Shown here: positions 1 through 64,000 of the stretch, one piece after another
Layout: every line of letters starts with the position of its first letter
Numbering within the stretch: the first letter of the stretch is position 1
DNA from: Protoeuglena noctilucae
Taxonomy: Eukaryota
Length of the DNA: 64,000 bases
Direction of reading: 5' to 3'
NCBI GenBank assembly: GCA_958009085.1
Contig: OY253686.1
Coordinates: 62,001 to 126,000 of the forward strand
Program-made: the position numbers and the translations under genes
The notes under the pieces: model-generated
Told to the model about the DNA's origin: nothing
The model's input: the letters and a program-made list of their open reading frames with translations, nothing else
The model's database searches: none

Positions 1-2690
1 AGAGGGGGGTGGAGGGGAGAGCGGTGGGAAGGGGGAGGGGGAGGGGAGGGGCGGGGGCATGCAGGGGGAGAGTGCAGATGTGCGTGGGGGGGAGGTGCAT
101 GGGTCGGGGGGTGGTGGGGAGGGAGAGCGAGCGATGGGGTTGGATGCGGGTGAGGGTGCGGGTGGCAGTGCGGGTGTGGGTGGCAGTGCGGGTGGGGGAG
201 AGGCGAAGGGTGGGGCAGAGGTGGCGGATGTGGCATGGCAGGGAGTGGCTGATGTGCCTGAGAGTGCGGGGTCGTCACGTCCCATCGGGGGTGGCAATGG
301 TGGCCGCGGGTGTCGTGGCGAGGATGGGGCGGATGCGTGGTTTGGGGGCGTGCCTGGCGCAGCGCTGGTGGGGGTGGGGAGGGAGGGGGATGCGGGCGCG
401 GAGGGGCCGCTGGTCAAGGTGAGGATTGGAACATGCATGGGATGATCTATATGAGACTAGCAGCGTAGGTGACTGCTGAGCACTGACTGCGCTGTGCGTG
501 TAGTCGCATGTTGTATGTGCGCTCTTGCACTGTCGTGGCGACATGCGATGCGAGAGGCAGGACAGTTCTTACTACTAGTTATCACCATGCATGTCAACAT
601 GATATACTCTTTTGTATTCGCAATATCCGCAGAAGGGCAGTTTCCTGCGCGCTGCCATGGAGGCCCACCACCGCGCGGAGTGGGCCAGGGCAGAGCGGGC
701 GCGCATCGCGGCAGAGCTGAGAGCAGCAACAAATGGGGCAGCGAGTGGGACAGCGGGGGATGCGAGGAGCGGTGCGGGTGGCAAGCCTGCGGGGGGAAAG
801 GGGGATGTGGGCGGAGGGGCGGGGAGGGAGGGCAAGCGAGGGGCGGGGTTGGCGGTGCGGGCGGTGGGGCTGACGGAGGCAGAGCGTCAACTGATCGAAT
901 CGCTGCGGAAACTCGACATCGCCGCGATACGGTGAGAGCTACGGGAGGGTAGGGGGTGTGGGTGTGGGTGTGGGTGCTGACTTGAGCTGACCCTAACAAA
1001 TCTCTCACTGCACCTCTATCACATCCCCTCTCTTCGCATTTACCACCATCCATCCTTTCTTCCTCTTTCTCTCTCTCAGCAAGGGCGTGCGTGTGCGTGC
1101 GACCGACGCTGCCGTGGCGGCGGGGGCAGGGGCGGCGGGCGTGGCAGATTCCACGGCAGAGGCGCGGCTGCGGGCGAGCATCGAGGCACTGGACAGGGTG
1201 AGAGGGGTGGAGATGGATGCAGGGAGCATGAGAGTAGCATGGATGCAATGATTGTGACCATGGCACTGCAGCTGCAGAGGGCAAGTGACGCCGAACGCAC
1301 CGATTGCAAAGCGCATATGTATGACATATGCTGCTCTCCTAATGTTAACCACACACACACCCCAATTCTACCCCTTCCCCCCCCCCTCACCCCCAGGCCC
1401 TCCGCTCCCGCTCGCCCTCCCCGTCCCCCCACGCCCACGCCGCACCCTGGCTGGCCCCACCCCCCGCCCCCGCCACCCCCGCCCTCTCCGTCCGCTCCGC
1501 CCCACCCAACGCCGCCCCCGCCCTCCCCACCCCCGCCCCTCGCGCCCCCGCCCCTCCGCCCGTCGCCCCCGAGCGCAGTGCTCCCTCCCAGCCCCCCGCC
1601 AGCACCGCAGCGGCGAGGGTGGCGATGGGCGGCGGGCGGCAGCTGGGGCAGCGGCTGGCGAGGGAGGCTGCGGAGGTGCGGAGGACGCTGTCGGACCGAG
1701 CGAGGCGCGACGCGGGGGCAGCGAATGTCAGAAACAACGCAACTGGCAACGCAGCAGTGTCGGGGCAGATGCCGCAGATGCCAAACATGCCGCAGATGCC
1801 GTCTGCTTGGGTCGATGCGGCGGCGTGGCACGCGGCAGCGTTGCGACCGTCTGCCACCCCACCCCCGGGCTGGCAACCGCACCCGCACCCGCACCCGCAC
1901 ATGCAAATGCACTCGCACATGCACCCGCAAGTGCAAGCGAATGCCGTTCCCTGGGCCCAGGCTGCTGCTCAGAGTGCCTGGCACCCACAGCAATGGGCAG
2001 CGGCGGCGGAGATGGGGAGGGGCGCGCATCTTGGGCAACACGCACCCATGCCACCTAACTGGGCGTGGCCAGTTCCCAACACAGCCGGTGTTAGTAATGC
2101 TAATATTACTGCTAATGCGATTGGGAATGCGCCGCGCATGGCGTGGGGGTCGCGCACCCCCTCAGCCGCAGCCACGCCCGTCCCTGCATCACCCGACCGA
2201 GCGGAGTGGGCGGGCATGGATGGTGATGTTGACACCGCAACTGCCAGTGCCAGTGCTGTGCCGGTGGCGGGTGCCGTGCATGCGCCTTGGTCGCTGGGGC
2301 TGCAAGCTGCGATGGGGAATGGGCAGGGTGATGGTGGTGGGTATGGGTGGGGTGCGGGTGCGCGTGGGGGGGGTGGCGGGGGGTTTGGCAAGTGGGGTTG
2401 CTAATGGAGTGGCGCACATGCATCGGGAGCCCTATCCGCCTGAATTGGAGTCGCCTGCGAGGGGCGGGGGGGACGCATGGGGCGGGGGGAGGTGAGAGCT
2501 GAGGGGGGCGCATGTGGGGGTGGGGGGTGTGTGTGGGTGCGGCAGGGGCACAGCGCTGTCTAGTCATAACATATCACATCGTTGTGCTTCTGTCTGCAGG
2601 CCTTGGAAGGAGGCGGGTGGCGGGAGGGGCGGCAACGGTGGCGGTGTGATTCGCGTGCATGCAGACGTGCAGGCGCTGCTCAGGGCGTGA
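1..2690 (+). CDS. Hypothetical spliced protein (5' end probably upstream of the window); coiled-coil segment plus MPQ/HP low-complexity region
   Basis: Candidate exons with GT/GC donors and AG acceptors at ~1-418, 633-931, ~1080-1281, ~1611-2491 and ~2600 onward. They encode KGSFLRAAMEAHHRAEWARAERAR...LIESLRKL and QMPQMPNMPQMP/HPHPHPH. No family recognised. Confidence 0.45.
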
Positions 2691-2996
2691 AGAGAGAGAG
2701 AGAGATTGGAGGGCTGATGAGGGTATGAAGAGGGGTGACAGAGCTGCTGAGGGTGTGCGGCATGTGTCTTGTGACGTATGGCGGGGCTGCGGACGCGTGA
2801 CAGAGCGACGCAGCAGTGGTGGGGTCTTATATCATCTGAGGAATTAAAATACTCAGAATATACGCACTTGTGCTTATAATTGAATGGAAAGCGATGGCTG
2901 ATGACCCGCTTGCTGTCATGGTTGGTCACACAGCTCCCCTCATTTAGAGCCACTCCTCTGTGCCCACATTCAAACTCAAACACCCTGTTAATCAAA

Positions 2997-4770
2997 TCAA
3001 AACCTCACGTGCCGCAGCGTGGTGTGCCTCCTGGGTCCACCGCCCCCCGCAGCCACCGCCCCAGCAGGCGCATGCGGGGGGAGCGAAGCTCAGCTCTCAG
3101 GGACGACAGCGCCGACTTGTATCTGTCGGTAGAGGGAGAGAGAAAGCACATATGTTGCATATTGGCCATTGATATCACAGTCACTATGTTGTGGTAACTA
3201 GCAGCAGAGGTGAGCGGGGCAGTGGTGGGGATTGCGACGTGCGAGCAAGACACATTCGTGAATGAATGAATGTGACAATACAATGACAATACAATGAATG
3301 TGAACAGCTTTCCACTCTCCATCTCCCATCTCTCACCTCCCTGCTTTCTTCCCCATGACGGTCGCGAATGCGTGGAGGGCGAGGTAGGTGGCGTGGGACG
3401 CGGGCAGCCCCGGCCGGCACGCCACCCCCGTGCGTGCGGTGACAGCGCGGGCGCGGGGATTTGATCAGACGGGGGAGATAGGAAGCGGCCTGAGTTTGGA
3501 AAGGGAGGGAGAGATGGGTGAGAGTGAGATGGGTGAGAGTGATTGAGAGTGAGAGTGACAGTGAGAGTGGGTGAGAGTGGGTGTGAGAGTGGGAGCGGAT
3601 GAGGCGGGGGAGGTCGGAAGCGGCCTGAGCGGGGATGAGAGGGATGAGATGGGTGAGAGGGGGCGCAGTGAGGGGGGTGAGAAGGGTGGGGAGAGATGGG
3701 TGAGAGTGGGTGGGATGGGTGAGGTGAGGCGGCGAGATGGGGTGGGTAGAAGCGGTTAGCATGAGTGCNNNNNNNNNNNNNNNNNNNNNNNNNNNNNNNN
3801 NNNNNNNNNNNNNNNNNNNNNNNNNNNNNNNNNNNNNNNNNNNNNNNNNNNNNNNNNNNNNNNNNNNNNNNNNNNNNNNNNNNNNNNNNNNNNNNNNNNN
3901 NNNNNNNNNNNNNNNNNNNNNNNNNNNNNNNNNNNNNNNNNNNNNNNNNNNNNNNNNNNNNNNNNNNNAACAGGACCGGTACTCGCAGATAGGCTAGACT
4001 ACATCATGTGCTACGTCTGTCTCCTTTTGTGCGATACATCTCGCCTTCTCATGTAGCAGTAACACTCAGCAACGCTTAGTACCAGAAACACACCAGTAAC
4101 GCACTGGCAGTAACAACTCACCGGCGGTGTCGTGAGTTCGTGGCACGCCGCGTTGCCGGGCAAGGCCCCCCCCCCTCGGTAGCACATGCGGCCGGCCACC
4201 AGGACGTTTTCTGACGCGCCGGATGCCAGAAGGCGGGAGGCCACGGAGCCGACCAGGTTACTGCGAAGAGAGACGGGGTGGGTGATTGATTCCAGTGGGA
4301 GGACTGTTTTGACACTTTTAGATTTATGGACTTGAACTTGATGGATAGATTTATAGACTTGATGGGTAGGGCAGGCAGGGAGTCAGTGGGTGCACATGTG
4401 ACGGTGCTGTGAGAGTCGTGGAATGAATGGCGCTGTGGCTCACTCACCACACCGTGCCAGTCGCACGCAGGGTCGACCCCGCAGGGAGAAGGACAACACG
4501 CGCCGCGACGGCTGCGGACCCGTCGAGCACCCAGCACACGTCGCAGGGGCAGGGCGTGTTGGTAGAGGGAGGGACGCGAGAGGTGGGCGGTGCCTGGCAC
4601 GCGTCGGCCAGCGCCCGGGCCGCGGGGCCGGCGAGGGGCGAGTCGCGGAGGACGACGTTGACGATGGCCTGGCGAAGCGACAGGACGGGGCTCGGGAACA
4701 GGTGCTGCAGGACGCGGCAGGTGGGGGCGGGAAGGGCGAGAGCGGGTGCGGGCGCTGTCTCGCGCGACAT
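2997..4770 (-). CDS. TERT: Telomerase reverse transcriptase: N-terminal (TEN) exons at 4770-4122 and C-terminal extension exons at ~3490-2997; the central TRBD/RT region is missing in the gap
   Basis: Splicing exon 1 (ATG 4770, donor after 4448) to exon 2 gives CRVLQHLFPSPVLSLRQAI...TVCNLVGSVASRLLASGASENVLVAG, which matches the TEN motif (human [26 protein letters not shown]). The 3' exons give HATYLALHAFATVMGKKAGRYKSALSSLRAEL...LRGAVDP-RHTTLRHVRF*, which matches the plant TERT C-terminus (WLGLxAxxxVLKKKxSRY...AxD). Two 1-nt indels in C/G runs (~3457, ~3034) are needed. Confidence 0.82.
3769..3968. other. Assembly gap (200 N)
   Basis: Run of N. Confidence 1.
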
Positions 4771-5378
4771 CCTGCGGAGGGAGGCCTGTTGAGGCAATTA
4801 GACGATAGCTAAGGATGCATACGAGGTTGCGGGAGCATTCGCAGGGCCATTAACACGCGCTGCAGCGCACGCAAACGGCCTCGCAATTGCACGTCCTCGC
4901 CTGTGGCTCAGCGCCGCTGTCGGGGCCGATGGCGCGTATTTGGGCTTGTAAAGCCGTAGATATTAGCACAAAGTTACCATCCACCGCATTTGTGAGTCGA
5001 CAGAATGCTTGGCGCGGTGGTCTCGGGTCGTCTCGCGTCTACACACGCTGGGGTCGATCGCGTCGGACCCCGGGGCCCCCGCATCTAGACTAGGTCTGCA
5101 TCGGCACCGAAACCATCCAGAAAATCAGGCACTTCGTGACCAAGGGCGATTGAATCTCCAGCATCGTGGACAAGGGGCTGGCGAAATGTCAGAGCAGCGA
5201 GGAGCGCACTAGCAATCGCGATGGCTTGCCCGCTGCGCCCCCCTTTCTCCGTGTCTGCTGCCTGCTGGCATCCCTGCCCTGGAGGGCTGCGCAGCTGGCG
5301 TCTTTAGTTCCGCTGCATTGCACGGCAGGCCCCGTCGCACCTCGGCCGTCCCCGGCGCCGCATCGCTGTCCGTCCAGA

Positions 5379-7842
5379 TGTTCTCATTCGGGGCATCGTC
5401 CGCAGCGCAGGGATCCCCCGGTGAGAGGCTCACCGGGGCTGGTGCTTCGTGCGCGGGTGGCGGCATGCCTGCCGCTCGCGCCCCCGCACGTCCCGGTCCC
5501 TGATTCCTAGCTGACAGTAGTCTGTGTATAGACATTCGTCTTCGCAGCCTCGCGATCGCCCTCGCCGGCGCGTCGGGCCGTCGGACGGCAACGCTCGCTG
5601 CTGTGCTCTTCGATTTGCACCCAGCGCGGCCCCTTGCGCCTCCCCAATCCCTGCTTTCGATTTGTTTACCCTCACAGGTCTTTTTGGGGCCGCGGCGTCC
5701 TCTTCCGCGCCGTCCGCCTTCTCCTTCGGCGCTGCCGCGTCCACCGCCTCCCCGTCCTTCTCCTTTACCCCGCAAACCACCACGGCGCTGCAGCTGACGG
5801 GGCCGCAGGCGTCACCGGGAACCTTCCAGCTTGGCGCGCAGGCGAGCTCCGCGCCGCGCCCGGCTCCCAGCGCCGCCCCGACCCTCGCCGTGCCCACTCC
5901 AGATCGCCCCACTGCGCTGTGCAGGCCGCGGCATCGGCCGCGCCGTCGCTGCCGCCGCTGACGACGGCGGACGGCCGTCCCGCGAGCGGCGAGACGCGTT
6001 GGGAGGAGCTCAGCGAGGCGTCGAAGCGGTGGCTGCTGGGGGTGGAGGAGCGACTGATGGCCGAGCGCACCGAGAGCGCTGCTCTGGAGGCCTCCCTCGC
6101 AGCGGCGCGCGGGGCCACCCGTCGTGGCGTTGCGGACGACGCCCGCGCACTGCGGCAGCAGACGGAGGGCGCGCGCCTGGCCCTGTCGTCCGACGCGGCC
6201 GCGCTGGGTGCCCTGGAGGCGCGTGTGCGTGCCCTCCTGCACGGCGCAGAGTCTGCCGTTCGCCTGGCGGGCCGCGTGCGCGCGTGGCACGACCTGCGGG
6301 AGAACCGGGAACACGCGGCGCCGCTGCCGCCCCAGGCGATTGAGGATTTGCGCTTGCGGCACCCGCTTCCCAGCCCGGGGCTGGCGGGGGCGGTGCGGTG
6401 GTTCGAGGAGAGCGTGCGGGAGTGCCGGGGGTATCTGGAGTCGGTGGAGGGGGCGCTGAGGGCCAGCGGGGGGGCGGGGGGGCTGGGGGTGTCACCGGAC
6501 CAGGTGGGGGGTTGCGTGGGGGTGAAGCACAGCATGAAGAGTGCGCGTGGTAGAGGTGTCTGGCTCAACTGTCATGTTCACCATGCCTGCTTCACGTGTC
6601 ATATGTCTTCGGTTCAGCTGTGATGTGTCGTATTCACCTCATCTCGTCCACCGCGTCTCATCCCTCTCCCCTTCTCCCCCTCCCAGGTTGCCCGCGATCT
6701 TCCCCGCCTGGTGGAGGCGGTGCACGATCAGCTGGTGGCGGCGGCCGCGAGGGTGGAAAAGGTGGACGCGAGGGTGGGGGTGCTGCGTGAGGCGCACAAA
6801 GCGAGGATGCGGCAGAGGGGGAGGGACGAGGACCCATTCGCCAGCTACGAGGTGAGGGAATGAGTGGATGTATGGATGCGGTGGGGCTGTTTGGTGGATC
6901 TAGCGTTAATTGAGAGCGATGGGGTGTGTAGGGTTGCGATGCGCGGGTGGAGTGCAGGGCATAGGGAGGTGGAGTTGGTAGCACAGCTGCCCACACTGTG
7001 CATCGCAGGTAAGCAAGAGAGCACCGAACAACACCGTTCCTTCCATCCCATCCCCGCAGGGTTACGAGCACAGAGCCCCGCAGGTCCACCCCTCCCGCAT
7101 CCTCGCCACCACCCCCGCACGCGCCACCACCACCGCCCAGGCACCCGCTGCCGGCACACCCCTGGCCCTGCCTGCTCCCACGACATCTTCCGGAGGTCTC
7201 TTTGGCGCATCTGCCTCTGCTGCTGCCCCCGCATCTGCCGCGGCTGGGGCTGGGGGGTGGTCCTTTGGGGCCAGCTCATCGGGGGGTGGTCTCTTCGGTG
7301 CGTCAAGCAGTGCGGCTGCGACCGGTGGGGGCTTGTTTGGGGCTACAAGCGGTGCAGCGGCGAGCGGTGGTGGTTTGTTCGGTGCGACAAGCGGTGGTGC
7401 GACCACAACCGGGGGTCTGTTTGGGGCAGGGGCGTCGTCAGCTGCGGCTAGCGGTGGCTTTTCGTTCGGAGCAGCGACGCCGGGTGCGGGGAGCGGGGGA
7501 GCTGCGACAAGTGGGGGTCTGTTTGGGGGAGCGGGCGCGTCCACTCCCACCAGCAGCGCGGGTCTGTTTGGGGCAACGAGCAGTGCGGCTGCAGGTGGCG
7601 GTGGTGGTTTGTTCGGCGCTTCAACGGGCGCGGCTGCGGGTGGTGGTGGGCTGTTTGGTGCAACAAGCGGTGGGGCAGCTGCGAGTGGCGGTGGTGGGCT
7701 GTTCGGTGCAGGGGCGTCGTCGGCAGCGGCCAGCGGGGGCTTCTCATTCGGTGGGAGCACGCCTGCGGCCAGCAGCGGTAGTGGTGGCTTTTCCTTCGGG
7801 GCGCCGGCGCAGAGCTCCGGGGGCTTTGCGTTTGGGCGGTAG
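5379..7842 (+). CDS. NUP58: FG nucleoporin Nup58/Nup49-like
   Basis: Starts MFSFGA; has FSFG repeats and a helical domain beginning ETRWEELSEASKRWLLGVEE followed by a coiled coil and a DPF motif. The last exon (7060-7842) carries many GGLFG/FSFG repeats. About 5 exons. Confidence 0.75.
7190..7840 (+). repeat. Coding GGLFG(A) FG-repeat array
   Basis: Recurrent units of ~33-39 nt encoding (S/G)GGLFGA(T/G)S. Confidence 0.85.
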
Positions 7843-8386
7843 TGACGCGCGGTGCGTGGGAATGCACTTGTGGGTGTTGAGATGGGCATGTATTACACAT
7901 GGGGGGAGGGGTTACGTGCGGCGTTGCAGTAGCAGTTGTCACGGTGGCTTTGCACAGCCGTGGCTTCGCAAGCATTGCCGCTCTTGTTGTGACTTGCTTC
8001 AACGAGGTTGCGATGGCGAGATGGACAGAGAGCACGTGGGAGCAGCAGAATTGACCCCGCGATGTGCCGGGCGCCAGGAAACACAACGCGCAAGCTGTGC
8101 CAATGGCGCAGGCGATGCGGCGAGACGGAAAGGGCGGAACACGAAAAGAAGCCCCGAGTGCGATTGAATTGTCACACAACAACGGGGCTTGCGTGGTGGG
8201 ATGTTGTACGGATGACAGGGAACGGAGCGGCGATGTGTGTGCGTGGGTTGGGGAGTGGCGGCGTGCCCGGGCGTGACGATGCACTACCAAAATGATTGGT
8301 AGTAGTGGTGTCAATCGAGATAGTCGAGCCCGTCATCGATATCCGCATTTGTACCCTCATATTGCCCCCACTAGGTGTGTTGTGTC

Positions 8387-10634
8387 TCACGCCGGGTGTG
8401 CCTCAATGACCTTGAGGGTGGCGGAGGTATCGTGGATGTGGGCCAGTTTGAATCCAGCGCCGGCCAGGAGACTGGGGGGGTGGGGGAGGTGTGCAGGGAG
8501 TTGTTAGAGCGAGAAATGTAACCGTGGCTGTGAGAGGAGGTGCAGGGGTACCTAGCATGTGACGCTGTGACGATTGCGCAGGGTAACCCATCCCCGTTCG
8601 CCCCACTGGCAAAGCACAGAGCACCCCACTTGCAGTTCACCCCAACCCTCCCCCCCCCCCCCCCCCCCCCCTCACCTCTCGAACTCCTTGGCGTTCCGTT
8701 CCTTCCCGTTCAGCAGCAGCCCCATGTGAATGTCGATGAGCTTGGCGAACTGGGGAGTCGAGTCCTCCTTAACCACCTCCTCGATCAGAAAGAGCGCGCC
8801 GTCGTCACTCATGGCGCGGCGGATGTTGTGCAGGATCTGAAAGGGTTCGGGTGAGTTTAGATGAGTTAGCTGTGTGATAGTGGGGGCGACGAGTCAAAAC
8901 CTGTGCTGGTGGACAGTACAGTTAACTGGCCGTCTCCCCACTCACCGCAGTGCAATACCTCGTCACAGCACCCCCCCACACACTCATCCACACACCCCCC
9001 AAGTCACCCCCCACTCACCGTGGTGCTCGTCGTCCGGCCAGTCGTGGATGATGCGGCTCATGATGTAGGCGGGGTAGCCATGCGGCACATCTGTGAAGAA
9101 GTCGCCCTTTGCAGTGGACACGCGGCCGGCCACGTCAGGGGCGGGGCGGTACGCGTCAATCACCACGTCGCGGTCGAACTGGGGACAATAAGAGATGTCA
9201 ACTGTATGTTAGTATGTGATCAACAGCCGATGAGCAAGACATGATCAACAGTCGGTGAGCACGATGGTTTGACCACAAACACATCATGCCATCCCCGCCC
9301 GCACCAACCAGCCCTCTGCCCCTCCCCTCCCCCTCCCTCACCTGCACCACCCCCACGCCAACCCACCATGCTCTCCGCCCCTCTCTGCACCCTCACCTGC
9401 ACTCCCTTGACGTCCCCCGGCAGACTCCTCAGCAGCGCCTCCAGGATGACGCCCCCCCCGCACCCCACATCGATGATCGTGTGGCGGCCCTTGAGGGAGG
9501 CGAGGAAGGGGGCGCAGGAGGCGATGGGGGGGGCGGACAGGTAACCCATGGACTGCGCAGATGGGGTGTGTGTGTTTAGGGGTTTATGAGGGGTGTAGCG
9601 GAGAGAGGTAAGAGAGGTGAGGGGGTAACAGAGCGAGGGCGACAGCGAGAGGCAGCACATCCCATCACTTGCAAAACCTGCCCTGCACCACGCATGCCCT
9701 GCTGCACCCACACCCTCTCTCACCTTGAATGCCCGTGCCGTGTCGACGTCGCAGGTCCGCTCCACGGCCTCGAACAAGTTGGTGTCATTCGGGAAACCCT
9801 TGGCCATCTGGATCTCCCCCGTCTTGCAATAGTCCACGATGCCCTTGGCCCAGACGTCCTGGAAGGCGGGGCTGGTCTCCCACAGTACGCCGTCGCGGAT
9901 CGATGCGGGGTGCGACGCGCGCAGGACCTCCCCGAGCGGAGTGAGGCTGAACACGCGACGGTCGCCCTCCTCGCGCATCTCCAGAGCGCCCAGGCCCGCA
10001 GCGGCGCGCATAACGCGGCAGAGAGCGTCAGTGTCCGCACCCACCGCGCGCGCCACCTCCAGATCCGTCGCGCGGCCACCAGCGTCATGGATCGCGTCGG
10101 CGACCTTTAGCTCCGCGACCGCGCGAAGGACGTTCGCCCTCCTGAGTAGGCAGAGAGACGCAGCAACGTCGGATTAATGCACTTGCGGAGTCCGGCTAAA
10201 CACCATGCAGGAAGTCAAGAGCTTTTCTCCGCGTTACGTCCTCATGGGCCGCAGCCCACTGCGCCCGGCATGAGAAACGATCGCCGTAGGGCGCGCATGG
10301 AGCGCGTGCATTGGATCAGAACGCGCACATCGCACCAGTGCATCGTGGCGATCGCCATCGCCTCGCGCGCGGCCTCGAGGTGGGCCGTGGAAACTTCCGC
10401 CTGCGTATCCGCGGCCTGCGCACGCAGCGCGCTCATCATCCGCGGCGTGCGGGCCATCGGCGAGCGAGGAAGCGATCGCGACCGACGGAAAGCGACATCC
10501 TTGGCGGGAGCCGCGACCCCGCGGCCGAGCGCGCATTGCAGGGTCATGGTCATCGTCACAAAGGCAAACCGAAGCCGTTGCCAGCTTAGACGGGCATTCC
10601 TGGCGAAGCCTCACTCGTTCAACTCAGCCGCCAT
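8387..10634 (-). CDS. SAM-dependent O-methyltransferase (class II, COMT-like, with dimerisation domain)
   Basis: Motifs LKVADAI, LCRVMRAAAGLG, IIDVGCGGG, GDFF..VP, YIMSRIIHDWPDDE, GGKERN.KE; last exon LLAGAGFK...KVIEAHPA* (stop 8387). Start exon inferred. Confidence 0.88.
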
Positions 10635-10812
10635 GTTGACCAGCCCGCGCTTCAGAAGGCCCGAAGCAGCACAGCGCCAGCACGACGCCCGACGCGCTGC
10701 GGCACAGATGCGGCACAGCAGCATCTAATGTGCATCTAATGCGCTGCGCCCCAATGCTGAGACATCGTCAGGGCAAGGGCAGCATCCAGGTTGATGGATG
10801 CAGCTGTCAGCT

Positions 10813-11918
10813 TCATGCCGCAGCCATGGCGTCCAGGCATCCCTGGGCGGCGGCAGAGGCGCTGGCCGGGTTCTGCCCCGTGACGAGCCGCCCGTCGCGC
10901 ACGACATGGCACTGCCACGGCTCGCCTGCCTGAAACTCCGCCCCCAGCTCCTGCAGACACAGGCACAGCAGCGGTGACGGATGGGGGGTCATCACCCGTA
11001 GGGTGCCACTCGTTTAAGAGATGAGCAGACATGCAACATGCATGCAACACGACGTGGCGATAACCAGAGCAGCGCAGCGCACCTTAAGGCGGTCCTCGAG
11101 GAAGAAGGGCAGCGCATCGCGGGGCGTCTGGTTGGTCTCCTCCTCTGCATCCGTGAACCCAGTCACTCGCTTGCCACGCACCAAGGGCGCGCCGTCCGGG
11201 GCCTTGACGCTGGCCAGCGCGGCGGGGCCGTGGCACACGCCGCCGATGACCTTGTTGGCGGCGAAGGCGCGCGACATGCCGTCCGCGAGGGGGCCGTAGA
11301 AGGGCAGGTCGACATTCGCGGCGTGTCCCCCGGCGACGAACACGACGTCGTAGCTCGCCAGGTCAATCTCGGCGATCTTATGCGAGTGATCCAGCGACTC
11401 CCGCACCTTCGCGTCCTCCTGCGCGGAGAGACGATGCGCTTGGGTGGGTGCTGCTCATGCCTGCGTAACAACCACGTCCTCGTCGCGGACACACGGCAAC
11501 TTCGACCCTCGCAACCACGCCGAGTTCATTGGACAGCGATGAAGAGATCGCGACGGCCATCCTCGCCTTCATCCGCTTGCTGAGCTCCTCGCCCATCGCG
11601 TCCAGACCCTTGGGGTCCATCGGGACTTTTCCTCCGGCGACGCTAGCGATATCCACGTCTGGGTGCATGTAGTCGTGGTCGAGGTATCGAAACGAGGCAG
11701 CCGCGTTCCCTTCGAGGGGAACAGCTGCTGCAATCGCGGACCCCAGGCAGCTAAAACTCACCGAGACCCGCATCCGCGAATTTGAAGTAGGGCTCCAGAA
11801 CCTCAGAGAGCCACGCCCCGGACGGAGTTCCGGTATTCAGCTGCTCTGCGCTCGTGCAGATAATGCAGGCGCGGGGACGCGCGTACTGCGTGCCCCGTGT
11901 GTGCGCCCTCTCCTCCAT
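10813..11918 (-). CDS. DJ-1/PfpI (Hsp31/glyoxalase III-like) class I glutamine-amidotransferase-fold protein
   Basis: GAWLSEVLEPY (catalytic Glu), DIASVAGGKVPMDP, FVAGGH, GGVCHGPA (catalytic Cys), VTGFTDAEE, VVRDGRLVTGQNPASA. Confidence 0.92.
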
Positions 11919-12204
11919 GGTTGCTGCTGCTTGCTTCTCGACCGTGTCTTCCGTCGTCAACGATTGGTGATGGCATAATTGCCTGGCGATTGCGACGACG
12001 CCAGCTGAAATGCAGTGACACGCCAAGGCTTGCCCTAGCAAGGTCATCGTCCCGAGCCAGGTCTTTGGAGCGTCACCAAAACACAGCTCGTCAGTTCCTG
12101 CACAACAGAAGGTCGCTTGCGATTGCTTGATGAGAACCCTGTCGCCATCGACCCTCGCCGTCACCGCAGCCCGCCCAGCCCGAGCTCGGGGCATTCGCGC
12201 GCGA

Positions 12205-13695
12205 ATGGCGGACCCCCGGTGCCTGGCGGAGACCGCTTCAAGCTATAACGACCTCAGCGATGCTGCCATTCATCATGAGGTGCACCCTCGCGCCGCCCCG
12301 GGCGAGCCCAGGTGCGTCGCGATTGGGTGGCGCCCATGCTCGATCGATGACGGCTTCGCAAACGCAGCGCCGCGCGTGCGATCGCAGTGCCCGGCCCCTC
12401 TTCTCCTTCGGCGTGATATCCGACGTGCAATATGCGGACATCCCGGACGGCCACAGCGCCAAGGGCGTCCCTCGCTTTTACCGCAACTCGCTCACGGCCC
12501 TGGCGGCGGCCGTGGACAGCTGGCGCGATGCGGGAGTGCACTTTTGCATGCACTTAGGCGACATCATCGACGGGTTCAATCCAAAGGACCAGTCGGAGGC
12601 CTCTTTGGTGAGTAGTGAGCGCCGGAAGGCTGCGTGAGCATACAGAACACGCATCCCCACCCAATCACACCCGCGCCGCTTCCGCAGACACGTGTCCTGG
12701 ACATCTTCGACCGCCTGGGCAAGCCCCACTACCACATGCTCGGCAACAACTGCCTGTACAACCTCCCGCGACCGCGGCTCAACGAGCGCCTCAACATCCC
12801 ACCCTCGCCCGGCGGCGGATCCCACTACTCCTTCTCCCCGCATCCCACGTGGCGTATAGTGGTGCTGGACGCCTATGCCCTCTCGGTGCTGGGGTGGCCA
12901 GAAGGCGACCCCCGCGTGACCCTTGCCAAGTCGCTGATTCTCGCCAACAACCCCAACGCGCGCGCGGGGAGGCTTAATGACCCAGAGGGCCTCGAGGGGC
13001 CGCAGCGGCGATTCGTGGCATTCAACGGGGGCCTTGGCGAGGAGCAGCTGGGGTGGCTGGATGCGCAGTTGGGGGAGGCGAGGAGTGCGGGGCAGAGGGT
13101 CATCCTGGCATGCCACCTGCCCATGCAGCCCGGGGTGAGTGTTACAGAATTATGGAAGCGTGGTTGTTAGTTACTCATGCATTACCCATGCACACCGGAT
13201 GTGGGGCAAAGAGCATCGTGTGACGCCGCCGCATTGCAGCAAGTCTCTGCATGCAACGATTGTCGCTCAAACAGTGACCGACAACCCGTGCTTGTCCCCG
13301 CCTGCATAGTCCTGCTACCCCATTACCAACCAACAATTAATGCCCTTGCCTCTCCCCACTTGCGCAGTCCTGCTACCCCACGTGTCTGTTGTGGGACTAC
13401 GAGGCGTGCCTGGCGGTAGTGGAGAGACACGGGGACACGGTGGCACTCACCCTGGCGGGGCACATGCACAGGGACGGGGACTGCGTGGGGGCCAACGGGA
13501 CGCACCACCGGTGCATCTACGGGGTGGTTGAGGCACAGCCGGGGAAGGGTGAGTGGTGGAGCACATGGGAAAGAGAGCACATTGATTAATTAAGGTCTCG
13601 TGGTTTCGTTGCTCATAGATATAACGCCAGCTGTGCTGTGGATTGATCGTGATTGACTGCCTGCGCTCTTTGCAGCGCCGGTGATCCGCGTGTGA
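12205..13695 (+). CDS. ADPRM: Mn-dependent ADP-ribose/CDP-alcohol diphosphatase (calcineurin-like metallophosphoesterase); 3' end uncertain
   Basis: PLFSFGVISDVQYADIPDG, LGDIIDGFNP, HMLGNNCLYNLPR, RRFVAFNGG.GEEQL.WL, CHLP, LAGHMH. Confidence 0.88.
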
Positions 13696-14139
13696 TCCGC
13701 TTGCTCCGCAACGTGCGCCTGAGGGTCTCAAATAGGTCAGCAATCCAAAGATATACTCGGACGGGTGTGTGCCTTGACTGCGTGCCTTGGCCCACTCTCT
13801 CTCTGCAGAGTTTCATGCGCGTGTGGACGTGTTTGGCGATCGATTGGAGATCATCGGGTTCGGGGAGGTGGGGAGCCAGACGGTGCCGCTCAGCGGCGCA
13901 GTCAAGGAGGTTGCACAGGCCACTGCGGGGTGACTTGGATGATCATGGTGATAGTGCCGGGGTGGCTGAAGAGCGAGCATGAACCGCATGATGCAACCTC
14001 TGCCATTCGCCTTTGCCGCGCCATCCTTGGATCAGGGACCTATCTCAAGCTCAGTCACGAGTCATTCAATCAAGCACAGTCCACTCCCATAGCACTCCTC
14101 CACTCAACAACACGTGCGCCAACCAGGTTTGGCCCCTGT

Positions 14140-15274
14140 CTACCCCGTCTTGCGCCCCCCCAGCCCCCGGATGCTGCGGCTGATGGGCTTCTCCTTCAAT
14201 TGCTTGATCTGGAGCAGGTGCAGAGAGTGCAGGAACTCCGTCAGCGTCAGCTCCTTGCCGCTGCGGAGAGGGACGGGGTTGGGATGGGTGAGGGCGGCGT
14301 TGGTCGTATGGCATACAGCGTAAGATTCGAAGGCTCCGGGCGGCCCAGGGACCCCTGCAAGGCTCTGTCTCAGCGAGCCAGTCATCGTGTAATGCCTGTC
14401 GCTTGACACACATGGACTCTCATACAACCCATCGCGCAACGATTGCGGTCCCAGCCACCCCCGGCGGGACAAGCGCACTGCTCCACCGCCCCCGACCCCT
14501 TCACGCAAACCCAGCGCATGTGACCACCCCCCCTCATCCCTTGCCTGTGGATGTCGGACGTCCCGAATATCTCCTGCAGCATCTCGTCCATCTTCTGGCG
14601 CCCGTATCGCAGGAAGAGGATCTGCATGGCCTCCTCCACGCTCACGAGGCCGTTGCCGTTCTTGTCGTTCATCAAAAACTCCACCACGTTGTACAGGCGG
14701 CGGGGCTCGAACCCCGTCTTGTCGTTGCGGCAGCGGTGGTACATGGCCTGCGGCGCGGGGGCGGGGTGTGCATGCTTGAGTCGAGGCGGACCGGTTCTCC
14801 GGTGCGCATACAGTAAAGCAATTGCGCAATCACTTTTTCATCAACTAAGCCCCAACCATGACCCCTCCGCTTGCCTGGAACTCCTCCCAGTTCACGGCCT
14901 TGTCGCAGTCCTCGTCCACCTCCCAAATCATGTCCTCGATCTCCGCGCGCTTGCTCTTGTGGTCCAGGCGCTTAAACAGCTCCTGAATCTCATCCGCGTC
15001 CACCCGCCCGTCCTTCTTTCTGCGGGAAGAGCGCACGCGAGGGCACGGCTCGGCGATTTGCCACGCGCGGAGCCTGTCGTCGGCCCGGCCCCCAGCAAGA
15101 CAGCGCGGAACGAGCAATCACTCGCAAGCGCGCAAAGAGGCGGGGCCGCTGCGCTCGCGCGTGCGTGCCCGGCCGGCCCAGCCCCTCGCACATGTCGATG
15201 ATGTTGAAGGCCCGCTTCAGCTCCTCCGTCTCGTTCTTCTTGGCGTACCGCTCACGAGCGGTCTTAGACGCCAT
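14140..15274 (-). CDS. Calmodulin-like EF-hand calcium-binding protein
   Basis: EELKRAFNIID.KKDGRVDADE, MIWEVDEDCDKAVNWEEF, DKNGNGLVSVEE; 4 exons, two with GC donors. Confidence 0.88.
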
Positions 15275-16478
15275 CTTTCCCTCCCCGCCCCCCTCCGGTC
15301 CCGACTGCGGGGCCGCAAAGGCGAGGGTAGGCCTGCACGACCCGGGGCTGTGAGAGCCGAAACGCGAACGCAAGGCACGCCACGCCGACGCCGGGAACCT
15401 ACCTGGGATAGTCAAGGTCGAAGCCACTGCCAAAGAGCGCGGGGGACCTGCAGGCACTGCGCGGGGGATGACGTTCCGGCAGGCAAGGAGCGCCCCACGT
15501 GCGTAGCCTCCGCGAGTCCGTCAAAGGGCCAGAGATGCATTCTGTGCTACAGGAAGGCCGCATACGCGGGCGATGTGGCGCTGTTCGACACCCGTGCGGC
15601 GCCCCCTGCGTCTCCCCACAGAACGTGGCTATCAAGGCACCCCTGGCCTTACACGGAGCTCGCTGCGCAGCTACTGAGAGCAGGTTGCTTACAGCAGCAT
15701 GTGAGGAGGGTGGTGAGCGCGGCGAAGCGTGCGTAGAGCTCACAATCCGGCGCAACATGCGCGGCAAGGGGTCTCCTCGAGCCGGCGGGTCGAGCTGCCG
15801 CTGGGCACACCGCCGCATCTAAAGCTCACCTTGCCAACGGCAGCGTGGGACAGCGGGGCGCAGCGGCAGGCCGAGCAATGGTCGCGGGAGTGGGGCTGCA
15901 GTGGGTGAAACAAGTCAGCCGCAAGGAGAGTCACCGTCACCCAAGCGTCGCAAACAAAGCAGAGGATTCCACGCGGATAGCGAGCGGAACGCAAGTCGCT
16001 GACAGACTTGCCAGACACAGCTAGGGCAGGCGGCCTAGGGAGCGCACCCGCGAAGTGCCAGGCCCACAACGCATGGTATGGATAAAGGAGTGGGTCGGGC
16101 GTCTGGGAAGCTCATGATAGAGTCAGCGGCAGTCATCAGCGGCTATTGCAACGTCCACGAGGGGCCGTCCACGCCGCCCAGCTCTATTCATCTTCGCCAG
16201 ACGCTGCCGCAAGTTTTGGGATAACGTATGCACCTCTTGATGCGCACGCTGCGCGCGCTCAGTCCCCCCTCGCGTGCCTGCCTCTGCGTCCGTCCCTGGG
16301 TGCCCCTGCGGGGCCTCTCCGTCGACCGGTGAGTCGCGGAGTCGCTCGCTATTATACAATGATCGCATCGCTGCGTTACGGAATCCCATCGGCCGGACAC
16401 GGGCCCTCCTGGAACTCGCGCAGAGCGCCCCTGCGGCCCACAGCCGCGGCGGTCGGCCCCGCGGGCCCCGGGCGCGCG

Positions 16479-18895
16479 ATGGGATCCGCGGATATGCCGC
16501 GGGAGGGTCCGTCGCGGGACCTGGCCAAGCTGCCGGGGCAACTGCCGACCCGGACGTACGAGCGCAGTTGGGAGCACGTGGTGGGTCGTGAGCACGACGG
16601 CAGGCGGGTGTGGGAGGTGCTGCGGGAGGCGTTGCCGGAGGAATTTAACACCGTCAGTGCGGCGAAGAGAGCCACGCGGTGAGGTACTGGGACGTGCACT
16701 GTCACTATTAGTGAACCAGCGAGGACGGGCAGCAGCGCAGCAGTGTGCAACGGCGCAGCACTGGGCAACCGAGCAGCAACCTGACTCTCTCTCTCCATGT
16801 GTTCAGTCGGGGCGAGTTCCGCATTCTAGCAGCTGGGGAAGGCGGGCAGAGCGAGGGTCCGTGCGGGCGGGCGGGGCAGGGGGTGGCTGTGGCGACGGAG
16901 GTGCGGGATGGGGACATGATTGGTGAGCGGTGACAGGCAGCACTGAGTGATGAAGCAGCCACTTCCAACATCGTTGGGAGTCATCAAGTCACTGGACTAG
17001 AATGCATGTACAGGAAGTGCGAAGTGCATATTTTACAAACTCAGTTATGACTGTTTCGAACGATAGTTGTCTTTGTGTTCCCGTGTTTCCCAGTGCGCTA
17101 CGTCAGTCGCACGACCGCGGCAGATCTGATTGCGGCCGGTCGCACCCACGTGACGGCGGCTCAGAGGGCAGTGCCGGTCCCGGTGGTGTACGAGGACCCG
17201 CACATGGCGGTGGTGTGCAAGATGCAGGCGAGAGTGGGGTGTGCCTGCTGGGGTGGTGGTCAGCTTGAGGCAGTGGCGGTTGCTGCCCCTCTCTTACCTA
17301 AACCCTCACCCCCCGTGTCTTCCGCACAACACGCCCCCCTTGTTGGTTGTCTGACCTGGAACCTCGTCACCATCGTCTCCCACACCACATGCCCCCCTTT
17401 GCCATTCTCCCACACCACCCTCTTCCCCTCACCTTTCCCACGCAGAACCTCGTCACCATCGGCCGTGGCATGGCGTCCCTCCACGGCTGCCTCCCCCTGG
17501 CCATGCGCGTGGCACCCGGGGACCGACCGCTGTGGAGGCCGCAGCCATGCCACCGGTGAGGGGGGTGTGGAGAGTGAAGAGGGGGTACTTAGCTGTGCTG
17601 GTGATGAGAGAGCGAGGGTGGAGGCCGCAGCCATGCCACCAGTGAGGAGGGGGGGAGGAGAGTGAAGGGGGGGTTACTTAGCTGTGTTGGTGATGAGAGG
17701 GAGGGGGTTACTTAGTTGTGTTGTTGGTAAGAGCAATAGTGCGCAGCAGTCACCGTCGCTGTCGTGACCCACACATGTAGTAGCACTGTCCACCGACTGC
17801 CCCCCACTGTTCACTCCCTCACCCGCCCAGCCACTCCCGCCCCATCCCTCACACTCATCTCCCTCTCCCCCACCCCATCCCTCACCTCACCTCTCCCTCT
17901 CCCACTCCCCCACCCCATCCCTCACACTCATCTCCCTCTCCCCCCACCCCCCCCAGCCTGGACCGTGCCACGGGCGGCCTGGTGGTGGTGGCCAAGACAG
18001 AGGCAGCCATGCGGTCGCTGTCCATCGCATTCGCAAAGGGACACGTGCGCAAGACCTACAATGCCGTGGTGCGCGGGAGCATGCAGGGCAAGGGGACCGT
18101 GGATGGGGCGCTGAATGGGCGGAGGGCGGTGACGGAGTGGAGATGCGTAAGGCGGGCCAGGTCGGGTGAGGGAACGGGAATGAGGGAATGGAATTGGGAG
18201 GGGGGGAGCTTGAGACAGGCCAGGTCGGGTGAGGGGAGGAGGGGATGAGGGGGATGATGGGAAGGGGGTAGAGAGGGGAGGGCGATGCTCCCGCCCCCAC
18301 TGCCACAACCCCATTGCCACCCCCCCTGCCACCCCCACTGCCACCCTCCCCGCCCCCAGCCACACACGGCACCGTGACTCTGGTGGAGCTGCGCCCTCTG
18401 ACCGGCCGCACCCACCAGCTGCGCCGTCACATGGCGATTCGCGGCCATGCCATCCTCGGGGACGCTCGGTATGCGGAGAAGTGGGGGCGGGGCGAGGGGA
18501 GACGAGAGATTTACAGAGAGCACGTTGGGGAGCGGGAGGGGGATAGCAATGAGCACTTTGATGCTGCAGATGGGGAGAGGGATAGCAACGAGGGTAGCAA
18601 CGAGGACTGTGGCATCGTTGCATATGGGGCAGATGATGATGGTGGGCCAGATGATGATGATGATGGGGATGTGGATGGTGATGGTGATGGTGATGTGGAT
18701 GAGGCGGGCGTGCCGGCCATCGCTCTTTGGGCGGTGAGGCTGGAGGTGCCCCATCCCGTGTGGGGGGAGACTGTGGCGGTGGAGCTGCCCTTCCCGAGAC
18801 AGCTCGAGGCGTGCATGGAGGCGGGGGACATGGGTGAGTGTGGGGGTGGGGGTGGGAGTGGGGGTGGGGGTGAGTGTCGGGGTGGGGGTGGGTGA
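16479..18895 (+). CDS. RluA-family RNA pseudouridine synthase (possible extra last exon 19200-19501)
   Basis: VVYEDPHMAVVCK, catalytic motif HR|LDRATGGL, VRKTYNAVV.G, PLTGRTHQLRRH, ILGDARY. Confidence 0.9.
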
Positions 18896-19733
18896 GGGGG
18901 GGGGGGTGGGTGGTTGGGGTAGGGTGACAGGGGTGAGGGCGTGGTTAGAGGGTGGTGGGTGGGTGGTGGGGGTAGCAGTGAGGGTGGCGGGGGTGGGGGT
19001 GGGTGAGGCGTGACATGGGGGAGGGCGTGGTTAGAGGGTGGTGGGTGCGTGCAGTGGTGAGCATGGGAGCTGCACGCGGGTCACCTCTTCACCCATTCAG
19101 TTACACTTGCATCCATTGTTGCTAGTCGCTTTCCGCCTCGCCACTTTACTACTGTGTCGCTCACCCCATCCCTTCTGCCAGCCCCTCTCTCCCCCGCAGT
19201 GCGCCTGGCGAGCGTGGAGACACCACCGGAGGCCCTGAGTCAGTGGCCGGGGCACGCATGGGACAAGCATCGGCAGAGGATGGAGAGGGGAGAGGGGATG
19301 ATGAAAGGGAGGGGAGAGAGGGGAGAGATGGGGGGGAGGGGGGAGAGGGGGGGCGGGGTGAAAGAGGGGAGGGACAGGGGGGAGGGAAGAGATGTGAGGG
19401 AGAGGCGAGGGATGAGGGAGATGAGGGAGAAGGGAGAGATGAGGGAGATGAGGAGGGGCGACATGAGGGGCAGTCTGAAGGGGGAGGAGTCAGCGGGATG
19501 AGGGCATGGGGTGGGTGCAAAGGGACGCGCAGCCAACCACATACATGGCCTGCCCAACGCTGTCATTCTCGTGGCCATAATGTAGGGCTTTATCTATTTC
19601 AATCATGAAACATGATTGCAAATAACAAACTCTCACGTCGATCGAAGTCTCCATAGCACATTGCTAGAAACACCTCTATTATGATCTATAAACCATCGAC
19701 ACACACATCCCATGCGCATGCCCCACCCCACCC

Positions 19734-21520
19734 TCACACGCACAGCTCCCGGGGCGGCGGCCGTTCTGGGATCTTCCCCCGTTCAAATTCCGCGGCCCTC
19801 CACGCTTGCATCTCCTCCTCATCAAAGGCACCCGTGTCGACACTGGCAGCGGACGGAGCGCCAGAAAACGCAGCGCCCCCACCCACACCCCCAGCACCGC
19901 CCATGTCAACACTGGCCCCAAACGCACCGCTCGGTCCCGCACCCGCACCTGCACCCGCACCCGCTGCCCCGCCAAACACGCTGTTGTTGCCAAACGGCGC
20001 TGCGTTGCTGCCAGCGAACGGAGCTGTCGTGCTGCCGAACGCAGCTGAGCTGCCACCAAACGGCGCTGCATTGCCGGTGAACTGAGTTGCCCCCGCCCAT
20101 CCGGGGCCGGCGGCAGGGGCGGCGGTGGGGCGCGGGGCGGCAGCTGCGGCGAAGGCTGCGAGGGCGTTGGCACGTAACTGCGCCTGTGATTGTGCCTGTG
20201 GCTGTGGCTGTGGCTGTGGCTGTGGATGGAGGGGCGACATGGGGAAGGGCAGCGTGGGGACGGGAGGGGCGGCTTGGAAGCCGGATTGTGGGGCAAAGGG
20301 CGGTTGGCCGCCAAAGGCCGACGGTGCGGCGGAGGGGCCTCCCTGTGGGCGCAGAGGGAGGGTTGCTGTGTGATATGATGGTGACTGCAAGCACGATATA
20401 GCAAGAGCAACATGTGAAGGCGATGGTATGGTCGACACGCATACAGGACAACGCAACCACCACTGCCACTACTACATTGCAGATAAGAACGCGCTGCAAG
20501 TCGCCCTGACAGTATCACTAACTGTGTCAAAATGGTCGTCACCTGGAATGCGCCTGGGAACCCCTTTGATGGCGCCTGACCCCCAGGCACAGCTCCCCCG
20601 AATGCCCCGGCATGCGACGATGGCTGCGCCGCACGCGCGAACGCGGCGAGGGCCTCCGCTTGGCTCTGCGCCTGGGGCTGCGGCTGCGGCGGCGCTTGCG
20701 ACTGGGCAAAGGCCGGGAAACCAGTGTTGGCAGCTGCCGGGCGGGGTGGTTGGCCCCCCGCTGCCGCCAATGCGAATGCCGCCATGTCAGCTGCCGTCGC
20801 TGGCGCTGGCTGGCGCTGGGGAGGGCCGGGGTAGGAGGACCTGAGGGCGGATGCGGTGAGGGGCCCATCGGTACCATCCATGTACACAGACACTATCGTT
20901 CCCTATGTTACTATCGTCGACTCAGTCACGAAATGTTGTAACCATCATGCAATCACTGCGATGCAAGGCCCTCACCGCCCGCCCCGGCCCCTCTGACCGC
21001 CGTCCTGCCGCCCCCCACGGCGACCACCACCGCCTCCGCCGCCGTAATTGCCACCACCACCGCCACCGTAGTTGCCACCACCACCGCCACCGTAACCGCC
21101 GCCCCCGTAGTTACCACCCCGACCCCCGTAGCCCTGCCCGCCACCACCGCTGTCGTAACCCCCGCACCCATAGTTGCCCCCACGGCCCCCGTAGCCCTGT
21201 CCGCGCCCGCCCTTGGGGCCCCGCTGCCGGTCCCAGTCGTCCTGCGGACCGTAGTCCTCCCGCGCGCGAGCGCCTCTCGAAGAATAGTTGCGAGAGTCGT
21301 CCTCATACTCGCGCGCGCGAGCGTTGCCTCCCCGGCCCCTGCCGCCCCCGCCCTGGTACCCTCCGTACCCACCGCCACCGCCCTGATACCCCCCACCATC
21401 TGCGGGCAAGCGTGCGCGTCGCGTCCGGCTCGAGGGCGGAAGAATCCCCGCGCGGTGTCAGCGCCCCCAGCGCCCGCGCCATCCATGCTCACATCCGCCT
21501 CGCCCACCACCCCTGGCCAT
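19734..21520 (-). CDS. Nup42/NUPL2(CG1)-like FG protein with RGG/GY-rich N-terminus
   Basis: The C-terminus EEEMQAWRAAEFERGKIPERPPP matches the Gle1-binding FxxGxIPxxPP motif and is preceded by (A/P)FG repeats. N-terminal exons are MARGGGRGGY and GGGYGG/RGG-rich. Confidence 0.68.
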
Positions 21521-21937
21521 CTATGTACTAGTCCTCATTCAGCGGAAGCCCGCTCAGTGATCACAGCGCACGCGGGTGATCGCTGCACACGTCGTCTTGA
21601 GAGAGGCCCTGTATTGGCCAAACCAATGCGATCCTCGATGTGCAAGGCTTCCCCCGTGCTCTTCCTTCAAAAGCTGAACAGGAAGGTCCAGAGGACGAGC
21701 GAAGAGGAAGGCCCCCCATATGGAGTCAGAAACGGCAGGTAGGGCACTGCGTTTGGGCCCGCGACGCCGTCACCCGTCCCCATACGAAATATCCCCGCTA
21801 TTTTCTGCGACGAGGGCGCTCATCGGGCGGTTTCCTGGCGCGGTGCGCTTCGCCGCTCGGCCCCAGATCCCCCAGGCCCCCAATTGCGAGTTCTCAGGCT
21901 GCAATCCGATTTACAGGGCTCGATTGTCAGTTCGCCA

Positions 21938-23460
21938 TGGCCGGCCGCGTCGAGGAGGCTCGTCCGGGTCCCGACCCCGAGAGCGCCCGGCTCATTGCCG
22001 AGCCCGGTCCGTTATCGTCGTCACCGAACGCGGAGAGGCCGGATGCTGCTAGTGGGAGCCCGGCAGGGGACCTGGAGGCGGGGCCGGCGCCGGCAGGTGA
22101 CCCCGTGGGACCCAGGGCTTTGCGCTTCCCCCCCGCCGCTCCACGCGCTGCGCGAGCTCCCTCGCGCGTCCCCCTCGGCAATCTTGACACTGTCGAGCAG
22201 CCATTGCGCCCCCTCGTTCCTCGAGCGGAGACGCCGCGGCCCGGCCCTCGGGGGGCCAGGGCGCACGCGTAATGCGAGCGTGCGCCCACCACGCGCTCCC
22301 CTTGGCGCCCCCCGCAGGTGACCGGATGCAAGATGAAGTGAACGAGGCGTTGCGAGTGCTTCAGGAGCGCGCGTCGGAGGCCCGCCGGCGCGCCGAGGAG
22401 CGTCACCAGCGCGAGCAGCGGGCGCGGTTCCTCCTGACGCTCTTCATCGTGATCGTCATCATCGCGACGCCGCCCACCGTGCTCCTGTGGATATTCCTCG
22501 TCGTCCTCGTCTGCGCGCCGTGCGCCCGCGGCTTCCTGCACGCGCTCCGTCGCCGGCAGGAGCTGGCGGGGGCCCGGAGAGGCCGACCCCTCCGCGCTGC
22601 GGGACCGCCGGCCCCTGCCGCCGCGCGTCACGCGTCTCATGTCAGAGCGGGAGCTCAACGCCATCAACCTTCGACTCCTCGTGGACCGCGAGTTCACCCG
22701 CGAGGACTACGAAATGCTCCTGGCATTGGACCGCATCCAGGTGAGGCAGGCGCTGGCTGAGGGGTCGCACCTCAGCGAATAGGGGGAGCTCTGGCGTCTC
22801 ACTGCGGGACGCTGATAGCAAGACACCTCCGGCCTGCCTTGCCTTGATAGGGACACCCGCCCATGCATCCCCGACCCATGCATGTGCACCTGCCCATGCA
22901 TCCCCACTCACCTCGCCCCCCCCGCTCCCCGTCGCAGGAGGCGATCGAGAGCAACGCCCGCCGCCACCGCGACGCCGGCGTGGTGGCCGACACCCTGCGG
23001 GGCATTCCCCACGGCACGTTCATCGCACCCAAGCGGTCGAGCGGGTCGGGGGACGCGGATGACGGTCCCAGCTGCGTGGTGTGCCTGGAGGAGCTGGAGG
23101 GAGGGCAGGACGTGGCGAGCCTGCCGTGCATGCACAAGGTGAGAGGGAGGGGCGTTGGGGTTCGTGAACATGCAGTTGCGCACGTTGGGATGTAGAGCGG
23201 GGTTTGTGTGGCACAAGGCTGCAACGCAAACAGTTCCCAGTTCCATATGGGTGCATCGCCGATTGCCGATTGCCGGTCGCTGACATATCACCGACTGCAA
23301 AAGTGCCTGCCACTGTGCCTCGCAGTTCCACTGGCAGTGCATCAAGGAGTGGGTCGAGACGAAGGGAGCCAATGCGTCTTGCCCCATCTGCAAGACGCCT
23401 CTGCGGCACGAGGGAGGAGATGGGGACGTCGAGGAGGGGGGCGTGAGGGCGGGGGCATGA
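21938..23460 (+). CDS. Membrane-anchored RING-H2 E3 ubiquitin ligase (SDIR1-like)
   Basis: Hydrophobic segment FLLTLFIVIVII...LLWIFLVVLV; LLVDREFTREDYEMLLALD motif; RING-H2 CVVC...LPCMHK|FHWQC...W...CPIC. Confidence 0.88.
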
Positions 23461-24206
23461 CGACACGCTGGGACTGGCGGCGCCAGTCGCTGCCAGAGAG
23501 ACTCCCTCCCGGGGATGGCGAGAGATGGCGAGGGATGCAAGAGAGGCGCTCCGAGCTATGTATGAGCGCCGTCTGCACCCCAATGCGCCCTCCTCTCATC
23601 TCTCATGTGCGGTGGACGGACCAAGGGCATGCGACGTTTGTGTGCGGACACGCGAGCAACGCCGTCACGCACATGGACAGGCGTCTCCGCATCGACAAGG
23701 CCGCTTTCGCACCGACATAATCAGATTACATGGAATTGCGCGGCGGCGGTGTCAGCTGCGGAGGGCGACAGCCGCAGGTTGCCTGCAAACGGCCTTCCTT
23801 CCCTAATAGCCCGTTAGCCGCGCCAGTCTAGGTAGCTGCCGATGGCCACGCCGCGACGGGGAGCCATGGCGCGGCTGTGGCGCAGGCGCTTGACTTGTGT
23901 ATTCCCTGCTTTGCGCGCGCATGCATCAGTCGTGCCGTCGCGCAAAACGCTTGGTTTTGAGAGCAGGCCTTTCCTTTCGAAGAGAGCGTGAAGCAAAAAT
24001 CGAATCCGCCACTACTTCAAACCAACCGAGTCTGCCTGTCACATGGTTCAAATGCCTTTTAAGGTGGCATCCGTATCCGTGACGCCCACTCTCATCTGCC
24101 TCAGTATGCACATGCCTGATGACGATGCATGGACTAACATACATCGACAAGGATAGAGTTCCTGACCAACTCATACCAATATAAGCTGGTATCAGTCATC
24201 CACCCC

Positions 24207-27200
24207 TCATCCGCTCGACCCGTCGCTGTCATCCCCGCCCCCGTCCTCATCGCTCGTGTCGTCATCCCCACGCCTGCGCTTCCCACGCCCTCTCCCACCC
24301 CGTCCCCTCCCCCTCCCCCTCCCCGCGCCCCTCCCGCGCCCCCCTCGCCCACCCCTCTGCCTCCCGCCCGCACCCTCACCCTCCGCGCCACCCGCCACCT
24401 CCCCCGCACCCGCGCCACCCCCGCGCCCCCTGCCCCGGCCCCTGCCCCCCGCCGTCAGAGCCGTGGTGCCGTAATCGTCGTCATCCACATCCATCGCTCG
24501 CCGGAACCGCGCCAATTGCGCCAGAATGCCAGCCGGGGTGGACGCGCAGTGGAGGTCGATGAGGGACGCATCCAACTCCACAAAGGGGTCCTGGGGATGC
24601 AAGAGATTAGTAAAGTAAAAGTGGGTTGTAAAGGTGGTTTGAAAGGTTAAACAATGGACGCCACCCCGCAGTGGGTTGCGTAGGTGCTACTACCCCTGAC
24701 ACTACCCCTTGCATGCATTGACGTCTGCCCCACGCCCGCCCACTCACCCGCGACACAGCGTTTCGCTCCTCCGCCTTCCTGGCGTCCCCGTGCGGCGCGA
24801 ACTCCGCAATGCGAGCGTCGCTGAGGCCGTAAGCCGCCTTCACGGCTCGTTTCACCGCCAACAGCGCACACACCGCCACGCTCGCTGCCGCCGCCTCCGC
24901 CGCTCCCACCGGGTCCACCAGCGCCACCTCCACCCCCGCATCGCCACCGCCACCACCACCGCCACCACCGCGACCACGCTTGCGCCCCTTCCCACCCCCC
25001 ACCGACGTTGCCGCTGCCGCCCCCACCCTCCTCTCCAGTTCCGCCAACACCATCTCACCCCGTCGCGACACCGCCACCCTCACCGCGTGCAGCAGCGCGA
25101 GGGGCTCGTCGGCCTTTCGGAAGGGCAGCGCCACGCAGATGCGGGCGAGGAAGGCCAGGAAAGGGAGGTCATCCGAGGGAGAGCGGCGGCGGGCGTGAGA
25201 AGCGTGAGAGGGGTGCAGGGGTGCGGGGGACACTGGGCTGGCGATTGATGCGTGGTTCACGCCCGGGGTGCCAGTGCCAGTGTTACTGCCAGTGTCGGTG
25301 CCAGTGTCGACGCACGCGGCGGCGGCCACCGCCTCAAATCGCCGAACGAAGGACTGGAGGAGGTTGGCGCGTAATCCGGTGCCCCTGGGAGCGTCGCCGA
25401 TGGCGGAGTAGAGCCTGGCGATGGCTGCGACTGCCTCGGAAGCGTCGATGGCAGCGGTGGATGCAGAGGGTGCGGGTGCTGGGGTGGCGATGGGTCCCGG
25501 CGTGCATGCCGATGACCCAGCACTTGGGGCTGAAGAGGCGTGGAGTTCGTAGGCCATCTCGACGCCCTCCATGAGTCTGTTATCCACGAAGTCCCTGTGC
25601 TTGGCCAGCAGCGCTAAGAAGAGGGCCCTGGCGCGATCGGCCACGTCGGGGGATGGGTCGGTGGAGAGGGTGACGAGGGGGGGCACGGCCTCCCAGGGGG
25701 CGAGCAGGCCGTCGCGGTGGATGTGCTCAATGACCTGGGGGTGGTGGTTGGAGAGAGTGGAAAGGGGGGTAGGTGGCATATGAAATGAATGAATGGATGG
25801 TTGACGTCATGGTAGGTGAGGCGTGTGACTCCCCCATCACTACCAACCCACGACTCTCTCCAACCCCACCACCTCTTCCCCTCACCTCCAGCGCCCGCAC
25901 GCGCACGGCCGCCCCCTCCGCTCCCCCCCGCACCGCCAGCGCCCGCACCCGGGGCCACAGCCGATGCACCGTTGCCCCCGCCACCGTACAAGCGTCCCCC
26001 GCACCGTTCTCTCTCGCAAGCGGCGCCGTGTCGTCCGTCAACGTCTCTCCCCCCGCCCTCGCCGCCGCCTGACTCAGCGCGCCAGCCTGCCCCTGCGTCA
26101 GTCGGCGGTGGTCGGCGGCCAGCAGAGCCGCCACGGCTGCCAGCCCCTGCGCCTGCATTTCTGGGGGCGAATGGGGCGACAGGGAGGACTCCAGGGCTGC
26201 GTAGACGTCGGGGCGCTGCGTCAGGGAGGGCCTGGGGGGGGCGGGGGGGTTGGGTGCACATGAGGCGGTGTGAGGGATGGGAGAGATGTGGCAGTGTGTG
26301 TGGGATGGGAGAGACGAGGCGGTGCATGGGGTATTAAGGATCAACCACACGCACAGCGCATGGCATGGTGGGCATCTGGCCCACCATGGTCATGCCGCTG
26401 TCCCCAGCCCAGCGCTCACCTGGCGACCGCAAGCATGCCGACCGCCTGCACCGCTGCCCTGCGCACTCGCACGGGCGCCTGCGCGGCGTCGAGGGCGGCG
26501 AGGAATGCGGCGAGGCAGTGGTCGGTCCGGAGGGGGCAGGTGGGGCACGCGGGGCGGTCCACCAGGTCCGCACCCCAACACAGCAGCTGGCCTGCGGGAG
26601 CGAGAGGAGAGGTCGGGAGTGGAGCGAGATAGGAAACGCTGCTCGGGCGTCTCATGCTGCGGAATGCATTGAGTGAGAGCGCTGGGTGGTCTGTCATTCT
26701 GTCCCTGTCACACCCCTTGTCTTTATAACCACACTATGATATCCATCATTACTTTACCCATAATCTCACCTGCCACAAACAGCAGTCGCTCGGTGCGTGA
26801 GGGTGCCAATGGGTCACCCGGGGCGGGCGTCGTGGGGGTGGCGAGGTGGGCGGGGGTGGCGGGGGTAGCGGGGGCGGCAGGGCTGGGCCAGAGGGCGGGG
26901 GTGGTGTCCCGCACTTTGCTGATGTAGCGATCGACGACCTGGGAGGGTCGCAGGGGGGGTGAGTGGGAGGGGACGGTGGGGGTGGAGTGCGGGGGTGGGG
27001 TGTGGTGGGACGGTGGGGGGTGGGGTGTGAGAGGGGCGGTTGGTGCAAGGGATGGTGCATGGCATGCTGGGGTGTCTCGCCGCGTGCGCTGTCTTGCCGC
27101 ATGTGCTGTTTCGCCACATGTGCAGTCTTGCCTGGTGCAGTGCGCTGGCCACGTCGTTGTCCAGGGCCGCGAGGGCGCAGATGGCACGGCAGGAGGCAGC

Positions 27201-30200
27201 CACGACGGGGACTGGGGGGGTGGGGCAGAGGAAGCGAGGGTTTGATGGTATGTCAAGTGAGCTTAAGCGCGAGACGCCCACACCACACCCACCCACACCT
27301 ACACCCACACCCACAGCCAAGCATCGTCTCACCCGACGAGTGTGTGTTGAGCAGGTCCCTCAGATTCGTGTACAGCGTGGCCACCAGTGGCCCCGCGAGG
27401 GAGGGGACGTGGCGAAGGACAGCGTCGATGACGGAAAGGGAACAGAGGAGGGAGTCGGGGTCGCGGCGGGGGCTGGGGTTGGGGGGAAGGGAGAGGGGTT
27501 GGTAGTAAGGAAAGTGGTCGTAACAACAGGGGACAGAGGAAGGAGAGGGGTTGGGAGTGAGGTGGGGGTGGGAGTGGGACAGGGTCAAGGGAAGTTGAGC
27601 TGGGTAGAGGGGTTTGTGAAGAAACATGCAGAAGGAAGCGTGAAGTGACAGTGCCAGTAATACTCTTTACACTCTGCCCGTTACTGCATGGCGTAAGTGG
27701 TACTACCATCGCCACCCCCCAACCCCCCGGGCCCCCCACCTGTGTTTGGGCGTGGCAGTGCCGTTGTGGTTGGCCGTGGCCAGGGTCGGCGTGGCCTCCG
27801 TTGCCGCGTGCAGGTCGGGTGCGAGGGTCTCGAGGAAGAGCGCGGGGTGGGAGCGGGGGACGCATGACTCGGGGCAGGCGATGGCCAGGGCGTGGAGGGC
27901 CAGGAGGGCCTGAGTGGGTGGGGAGAGTGGTATGGTGAGGTGAGGTGAGATGGTCAAAGCACGCAGTGTCTGGGTAGAGGGATACCAACACCAATGCCCA
28001 TACCAGCACTAATACCATCACCATTGCTTAGTACAAACTCCAGCATCGTCACACATCACCCCCACTCTCAGTCCCTCGCCTTCTCCCGCATCCCCGCGTC
28101 GTCCCTCGCCTCCGCGTCAAGCACTCTCCGCCGCAGCGCCTCCGCAAGCGCCTGCCCCGGCCCCTGAGCCTTCTTGCTGCTGCGGGGCACGCCCCCTGCC
28201 CCATCCGCGCCCATCGCCCGCCGCAGCATCTCCACCAGCTGGCTCTCAGGTGACAAGGGCAGGTGCCCGGGCGGCAGGTGCGCGCACAGCGCGTGCGCCG
28301 CGTCGCTGAGCTGCGCCGCGCGTGCGTCCTGGTCCTCTTTGCTAGCCCCGGGCGATGGCAGGCACGTCTTGCGGAACACCTGGTCCACTTGGGAGCGGAC
28401 GGAGGCCTCGGGGTCACTCGCCAGGCGGAAAATCAACGCCGCGGCCTCTGGGGTGAGGGGTGGGTTGGGGGTGGTGTGGGATGGGGGGGAGGGATGGGTG
28501 CGGGAGGGCGGGGGAAACCAGGTCGTGTGCGGTAGCGGGTTGACGCGTGCTCAACACTTGACGCCCCTTTTCACGCCAAGTGCTATCAACGAACACCAAG
28601 TCCTCACCTGCAGCGCGCGGGAACCCCGCAGCGAGGACGCATGTGTCGGCGAGGACCGCGATGGCGCGCCGTCTGACGGACACGCCTGGGTCGGTGGCCA
28701 TGGCACGGGCGACAGTGGAGAGGAACGAGGAGGCCACGTCTGCGTCCTGGGCCATGTGCTTGCCCAGCAAGTTGATGGCGCCCTCGCGGACTGAAGGCGG
28801 GGGGAGGGGAGAGGGGTGGTGTAAGTCGGGTAATTGGGGTGCGAGGGGAGGGGTGCACGGGATGGGGCTGTCGGTGAAGATCACAAGTGTCTGTGCTGTA
28901 CAGTAACAGTGCAAGCGTGAGCCGCGTGGCAGAGTCGTTAGCATGAGAGGCAGGCAGTCACATCGACCATACCACCACTCTCCCCATTGCTCCTCGTCTC
29001 ACCGGAAATACTCTCGTCGTGCAGTGCGCCCTCCACGGCTCCCCGGACCTCCCACAGCCTCAGCACCCGCCGGTCCGCCTCCACCAGCTGCCCCAGCACG
29101 CGCGTCGCCTTGGCCCGGGTCGGCCCTGCCACGCGGCGCGACCGGTCGCAAGCCCCCACCAACACCCGCAGCGCCGCGCGACGCACCAGGCCAAGCAGGC
29201 CCCCGTGCGCCGCGACGCGGTGCACCACCCCCGCCTCCTCCATCGTCAAACACTCGCGCTCCCCCGCGCTCTCCCCCGGCTCGCAGCACGATCCCCACAT
29301 CGCCGCGAACCGCGCCGCGGTCGCTGCCGCGTCCCCCTTGCCCCGCCCCGCGCCCTCCCCGCTCCCCGCCGCCTCCTCCGCGCACAGTCGGCTAACCAGG
29401 AATCGCGCCGCTGACCCCGCCACCTCGTCCGCCCCCGCCGCATCCCTCAGTGCCCCCAGCACCGCCTCTGCCGCCTGCGTGGCATCGCTGCCAGCCCCGG
29501 GCGCCGCGGGGGTGGTCAATGACACGGACAGGTGCGTGCCTGCCAGCCGGGACGCCCACTCACAGTCGGACTCCGCATGCGTGCCCTCGGTCCACAGGGA
29601 CACCAGCAACGATCCCTGCATCGAGTCACACAAGGGTATTGTTTACTAATACATGTAAGCAAGCAGAGTCTGCCAACCACGCGTCACGTTCCATCAGCCC
29701 CCCACGCATCCCTGTTATGCAGTCGCCAGATGAACACAACACCGCCCCACATGCAATGCACCCCGCTACAACCTCCCTCCCCGCTCACCAGTAACTCTAC
29801 CCCCACCTGCGCCACCGCAGCGTCGTCCCCCGCCACGCCGCCCCCCAGCGCTGCCGCCAATCGGTGGAGCATCGTGGCTGCGGCGGGCCACCTCGGGGAC
29901 CCACACACGGCCAGCAGGTCCGCGATCGCATTCTCCACCACCAGCCGCGGGTCGCTGTCCGCGTCGCCACGGGGGCCGCGGCCCAATGGCAGCCGCTCCA
30001 GCAGGGCGTGCCAGAAACCGTCGGCCCACCGCAGGGGCTCGTGAAGGCCGTGCCTGAGTGCGCCATTCTCTCCCACGCCCGGGCACTGCGCGGCGCCCTG
30101 GATCATGAGGAGCACGGCCCAGGTGCACGCCTGCAGGGGCCCCTCGTCTGATCGGGATGGCACGGCGCGGGGCGGGTCCCGGACGCCTGTCTGAGAGACC

Positions 30201-32408
30201 ACCTGCGGCGAGGCTCGAGCGGGTGGTGGTTATGGTATATGCAGATGGTACGACCCTGCATGGGTTGGGAAAAAAGTGAGGTCTTTAACCGAGGTGACCA
30301 GTGCTGATGGTGAGATGTGATGGCATGACGAGGGACCCAGGGTGGGTCGGGAGCCCAGGCTAAGGCGACACGACGCGTGGGTGACTGGGAGACGGTGACT
30401 GACTGACTTAGCGATGGAATGCGAGTAGACGAACGTAACAATCGCAGAACCTCGCCTGGGAGATGAGGTCGTCCATGACGGCGGAGCGCAGATCAGGGGA
30501 GCCGAGAAAGACGGCCGCGAGGGCGGCGGCGGAGCGGACGTGGAGGTGGGGCAGTCCCGGGGCGCTGAGGGCGCTGAGGCAGGCGCGCTGGAGCACCAGC
30601 AGCGGCGCGCTGGGCAGCGGGCGGGCCTGGGCGAGCCTCCCCAGGTCAGAGAGCAGACCCTCCAGTTGAGAGGCCAGGGCGGCACTCGAGGGCGGCCATG
30701 GGCCATCGGAGGCGGCGCTGCGTCGACGGCCGCGCTTCGGCGAGGGCTCCGCATCGGCAGCGTCCCCTGCCTGCGGGATGGGAGACGTGACACGGGCAGG
30801 GGTAAGGGGTGTGTGGTGTGCCTGGTCGGGGCTTGACGCATGACGAGAGACGTCACGAGAGAGAGATACAAGAGAGAGCATTGTGAAAGGGAGTCGTGCG
30901 AGGGGTCGAGGCATTGAACCAGCCATCGAAAGCGTCGTTCACAATGCACGTCCTCTCACCTCGTCGGGTCGGTGCAGCTTGCGGTGCTTGGGGTCGAGAA
31001 GGGCGCGGACGTTGACGTCGACGTGGTGGCGCACGAAGGCCACGATTGCCTCCAGGAGCTCCTCACGGTAGAGCGGCGCGGGCATATTCGGCGCTGCCAT
31101 GACCTTGACCGCCACCGCGCAGCACAGGGATGCAGACTCGACGCCCTCCGCATCGGCACCCCTCGCAGCCTGGGGGTGTGACACGAGCGGGCGGGGGAGT
31201 GTTGATGGGTGCGGCAGGACGCGGGGTTGTGCCGTGAAGCGGGGAATCGCTCGATAAGCGCGACGTGCGGTTGTCGCAGGGCATGGCTCACCTTGCCGGC
31301 CGGCAGCACGGTGGTTGCGTGCTGGCGGATGGGGCCACCGCAGGCGTCCAGGAACGCCATCCACGTGGCTTCCTCGATCTCGTGCAGCAGTCCCGCGTCC
31401 GCCACCGATAGCACCAGGCCGTGCAGGCGCTGGAGGTCAGCTGCAGCGGCGTGCTCCCCACTGCAGGGGCCACGATGAACGGGGAGAGCGTCACGGCGAG
31501 AGGAGGATGCGGAGCGGGACAGAAACAGCGGCAACGCGAGAGAAGCGCTTCGTCGCACCTGGCGTACAGCGCCAGGCCTTCCTGCAGTGGGCCCAGGTGC
31601 GCGCGGGGGTCCACCTCTACGAGACGAGCCTCCCGCTCCTTCCTCGCGCGCTTCTTTGGTGACTCGGACGACGGATCCGCCTCCGCGGCCTTACGCCGCC
31701 CGCGCGCGCGCCCTCCCGCCGCAGCCGCAGCGGCCCCGGCCCACGTCGCCGCTCCCTTTGCGAAAACTCGCGCTCGGGTCCCCGGGCCCTTCACTGCAGG
31801 GAAAAAAAAACATAAGAGCTCGAGGAGCGGCGCGCGAGGCTTGCACATACACGGAGTAGGGCACGCGCAGCCCAGCGCGGTAGCCCAGCGTGCCGGAGGT
31901 CCTCGGGCCGCACCTCCCACGTCCAGCGTGAATGCTTCCGGCGAGATCTTCACGGCCTGCGCAAGCAAGCCATCGGTGTTGCCGACGCCGCCCGAGACGT
32001 CCTCCACGGGCTTACTGCGGGCTCGGACAGGCGGGAGAGGCGGTGAGGCGCGCCGCGCGGCCGAGGACGTTGTGCAGCCTGGTTGCGGCGCAGCCACGCA
32101 GCAATCAGCAAAGAGGCCAATCAGAGCCATGCCACGTGGCCCGGACCATGCTCAAGGGCGCGCGCCGAGGGCCTCGTGCTGCAAGCCAGCGCGCACGCCC
32201 TCGCTCACAGGTAAGACACGTTCGCGCATTCGATGAGCTCCACGGCCTTAGCGACGGTATCAGGCTTGAACTGGTTGCCGAGGTCCGGGCAAGAATCGAC
32301 GGGCGCAGCGACGTTGGGCAGCTGGAAGATGGCGGGCAGGTCTGCCGAGAACTGCTGGAAGCACGTCAGCCGATTGCGCGGCCAGCGATTGCCACCGGCA
32401 CCCGACAT
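24207..32408 (-). CDS. SCC2: Cohesin loader subunit SCC2/Nipped-B (HEAT repeats), multi-exon
   Basis: APNMPAPLYREELLE, PRWPAA, RAKATRVLGQLVEAD, DESISVREGAINLLGKH, DPGVSVRRRAI, DPEASVR, GLLAPWEAVPPLVTLSTDP are characteristic Scc2/NIPBL motifs in the expected order. Confidence 0.92.
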
Positions 32409-32797
32409 GGTCCTCCTGCTCTGTGGATGAGCCGGGTCTACGGCGCCATAGCAAGAGCAGCACGACACCAGCTACAACGAGGGTCCTGCCGCGCCGCGCC
32501 CGTGTCGAGTGCACCAGAATTTCAAGCGACTTTTCAACGCGCCCCAGGAGCAGCCTAGATAGCAAAAGTCCGAGGCTGGGGAGAGGTCTGTTCTGACGGC
32601 GGTTGTCAGGAGAAACTGGGTCGGAAATCAGCAGGAAACGAGGCCACAGGTCACATAATCACGGTCACTGATCGGAAATCTACATCTCGACAGCCACGGC
32701 GTGGAAGCCAGCCGCTCACAGGCTAGGATAGGCGCCGCAGACAAGCATGGCAGCGCAGTGTGGCATCCTAGCGGGCGCCTCGCACAGCAGTGGCCGC

Positions 32798-35700
32798 TCA
32801 GGCTTCCATAGAAGCGGCCGGCTGCTCGGCATGCGCCGGCGCGGTCCCCGGGTGCGACGCAGCGCCTGGCTGCCTGGCCACGCCCTGCCCCAGCCCCGCA
32901 GCAGCATCGGACTCCCTGCCCTGCACAGGCGCGGGGGAGCCGACGCACGGGCGAGTATCCTTGGGCACGCCCCACATGGCCGTCCTGCCGGGGCCGGAGT
33001 CCTCTGCCGCGCTGCCCGCTCCGTCCCCGGAAGTGCTGGGCGGCGCGAGCGAGGGACCCGGCGTGGGCGACATCGCGCTCCCGCTCAGTGCGGGCAGTTG
33101 CGGGAGGGCGGGCGCCCCGGCAGGCCCCGCCTTGGGCAGCGGGGGCAGTCCCTGGGCACCCGGCATGGCGTTGGCCGTGACGTGGACCGCGCGCCATTCG
33201 GGGAGCATGGGGAGCGGGGCGGGCGGGAAGGGCATGGCGAGGAGCGGCGGGAGGTTCGGGAGCACCAGGGCTGGCGGCGGCGGGGGCCGCGTGGCCTGGC
33301 GCGGCGGCATGGGCCGTGGCCGCATCACCGCCACGACCTCGTCCGTCTCCTCCGACGGGAGCCACTGCGGGCAGGGAGAAAAGAGCATTTGGCAGGACTC
33401 GTGGCGCGGACCTCCCTGCTGCCGCTGGCGGTATGACGGCTGCGCGGGCGAGCGCCATCGCGACCTCATCGTGTTCCTCGTACTCGCCTCGTCGATGTCG
33501 CTGCCCTCCTCACCCCCGTACGCATCGTTCGTCTCCTCGTAGTCGTCCCGCGGCGGCTCCCGCATGAAGACGGCGAAGTCCGGCAGGCGGTACGGGTCGG
33601 GCACCAGCCGCGCCTGCCGCTCGCTCATCAGCTGCTTCAGGCCCACGTTCTTCATGCTGCGCTGGAACTGCATCGTCGGGTAGATCTCAATCCCGATCTC
33701 GTTCACCACGGGCTCCGGGCGCTTGGGTGGCGGCGGCGGCTCGTCCTGCTCCGTGCCCCCGCCCCTCCCGCCGTCCCCGCCGCGCCCACCCCGCCGCCCC
33801 CGCTTGGCCCCCCACCCACTCGGCAGGCCCCTCGGCCGCCCTTCGTCCTCCGACTCGGCCTCCCCGGCCGCCGCGCCGTCCCCGCCCTCCCCGAACAGCA
33901 CCTCGTTGAGGGCCAGCAGCGGGTCCACCGCCCTGCGCTTCCCCTTGCCCTTCCCCCTCGTCGAGCCGGCTGCGGCCAACCAGAAGCGAGCGCGGTCACG
34001 TCTGCGTCCATCGCGCACTTGGGCCGCCACCCCACACCCCACCCCAATGCGCGCCCCACCTGTGTCCTCGAGGTCGGCCTTCCTCTTTGGCCGTGAGGGG
34101 TCCGTGTCGTCACTGGGGGGCTTGTCCGGGCCCAGGAACGCCCCCACGAGCGTCTCGGCCGCCGTGCGCCGGCTGTCGATCGCCTCCTTGCAGTCGATCA
34201 GGGCGTCGAATAACTCCGGGGGCACCGTGAAGGGCAGCTGGGGGCGGGGGTAAGGGGGGGGTAACAGCGCTCGTCGGTGCGCCCGAAGCAGCGAAAGAAG
34301 TCAGCAAGAGTTGGCTCAGGGAGACCAGGATGGGTTGTGGGCAATGGAGTTGCAACGACAGTCGGAACAGCAGTGGGCACGCCGACCAGGCAGCCGTATC
34401 TGTCCCTCACCCAGGCGTTGAGGGCGTTCTTGGAATTCGGGTCGTTGGGCTCCCAGTCGCGGATGTCCATGGTGCGGAACTTCTTGCGGCCGCCGGAGGC
34501 CTTCATGTTGGGGAGGTCGCACCCCAGGATCTCGGCCATCTCAGGCGTCGGGGCGTACGTCTGCAGGTCGGGGGGCGCGGCCTGGCTTGACGGTGCAGCT
34601 GCGGAGACTGGGAGTGAGTGGCGAGCGGGTCGCCGTCGCAGCCTGACCTGGGAGTTGTAGATGCGGAAGTAGGGGAAGAAGATGCTGCGTGAGTGGGGGT
34701 CGCGGTAGACGTGAGGCACTTGGTCGTTGCGGAGGCTGAAGCGCCACGCCATGCACCGTGGGATGAAGTCATTGCTGTCCAGGGCCAGCCCGCGCTCCTT
34801 GAAGCCCGGCACGCGGGCCAGAAGGCACGCCTGGGCACGGGCCGCGCACTTCGCGTCCGTCACGTCCAGCACCCCACGCTGCTCGCGGAGCCAAGGGACG
34901 CCCGCCAGCAGCACGCGCAGATTCTTGCGGAACGTGTGGTGCCTGAGGGAGAGGTGGGCCTGGCAGCGGCAGTCAGAACAAGGACTGTGGGGGACGCAGC
35001 AGCCTGCACCCGGCGGCCTCTGCAAGACATCCAGGTGTTTGTGCATCGCTAATACACACTCCAGGCATGCATATGCTGGTCATTCTCACCGGTTGAGCTT
35101 CTCAATGGGTTTCTCGAGCCCGTGCGCGCTCAGGTGGTCCGCACCGCATATCTGAGGGCAGTAAGGGTTGGCACTGTGGGTCGGGAATGCTGGCACTCAC
35201 GCAGCTGACATACACAGCGTCCCAGCGGCAGACGAAGTGTTGACGCAGTGCACGGCAGGGCCGCACCTTGCAGCGGGGAAAGGCCATGCGCTTGCCCGTC
35301 AAGGCAGCCAGCGCCACGACGCCCCCCAACTTGTTCAGCACCAGCGGCGCCGTCATGCCCGTGCTGGCTGGCCTTCCCGGGGCCGCGAGCGGGGCCACCG
35401 GCTGTGCTGGTGCCGCCACGCTCACGGGGGCCACCTCCTCCTCCTCATCGTCAGACAGCAAGTGGTGGATGACCGACCTGCGTGAAACGCATGGGGACCT
35501 GTTTGGATGCGCTGTGTTTGGAAACCGGGTACGAGGAGTGCCCCCAAGCATGCTTGCCGCAGGTTCTCTTGCCTTTTCACCGGCTTGGGGGGCTTGGGCG
35601 GCCCCTCCAGCTGGAGCTGACCGTTGGCGACCAGAGGGCTTTGCAGGGGCAGGTTGGGGAGGAGGAGTGGGGGGAGGGGCTTGCCGTCCAGGTCCAGCAG

Positions 35701-36156
35701 GGGTGGTAGGGGAAGGGAGGCCCCCGTCATGTGAGACAGGGGCGGGAGAGGCGGGAGGGACGATGCAGAAGGTAGTGGCGGGAACGCAGCGATGAGCGGC
35801 GGCAGCGGCACGGGCAGCGACGGGAAGGGCGGCTGAGGAAGCGACTGCGGGGACCACGGGGGGAGAGATCTTGGCAGGAAGCGAGAGCGGGCTCTCGTGG
35901 CCATCCACCGCCCGCGTCCCGATCCCGTCGCTCACGGCTGGGAGAGAAAAAACAGGCAATGGGGCATTCGTGACGGTCGGGGCGGGCGCCGCGGGGGCCG
36001 GCCCGGCCGGCGTCGGGGCGACCTGCGGAGCACACAGCGTGCGGGCAAGTGTTGGTTGCCGCGCCGGGCCGCGCGGCGAGAACCAGCGTGCGCGTGGGCA
36101 TTCCCTCGACGAACCTGAGGTGCGGAGGCAGGTCCCGCGGTAGGAGCGGCGTTCAT
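32798..36156 (-). CDS. Hypothetical spliced protein (P/A-rich ends, ordered central domain)
   Basis: Phase-consistent exons start MNAAPTAGPASAPQ|VAPTPAG; central FRKNLRVLLAGVPWL...IFFPYFRIYNSQ|TYAPTPEMAEILGC...; long terminal ORF. Family not recognised; 3' end uncertain. Confidence 0.55.
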
Positions 36157-37050
36157 GAGCGGGGGCGGCGAAGGCGTGGCCGCAAGAGGCCCAGCACCCT
36201 GCAAATTGGGGGCGCGGCGTCGATTCAGTCATCGGAAACGCGTCAGAGCGGTGTCATGGGGCTATAATTGCGACAAACAGATATCGAGCGCAGGCATCAC
36301 GGGCGCATCTGCGTGCGCAGGGCCGGGAGCGGCCCGAAACATGCATCGCATTCGTGGCCAGCGCGGGGCCGACCAGGCCGGCACCCGGTCCCTGATGCGC
36401 CTCCACAACCAGGACATATTGATAAGAGACGTATGTGGCTACCCCTCGTGGCTCGAGCAGGCCCCCGCGGCCGGAGCGGGGCCTGAGAAGTGCACCAGCA
36501 TCAGGGCGCCGAGGCAACGCACCTCCTGGGCGCCCTGGGGGCCCTCATGCATCGCGCCCCGCCACCTGCTCTCGAAAACCCTTTTGTGCACTTCAGGCAG
36601 GAGGCAAGGCCGTCCGGGGACGCGGGCGACGTTTGCCGCGCTTTGCGGGGGAAGGGCGGGGCCGACACCCGGACCGGCAGCTGTGACAGGTTCTTTGTCA
36701 GCGGGAAATGACGCTCGGCGCTCTTCCCGTCCTCCCGCCCCGCGTGGCTGACAGACGGTGTCAGCAGCCCCTCCCCAGTTCCTCGCCCGCCGACCCAAAC
36801 TGGGCCATCGCAGCCACCGCTCGACAGGGCGGGCTCAAAGACACGTCTACACGTCAGCCCGCCCCCATCCTTTTGCGCCCGCGTCGAGAGAAGCGTAATC
36901 GTCGCGGTCCCTTTTTCGCGCCGTTCCGCGCATTTTCATTCGCACGCAGCCTTTTGCGCATTGAGTAGACTGCAAAGAGCCCGTCACCGCTGGAAGAGGA
37001 CGCATCAGAGCCGCGGAATCGCATTTTTCTTGCTCAGATTGTTTCACACT

Positions 37051-38211
37051 ATGGTGGCCGCTGGGGAGCAGGGAGGCCTCTATGCCTCGGTGCCGTTCGG
37101 CGACGAATCAGTCTCCGACAACGGGGTGATGGACACGGACGCGGCAGCCATGAACGAGTACAGGTGCGCACGGGCCGGGGCGCGCGACGTGGGAGGTGCA
37201 GCTCCGTCGTGACGCTCGAGACGGGAGGATGGCGAGGAAGTGCGCGCATCTGCACATCCTAAGCATTCAAAGCAACTCCTCCCCATGTTGCTTCCCTTCC
37301 CTGCGCCTCAGATTCAACCTGGAGAGGGGCCAGGAGATGCGCGCACGGATGCAGGCGGCCGCGGAGGTCCTCCGGGCCGCTCAAGCAGCGCAGCGATTCG
37401 AAAGGTATGCACAGCTTGGTTTTGTGACACGCGAGGTGGCCAGCGTTCCTGCGCTTGTCGCCCAGGGACGCGCGAAGTCCCCGTCGTCGCAGGGCCAAGC
37501 GCGAAGACATTTTGCACCAGTCTCGCAGCGGCGGGGGCGCTAGCGACAGCGCTCGTTCTCAGCAGAGGCATTCTGTAAGCGATGGGACTCGTTGGGCCCC
37601 AGCCCAGGAAGCGGACCCTGTGGTGGCCTTCTTGGAGGCAGAGATGGAGGCGCGGGCCGGGAGCGTGCAGGACGCACTCCGTCAGCTGGTGAGGCAAAGG
37701 AAACCTTCAGTCGGCCGGAATGCAGAGAAGGGTAGTATTGGATATTGGGAACAGGTTTTAGAACACGGTTATTGGGAAATAAGGCTGCAAGTGCTCACGC
37801 ATGCGGCTGTCCTGTCCTTTGCCACACAGGAGAGGATGGACGCGGCGTGGAGGGCGGCTGCGTTGGAGGGAAGAGGTCTGTCGGAGGAGGCTTGGCCCCC
37901 GCGGGGGGATGGGGCGCTCGTGCTTGTGTGCGTCGCTGTTGAGGGCGGTGCGCGGTGTGACGGGCACCCGGGCGCGAGGGCTGAAGTGGACGCGGGCCAT
38001 CTTCCACGAGCTCAGCCTCCGCTGGCACCCGGACCGATTCCCCGCTCGCCATCTGACGGCGCTCAACGCGGGGCGGCAGGAGCAGCGGCGGGCGGACGTC
38101 GTCGCGGTCTCGCAGGGCATTAACGCGGCGTGGCTCAGGTTCCAGGAAGTGTGGGGGCGGGCCAGGGGTTGCGACGGCGTGTCCTCTCACGAGGGCAGGT
38201 CTGCAGCTTAG
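37051..38211 (+). CDS. Small protein with NFKBIL1-like C-terminal (J-domain-like RWHPDxF) region
   Basis: RAIFHELSLRWHPDRF...VVAVSQGINAAW; upstream spliced exons. Confidence 0.6.
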
Positions 38212-38369
38212 GCAGACAGAGGGTTCGAGGACGATGGGCTGTGGCTGGCGAGGGCTGGACGGGGCGCTGATGCAGCGCAGGTGATGGATATGACTAGCCT
38301 GACTCACGCGCGCGGTCAGTGTGGCCGCGATATGAAGACATAAGGCCAGGAAACGCCGCGCCAGTCTCA

Positions 38370-38374
38370 TGTAA
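38370..38374 (+). promoter_or_regulatory. Candidate TGTAA polyadenylation signal (chlorophyte type)
   Basis: TGTAA ~160 nt after stop 38211. A minus-strand TGTAA also lies at 44835-44839 downstream of HSP70. Confidence 0.4.
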
Positions 38375-38721
38375 GTGCGTCCAGCCCGCGCTTACAAGCG
38401 ATGCGCGCGCAGAACCTGCGTGACATCCATATCAATAGCTGTGAAATCGATCATCAACACGCTGCGGCTACATCCTCGGCCGTGGCATGCGCTTGCCTTG
38501 GTCAACACTAAGTGCGCCGTTCCTGCGACAAGGCAAGCCGCACCCGCAGCGCGAGTCTCTCTGCTCGAAATTAGTTCATTGACGTGCCCGATGCCGCAAG
38601 CAGCGGTGCTAATCGGCAGCCCTGCGCCCGATATGGGCTTCGCTGCTGCACGAACCGTTACTTAGTGGCTGCGCGGCCCATCGGAAGGTTCCCCTCTCGT
38701 GCAGGTCTGCAAGCCCGAACG

Positions 38722-39896
38722 ATGGGGCGTATGCCGGTTGTTTACGCCCCGCATGGAGGCGGCCCGTGCTTTTTCATGACAGATGAGAAGGGCACGTGGG
38801 AGGGCATGCGTAAGCATCTCGCGAACCTGGTGACGGGCTTGGCCGAGCGACCTAAGGCTATCGTCGTGGTCACCGCCCACTGGGAGCGCGACGGGGGCGT
38901 GGGCATCACGTCGGGCGAGCGTCCCTCGCTCATCTACGATTACTACGGCTTCCCACCAGAGACGTACAAAATTCAGTGGCCTGCGCCAGGCAGCCCCAAG
39001 ACAGCCAAGCGTGTGCACGACTTGCTCAATGACGCCGGCATCCCCTCAGCACTGGAACCCAAGCACGGGTGGGACCACGGGGTGTTCATCCCACTCAAGG
39101 CAAGCACAAAGCGTGCACGACACTGCAGGTTGCTTTATGCTCTCCTGCTGTGGAACGTAGAGGTCTCGCGAGGGACGTAATCCCACCACGTCATGACATG
39201 TATACACCACCTCACCGCACCGCACCCCCTTATTCCATGACGCCACACACGCCCACTTCCCCTATTCTACTCGCCCACTGTAGCGCGCCTTGCCAAGCCT
39301 CGCACCACAAAGCAGTTGTGCTCCCCCCTCTCCTCCCCCCGCAGGTGGCGATCCCCGACGCCGACATCCCCACCGTCGCCGTGAGCCTGGTGGCTGGGCT
39401 GGACCCCGCGCTGCACATCCGCATCGGGGAGGCTTTGGCCCCTCTGCGCGACGAGGGCGTCTTCATCATCGGGTCCGGCATGTCATTCCACAACCTGAGG
39501 ACGTTCGGCAGCACCAGCGCCCTGCCGGCGTCCAAGGCGTTCGACAAGTGGATTCACGACACGGTGGGGCAGTCGAAGGATGCGAGGAACAAGGGCCTGG
39601 AGGCGTGGCACGAGGCGCCCTACGCACGCGACTGCCACCCCCAGGAGGAGCACCTGCTGCCGTTGATGGGTGAGGGGCGGGGTGGGTGACGGGGTTAAGC
39701 ATTTGCTGATGAATGAGGGATGGGTTGAGGAGTGATGGGACGAGCGTTTGCCGCCGTCGATGCGCGAGGACCGGTGTGACACTTGCTCACGCTTCTGCAT
39801 GCAGTGTGCGCGGGGGCCGCGGGCGAGGACAAGGGCCGTATCACGTACAACGAGCAGGTGGTGGGCGGCATCATCAGCGGCGTACAATTTGGATGA
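38722..39896 (+). CDS. LigB-family extradiol ring-cleavage dioxygenase (DODA/YgiD-like)
   Basis: PHGGGP, VVTAHWE, LIYDYYGFPPETY, GWDHGVFIPLK, APLRDEGVFIIGSGMSFHNL, CHPQEEHLLPL; 3 exons. Confidence 0.93.
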
Positions 39897-40061
39897 CCGA
39901 CACAGGCACGGCAGTCACGCGTCTTGCCCTTGATGATGAGTAGGTCAGCTAGATGCAGCGATTATCACTTTCAAGTCACTGCATTGTCACTGTGCCATGC
40001 GCCATACTTCATGTCGCTTGAACCTGAGAACCTATGCGTCAAACAGCGCATCGCATTGCCC

Positions 40062-41897
40062 TCACTCCACCGACCACTGGAGGGTCTCCCCGGCCCACAT
40101 GGGCACCACCACCGCGTCGCCAAACGCATACTCGGCAGGCACCTGCTGGGGCCTCTTCACCAGCGTCACCGTGTCGCGGTTGCGCGGCAGCCGGTAAAAG
40201 TCCGCACCGTGGAACGAAGAGAAACCCTCGAGCTGCGAGCAGGGTGCGAGCAGGGTGTGAGAGTCGAAAATGATCAAACAGCCCATGTTGACACTGTTGA
40301 CACTGGGTTGGGCCAGGCCCTGACTTGCAGTGCCAGGCTGTGCGTCTCTGACGCCCCTGCCGTCGCCAGCCCTTGCCTTGTCAAGCGCCCCGGCCTGCTC
40401 AAAGGCGTGCGCGTAGAGGGGCATGGCGACGGGCGCGGAGAAGATGCCCGCGCACCCGCACGCGCTCTCCTTGGCGCCACGGGGGTGAGGGGCCGAGTCC
40501 GTTCCGAGGAAGAACCGCGAGTTGCCAGAAACGGCCGCAGCGAGGACGGCGGCGCGGTGGCGCTCGCGCTTGAGCACCGGGAGGCAGTAGTTGTGGGGGC
40601 GGAGGCCGCCGGCCAGCAGGGCGTTGCGGTTCAGGAGCATGTGCTGCACGGAAAGAGGCGGGGAGGACAGTCGTATGTGCAGGCCGTTCGTGGAGCATCG
40701 CGTGACCCTCTAACCCTCGGGCCTTCCCTCAGCCCGCCACTCCCTGCACACCCTGCACCGCCCACGCCACAAGGTGACACCCTGACCCTCACCTGGGGTG
40801 TGATGGACGCAGCCACGTTGTCTCCCGCCGTTGCCACAAATTCGGCGGCGTCCTGCGTTGTGATGTGCTCCATCACAACGCGCAGTCCAGGCACGCGCTC
40901 CAGCACAGGCGCGAGTTTGCGGTGGATGAACTCCCGTTCCCGGTCGAACATGTCAACCTCCGCGTCCACCACCTCGCCATGCACGCAAAGGGTGACACCC
41001 GCAGAGGCCATCTCACGCAGGGCGGGGAGGACCTGGGATTGAAGGGACAATGCAGAGAATCACTTGTCAAATTATAATCGAGTGCAGACTTGCTTACGTC
41101 CGCCTGCTCGCGCGCCGTCGCTCCAACGCACGCCTCCTCGCCTTGTCGATGTCTGTGACCCCGGACGCCGAGTTGGTGGTCGCCCCGGCAGGGTACAGCT
41201 TGAATGCAATAACACCTGCCTCTTTCGCGCGATGGACCTCCTCAGGCGGCGTGCTGTCCGTCAGGTAAAGCGTCATGAGGGGCACAAATGCGCCCCGGCG
41301 ATGCTCGGGCACCGCCGCCTCGATGCGGCTCTTGTACTGGAGCGCGGCAGCCACCGTAGTTACGGGAGGAACCAAGTTCGGCATGATGACGGCACTGCGG
41401 GGGCATGGGGACGCGGCGAGCGGGCTCACGAGCCCTTGCGCAGGCCCAGTGCTGCCACCTCCGCGCTCGCGGCTCCATCTGCAGCGGTCCGCGATGGCTT
41501 GCAAGAGACGCAAGCATGCCATCCACTGAGCCTCTCTCACCGGCCAAACACGGCCGCGGTGTGCGGGACGACGGACGCCAGGCCCTTGCCATCGCGAACA
41601 TGCAGGTGCCAATCATCGGGACGGGTGATGGTCAGGCGCCCCGAGAACGCCGGAGCCGAGGCAGAGGATACCGCCCGGGCCACCGTCGCAACGTGCCGCC
41701 CTGCGGGCGCCCAGGGAGGGAGGTCGGCAGCCGGTCACACGATGACGTGCAGCGCGACGCATCCGCAAGGGCAAGGCCGTGCCCAATCAGCGCAAAAAGC
41801 TAGCATCATCCGATCATGACCAGAAGCAATTGCCCTCCGACGCACCCTCGGCCTCCAGGGCTGCGCCAAGCCCTTGCAGCCGCGCCACAGCGGCCAT
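40062..41897 (-). CDS. pyrC: Dihydroorotase, E. coli-like (type II), with N-terminal targeting peptide
   Basis: [75 protein letters not shown]. Confidence 0.96.
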
Positions 41898-42872
41898 TGA
41901 CACCACGACGCGCGCCTCGGCGCAACCCACGCCACGTCAGCAGCAGGGGTTCACAGAGGGTCGATCGGCAAAGCGAATTGGCGATTTGCAGCGGCGAGGT
42001 CGGCAACGCAGGCTTGCAGGCGGGTTGACCCTTCTGATGTTAATCTCTGGCAAGCCAAAAAGGCCTTTTGTAAATCACGCCCTTTCACAACATGGTGGAT
42101 TGGAGCGCATGGACAACGGATGTCCTACGAGACGAACGGCAATTGCCTCATCTGCCTTGCCCGTTGAGCTCCTCGCGCTATTTCGAGGACCGAGAGCGCC
42201 GTTCTGGTGAGAAACGCTTTGCATGTTTCAAGAGTACCTGAAAGCAGTTTTTAGAAGCTGTTTGCGCTGGTGCGAGCCCAAGCTAACGATGTGCGCACCT
42301 GCCGCATGTTCGTGGCCCACGCACGCCCATCTAACGCGCACGGACATCTAATCCATACAACACTTACATTTCTTGATCGTGCAGGTTGCTGGATGGGTCG
42401 CGGGAGGCGGTAGAGAGGGAGGCGGGGAGAGGCAAGAAGGCAGACAGCGGTGCTGCTGCGGCAAGTGGTGAGCCGGCGGCCCCGACCCCCGAAGGCAGCG
42501 CCTTGGAGATGAAGCAGAGCGGAAAGCAGGATACGCCGCCCGCGGATGGAGGTGGCGAAGCAAACCAGCATGTCGCAGCAACAACAGGTAAAGCAACGGG
42601 AGGAGAAGGGGCATGGGAAAAGGCTTGGCTGGGAAAAGAACGTTGAATGGGTTGTCTGTGGTTTAGGGTCGCGAAGCTGGGACAGGCTGGTGGGGATAAA
42701 CGGGGCAGCATTCTCAAGCATGCTGTCTTTTTCTTGCTCGCCCCCGCCCCCTAAACCTGCTCGCCCCCGATCGCGCACGCAGGGTGGGGTGACCTGCCCG
42801 GGGAGCTGCATCGCGAGATCCTGCGGCTGGTGCCCCTGCGCGACGCGACGGCGGCGCGGGGTTTCGCCGGAG

Positions 42873-44286
42873 ATGCGCGACGAGGTGGACCGAGGTGTGG
42901 AGGGCGTGGGGCATCCGGGCAACAGCGGAGGACAGGCGGGAGGCTATCCGAACCAGCTTTGTTCCTCGGTGGAGCTCAACTTCGGTCCGTTGGTGGTGTA
43001 CGTACGTGATGGGTCCCACGCACACCACCTGGCGAGCCTGGGGCTGTGGTGGCTGGCCCTGCTGGTGGCGGAGGGGCCGGACATCAATAGGATTTCTTGG
43101 GCCGTTCAAGGTTATTGGGATGTTAACCAGTCCCCGCTGATGGTGGCGGTGCGGGCGGGGCGGCCGGTAGGGCGCCGATGGCAAGTTGGAGTGGGCGTAC
43201 GCGCTGGGGGACAAGGAGGTGGCGCGGGCGGTGCGGGCGGCGGTGGCGATGGGGGCGGACGTCAATGAGCTGTCGGGCGCGGCGTGGCCGCTGATGACGT
43301 ACTGCGGGGGGCGGGGGTGCTTGGAGGCGGTCAAGGCGTGCCTGGCAGCGGGGGCGGAGGTGGAGGCGGTCGGCAAATCATGGGGGACAGCGCTGGTGCA
43401 TGCCGGGCGTGGGGGTCACGAGGCGGTCGTGGAGGCGCTGCTGGAGGCGGGGGCGTCGGTCGCGTTTGGGCCTGATGGAAGGTATGACACGTTGGTTGCG
43501 GTTTGCGAGGGATACCCGACGCCGGGCATCGTGAGGCGGCTGGCGGAGGTGGGGGCGGACGTTGAGTCGCTTGATTGGGATGGGTCGGCCCTCAGTTATG
43601 CCGCGGGTTATGGCAATCTGGCCGTCATGGAGGTTCTGGTGGAGTTGGGGGCCAACGTGACTGCTACTGACGCATACGATGGGACAGCGATGCACTGGGC
43701 GAAGACGGGGGAGGTGGTGCGGTGGCTGGCGGCGCAGGGGGCGAGCGTCCAGGGCAACGGTGGCCAAAAGAAGTCCCCTCTTTCTTCCGCTTGCGAATTG
43801 GCGAACGTCGATGTCGTCCGCACCCTGATCGAGTTGGGTGCGGATGTCGACTTCGAGGATGTGGATGGTCGGAGGCCTCTCCATCGTGCAATGTGCTGCG
43901 GTGAAGAGCACGAGGCGGTGGAGCTGGCGCGGCTGCTGTTGGCGGCAGGGGCGGACGCCGACGCCGTCGATGGCGGCGGCAAAACGCCCCTGCACAGCAT
44001 CCTTTGTGCGGGGTGCGTGGACGTGCTGGTGGAGGCGGGGGCAGACCCGGAGGCGCGGGATACGTCGGGCAAGACGCCAATCTACAATATTGCAACGAAC
44101 AATGAGCTTGCAACTTCTGTCAAGTCCGACATTGTGCTGCGGATGGCCGACCGTGGCGCGGATCTGGTCAACACGGGCGGGGAGCCGGGGCTGGTGATGC
44201 GCAGAGTGGAGGAGCTGCGGGCCAGCGCAACCGCGGCCAGGCCGACTGACCCGGCTGAGGGCGGCGGCAGCGGGGCACACAGGTGA
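42873..44286 (+). CDS. Intronless ankyrin-repeat protein with one apparent frameshift at ~43170
   Basis: Multiple ankyrin repeats (GTALVHAGRGGH..VV..LL.AGA, SALSYAAGYGN, GRRPLH, GKTPLH). The upstream frame (SPLMVAVRAG) joins only by removing one G in GTAGGGC. Confidence 0.8.
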
Positions 44287-45077
44287 GGGAGGGGACCGTG
44301 TGGGTGATGGGTGATGGGGCATGTGGCCTGCGCTGTGCGGGGGCTTGCATGGCCTGCCACAGCCGGGCTGCGGGTGTGCGTGGCGTGGAGTGACATGCCG
44401 CCCAGCGTGGTGCTGGGCCTTGCGTGTCGCGATTGGGCAGTGGCCAGTCTTTGTCCCGTGCTGTAGCGATAGATGGGTCCATCAGCTGGCTGGGTGCATG
44501 GTCGATGCGGCAGGCCGGCGTTTGTGGAAGACGGTCCCTTGCTTGGTCGTGGGCCGCAGGGTGGCGTTCCCGCTGCAGCTGCGCCTGAGCAGCGTGGTGG
44601 TGTTGCGCTGGAGGAGACGCGTGCTGGCGGCGGCTGCGTGAGGTGCCGTGCAAGGGAGCGAGGCGACATGTCAAGCGCAGGGTGGGTCGACGTCGAGTTC
44701 ATGATGCGAGAGGTGCTTGAAGGAGCTGCGGGCCCAGTGCAGCCAGCTTGGCTGACCGCTCCATTTGAAGAGGAAGCGTTGCACTGGTGACTTGTGAGGC
44801 GAAGCATTCACTCTAAGACGACGTCACAAGGCACTTACACATGGCGACCTGCCCTCACGATCGGGCCTGCGCAGCGCTCCTCGTCTCCAGGCATCTCCCT
44901 TCCCGGCATTCAACACCGCAGCGGGTCAAACTCGACGAGTCCGCTCCCTCGCAAACGGCTATCCCGGGAACGCACCACACACCCTCCCCACCCGACCCCA
45001 AAACAGTGCATGTGGCCAAGCCCTGCGACCCCGCGCCTGCCACGTTACGTCGCTCGCGCCACTCCCTCGGCGATTCC

Positions 45078-49329
<4,252 letters not shown>

Positions 49330-49697
49330 CGGGGTGAGCGCACCGGCAGGAAAAGGGGAAGAATGCGAGTCCGCGTCGTCACGTCCAGCCGACGAGGCGA
49401 TCCCGGGCGGGGCGCTGGTGCTGGTTTCGAGTGTCAGAGGAGAGCGCCGGGGCCCGCGCACGTCTGACCCGCGCAAGCGGACAAGGGCAGGGAGTTCATC
49501 GCGGAAGTCGCATCCCTGGGGGGCTTTAGTCCGCACAGCTGCGGAGCAGGGTGGTTGCCAGTGCTTATCGTTCCTCGCGTGCCTCGCTGCCGAATCCGGG
49601 CCCCGGGGGGCTAGGGACGGGTTCTGTAGTCGCATCGAGTTGGTAGTTGCCTGCGGGGTGATCCTCGCTGCTCTCATCGCACATGACGGGCGAGGAG

Positions 49698-51314
49698 ATG
49701 CCCGGCCCGTCCGGGGCTGCGTCGGGCCTCGAGTACCACCTGCATCCGGTGGGTTGGCGTTCCCGACGGCGCGCCGAGGAGGCATTTCATCGTCGAGAAC
49801 GCGTTGGATGCCGATCCTGCTGCACTCAGATCGCGCGGCCTCTCTTTTCCTGCCCAAGAGGCGCCCGGACCTTCCCCCGCCGCAGCTCGTCATCGTCAAC
49901 ATCAGCGATCACTACAACCGCGTCCGACTATCCTTGCCAAGCGGAACGGAGGCGTATCCGGACGGCGTGGCGCGGGTGATTGGCTGCCTGCTGGGCACGC
50001 AGACGGGCCGGACGGTTGAGGTGGTCAACTCGTTCGAAATGGTGAAGGGCGGGGCCGGAATTGACCAGGAACATCTGAAGCTTCGCAAGGATCAGTACAA
50101 GGAGGTGTTCCCGGCCCTGGAGCTCATCGGGTGGTACGCAACGGGCACCAAGGCGAGTTGCACCACCACGGCTGTCGCTTTTTGGAGTCGGAGAGAGCAC
50201 GTCTTGACACGAGGAGATGCGGATGATCGGTTTCGTCGCGTCCGCAGGTGCATGAGGGGGACATGGAGGTGCATCGCTTGGTAAGCGCGATGTGCAACAA
50301 CCCTGTCATGCTGCTGCTGGACACGGCGCTGCGGCAGGGGCGCCGGGACCTGCCGGCGGCGCTGTTGGAGGCAGAGACGCACGATCGCGAGGGCGAGATG
50401 GTCGTGCAGGCGAGGGCCGGGGCGCTGCAGCGAGGGGCGGGCCTGGGCGTCACGCACGTGAGAGATGGTGAACTTTGCGCACCCCTGCGCACCCGTGCTG
50501 GCCGCAGTTGGCGCCCGTGCCGTACACCCTGGTGGCCAGCGAGGCGGAGCGCATCGCCGTGGACCAGGCGAGGCTCGTTTGCACCATGGCATCACTAGGG
50601 GGCTCGCAACCCACGATACCCACGCCGTTGCCGCTACACTGCATGGCTTGCTCAGTGCCGCCCGCTGCGTCGCCGATCGCCGCAGGTGACCAAGCTGGCG
50701 GGGACGGTGGGCACGGCGAGCGTGGGTCGTCAGATGGCGGCCCACATGACCCAGATGGGCTCTGCCGTCGAGATGCTTCGGACGCAGCTGGCGAGGATCC
50801 TGGAGCACCTCGAGGCGAGGGGGCGGCCGATTTCGCGCGAAGTCAATGAGCTTGGCGTGCATGTGCATGTGCCCCCCTGCACCGCACCCTCGCCGCCGAA
50901 GTGCGTATGTCACATCGCAACACATTGCCCTGGCGCACACAGGCGGTCCAAGCGGGCCAGGCGACCCCAGACCACGCGGTGTTGCGATCCGCAGCCGCTC
51001 TGGTGCGGCAACTACCGGACCCGGACGCTCCGGAGTTCAGGTGCGGCAAAGGATGCGTGGGGACGCGTGTCGCTGGTGTTACGGATGTGCTAGCTGATGC
51101 TGGACGCGACTCTCCGCACCGCAGGGAGGCGTTCGTGCGCCAGTCGAGCGACGCGCTGGTGTCCGTGTACTTGGCGCTGCTGACTCAGGGGGCACAGAAG
51201 CTCAACGACATGCTGGCTAAGGTGTCGCTGGCACACGACCGGGGGAGCGTCCCTGGGGGAAGGGGCCCGATGGGCCGCGGCGCGTTTGCCATCCCCCATG
51301 CCGAGGGGCGATAG
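49698..51314 (+). CDS. CSN6: COP9 signalosome subunit 6 (MPN domain), 7 exons
   Basis: LHP|LVIVNISDHY.R, VIGCLLG.Q.GR.VE..NSFE, QYKEVFP.LE.IGWY.TG, EAERIAVD. Confidence 0.93.
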
Positions 51315-51478
51315 GATCGCCCTGTCGGCTTGGCGCAGATGCAGCTGCAACACGGCACTTGCATGCTGCACGACCGGCGCTTCTAATGCTCTGGGTCGTG
51401 CCTGTGGGCGTCGAGCGTCACCCCCGATTTGTTGTTAAGCACTGGAAGTGGACAGAGAGTCCTCGTCTGGCCCGCGAA

Positions 51479-52366
51479 ATGCCAGGTGTGCTGATTGCCA
51501 AACATCCATCCCGTGAAGTCGCCATCCTCGGCCGCTTACGGCACTATCCGCTCGGCTGCCGACAGTTTGCGAGGTCCATGATTGCGAACTGTGCTGCGTT
51601 GAGCCGCAAACCGTGTCCCCGGCGCGCAGGGCTCGTGAAGACCCACGGCGGTGTTGTGGCGAAAAGGCGGGGCGAGGGCGCGGTTAGGGCACCGACGAAG
51701 CGAGCCTCGACGAGGATAAGCCGGAAGCAAGGCGAGGGGATCTGCGGGTTGATCAATGTCCCTACCCTGCGCGCGAACTTCGGTCAGCAGGACGCACGGC
51801 GCAAGGAGAAGCCCGCACTGCGCCACGCAGAGGCCAAACAGGCCGAGATTGCCGCGGCCATAGACGACGGCTCGTGCGAGGGGCGTCCCTGGGAGCGCGT
51901 GGCCGCGTCGCCGAGCGTGGACGTGGTGGTGCGGGTCACGGGCGGGAAGGTCGACCGCGTGAGCCTCCGCGACAATGCCGACGAGGGGCTCCGGCTGCTG
52001 ATCGGCGGGGAGCACGCGGGTGGCGCGGCGGACGCCGTGCGGCGGTGGGTCGAGGGGTACGCCCGGGGCCAGCCACCAGCCGACCCCCTGCCCCTCGCCC
52101 TCCCGTCGCCCGGCGGTGGCTTCACAGCGGCGGTGTTGCGCGCCATGGGTGAGGTGCCTTTCGGCGCCACGGTGTCTTACGGGGAGCTCGCGCGGCGCGC
52201 GGGGAGCCCCGGCGCTGCGCGTGCGGCGGGGCAGGCGTGCGGGTCCAACCCGCTGGCGCTCGTGCTTCCTTGCCACCGCATCCTCGCCGCCGGCAACAAG
52301 CTCGGTGGGTTCTCTTGCGGGCTGAGCGTCAAGCGGAAGCTGCTCGCTCACGAGGGGCTGCTCTGA
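51479..52366 (+). CDS. MGMT: Methylated-DNA--protein-cysteine methyltransferase (Ogt/MGMT); 5' structure uncertain
   Basis: VPFGATVSYGELA...ARAAGQACGSNPL.LVLPCHRI (active-site PCHR), KRKLL.HEG. Confidence 0.9.
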   Translation: MPGVLIAKHPSREVAILGRLRHYPLGCRQFARSMIANCAALSRKPCPRRAGLVKTHGGVVAKRRGEGAVRAPTKRASTRISRKQGEGICGLINVPTLRANFGQQDARRKEKPALRHAEAKQAEIAAAIDDGSCEGRPWERVAASPSVDVVVRVTGGKVDRVSLRDNADEGLRLLIGGEHAGGAADAVRRWVEGYARGQPPADPLPLALPSPGGGFTAAVLRAMGEVPFGATVSYGELARRAGSPGAARAAGQACGSNPLALVLPCHRILAAGNKLGGFSCGLSVKRKLLAHEGLL

Positions 52367-53165
52367 GCAGCGCAGGGAGCGTCGCGGGTCTTGGGGCGAC
52401 GCGGTTGGGTTGTGTCATCAGCCATGTTGAAAGCCCACGATCGATGACGTGAGATTGCAGAGCTTGTTTGCAGCACGGATATAGCTCCGCTTCAACAGGC
52501 ACACGCGTGCTGACGGCCAAGGGCGACGCCGGGGGCGCCCAGCGACGGCCCTGCCCCACCGCCGAGCAACCCCGCGCAGGGCCAGGCACGCAGGGCCAGG
52601 GCAGGCTCGGCATCTGCGCCGGCTGTGAACTGCGCCACACCCGCCCGTGGACCAAGCGGTCTTGATGGGGAAGGAATAGGCTCAGGGAAGTGCCCCTGCA
52701 AGTGCCCCTCGTTCCATCCTTCGTGGAAGCCTTCGTGCCTCAAACAGCGCGGTCCGCTCTGAGGCTGGGACAGTTCTCCTCTCCCGCACAACTTTTATCT
52801 TTTCTAGACGTCGGCGCGGCATACTCCCCTCACGCAAACGCAGCCGCAGCGAGTTCGCAATTTGTCCCGCCCCGGGCCCTCCCTCGAGTCGCGCGGTGAG
52901 TCGCTGCGCTGCTTATGGCTCCTTTGCGCGTGACAAAAACCAGTCCCGCCCACACGGCTTCCCCCGTGGCCCCGGTGCGCGGGGCGGGCCTGCGGGCCCC
53001 TCCGTCTTCTCACCGGTCCCCCGCCTCGGCGGCCGGGTAAATCTGGGCCAGATCCGGCGGTCGCGGTTCAATTCTTCCTGTCTTGACCTCGACGCCTGCA
53101 GCTTTGGTCGTGGGCCGCCTCAGCGGAGTCAGCGCCGGTGTTTGGCCTCGGGCCCTGGGCTCACG

Positions 53166-55119
53166 ATGTACACGTCACTGTACAAGGTTGACAAGTTGTT
53201 CTCCGGCCCGGTGTTCATGGAGCGTACTGAGGCGCAGACCAACGACCAGGGCGTGCTGCGCCCTTCTCTCGTCAACGCATGCTTCAGAAATGACAGCATT
53301 TGGAATTTGTATGACTACAATCAAGACGAGGGCTTTTTTTCCTCGGAGAAAGGAGCTTCCCCGTGCGTCTTCTACCTGCTCGAGCTGGAGCGCCGGAAGG
53401 ACCGGCCGCTCGGCTTCGTCGGCCCGAAGAAGAAGTTCTTCAAATTTGGCATAACGAATGGAGTTCAGGAAAGGGGGGGGCAGCTGAAGAGGGTGGGGGC
53501 GCTCATGCGATTCGCCAAGGTGAGTGCCGCCGATGTGGCCGGCTGCAGTGCTGACGAGTGCGCTCCTCACCTGACATCGTCGGCAATGCATGCTCCGTGG
53601 CGTCCTCACGCTGCAGGTCTCGAGCGCGCGTCTCATGGGCCTGGACGAGAACCTCAACTTCGCCAAGAAGATGGTGAAAAAGTTCGAGATCAGCGGGAGC
53701 CCTGCCGAGTGAGCCGCGGCTGCCCTTACTGCATGCGCTCGTGGCATGACCTCTTCCCTGGCAGAGACGTGCCGACACGCGCCCATGCCTGCGTTGCGAG
53801 CACACGTATGTGGAACTTGCGGAAATGGGCCCGCCCGCAGGGCCAAACGGGGCTCTATGCTCGCTGTGGAGCAAGCGCAGCACGCTGTCATGAGCCGGAA
53901 ATTCCTGACGCGGAGACCAACCGTCCCTTCGGCGGGTGCACCGAGCTTCGCGACCTGGAGGAGGATGAGGCGAGTGCTGCGCGCATACAGAGCATGCGGA
54001 GCATCCGAGCACACCCCTGCCACGCGCATGCGTGCCATGCCTGTCGTGTTTGCAGGTGCGGATTGCGGCCACGGCCGCGCAAGGCCTCGTCACTTTCGCG
54101 CGGGAGAGGCTCGACAGCGACCCCGGCCTTGCGGCCAGCGTCGCGGTGGCTTTCGGGGCTCCGCTGCCGCCCGCCCATCGCAAGTTGTGGACGTCGGAGG
54201 CCCCCTTCATCCCTGCGCCCCGCGTGTTCGACATGATGCTTCGGGATGTCCCGGGGTTCGGCGACCTCGTCCAGAAGATGGACTTCAAGCTCGGGCAGGT
54301 CGTCCCGTGCGAAAGCGCGGGCATCACGTGCGTGCGTGCGTGCGTGCGTGCGCGCAGCATGGCTCCCCGCCCCTGGGGCGGGTTCTCCTATCAGCGCCTC
54401 CTCACCCCCCTCCCACTTCCGCTCTGGTCCCAGCTGCGCGGATTGCCGCAGGCCGCACTCCCAAAGCGGCATGGGATGGCTCTACGAGGTGGACGGGACC
54501 GGGAAGGCCGTGGCGGCCAGGTGCTGGCCGTGTTCCAAGTCCGAGAAGGAGGACCCGGTCAAGAAGTACATGAGGGAGGCCGACATCCACCTGGGGCCCA
54601 AGAAATACAGCGCTGAGGACGAGGAGGCCATCGTCAGCCTCGTGGCATGCTACCCGAAGATCAGGTGGAGGGAGCGCCTGGTGAGCTGGGTGGTGGGATG
54701 TGCGTGTATGCGGGTGTGTCTATCATACTCTATGCATGCATGCCTGACCATGCCGTCCACTGCGCGTGCCCCCACATGTACAGGAACGGGGGCAGTCGGA
54801 GGGCTTGCTGGGGGAGCGGACGGCGCAGGGAATCATGGAGCACTTCAACGGCGCCCTGAGGAAGAAGCTGAAGAAGATGGGGGAGGAGGTGCCGCTGCAG
54901 CTGGTGAGCGGCTGCGGCGGCTGCGGGAAGGTGGGGTGCGGCGCGGGCAGCTGAATGGCACGCAGAGCCGTGGCTTGACGCCATTTTTGCGCGCAGAGGA
55001 TAGGGCGCTATGACCCGTGGACCATCAAGGATCAGCGGGCCCTCGTGGCCCACGTCAGGTGGCAGTGGCAGCACCCCAACTCCCGCAACGAGATTAAGTG
55101 GGAGGCGGCGGGGGCTTAG
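53166..55119 (+). CDS. Spliced gene or pseudogene: T5orf172/GIY-YIG-like nuclease + C4 zinc ribbon + two Myb/SANT-like repeats
   Basis: Nuclease-like: VFYLLE...FKFGITNGVQER...AVEQAQH...GGCTEL. Zinc ribbon: CADC-x25-CWPC. Myb-like: YSAEDEEAI...W...ERTAQGIMEHF and PWTIKDQRALV...IKWEA. Needs a 1-nt indel at ~53905 or an alternative acceptor. Confidence 0.55.
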
Positions 55120-55139
55120 GGGAAGCGTCATCAGGCCAC

Positions 55140-56200
55140 CTGAACGCGTGCGCTAGTGGAGTGGCACGCCCAAGGGACTGGGGGGACCGGATCTCGGGAC
55201 CTGGGTCCCCCGCTCTGTCCCACGAGGGGGGCGCCGCAGCCTTTGCAACACTCCGAACATGACGTGAAACCCTCGGCTACTGCTCCCGACTCTACTAGGC
55301 TCCCGCCCGCCGGCGCCCGCCCGAGGTTTCCTTGCGGGCACCCCGGAACGAGCACCGACGGGCAATAACCACTGTCCCTAGAGACCGAACCCGGACTTTG
55401 GGCCCTGGAGGACCGGCGACCTTGAACTCCTGCACGTCCAAGAAGCACCGAAAGAACATGTGCAGACTCACCACGTCCCGCGCACGCGCGAGCAGGCTAC
55501 CCACACCATCACAGGAGTGCCATCTAGCAGACCCGGTGGGGCGCACCTTGCCGCCGCCCCGCCAGCAGAAGGTGTACAGCTGCGCCAGGACAGAGCAAAG
55601 CATGCATATGGCGCCGTGGAATACGCTGGCGAGCCCCCACCTGTTGCGGCCTCACCTGGGTCTTACCTGCAGCTGCTGGCACTGCCCCTGGGACGCCCTC
55701 CCACGCGGACCTGCAACGCGGACCTTCCCGGCCGCTCACGCGGCAGCCGGGAAGCCGCGCCACGAGAACCTGCGGCCATTGGCGTGGGCGAGGACGAGCC
55801 TGTCGCCCCGCTTCCCCAGCAGAGCAGCAAGGCGCCCTGCCCCAGTGACAGCCAGAGTGTCTTGGACCTCGGCTGCCACGATGGCGCCAAGCTGGGCATA
55901 GAGGCCTGCGGGCGTCGACGGGGAGCGCCAGTTCTCCCGAAGCTCTTGGCGGCGCCTCCAGATGAGCTTGAAAGCCGCGCCCACGATGACCGCCCACGAG
56001 TACTGCGTGAAACGGCTGGGGGAAGGGGGGACCAGGTGGAACACCGCCCGCGCCGAGAGGGCCGGGGCCCGCGCGGCCGCCTTGACCGTCTCCCACACCT
56101 CCTGGGCCCTGTCACAGGCCCAGAAGGCGTGGGCGACCGTGTCGTCGTGGGAGCACTGCTCGCCATCCCTGCGGAGGAGGGGGCACGTGGTGAGGTCGAG
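55140..56200 (-). mobile_element. 3' fragment of an L1/Tx1-like non-LTR retrotransposon (zf-RVT cysteine-rich region); 3' boundary uncertain
   Basis: The frame 56200-55736 reads CPL...CSHDDTVAHAFWACDRAQEVW...FKLIWRRR, matching the C..E/DT..H.F..C..A..VW and IW..R signature of L1 ORF2 C-termini. Confidence 0.78.
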
Positions 56201-56494
56201 CTAGCTATAAACGACGCCTGGAACGGCGCGGAACAGCGGCGGCGCTCCGACGGTTGAATTCTTTACTAAGGATTACTGATGACGGTAATGACACGCGCAC
56301 GGCGGCGCCAGCGTTGACTTTCAGCGGCGCCAGCGTTGACCGTACGCGCCTCATAAAAAATTATTCCAACAGCCGCGCGGCCGTAGGGGCCGAAGGCCAG
56401 CTGGACAAATGTCCCCATCGGGCTTCGCCCTACGCCTTGAACGACGCCTGGAAGCCCTCAGCTTACGCCAAAAAAAAGAGAAAAGAGGCGTCAG

Positions 56495-56881
56495 TCAGTC
56501 CAGACGCACAATGTCATCTACACCTTCGACCCAGTTGGGACCATCATCGTCATCGTCGATGATATACCTCGGCATCACGATGTGTCTGCAAAGCGAAGCC
56601 TGCCGCCATGCTTGACACTCATGGCAATTATTCAGGTGTAATTCAAAATACTTATGATTGACGTAATGCTCTTCTTCCCAGGCGTACCCCTTATGAAACA
56701 GATACTGAGGGAATGCTTCAATAGCAGCCTGGATCGCAGCTTTAGGGTCACCATGGCATAATATGGCGAAATCGAGCTCGTCGCTCACGATGATATCACG
56801 ATCGGGGACACCGGCCGAAGGCTCCACGAACGTCTTCTCGCGAGGACACCAGACAGTCGGGTCGCGTTGTCTCTTTGGCAT
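56495..56881 (-). CDS. Hypothetical viral protein, 128 aa (H-x3-C-x2-C...C-x-H possible metal site, acidic tail)
   Basis: Intronless ORF whose ATG is preceded by the duplicated 32-nt motif and TATATAT. Confidence 0.65.
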   Translation of the reverse strand: MPKRQRDPTVWCPREKTFVEPSAGVPDRDIIVSDELDFAILCHGDPKAAIQAAIEAFPQYLFHKGYAWEEEHYVNHKYFELHLNNCHECQAWRQASLCRHIVMPRYIIDDDDDGPNWVEGVDDIVRLD

Positions 56882-56888
56882 ATATATA

Positions 56889-56920
56889 ATGGAGAAAAGC
56901 TTTACGGCGTTTTTCTCCCA
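56889..56920 (-). promoter_or_regulatory. 32-nt palindromic upstream motif, copy 1
   Basis: 30/32 identical to 57353-57384; both copies lie 7 nt upstream of a minus-strand ATG. Confidence 0.65.
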
Positions 56921-57081
56921 CGCCTGTACCGTTCCTTCGAACGCTGGATCGTGGCTTCACGGTACTCCTGGTTTTCCGAATATCGGGCCTTTGCTTTCGC
57001 GAGAATACGTTCTCGATTGGCTTGGTAATAGCGTTTATGCTGAGGTAGATAAGAAGACTTCTTGGGTTCTTCTTCGCTCAT
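56902..57081 (-). CDS. Small basic helical viral protein, 59 aa (absent from the ORF track)
   Basis: MSEEEPKKSSYLPQHKRYYQANRERILAKAKARYSENQEYREATIQRSKERYRRGRKTP*; AT-rich leader. Confidence 0.68.
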   Translation of the reverse strand: MSEEEPKKSSYLPQHKRYYQANRERILAKAKARYSENQEYREATIQRSKERYRRGRKTP

Positions 57082-57102
57082 ATAAAAAAAGGGATAAAAA
57101 TT

Positions 57103-57345
57103 TTATGACGGTCTGAATCCACGCGAACCGTTATGCCAGGGTAGCATTCTACCTGGCCTTCGGATGTCGTTCACCATGTCGTCGAAGGACGCATAGGTTA
57201 CATCCGACGTTTTAGCGGGCGTGCCTCCGAACCAATGCTCAAAAGTAGCTTTACTTTTGTCCCACTTCGCCTGACTCCAGTTGATAAAGATACCGAGCTC
57301 TTTATCATTGGCGTCGTAAAGCATCGTGTACCGCGTCTTACCCAT
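57103..57345 (-). CDS. Hypothetical viral protein, 80 aa
   Basis: Intronless ORF preceded by copy 2 of the 32-nt motif. Confidence 0.6.
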   Translation of the reverse strand: MGKTRYTMLYDANDKELGIFINWSQAKWDKSKATFEHWFGGTPAKTSDVTYASFDDMVNDIRRPGRMLPWHNGSRGFRPS

Positions 57346-57352
57346 GATAAGG

Positions 57353-57384
57353 ATGGAGAAAAGCTTTACAGCGTTTTTCTTCCA
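57353..57384 (-). promoter_or_regulatory. 32-nt palindromic upstream motif, copy 2
   Basis: ATGGAGAAAAGCTTTACAGCGTTTTTCTTCCA; see copy 1. Confidence 0.65.
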
Positions 57385-57422
57385 CCCTGAATACTTCGTT
57401 AAAAAAATATCGCGTAATAAAT

Positions 57423-57671
57423 ATGCAATACAAAATTAAGATGTATCTTAAAGACGGGTCTACTGTACTGATGGATAAGATATTTTACTTAGATATACCC
57501 AAAGACCTTGGAATTACATTGGAAGATGACCTTAGGTATCAAGAAGCAATGAAGCCAGTCTCTGAATTCTTCGAAAAGCTCGGCGAAGTATTCGGTAAAA
57601 AGGGCGAAAACATTAATTATGAGTTGATTAGCGTAAATACTCCTCCTGGTCTTCGCCGCTTGCTTTTTTAA
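57423..57671 (+). CDS. Hypothetical viral protein, 82 aa
   Basis: Intronless AT-rich ORF with leader AAAAAAATATC...AATAAATATG. Confidence 0.62.
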   Translation: MQYKIKMYLKDGSTVLMDKIFYLDIPKDLGITLEDDLRYQEAMKPVSEFFEKLGEVFGKKGENINYELISVNTPPGLRRLLF

Positions 57672-57745
57672 AGCTCCTTTTGATTGGCGCCGTAGGCGCC
57701 GTAGGGGTAGAGGGGACTGCGTCCCTCTTTTTTCTAAAAGATTAT

Positions 57746-58162
57746 ATGTCAGCAATGCAGCAACAGCCGATAGCTCCCACGCCTACAGTAGACAGGCACT
57801 CGCATACCCTCCGTATCATCGTCCGATTCCCTGCAAACTCGAGTTCCACAGTAGTGCATCTCGACGTCCCTCACTTGGAATCCGTGAGCGGCAAGCCGTT
57901 TGGACTTATGGTTGAGAGCACCTGCAATATGCCAAGCGACGCCCTGCTAACCACAAATGATTTACAGCTGTACCATAGTTTCGACCCGCTGACGGGGTAT
58001 ATGTCCAACGTTATTTCCGGCGCTACCTCTCAACCCACAGCACCTATCCCCGTATATCCGTTCACAAGCAAGAACATGACGTTCAGTATTACAGATATGA
58101 CAGGCGCGTCGTATTCTGCCACGCACACCGCTTTTGCCGTGATTCTCCGCGTTCTCATCTGA
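57746..58162 (+). CDS. Putative minor capsid (penton-like, single jelly-roll) protein, 138 aa
   Basis: Alternating beta-strand patterns; C-terminal MTFSITDMTGASY...FAVILRV resembles the h-x-h-x-h-x-D-x2-G...h-x-h-x-L ending of polinton/PLV pentons. Confidence 0.5.
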   Translation: MSAMQQQPIAPTPTVDRHSHTLRIIVRFPANSSSTVVHLDVPHLESVSGKPFGLMVESTCNMPSDALLTTNDLQLYHSFDPLTGYMSNVISGATSQPTAPIPVYPFTSKNMTFSITDMTGASYSATHTAFAVILRVLI

Positions 58163-58186
58163 ATTATTTTGTTTGTATGTATATAA

Positions 58187-58612
58187 ATGGTCCTAAAGAA
58201 ACCTGTCTCGGAGCCCCAGCCTGAGGGGGACACCCCCAACCCCGGACAAGAGCAAGAAACCACGGCTCCTGCGGCCCCCGTGGCGATTTCTTAGCGATTG
58301 GAGAACCTAAAAAAGGCCCGTGAAGTTCAAACCCAACGCAAGGAGGAGCGCCTTCAGCATGAGACTGCACTGAAGTCAGTGAAGCAGAAAGAAAAAGACC
58401 TCCAGAACCTGGAACTTGAAGTCAAGCAAAAGGAGCTAGAGCTGAAAGAGAAAGCTTTGCTGGAACGTCTTTACCATATCAAGACGGCATCCTCGAAATA
58501 TGTCCAAGAAGCTCCACCCCAGGAACGCACAATGCGCGAGACCGAGGTGCGCGAGGCGATTCAGGAGTCTCGTCGTACTGGGAACACGAGGAATCTCGTA
58601 GACTACTTCTGA
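58187..58612 (+). pseudogene. Charged coiled-coil viral protein interrupted by an in-frame TAG (58292-58294)
   Basis: ATG 58187 after TATATAA; 35 codons, then TAG, then in frame RLENLKKAREVQTQRKEER...VDYF*. Confidence 0.62.
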
Positions 58613-58682
58613 GGGGACGTAGTCCCCTTAAACCCCTTTCTGCGACCATCCCCCGTGGGGGTTTGAGGGGGCGTCAGCCCCC
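58612..58682. terminator. Double hairpin between convergent viral genes
   Basis: AGGGGAC-GTA-GTCCCCT (58612-58628) and GGGGGC-GTCA-GCCCCC (58667-58682), each overlapping a stop codon. Confidence 0.5.
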
Positions 58683-59240
58683 CAAGCTTTCGTTGAGGTT
58701 TTTTCGGAATCGTTCGCCTTCTGGAGACTGAAGGATTCCCACAAACGCGTCATGAATATCATCCTTGGTTGCGGTGTCCCATAGTTCAAGGAATTTATCC
58801 GGCGTCAGGTAGTGCCCACACATTGTCTCAGCCATGGCCTTTTTGATTTTGGGATTCGCGCATCTCCACAGCGCGAAAATATAATCCATGCTCCTTACAC
58901 TCGGAGGAATCGTCTGAGTCCATGATTGTACGCTGACAAACACCGATGTCCTGCGATGTCGCATCGCGGTGATGAATCGATTGAACTGACTATTCATATG
59001 CGTCGAAACAATCTGTTAAACCCTAGGAAGTCGTCCACGACAATCGCGAAAGTCGGCTTCCCGTGTGGGTACTTGGTCGGAGGTTCGAATTCGAAGTGCT
59101 TGAGAAGCTCAAGCTCATCATCACTGAAGAGTTCGAGGATTTCTTCTTCTTCGGAGTCGTGCTTTACTGACTTATACAGACGGAAATATTTCCTATACAC
59201 GGGGATGTACTTCAAAATGGCGTGATCGTTGTGGAGAAGT
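58674..59240 (-). pseudogene. 5'-truncated A32/FtsK-like DNA packaging ATPase (Walker A missing; 1-nt frameshift at ~59005)
   Basis: Walker B AIVVDD; arginine-finger/sensor region MRHRRTSVFVSVQ; IPPSVR; C-terminal FRKN. Confidence 0.82.
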
Positions 59241-59244
59241 GTTT

Positions 59245-62200
59245 AGTGACCTTTTTCCGATTCGTCGACGGCTCGCGTTTCGCCTCTCGACGCCTCGCGT
59301 TTCGCCTCAATAGTCGACGCGCTGGCCCGCCCAGGGGGGGCTTTCGCTTTCATCATCGGATTAGGCGCGCGGGATCATCATCGCTCATCATCATCAGGTA
59401 GGCCGTCGGCGTAGCGCGAGCGGGAGGGTGGCGAGGGGTGCGGCGGAACGGTCATGTGCATCGCGACTCTCTAGGCAGGAGGCGAGTTCGCAAAACCCCT
59501 GGCAGGCGCCAGGTGAAGGCACAGCCGCTCGGTCTCGTTGGCTCGGGACGAGCCGCGCCCCGGAGCCGAGGGGGGCTTGCGAGGCGCCGCGCGCTTGGCA
59601 GCGTGCGGTAAAATGACGATCTGTAGCATGGATGGGCCGGGAGGCCGGCGGGAGGGGGATGCGGCGACGGGGGCGGCCCGATCAGATGGTGTTGTTAGCT
59701 CGAGCGTTCGGGGCCCGCGCGGTGGCGGGGCGGGGCCGGCGTCGGGTCTTTTGCATGCAGAAGGTTCAGAAGATATCGCAGGAGGGTCTACGGGGGGCGG
59801 AGGAGGCGGAGCGGGCGCGGGTGCGCGGCGCGGGGGCGCGCTGGGGCAGCATGGCGGCGCGAGGAGAAGGGGGGGCGGGAGCGGTCTGCGAGGCCGGGGG
59901 AGCGGGGAGAGTCGGTCTGGAGGCGTTCGAAGCTCGGGAGCGCAAGGGTCGGAGGTTGGAGAGGCGCCGGGAGCGCGTATCGGCGCGCTCCCACCCATCC
60001 CGCTGCCGCCGTTGGGGAATCTGCCCCCGCCGCCGCCGCCGCCGCGGATGGCGCCGGCCGCGGTGCCGGCGCGCGGGCCACGGCGACGGGGAAGGCGGAG
60101 CGCGGCGCGGGACCTCGCGCCCGACGACCTGCGGGTCGTCAGCGTCAACGTGCGGGGGCTGTCGAGCGGGGCCATGGCGGGCAAGCGGGCGACGGTGCGG
60201 CGGCTGGTGCGGAGGCTGCGGGCGGACGTGGTGGTTCTACAGGAGGTCAAGATGCGGGCGGGGCAGGAGGCGGTGGCGTCGGGATTCTTCCCCCAATACT
60301 TCTGCCACTGGTCGCTGGACGAGAACGGCGGCCCGGGGGGCGTGGGGGTGCTGGTACATCGGGAGTCGGTGGCGGGCGCGCCGAAGCGGCGCGGGGCGGA
60401 CGTGGAAGGGCTGGCGGGGCGGGCGTGCGCAGTCGACCTCGCATGGGCCGACCGGCGCTTCACGGTGGTGGGGGTCTACGCGCCGGCGTCCGGGGGGGCG
60501 GCAGCGCACAGGGACTTCACTGCGCGGCTGCGGCATCTGATGCCGCCTCGCCAGGCGCACAGGGAGACGATCGTCGTTGGGGACTTCAACTGCACGTCGG
60601 GTCACCCGCTCGAGCGGGCGTCCCGGCGCTACCACGACGACCTGGCCAAGGTCATCCACTGGACGGAGAACGTGACGGGGCCGCAGGGGCTGGCGGACGT
60701 GCACGTGCAGCTGGGGCTGCGCCGGGACACCTACACGTGGTTCGGGGCGCGAGCGGAGGGGGCAGCGACGCCGGCGGCGCGCATTGACCGCTGCCTGGCG
60801 CGCCCGGCCCTGCTGGTCCGGTACCCGGCGACGCTGGCGGCGCGCTTCGTGCCCGGGCTGGACCACAAGGCGCTCGTCCTGACGCTACGGCGGCGGGCAG
60901 ACAGGGCCGCGGGGCGCAACCCGCTGCGGCAGGTCCGGCCGCTCTGGGCGCCGGGGAGCCATGAGGCCGAGCGATTCCGGCGGGGTGTGTGGAGGGACTT
61001 ACCGGCGGACGGGCCGGGGTGCACGTCGGTGCGAGTGGCCAAGGTCATCCGGCACCGCGCGGAGGCGATCAACCTGGTGGTGCGGCGGCGGCGGGACGGG
61101 GAGCGGAGGCGTCTGGAGAAGCAACTGGGACGGGCAGAGAGGAGGGCGCAGCGGACGAACGCGACGGAGGACTGGGACCGGATGCTGGACCTGCAGCGCC
61201 AGCTGACGGTGCTGGAGCAGCAGGAGGTCCAGTGGCAGAGCGAGCGGGCGAAGCACTTTCTGCGGGTCTTCGGGGCCGTGCCGAGTCGGCGGATCACGGC
61301 CCATTTCAAGTGGCGGCGGCGGGTCGAGGGCGTCACGGACGACCTCGCGCGGGACCTGCAGACCAACATGGCCCAGCTCTACGCCCCTGCCGCGCCCCCT
61401 GCCTCCGCGGACGGCCAACATGAGAGGGCACGCGCTAACTTCCTGCGCAACCCGCGGTCGCCGCTGTCGGAGGAGGCGAGGGCCGCTCTCGAGGCAGACG
61501 TGACACGGGCGGAGGCGGCGGAGGCGATACAGGGTCTACGGGGCGACAGCTGCGGTGGCGCGGACGGCATCTCCCCGGCGCTGCTCAAGGCGTGCCAGGG
61601 CACCGGGACCGAGGCGGGTGTCGAGCGGGTGGTCGCCTACTTCGTCAACAAGCTCCTCCGCGGCGAGGGGCACGACGGCCGCCTCGCGGACGCCGCCATC
61701 ACGCTCATCCACAAGGGCGGCTCGCGGACGGACTGGCGGCGGTACCGCCCCATCTCCCTACTGTCCGTCCTCTACAAGTCTTCGGCCAAGGTGCTGACGG
61801 CGCGGCTGCTGCGGGTGCTGCCGCAGCTCGTGCACGAGGGGACCAGTTGGGTTTCGTCCCCGGGCGTGACATTGGGACGGCCATCTACTCGCTGCATCTG
61901 CTCGACGAGCTCATGCGCATCCGGCGGCAGTCGGCGTGGGCGGTGCTGGTGGACTTCGAACAGGCGTACGACACGGCCTTCCGGGGGTGGGCTGCGGACG
62001 CGATGGCGTGGGGAGGGCTCCCGCCGCGTTTTGTCAAGGCGGCGGTGGCGCTGCAGAGCGACAGCCGGGCGAGCCTGGTCCTCAACGGGGCGGCGGGGGA
62101 GCCGTTCCCGCTCAACCGGGGCGTCAAGCAGGGATGCCCCCTGAGCCCGCTCATCTTCGTGCTGGCGGTGGAGCCCCTCGCAGAGAGGCTGCGGGCGTGG

Positions 62201-64000
62201 GGCCAGGAGCCGGTGCAGCTGCCGGGCGGCCCGCGGTGCGACCGCGTGCTCGGCATCCGGACGACGGGCGGCAGGGCCCAGACGCTGCTGGCCTTCGCCG
62301 ACGACTTCAACGTGCTGCTCCAACGGCTCGTGGGGCGCGACAGGAACCAACTCGACCCGTGGCGGGAGCTGGCCGAGGTGCTGCGGGACTTCCACCGTGT
62401 GTCCGGGCTGAAGGCGAGCCAGACCGAGACGAAGCTCTACCGACTGGGACGCATCAACAAGCGGCAGGAGGCCAAGGCCGCCGCGCAGGGCTGCCCGTGG
62501 GGGGTGGAGCCGGGGGGCGTGCGGCTGCTGGGGGCGCAGACGAGAGAGCAGGCGGCGCTGGTGTGGCCCGGGCGGCTGGGGGAGGCCCTGCGCCGCGCGG
62601 ACGCGGCGTCATCGCTGGGGCTGCCGATCCGGGGTCGGGCGCGCGTCGCCAACGCCTACATCACCTCGCTCGCGGGGTACCACCTGGAGATGTCCCCCGC
62701 CGCCGACCACTCGTGCGTCGCTGACCTGCGGAGGGTCCAGGAGCGCTATGTCCTCAACGCACGATCGGCGGGGCAGGTGTGGTTCCGTGTGGGCCGCATC
62801 ATGCTGACCGCCCCGCCGGAGGAGGGGGGGCTGGGCGCCCTCCCGCTGGACGCGCACACGGCGGCGCGGCGGCTCCGGCACCTGGCACGCGCCCTCATCA
62901 CGAAGCGCGTGGGCGCTCACGGCCAGTTGGGCGGTCTCGCTGGCATCCTCACGGCGTGCCTGGAGGGGCTCGGGGCAGGCCGGCTGGGCCTGCTGCCCTT
63001 CTCACTGCCCGAGACGGACGGTTGCCACGTGGCGCAGTTGATCGAGTCCCGCCGCCTGCGGGGCAAGCTACCGGCGCTCGAGAGCTTCTGCGACGCCATT
63101 AAGGGCCTCGGGTCCCTGCGCGCGACCCTCGGGCCCGTGCACGCGCCGCCACCTCTGGCACCCACGACGGACGAGGTCGCCCAGCAGCGCTGGACCAACC
63201 TGGCGGCGGAGGGCCGGCTGACGCTCAACTTCGACGGGGGCTCGCGGGGCAACGGTTCCGACACGTCCACGGCTGGCGCGGGGGCGGTGCTGGCGGCCGG
63301 GGAAGGCGAGGGGGTGGAGACGCTGGAGCTCGCGGGCCCCGCCGTGCGCGGGGCCTCCAACAACCAGGCCGAGTTCGCCGCGCTTTTGGGAGGGCTACGC
63401 GCGGCAGTCGAGCTCGGCGCCACCAAGCTCCGCGTCCGGGGGGATTCCCTCCTCGTCATCCGCGCCATGGATCCGCGGGACTGCTCGGCGCTGCGGCACC
63501 CGGCGCTGGTGCCGTTGTGGACCGAGGCGCAGAGGCTCGCGGCGGGCCTCGACATCACTTGGGAGCACGTGCCACGGGAGCAGAACGCCCTGGCGGACCG
63601 CCTGTCCAACGTGGCCATGGACGGGCATGGCTGGCGGGGGGCGCGCGTGGGCGGCGGGGGCCTGGCGGGCACGGACGGCTCGCGTTTCGCCTCTTCTACG
63701 GACTTCTTCACCCCCGTCACTGGGACTACAAAGGGGGATCTACTCTGCGCGTCGCTTCTCACCCCGGGGGTCCTCTGTACCGCCGGCGGGGGCGGCCCGG
63801 GCGCGGGGGTGGCAGCCCTGGGGGCGCCGGCGATGGAGGGGGCGGCTGGCCCCCTCCACAACGACATGGGACAGGACCAAGACGATTCGGCCTCATCGCT
63901 CCACAGCTTCGCGACGGGCGTCCATGGGAGGGCTGGTGGGGCGTGGGTGCACGACGGCGCGCCGGGCGACGACAATACGGATGATGGGATCGACGAGGGG
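59245..64000 (+). mobile_element. L1-like non-LTR retrotransposon (APE-RT-RNase H), running off the window end
   Basis: Return to high GC; contains ORF2 (next feature); 5' boundary coincides with the ATPase truncation. Confidence 0.93.
59613..64000 (+). CDS. LINE ORF2: apurinic-like endonuclease, reverse transcriptase, RNase HI; frameshift at 61839-61840
   Basis: APE: SVNVRGL, LQEVK, VYAP, VGDFN, YTW, RIDR, DH. RT: GADGI, RYRPISLL..LYK, DQLGFVPGR, DFEQAYD, GVKQGCPLSP, FADD. RNase H: FDGGSRGN, NNQAEF.ALL.GL, GDSLLV, HVPREQN.LADRL.N. Confidence 0.95.

Follow-up and report, generated by a model that had tools for sequence, protein, structure and literature searches.

A spliced, transcribed orphan gene of Protoeuglena noctilucae whose two halves lie in different reading frames of the observed mRNA

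T5orf172 is a subfamily of the GIY-YIG group (PMC10448857). In the excerpts of that paper available to us, a zinc-finger DNA-binding domain of the CapR type is reported in 95 of 229 phage T5orf172 homing endonucleases, and I-TevI is described as a GIY-YIG domain followed by a zinc-finger-bearing linker and a helix-turn-helix (HTH). An excerpt of PMC4738411 names both T5orf172 and Myb, where the two are unrelated. No description of an architecture combining T5orf172, a zinc ribbon and Myb was found in the excerpted literature on T5orf172/GIY-YIG with Myb.

Here we describe a gene at positions 53166–55119 of a 64,000-nucleotide stretch (the window) of Protoeuglena noctilucae contig OY253686.1. 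An earlier note, made from the sequence, had read it as a spliced fusion of a T5orf172/GIY-YIG-like nuclease, a C4 zinc ribbon and Myb-like repeats. Any likeness to T5orf172 (PF10544) and MUG113 (PF13455), and to the homing endonucleases of phages T5 and ICP1, lies in the order of the N-terminal core elements, namely a Tyr strand (VFYLLEL), K-F-G-I-T and an Arg helix. It extends to a CxxC zinc element, as the 277-residue T5orf172 protein of phage T5 has CxxC pairs too. Unlike T5orf172 proteins, the module here is N-terminal in an intron-bearing nuclear gene, carries a 17-residue insert between its two strands, and has a further ~35 residues ahead of the putative second half, which is undetectable by HMM and split over two frames. 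The gene shares its module order with I-TevI-type endonucleases, as excerpted: the catalytic-like domain is N-terminal, a long linker leads to a zinc element, and an HTH-like DNA-binding part forms the C terminus. This likeness is one of layout rather than of demonstrated sequence relation, and the C-terminal part is Myb/SANT-like by eye only. Unlike that of I-TevI, the ORF is frame-broken, and homing has left no trace at the locus: it interrupts neither a host gene nor an intron, and a further copy is missing from the window.

The locus is a genuine gene with seven exons, spliced and transcribed, from a GC-rich marine eukaryote. It lies on the forward strand, and its neighbors in the window are ordinary host genes (MGMT, JAB, HSP70 and ankyrin). 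Exon 1 (53166–53519, 354 nt) starts with an ATG at 53166 and encodes VFYLLEL (53367–53387) and FFKFGITN (53436–53459). The start codon, the FYLLE and FKFGITN motifs of exon 1 and the TAG at 55117–55119 are all present as the earlier note had them. Intron 1 (53520–53616, 97 nt, GTGAGT..CAG) is predicted from the sequence and is the one intron not bridged by RNA. Exon 2 (53617–53708, 92 nt), which continues the exon 1 frame, is followed by intron 2 (53709–53840, 132 nt, GT..AG) and by exon 3 (53841–53969, 129 nt), within which the reading frame breaks. Intron 3 (53970–54055, 86 nt) is of the GC..AG type. Exon 4 (54056–54327, 272 nt) covers a helical linker region, and intron 4 (54328–54433, 106 nt) begins in a (GTGC)n repeat. 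Exon 5 (54434–54680) contains the C4 element and the start of the first Myb-like unit, the remainder of which lies in exon 6 (54784–54903); introns 5 (54681–54783, 103 nt) and 6 (54904–54996, 93 nt) are both GT..AG. The coding part of exon 7 (54997–55119) holds a partial second unit and the stop codon. The 3' untranslated region spans at least 55120–55364.

Splicing is documented by metatranscriptome contigs identical to the window (0 mismatches, 0 gaps), from three samples of one study (X1–X3) and one sample of another (X5). These contigs bridge five of the six introns, with up to four runs from the two studies, and exons 2 to 7 are joined within single contigs. Exons 2–7 are thus one spliced transcription unit, and the donors proposed earlier at ~53710, ~53970 (GC), ~54328, ~54681 and 54904 are borne out, including that of the GC-AG intron. 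Donor 53709 (joint 53708>53841) is used in one X1 contig, which has a depth of 21.6 and includes a piece at 53615–53708. The GC donor at 53970 is used in two contigs (X1 and X2); the joint was placed at 53967/54054 with three ambiguous letters, and a shift by 2 yields GC..AG. RNA pieces from X1 and X2 cover exon 3, and pieces from X1, X2 and X3 cover exon 4. Donor 54328 is represented by four records from four runs, which jump from 54320 to 54434 with seven unplaced letters, the repeat at 54321–54361 being masked in the RNA mapping. Donors 54681 and 54904 are each seen in all four runs, as are exons 5, 6 and 7. An X2 contig extends without a break over 54996–55364, and contigs diverge farther on.

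Among the four runs, donor 53520 has no contig cover. Contigs are missing over 52600–53609, which includes exon 1, and over 53711–53811; we read this as no information rather than as absence. The first two letters of the X1 contig, which begins at 53615, are compatible with the end of intron 1 as well as with that of exon 1. In the JGI metagenome contigs, neither an exon 1 alignment nor a 30-nt string from exon 3 gave a match. The link between exon 1 and exon 2 is therefore putative.

No single ORF exists in the observed mRNA: exons 1 and 2 set one frame in exon 3, and exons 4–7 need the other. With the acceptor at 53840, exons 1 and 2 amount to 446 nt, which leads into exon 3 in phase 2. The ORF that starts at the ATG comprises 251 codons and ends in exon 4 at a TGA (54234–54236), which overlaps an ATGATG (54233–54238) of the downstream frame. 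Coding signal is present on both sides. Exon 1 has a codon log-odds score of +66 in the ATG frame, compared with −61 and −79 in the others, and a GC content of 0.53/0.37/0.77 by codon position; exon 2 scores +30 in the same frame. Over the first part of exon 3 (53841–53900), the ATG frame has a third-position GC content (GC3) of 0.74, compared with 0.45 for the second frame; the remainder of the exon (53901–53969) scores +22.8 in the second frame, that of exons 4–7. The downstream frame then scores +45 in exon 4 (−65 in the ATG frame), +56 in exon 5, +34.5 in exon 6 (GC3 0.95) and +16.5 in exon 7. Sliding log-odds for coding signal past the stop at 55117–55119 found none. The switch occurs at ~53885–53905, where the sliding log-odds flips between the windows starting at 53875 and 53884.

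The motif string on which the nuclease assignment had been built is thus a composite. AVEQAQH (53863–53883) and GCTEL (within 53931–53948) lie in different frames of exon 3, and a 1-nt change of frame is needed to read both. What remains of the proposed spliced fusion is a single transcription unit over exons 2–7; its N- and C-terminal modules are in different frames, and the observed mRNA has no fused ORF. The X1 and X2 contigs cover exon 3 with 0 gaps relative to the window, so the frame break is not an assembly error. Since RNA and DNA agree at the break, editing and transcriptional slippage do not account for it. Programmed −1 frameshifting was also rejected on inspection, since the zero frame near 53885–53905 lacks an X_XXY_YYZ heptamer.

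Our preferred reading, to which we assign a probability of roughly 0.45, is that this is a lineage-restricted, modular nuclear gene that has recently been frame-broken or split. Its ancestral form would have been one modular protein of ~425 residues. It would have begun with a conserved N-terminal domain, marked by the motif 'Y-L-L ... K-F-G-I-T ... R', and continued with a ~90-residue helical linker, a C4 zinc ribbon and one and a half Myb/SANT-like helical units. The 1-nt break at ~53885–53905, present in the genome and in wild transcripts, would then part the two halves. The observed mRNA would encode a 251-residue product, consisting of the N-terminal domain and an out-of-frame tail rich in Arg, Ser and Pro, and the zinc-ribbon/Myb-like part would go untranslated unless separately started. 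Because the downstream exons keep their full coding signature, the break is likely either recent, as in a young, still transcribed pseudogene, or tolerated, with the C-terminal part made alone. That the two halves were once continuous is suggested by the codon statistics, which on the 5' side of the break draw on only ~20 codons.

The gene could instead be intact, if the productive mRNA used an acceptor at 53764. The resulting 56-nt intron 2 would give a 470-residue protein from the ATG at 53166 to the TAG at 55117; the 53840 junction would then mark an unproductive isoform, and 'AVEQAQH' would never be translated. This model is in frame and stop-free over 1413 nt (470 codons) and requires no mutation. 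Its acceptor has a pyrimidine-rich context, CCTCTTCCCTGGCAG, with a CTTAC branch-like site 34 nt upstream as judged by eye, and the X2 contig that ends exactly at 53841 resembles an assembly-graph branch, a weak hint in its favor. However, the sole contig across the junction uses 53840, and the stretch 53765–53840 is without RNA cover. The 45 extra or re-read codons are moreover not coding-like: 53765–53840 scores −7.6 in that frame, and 53841–53900 has a GC3 of 0.45 in the frame needed, compared with 0.77–0.95 in the other exons. An intron of 56 nt would also be shorter than any other in the gene (86–132 nt). We consider an intact gene unlikely.

The overlap of stop and start codons in exon 4 could indicate two products, the 251-residue protein and a 194-residue zinc-ribbon/Myb-like protein starting at ATG 54233. 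The source of the latter would be either a shorter mRNA, beginning within intron 3 or retaining it, or re-initiation at the stop-start ATGA. An X3 contig that starts at 54002, within intron 3, and continues unspliced into exon 4 is consistent with such a transcript. So is a JGI-predicted protein (P0001), called on a 1172-nt JGI contig, which is 100% identical to spliced exons 4–7 and begins at the first codon of exon 4. The full coding signature kept in exons 4–7 would be expected as well. However, transcript starts cannot be read from RNA contigs, and the 59 codons of exon 4 that precede ATG 54233 (54056–54232) are themselves coding-like (+19), which argues that the frame was once read from farther upstream. 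Re-initiation after an ORF of 251 codons is, in addition, rare in eukaryotes. Separate translation of both halves from these sources is, on this evidence, rather improbable.

Whether the N-terminal domain belongs to T5orf172 was examined with curated and custom profiles. Exon 1 and the stop-to-stop frames over exons 2–4 matched 0 relevant Pfam families at E≤1 (hmmscan), whether T5orf172, MUG113 or GIY-YIG (PF01541), in a test that, as one piece, covered the N-terminal half of the domain; searches of PHROGs, NCBIfam and the PDB returned nothing relevant. A custom T5orf172 HMM was built from 32 domains, two from phage T5 and 30 from the loci returned among the 43 of 400 genomes with matches. T5-like viral loci near-identical to T5 (L005–L012) were left out, and the genomes of two further loci (L013 and L014) had no PF10544 match. 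Exon 1 scored 6.4 bits with this HMM, and only positions 17–47, the KFGIT..R stretch, align; bacterial T5orf172 members score 31–73 bits. By comparison, 500 shuffles peaked at 2.0 bits, and no other ORF among the window's 675 exceeded 1.7 bits. The HMMER E-value for exon 1 is 0.00058 when taken as one sequence, which becomes ~0.4 over ~676 ORFs. The hhalign probabilities for T5orf172 were 5.7% and 3.4%. For the C-terminal half of the domain (E..H and (T)E-[WF]-F), the bridged exon 3 peptide, with an X at the break, scored −1.1 bits and ranked 773 of 2003 in a comparison with 2000 shuffles. An AlphaFold2 model of exon 1 from a two-sequence alignment has a mean pLDDT of 40.1, with the motif stretches forming a strand pair at ~50–57.

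Language-model neighbors of exon 1 score 0.87–0.89 to clusters partly annotated as T5orf172; in one neighbor at 0.88, PF10544 is assigned to 31% of members. These atlas scores are under the reliability marks, with 142 shared features (a true family usually has at least 170) and recognition values of 2050 and 2185 against 2300, and we regard the neighbors of exon 1, like those of P0001, as weak leads. Pfam, the custom HMM and hhalign gave no significant match to T5orf172, MUG113 or GIY-YIG. The N-terminal domain is possibly a very divergent T5orf172/GIY-YIG-like module, with a putative nuclease role.

The gene is an orphan, with one detectable relative for one exon. An exhaustive phmmer search of 1.84 billion representatives with exon 1 gave two matches at E≤0.001. 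One of these (P0002) is 44% identical over residues 6–117 (E 3e-17), and the similarity ends at the exon 1 boundary, coinciding with the start of intron 1. The other (P0003) is a repeat artefact, and P0004 represents the same exon, called as an ORF with an N-terminal extension, rather than a separate relative. No invariant block shared by exon 1 and P0002 is longer than FFKFGITNG. Scored with the T5orf172 HMM, P0002 reaches 1.9 bits, the level of the best shuffles. Word-index searches for relatives of exons 4–7, at longer, near and shorter lengths, returned only the organism's own P0001 and P0005.

The C-terminal part contains CADC-x25-CWPC at 54435–54533, as first described. Two CxxC pairs with a spacer the size of a β-hairpin are consistent with a zinc ribbon, and AlphaFold models strands between the CxxC knuckles at low confidence. 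Two helical-looking units with spaced W/Y/F residues follow, at 54600–54870 and 55009–55116, and by eye we regard this part as Myb/SANT-like, with a putative role in DNA binding. In the first unit, the acidic residues after an aromatic, the hydrophobic helices and the G-E-R-T-x-x-Q...H-F ending, which we take to correspond to a third helix, resemble Myb/SANT domains (PF00249, PF13921). Where those domains have Trp, the first and last aromatic positions are here Tyr and Phe, respectively, and the second unit is cut off at TAG 55117, some one and a half helices in. The 27 codons after this TAG could, by eye, extend the second unit. Read-through was considered and rejected; these codons hold another stop, with a GC3 of 0.67 and a log-odds of −1.2.

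Profile searches with the spliced product of exons 4–7 (P0001, 253 aa) gave 0 Pfam families at E≤10 and 0 NCBIfam families. The AlphaFold model of P0001 has a pLDDT of 42, with helices at residues 151–162, 169–178 and 185–204 that are below 50; at 42 and 40, both models are too poor to give the structural confirmation that had been envisaged. The atlas neighbors of P0001 (0.77) are clusters partly annotated as Myb_DNA-bind_6 (18–33% of members). A PDB search gave 36 weak matches, almost all to antibody VH or nanobody chains, over residues 67–135 (best E 2.2e-5, others 0.08 or weaker). As this stretch is built round the two CxxC pairs, the antibody matches were dismissed as artefacts of composition and over-representation.

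The suggestion that the gene is transposon cargo or a domesticated mobile gene found nothing to sustain it. The flanks contain no terminal inverted repeats, only chance-like matches of 14–28 nt that are 71–93% complementary, and tblastn detected no second copy of the gene in the 64-kb window. Viral contigs yielded no relatives of exon 5, the exon 1 alignment or P0001. A tblastn search of phages with exon 1 returned four records at E=6, which cover residues 3–57, off the motif.

The resemblances to T5orf172 and Myb may also have arisen by chance, in which case the product would be an orphan protein whose fold is unknown and whose CxxC pair binds zinc, and no nuclease would be present. The silence of all curated libraries, the hhalign probabilities of 3–6%, second-half motifs at chance level, a relative that does not rise above shuffles and atlas scores under the reliability marks are all in keeping with this. 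Against it, FFKFGITNG, the longest block shared with P0002, coincides exactly with the segment matched to T5orf172's KIG.T core, and exon 1 beat all other window ORFs and all shuffles with the T5orf172 HMM. The atlas neighbors of the two halves, moreover, independently indicated both families that had first been named. We consider coincidence unlikely. At the other extreme, an intron-bearing nuclear gene would have descended from a T5orf172/GIY-YIG homing-endonuclease-like ancestor, with the layout of I-TevI but a Myb-like repeat as its HTH, and a frame break would have divided it into a nuclease-like and a zinc-ribbon/Myb-like ORF, overlapping and both translated. The stop/start overlap would be the ATGA at 54233–54236, and translation would rely on re-initiation after termination in one mRNA, or on an internal start. 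We judge this very unlikely.

As the evidence stands, the locus serves mainly as a caution: the motif string was drawn from two frames, and no domain assignment passes its test. Were the descent from a homing endonuclease nevertheless true, the gene would capture, in a marine alga, the ongoing domestication of a selfish nuclease to serve as a DNA-binding regulator. Should the N-terminal domain prove to be a genuine GIY-YIG/T5orf172 relative, the locus would be a rare case in eukaryotes of a gene that is spliced and expressed by the host and whose modules follow the order seen in phage homing endonucleases. It would then have been caught just after, or during, the separation of nuclease and DNA-binding parts, which would bear on how selfish nucleases become regulators.

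Part of the region 52900–55300 is present in 9 of the 13 public runs listed for it. The share of its sampled words is 31–40% in four metatranscriptome runs of one study (X1–X4), 15% in a run of a second study (X5) and 96–97% in four runs labelled with one organism. Contigs of X1, X2, X3 and X5 were aligned to 52600–55600 and agree with the window throughout the coding exons, with 0 mismatches and 0 gaps. The earlier note had proposed six donors for the spliced gene at 53166–55119 (+ strand). Joints in the RNA contigs confirm five; the sixth, 53520, lies with exon 1 (53166–53519) outside the RNA-contig cover, which does not count against either. The joint 53708>53841 (GT..AG) is found in one X1 contig. 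The joint 53967>54054, with three ambiguous letters, occurs in X1 and X2 contigs and, moved by two letters, gives a GC..AG intron at 53970–54055. Joints 54679>54783 and 54902>54996 are present in all four runs. Four records, one from each run, jump from 54320 to 54434 with seven unplaced letters; this is consistent with a donor at 54328, within a (GTGC)n repeat masked by the alignment tool. Intron 4 starts in this microsatellite (54328–54352), which offers six successive GT as potential donors, the first of which (54328) agrees with the RNA contigs. Exons 2 to 7 are linked in a single 1016-nt X1 contig. Introns 1–6 measure 97, 132, 86, 106, 103 and 93 nt. Downstream, X1 and X5 contigs carry one additional G after 55195, within a G run, and an X2 contig has 61 different letters in place of 55364–55526; thus, either the 3′ UTR is polymorphic or the window contains a homopolymer miscount at that site.

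The confirmed splicing places the two halves of the gene in different frames. The first two exons add up to 446 nt, so that exon 3, entered at the RNA-supported acceptor 53840, reads ...AKRGSMLAVEQAQHAVMSRKFLTRR... The ORF from the ATG at 53166 passes into exon 4, out of frame there, and ends at a TGA (54234–54236) after 251 codons. Exons 4–7 use the other frame, in which exon 3 ends ...PDAETNRPFGGCTELRDLEEDE. Because the entry frame of exon 3 differs from that of exons 4–7, 'AVEQAQH' and 'GCTEL', previously combined into one nuclease motif, belong to different frames of this single exon, and the composite motif would need a 1-nt frame change. Codon log-odds, trained on four Pfam-supported ORF pieces from the window, are +66 for exon 1 and +30 for exon 2 in the ATG frame; in the other frame they are +22.8 for 53901–53969, +45 for exon 4 (−65 in the ATG frame), +56 for exon 5, +34.5 for exon 6 and +16.5 for exon 7. 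By these statistics, both halves are coding. Coding-like signal (+19) extends to the 59 exon 4 codons that lie 5′ of the first Met in the downstream frame. Third-position G+C in 53841–53900 is 0.74 in the ATG frame versus 0.45 in the other, and the coding signal switches between sliding windows starting at 53875 and 53884, which places the frame change at ∼53885–53905. Two RNA contigs from different samples are gapless across this interval; the break is therefore not an assembly error. Programmed frameshifting was rejected here, as the sequence lacks a slippery heptamer.

We favor a recent frame break in a formerly continuous gene, with a probability of about 0.45. The gene could instead be intact through an alternative acceptor at 53764, which would yield one uninterrupted 470-codon ORF from 53166 to the TAG. 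However, this acceptor is unused in the RNA (the sole contig across the junction takes 53840), intron 2 would shrink to 56 nt, by far the shortest, and the 45 codons added or re-read have no coding-like signal; we consider this unlikely. Less probable still is separate production of two proteins. The first ATG of the downstream frame (54233) does overlap the TGA of the upstream ORF, and an X3 contig and the JGI contig behind P0001, a predicted protein of spliced exons 4–7, seem to begin within or close to intron 3, but transcript starts cannot be read from contigs. The observed mRNA, with its halves out of frame, is predicted to produce the N-terminal domain followed by an aberrant tail, and translation of the putative DNA-binding half would require its own start.

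The earlier note had assigned the halves to a T5orf172/GIY-YIG nuclease and Myb-like repeats. Pfam recovered neither: exon 1 and the raw frames matched no relevant family at E≤1, and P0001 no family at E≤10. Neither PHROGs nor NCBIfam, nor a profile search of the PDB, yielded a relevant match, and PDB phmmer matches of P0001 were discarded as antibody-domain noise. In a protein atlas, exon 1 has neighbors at 0.89, 0.88 and 0.87, two of these clusters being part-annotated T5orf172 (31% and 47% of members), and P0001 has neighbors at 0.77, part-annotated Myb_DNA-bind_6 (18–33%), all scores being below the tool's reliability marks. AlphaFold2 models have a pLDDT of 42 (P0001) and 40 (exon 1 together with its relative). 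The C4 zinc-ribbon motif, CADC-x25-CWPC, is plainly there, as originally described.

For a direct comparison, T5orf172 domains were drawn from phage T5 (3 matches) and one bacterial class (matches in 43 of 400 genomes), and an HMM was built on 32 extracted domains. The score of exon 1 is 6.4 bits, more than that of the top shuffle out of 500 (2.0 bits) or of any other among 675 window ORFs (at most 1.7 bits). Its E-value after correction for window ORFs is ∼0.4, and only the stretch KKKFFKFGITN-GVQERGGQLKR is aligned. P0002, the one relative found for exon 1, reaches only 1.9 bits; FFKFGITNG is the longest invariant block of these two known members. With hhalign, the read-through domain has a probability of 5.7% and the two-sequence profile one of 3.4%. 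The X-bridged exon 3 peptide ranks 773 of 2003 against shuffles; in its second half, the proposed domain thus cannot be distinguished from chance, and the resemblance of the first half is only suggestive. Irrespective of the frame question, a true GIY-YIG/T5orf172 relationship of the N-terminal domain is a tentative assignment, somewhat short of even odds. It is improbable that the domain resemblances are wholly chance.

When exon 1 was searched exhaustively with phmmer against 1.84 billion cluster representatives, two proteins were returned at E≤0.001. P0003 was dismissed as a tandem-repeat artefact. P0002, of 131 aa, is 44% identical over residues 6–117 (E 3e-17) and shares the Met start; its similarity is lost exactly at the exon 1 end, beyond which it looks like a read into an intron. 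Its cluster mate, P0004, is encoded on a 502,807-nt contig and represents only an extended call of the ORF. A stretch of ∼14 residues, GPRGRLDRLPHLLG, is near-identical in the window at 56063–56113 (+ frame of ORF 55382–56257), downstream of the gene, and in P0004 (residues 31–46), in the part of the ORF added upstream of exon 1 of the relative. A repeat fragment common to both is the probable explanation, and the match suggests that the two genomes are closely related. P0001 (253 aa, from a 1172-nt JGI contig) is 100% identical to the spliced exon 4–7 protein, and no further exon 4–7 relative turned up in the collection among longer, similar or shorter proteins. Viral-contig scans, metagenome scans and phage tblastn found no relatives of the gene.

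The window has a G+C content of 65% and, at 3769–3968, a run of 200 N that marks an assembly gap. The upstream neighbor, ∼800 nt from exon 1 on the same strand, is an ordinary host gene, a stop-to-stop ORF for an MGMT-type methyltransferase (51221–52366, +). Its C-terminal end matches the 6-O-methylguanine DNA methyltransferase DNA-binding domain (PF01035, E 1.5e-27, residues 301–379), and a PCHR motif is discernible in the ORF. JAB, HSP70 and ankyrin ORFs, also ordinary host genes, lie farther upstream. LINE-type sequences are on the downstream side: an element at 59517–64000 (+) encodes an Exo_endo_phos domain (ORF 59517–62144, E 8e-17) and, in an open-ended ORF (61439–64000), RVT_1 (6e-13), RVT_3 (5e-13) and RNase H (2e-4). 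A 153-codon ORF at 56495–56956 (−), whose translation seems protein-like, with less GC bias than the surroundings, and which has no Pfam match at E≤0.1, may be part of the 'virus cluster' named in the earlier note. Nothing supports reading the gene itself as a transposon or homing element: no convincing terminal repeats or viral relatives were found, nor a second copy within the 64-kb window, and its introns, one of them GC-AG, are host-type.

The most likely anatomy is that of a modular protein, in which a conserved N-terminal domain would be followed by a ∼90-residue helical linker, the C4 zinc ribbon and 1.5 Myb-like units. This order agrees with that of I-TevI, described in PMC10448857 as a GIY-YIG domain followed by a linker with a zinc finger and then an HTH, and likewise with T5orf172 homing endonucleases, 95 of 229 of which have a zinc-finger DNA-binding domain according to the same paper. 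The literature searched yielded no account of Myb-like repeats joined to a T5orf172 or GIY-YIG domain. As membership in the T5orf172/GIY-YIG and Myb families is only putative, we regard the gene as no more than a possible new version of a modular kind already known.

Follow-up and report, generated by a model that had tools for sequence, protein, structure and literature searches.

A truncated copy of a multi-copy element with an A32-type packaging ATPase remnant in a nuclear chromosome of a GC-rich marine eukaryote

Integrated small DNA viruses are now regarded as a sizeable and poorly annotated share of protist genomes and, in some hosts, as an inducible defence against giant viruses. Polinton-like virus genomes measure about 14–40 kb and frequently have terminal inverted repeats at their ends. 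Giant viruses, too, count the A32 ATPase among their core genes. Endogenous relics of small integrating elements in protists are already well described, and integrated virophages such as mavirus are likewise small integrated dsDNA elements with an FtsK-HerA/A32 ATPase. In the available text of two sources (PMC10120064; bioRxiv 10.64898/2026.06.19.733378), endogenous polinton-like viruses of the PgVV/Gezel and TsV types have a GC content below that of the host and compact intronless genes, including an A32-type packaging ATPase. The locus described here, an AT-rich block within a window of 64 kb (the whole stretch of DNA that was analysed), has all of these features.

The GC content of the block was 0.40–0.54 in 500-nt windows over positions 56250–59250, as compared with 0.64–0.78 in both flanks, which bears out the AT-rich segment of about 3 kb reported in an earlier note on this DNA. 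It is the sole sustained run below 0.56 GC in the window. A second dip, at about 3.6–3.9 kb, is an N gap. Seven short, packed, intronless ORFs fill the block, as that note had also described, with the caveats that one contains an in-frame TAG and that the ATPase is frameshifted and 5'-truncated. ATG-started ORFs that do not overlap occupy 65% of the block, compared with 33% ± 11% in 1000 first-order shuffles, of which two reached the observed value. AT-rich TATA-ATG leaders had been claimed for six ORFs. The AT-richness held for five of the six (an A+T content of 72% or more over the 25 nt preceding the ATG, a level reached by 14.6% of all 96 block ATGs), and a TATA within 12 nt of the ATG was found in four (against 9 of the 96). 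The GC3 of the block ORFs was 0.40–0.60, while that of the host exons and of the neighbouring LINE was 0.73–0.86. Both its base composition and its codon usage mark the block as foreign. Intron-split genes for HSP70, Nipped-B, an FG-nucleoporin, MGMT, JAB and ankyrin proteins share the 64-kb window with it, and the block is integrated in a nuclear chromosome of a GC-rich marine eukaryote. The earlier note had called the chromosome algal; the present data show a eukaryote that also occurs in marine metagenomes.

The most informative gene is a remnant of an A32-type DNA-packaging ATPase of the FtsK-HerA superfamily at 58674–59214 on the minus strand, frameshifted and 5'-truncated. Walker B (IVVDD) is read in one frame (frame 2, 58994–59215), and the stretch from the sensor motif to the C-terminus (RHRRTSVFVSVQ...FRKN) in another (frame 1, 58674–58997); all three motifs, IVVDD, RHRRTSVFVSVQ and FRKN, were found where they had been placed before. 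About 120 N-terminal residues, Walker A included, are lost. The window ATPase starts at about position 121 of the full-length copies, and therefore the P-loop (GxxGxGKT/S) is missing, unlike in intact copies of the same family, whose Walker A reads GIGCGKTT. The Walker B DD and the conserved R-H...S....Q segment are both present in the remnant, and four residues, D171, D172, R196 and Q207, do not vary among 30 relatives. The block thus carries a genuine A32-type packaging ATPase remnant. This copy is dead, having lost Walker A, acquired a frameshift and come to lie between a high-copy repeat on the left and a LINE on the right, with a neighbouring ORF that contains an in-frame TAG, and it can presumably no longer make particles.

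A phmmer search against 1.84 billion representatives returned 43 matches at E ≤ 1e-3, most of 280–315 aa, and the window piece aligns to residues ~184–287 of these relatives. Pox_A32 (PF04665) was matched at E ≤ 0.01 by 19 of 30 relatives (best 7.8e-9; many below the Pfam cut-off), and the next family by 6 of 30. Similarity to the Pox_A32 model is marginal: P0067, an intact copy of the same family, scored 23.4 bits where the gathering cut-off is 22.8, and neither window piece alone matched PF04665 at E ≤ 1. From the two pieces, the only Pfam match at this threshold was the unrelated and weak DUF2616 (E 0.19), to the 73-aa Walker B piece. An AlphaFold2 model of P0067 reached a pLDDT of 92. In the PDB, ranks 1–9 for this model were all the STIV2 B204 packaging NTPase (E 7.7e-7 to 7.5e-6; TM by target 0.68 for the best), and HerA and FtsK structures matched more weakly (E 7.7e-5 to 1e-3). 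The A32-type call of the earlier note is upheld by the Pox_A32 matches and by the predicted closeness to B204. That note had named a grouping with cellular FtsK/HerA proteins as a ground for refuting its reading; in the structural comparison of the model, viral packaging ATPases rank ahead of HerA and FtsK.

Other searches added few names. A profile of the 30 ATPases gave weak matches only among PDB sequences (B204 at E 0.03), and the same approach in a word-indexed protein search gave six matches with no informative names. Cluster look-ups of the relatives yielded one functional label, the JGI annotation 'Zonular occludens toxin (Zot)' on P0025. IMG/VR yielded no relative, whether it was scanned with the 138-aa ORF, the ATPase piece, a pair of ATPase alignments or an exact 27-mer, and a phage collection gave no match by tblastn. 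A metagenome scan returned one locus only, 24% identical. Its contig, of 12.7 kb, encodes a clear Pox_A32 ATPase (3e-11) together with a PLA2-like domain and DUF5754; beyond the ATPase, it has nothing in common with the block. At the level of sequence, the ATPase lineage has no named relatives.

The viral matches of the P0067 model in BFVD were packaging ATPases, with a best E value of 8.5e-14. Most of those with names (ranks 2–20, E 9e-9 to 1e-6) belong to giant viruses; the mavirus ATPase followed at rank 21 (E 1.2e-6), weaker than many of them. Together with the Nucleocytoviricota label of the ESM Atlas cluster nearest to the 138-aa ORF (score 0.95), these matches favor a fragment of an endogenous giant-virus insertion, the other ORFs being giant-virus orphan genes. 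We regard this origin as quite unlikely. The top BFVD match is unnamed (a literature look-up of its accession found nothing) and is far better than the named giant-virus matches, with a TM by query of 0.74 against at most 0.55. Giant-virus proteins dominate BFVD, so the ranking probably mirrors in part the make-up of the library. The ORFs are also very short for such an origin (59–141 aa), and a repeat-unit border lies at 56199, with flanks that differ in other copies. Among 20 relatives looked up, the contigs outside the three nearest clusters were no longer than 21.8 kb. Lastly, the window holds no other giant-virus core gene, since capsid, PolB, D5 primase-helicase, VLTF3 and the like had no Pfam match in it.

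For six of the seven ORFs, the relatives are near-identical copies only, or none, and searches of Pfam and PHROGs with every block ORF gave nothing significant. The 138-aa ORF (57746–58162, plus strand) is intact and nearly invariant among copies; its cluster has 15 members, 93–99% identical, and none more distant. It had been called penton-like. We could not sustain this label: the near-identical copies are its sole relatives, no family in Pfam or PHROGs matches it, and a single-sequence AlphaFold2 model had a pLDDT of 34 and was unusable. Its nearest ESM Atlas clusters are viral, with recognition below the bar, and it scored only 0.83 to a cluster with PF21507, the Sputnik V18-19 family.

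The 128-aa ORF (56495–56881, minus strand) is specific to the window copy of the element. Its only database match is the window's own protein, it matches nothing in Pfam or PHROGs, and its region has the lowest, single-contig depth in the contig coverage. It contains a CxxC...CxH motif and has an ESM Atlas feature score of 0.92 to SWIM clusters (165 shared features), and we note the motif, as a lead only, as a candidate SWIM-type zinc finger. The 59-aa ORF (56902–57081, minus strand) is basic and helical-looking, with weak PHROG matches only (transcriptional regulator, E 0.0047) and no PDB match. The 80-aa ORF (57103–57345, minus strand) has no Pfam or PHROG match, and the 82-aa ORF (57423–57671, plus strand) occupies the most AT-rich part of the block (GC 0.37).

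The 141-codon ORF (58187–58612, plus strand) has a Pro/Glu-rich N-terminus followed by a coiled-coil-like Lys/Glu-rich part, with weak Pfam matches only. It contains, in the window, an in-frame TAG at 58292–58294 that the earlier note had missed. Position 58292 is A in every aligned contig from four runs and T in the window, and several other window letters at 57.9–58.9 kb also differ from every aligned contig. For this reason, the stop may reflect strain variation or a false consensus in the assembly. The available text of PMC10120064 describes the latter as a known problem for such elements.

At least part of the block was found in 14 rows from 5 studies, among them runs labelled organism A and marine metagenomes; one of these is possibly the window's own source. 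The small-share runs X10–X14 did not enter the contig comparisons. The ATPase and the 138-aa ORF occur together on contigs of 310,776, 502,807, 71,792 and 6,091 bp. Another copy, P0057, matches the two window ATPase pieces at 96% and 84% identity and runs unbroken across the frameshift site, and P0070 has the frameshifted tail in common with the window copy. Where other copies depart from the window, at 59214, their loose end encodes the stretch that, in intact copies, comes just before the first ATPase residues of the window. The block is one truncated copy of a multi-copy element, and some of the other copies have an intact ATPase. Within the 64-kb window, the block has neither a second copy nor an inverted partner, and strings from the loose ends of other copies are absent elsewhere in it. 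RNA-library run X9 gave low-depth contigs over parts of the block (depth 0–6.1, five bins empty), mostly of other variants; these allow no conclusion on expression, because DNA carry-over is possible.

The element begins with a terminal segment (56199–56456) that is moderately GC-rich and contains short internal direct repeats, a 17-nt unit at 56302 and 56324 and a 14-nt unit at 56210 and 56440. Contigs of runs X2 and X6 start at 56199, and three X2 contigs have unlike sequence before this position (agreement 0.58). The left border is thus common to other copies with different flanks. Other copies also continue differently after 56456. In X2, the depth of the terminal segment was 1079 as compared with 154 for the adjacent unique part, and these 258 bp at about seven times the unique depth fit a candidate terminal repeat. 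The window contains just this one end of the element.

Outside the element, positions 55600–56200 belong to a host repeat of high copy number, which stops at the border of the element. Its summed contig depth in X2 was 11,640–60,048, when the unique part of the block had 154, and other copies of the repeat run past 56201 with different, consistent sequence. A Cys/His motif in this flank is reminiscent of the terminal zinc finger of non-LTR reverse transcriptases. We considered the left flank as a LINE and dropped the assignment, as it had no Pfam match even at E ≤ 0.1. The right flank is a non-LTR retrotransposon (59517–64000, plus strand) that runs off the window, with Pfam matches to Exo_endo_phos (E 8e-17), RVT_1 (6e-13) and RVT_3 (RNase H-like, 5e-13). 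The 5' side of this LINE meets the truncated ATPase.

These junctions bear on whether the block is an assembly chimera or a contaminant foreign to the chromosome. The left junction at 56201 has no bridging contig among those listed, and the unmatched letters at 57.9–58.9 kb point the same way. We consider this very improbable, since an RNA-library contig (59131–59428) crosses the right junction with no differences, and the unique parts 56427–56958 and 59312–59900 were matched with 0 differences at single-copy depth. The recurrence of block parts in the 14 rows also argues against it, and a repeat, an element and a LINE nested in one another are a normal genomic pattern.

Between the ORFs, a 33-nt hairpin-forming motif occurs twice on the minus strand, directly upstream of the 128-aa ORF (56889–56921) and upstream of the 80-aa ORF (57353–57385). 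The pair forms a direct repeat of 94% identity (92% over 38 nt in a second comparison). The fold z-score was –4.95 for the 57346–57395 copy and –0.94 for the 56889–56921 copy. Of eight intergenic segments folded, one clearly beat its shuffles (z –4.95), one was marginal (z –2.29), and the rest did not. Rfam and tRNA scans of 55.5–59.8 kb found nothing, and a scan for bacterial-type promoters and terminators gave results not above shuffles.

No capsid, penton, protease, polymerase or integrase was detected in the window by Pfam at E ≤ 1e-5 in 142 of the 145 stop-to-stop frames of at least 170 aa (two over the N gap and 57632–58159 were left out), in agreement with the earlier note, which saw no major capsid, polymerase or integrase. 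Neither Pfam nor PHROGs gave a capsid family match in the block. Of the virophage-type set, the capsid, penton and cysteine protease are absent and the ATPase alone is present. As the element is truncated, the absence of a capsid gene here says nothing about its family; as none of these five genes is present in the window, a viral class cannot be assigned. The earlier note had read the block as one end of an integrated small dsDNA virus of the polinton-like class. A truncated multi-copy element with an A32 ATPase fits the first part of this reading; the polinton-like class rests on capsid genes, none of which is present in the block.

The missing capsid gene and the six orphan ORFs, in a multi-copy unit with a defined end, could also indicate a capsid-less or non-viral mobile element, or a satellite, with an A32-like ATPase in another DNA-translocation role. 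We hold this to be unlikely. The truncation within the ATPase hides the part where capsid genes would lie, and, to our knowledge, A32-type ATPases of such length and motif set are known only beside jelly-roll capsid genes.

With the above results in hand, the block is probably one dead and truncated copy of a virus-like element of the capsid-plus-A32-ATPase kind, an element that is small, integrated and multi-copy and has a dsDNA genome; a polinton-like virus or virophage type in the broad sense is the most likely. In the intact element, the ATPase would drive the genome into a jelly-roll capsid whose gene would lie in the part now missing. The short leaders, rich in AT, and the intergenic hairpins may provide promoter and 3'-end signals that belong to the element itself. 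It would have inserted into a host repeat and been cut later by the LINE insertion, so that its remainder would be expected beyond the LINE 3' end, outside the window.

More tentatively, the block may be what remains of a lineage of small integrating dsDNA viruses, as yet undescribed, whose host is an abundant GC-rich marine protist. This reading draws on four observations: only 43 relatives of the ATPase clade were detected among 1.84 billion representatives; the clade has no named member and was not found in IMG/VR; the other genes are orphans; and copies with intact genes, 93–99% identical and occurring in marine metagenomes and an RNA library, suggest recent or continuing activity. If so, the element might be virophage-like and become active upon infection of the host by a giant virus. 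The window copy is non-functional and adds little by itself; its value is as a pointer to intact copies elsewhere in the genome. What it brings to light is a family of multi-copy elements whose ATPase lineage lacks annotation, in a marine eukaryote that is abundant enough for assembly from seawater metagenomes.

Endogenous Nucleocytoviricota fragments also combine an A32 ATPase with an AT-rich insertion in a GC-rich host; unlike these, the block has very short genes and no core gene besides the ATPase, and it is part of a small repeated unit whose end is defined. Unlike virophages, it has no virophage capsid, penton, protease or integrase gene. It likewise differs from the capsid-defined polinton-like virus groups, as far as the available text of the sources describes them, in having no visible capsid gene, with only 3 kb surviving; its non-ATPase genes are all orphans, and its ATPase clade is unnamed and was not found in IMG/VR. 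The ATPase itself has the Walker B hhhhDD and the R-H...S....Q segment in common with A32-like ATPases (PF04665; STIV/STIV2 B204, PDB 4kfs, 4r2h), and the family consensus has the C-terminal W-D-x-A-T ... F-R-K-N tail, as in those enzymes. Compared with B204 (about 200–210 aa), it is predicted to add a helical insertion of ~35 residues (model residues 85–118). The endogenous polinton-like viruses, in the available text of PMC10120064 and bioRxiv 10.64898/2026.06.19.733378, resemble the block in further respects: several copies per genome with micro-variants, nested retrotransposons, apparent stops and frameshifts, and occurrence in aquatic metagenomes.

The GC content of the virus-like block was 0.40–0.54 at ~56250–59250 (500-nt windows), compared with 0.64–0.78 on either side, which bears out its description in the earlier note as AT-rich. 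No other part of the 64 kb shows a sustained drop in GC; a second dip at ~3600–3900 reflects 200 N at a gap in the assembly. The seven packed ORFs reported there were also found, and they occupy both strands. The minus strand carries ORFs of 128 aa (56495–56881), 59 aa (56902–57081) and 80 aa (57103–57345), followed on the plus strand by those of 82 aa (57423–57671), 138 aa (57746–58162) and 141 codons (58187–58612), and by the ATPase remnant on the minus strand (58674–59214). Two defects had not been mentioned: an in-frame TAG interrupts the 141-codon ORF (58292–58294), and the ATPase is frameshifted besides being truncated. Together, non-overlapping ORFs that start with ATG account for 65% of the block. 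In 1000 first-order shuffles, the corresponding share was 33 ± 11%, and two of them reached the observed value. The GC3 of these ORFs (0.40–0.60) differs from that of the host exons and the adjoining LINE (0.73–0.86). The six AT-rich TATA-ATG leaders claimed earlier were recovered in part. An A+T content of at least 72% in the 25 nt before the ATG was found for five of the six visible starts, against 14.6% of all 96 block ATGs, and a TATA no more than 12 nt from the ATG for four, against 9 of 96; one start failed on the first count and two on the second.

A search of 1.84 billion representative proteins with the C-terminal piece of the ATPase (107 aa) yielded 43 matches at E ≤ 1e-3. These relatives are mostly 280–315 aa long, and the piece covers their residues ~184–287. 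The consensus of 30 relatives showed a Walker A motif, an hhhhDD Walker B motif, an H-R-H...S....Q motif and a W-D-x-A-T ... F-R-K-N-F tail. Pox_A32 (Pfam) was matched by 19 of the 30 at E ≤ 0.01 (best 7.8e-9), and the next family by six. For P0067, a near-identical full-length database copy (280 aa), the Pox_A32 score of 23.4 bits lies just above the gathering score of 22.8. Its structure was modeled from an alignment of 36 relatives (pLDDT 92, pTM 0.88). In the PDB, ranks 1–9 were held by the STIV2 B204 genome-packaging NTPase (E from 7.7e-7, TM by target up to 0.69), followed by HerA, FtsK, EccC and TcpA at E 3.5e-5 to 1e-3. In BFVD, an entry with no name ranked first (E 8.5e-14, TM by query 0.74), with A32-like packaging ATPases of giant viruses at lower ranks and the mavirus ATPase at rank 21. 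The A32-type assignment thus stands. Since B204 and the viral packaging ATPases lead the structure matches, the predicted fold argues against a grouping with cellular FtsK/HerA proteins, which the earlier note had named as counting against its reading.

None of the other ORFs had a significant Pfam or PHROG match. The 138-aa ORF, called penton-like in that note, has near-identical relatives only: fifteen cluster members with 93–99% identity, which vary at some nine sites, combined differently from one member to the next. Its single-sequence model was unusable (pLDDT 34). In the ESM Atlas, its nearest neighbors were unnamed viral clusters (0.95), with a recognition value below the bar; a cluster carrying the Sputnik V18-19 family scored 0.83, where 0.9 would count as a lead. 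These results do not contradict the penton reading, which may still hold. The 128-aa ORF is unique to the window's copy of the element; it matches nothing in the databases but the protein of the window itself, and it lies where the depth across the block is lowest. It contains a CxxC...CxH motif, and the ESM Atlas (0.92, 165 shared features) gives a lead toward a candidate SWIM zinc finger.

The window represents eukaryotic nuclear DNA. The Pfam scan (E ≤ 1e-5) covered 142 of its 145 stop-to-stop frames with a length of at least 170 aa. Four separate minus-strand frames at 45.1–49.0 kb matched consecutive parts of the HSP70 profile, which fits an intron-split gene. Nipped-B, FG-nucleoporin, LigB, ankyrin, JAB/MPN and MGMT domains were also found in the window. 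An NAD-GH match (E 4e-21, 48217–48828, plus strand) lies opposite the HSP70 exons; this family is a known antisense-of-HSP70 artefact, so that the match is unlikely to represent a real gene. A LINE with endonuclease, reverse transcriptase and RNase H-like domains (59517–64000, plus strand) flanks the block on the right and runs out of the window. It has near single-copy depth over its 5' part in the sequencing run X2 (164 vs 154 in the unique part of the block) and so looks like a rare full-length copy. In the interval from the truncated ATPase to the LINE ORF, a 22-nt unit is tandemly duplicated (59265–59308, 95% identity). On the left, a host repeat (55600–56200) reached summed contig depths of 11,640–60,048 in X2, ~75–390 times single-copy depth. 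It had no Pfam match, and its minus-strand translation contains a Cys/His motif similar to the zinc finger at the C-terminus of non-LTR reverse transcriptases.

Over 55600–59900, the window was compared with Logan contigs from four sequencing runs: two of organism A (a coded source label), one of a marine metagenome and one of a marine RNA library. These represent at most three samples from three studies, one of them possibly the window's own source. At the left border, contig starts fall at 56199, before which three X2 contigs carry unlike sequence (agreement 0.58); other copies of the host repeat continue past 56201 with one consistent sequence. Depth over 56199–56456 is ~7 times that of the unique part, and beyond 56456 the other copies diverge. 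This terminal segment also holds a tandem duplication (56302–56340) of a 17-nt unit at 22-nt spacing. At the right border, other copies past 59214 encode exactly the residues of P0057, another copy of the ATPase, that precede the window's first ATPase residues. An RNA-library contig (59131–59428) bridges the right junction with zero differences, and none of the contigs listed bridges the left one. RNA-library cover of the block is thin, comes mostly from other variants, and could be DNA carry-over.

Twenty near-identical proteins from ENA assemblies represent this ATPase gene in other copies of the element. P0057 shares 96% identity with the C-terminal piece in the window and 84% with the Walker B piece. 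It is unbroken over the frame-change site, as are P0061, P0066 and P0067; P0070 has an intact N-terminus and the same frameshifted tail as the window, and P0065 and P0072 stop earlier. Relative to full-length copies, the window's ATPase lacks ~120 residues at the N-terminus, and the P-loop with them. Contigs that carry both the ATPase and the 138-aa ORF measure 310,776, 502,807 (that of the window), 71,792 and 6,091 bp. Bellas et al. (PMC10120064) warn that stops and frameshifts in such elements often stem from assembly false consensus. This caveat applies at 57.9–58.9 kb, where the window differs from every compared contig at a number of sites, one of them the T of the TAG. At the ATPase frameshift, by contrast, none of the compared contigs has an insertion or deletion relative to the window, and P0070 shares the frameshifted tail. 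Other copies also show a 68-nt stretch swapped for 21 other letters (58615–58684) and a 174-nt deletion within the ATPase gene (58895–59070).

We infer that the element inserted into the host repeat, with 56199 as its true left end, and that the LINE landed later in its ATPase gene. ATPases of the A32/B204 family pump the genome into an icosahedral capsid that has already formed, and by analogy the ATPase of an intact element would do the same. A 33-nt hairpin-forming motif is repeated ahead of two block genes; together with the AT-rich leaders, it may represent the element's own expression signals. The window's copy cannot work, because it has no P-loop, its frame is broken, and the LINE lies in its ATPase gene.

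PLV classification is based on capsid genes, and the group comprises several deep lineages (bioRxiv 10.64898/2026.06.19.733378). No capsid gene was found in the block, and it was therefore assigned to no named PLV group. The ATPase clade has no named member and was not found in IMG/VR, so there is room for an undescribed lineage, which a 3 kb dead fragment is insufficient to establish. A 12.7 kb metagenomic contig (L001:1–12656, GC ~0.45) carries a clear Pox_A32 ATPase (7663–8391), a phospholipase A2-like domain (3054–3464), DUF5754 (2691–3044) and a 940-aa ORF with no family match. The contig resembles the genome of a small dsDNA virus, and its ATPase is related only distantly to that of the window. 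Many protist and algal genomes are documented to contain endogenous polinton-like viruses, virophages and giant-virus fragments; nested retrotransposons and micro-variant copies are among the features described (PMC10120064). The block probably belongs to this known sort of endogenous virus-like element.
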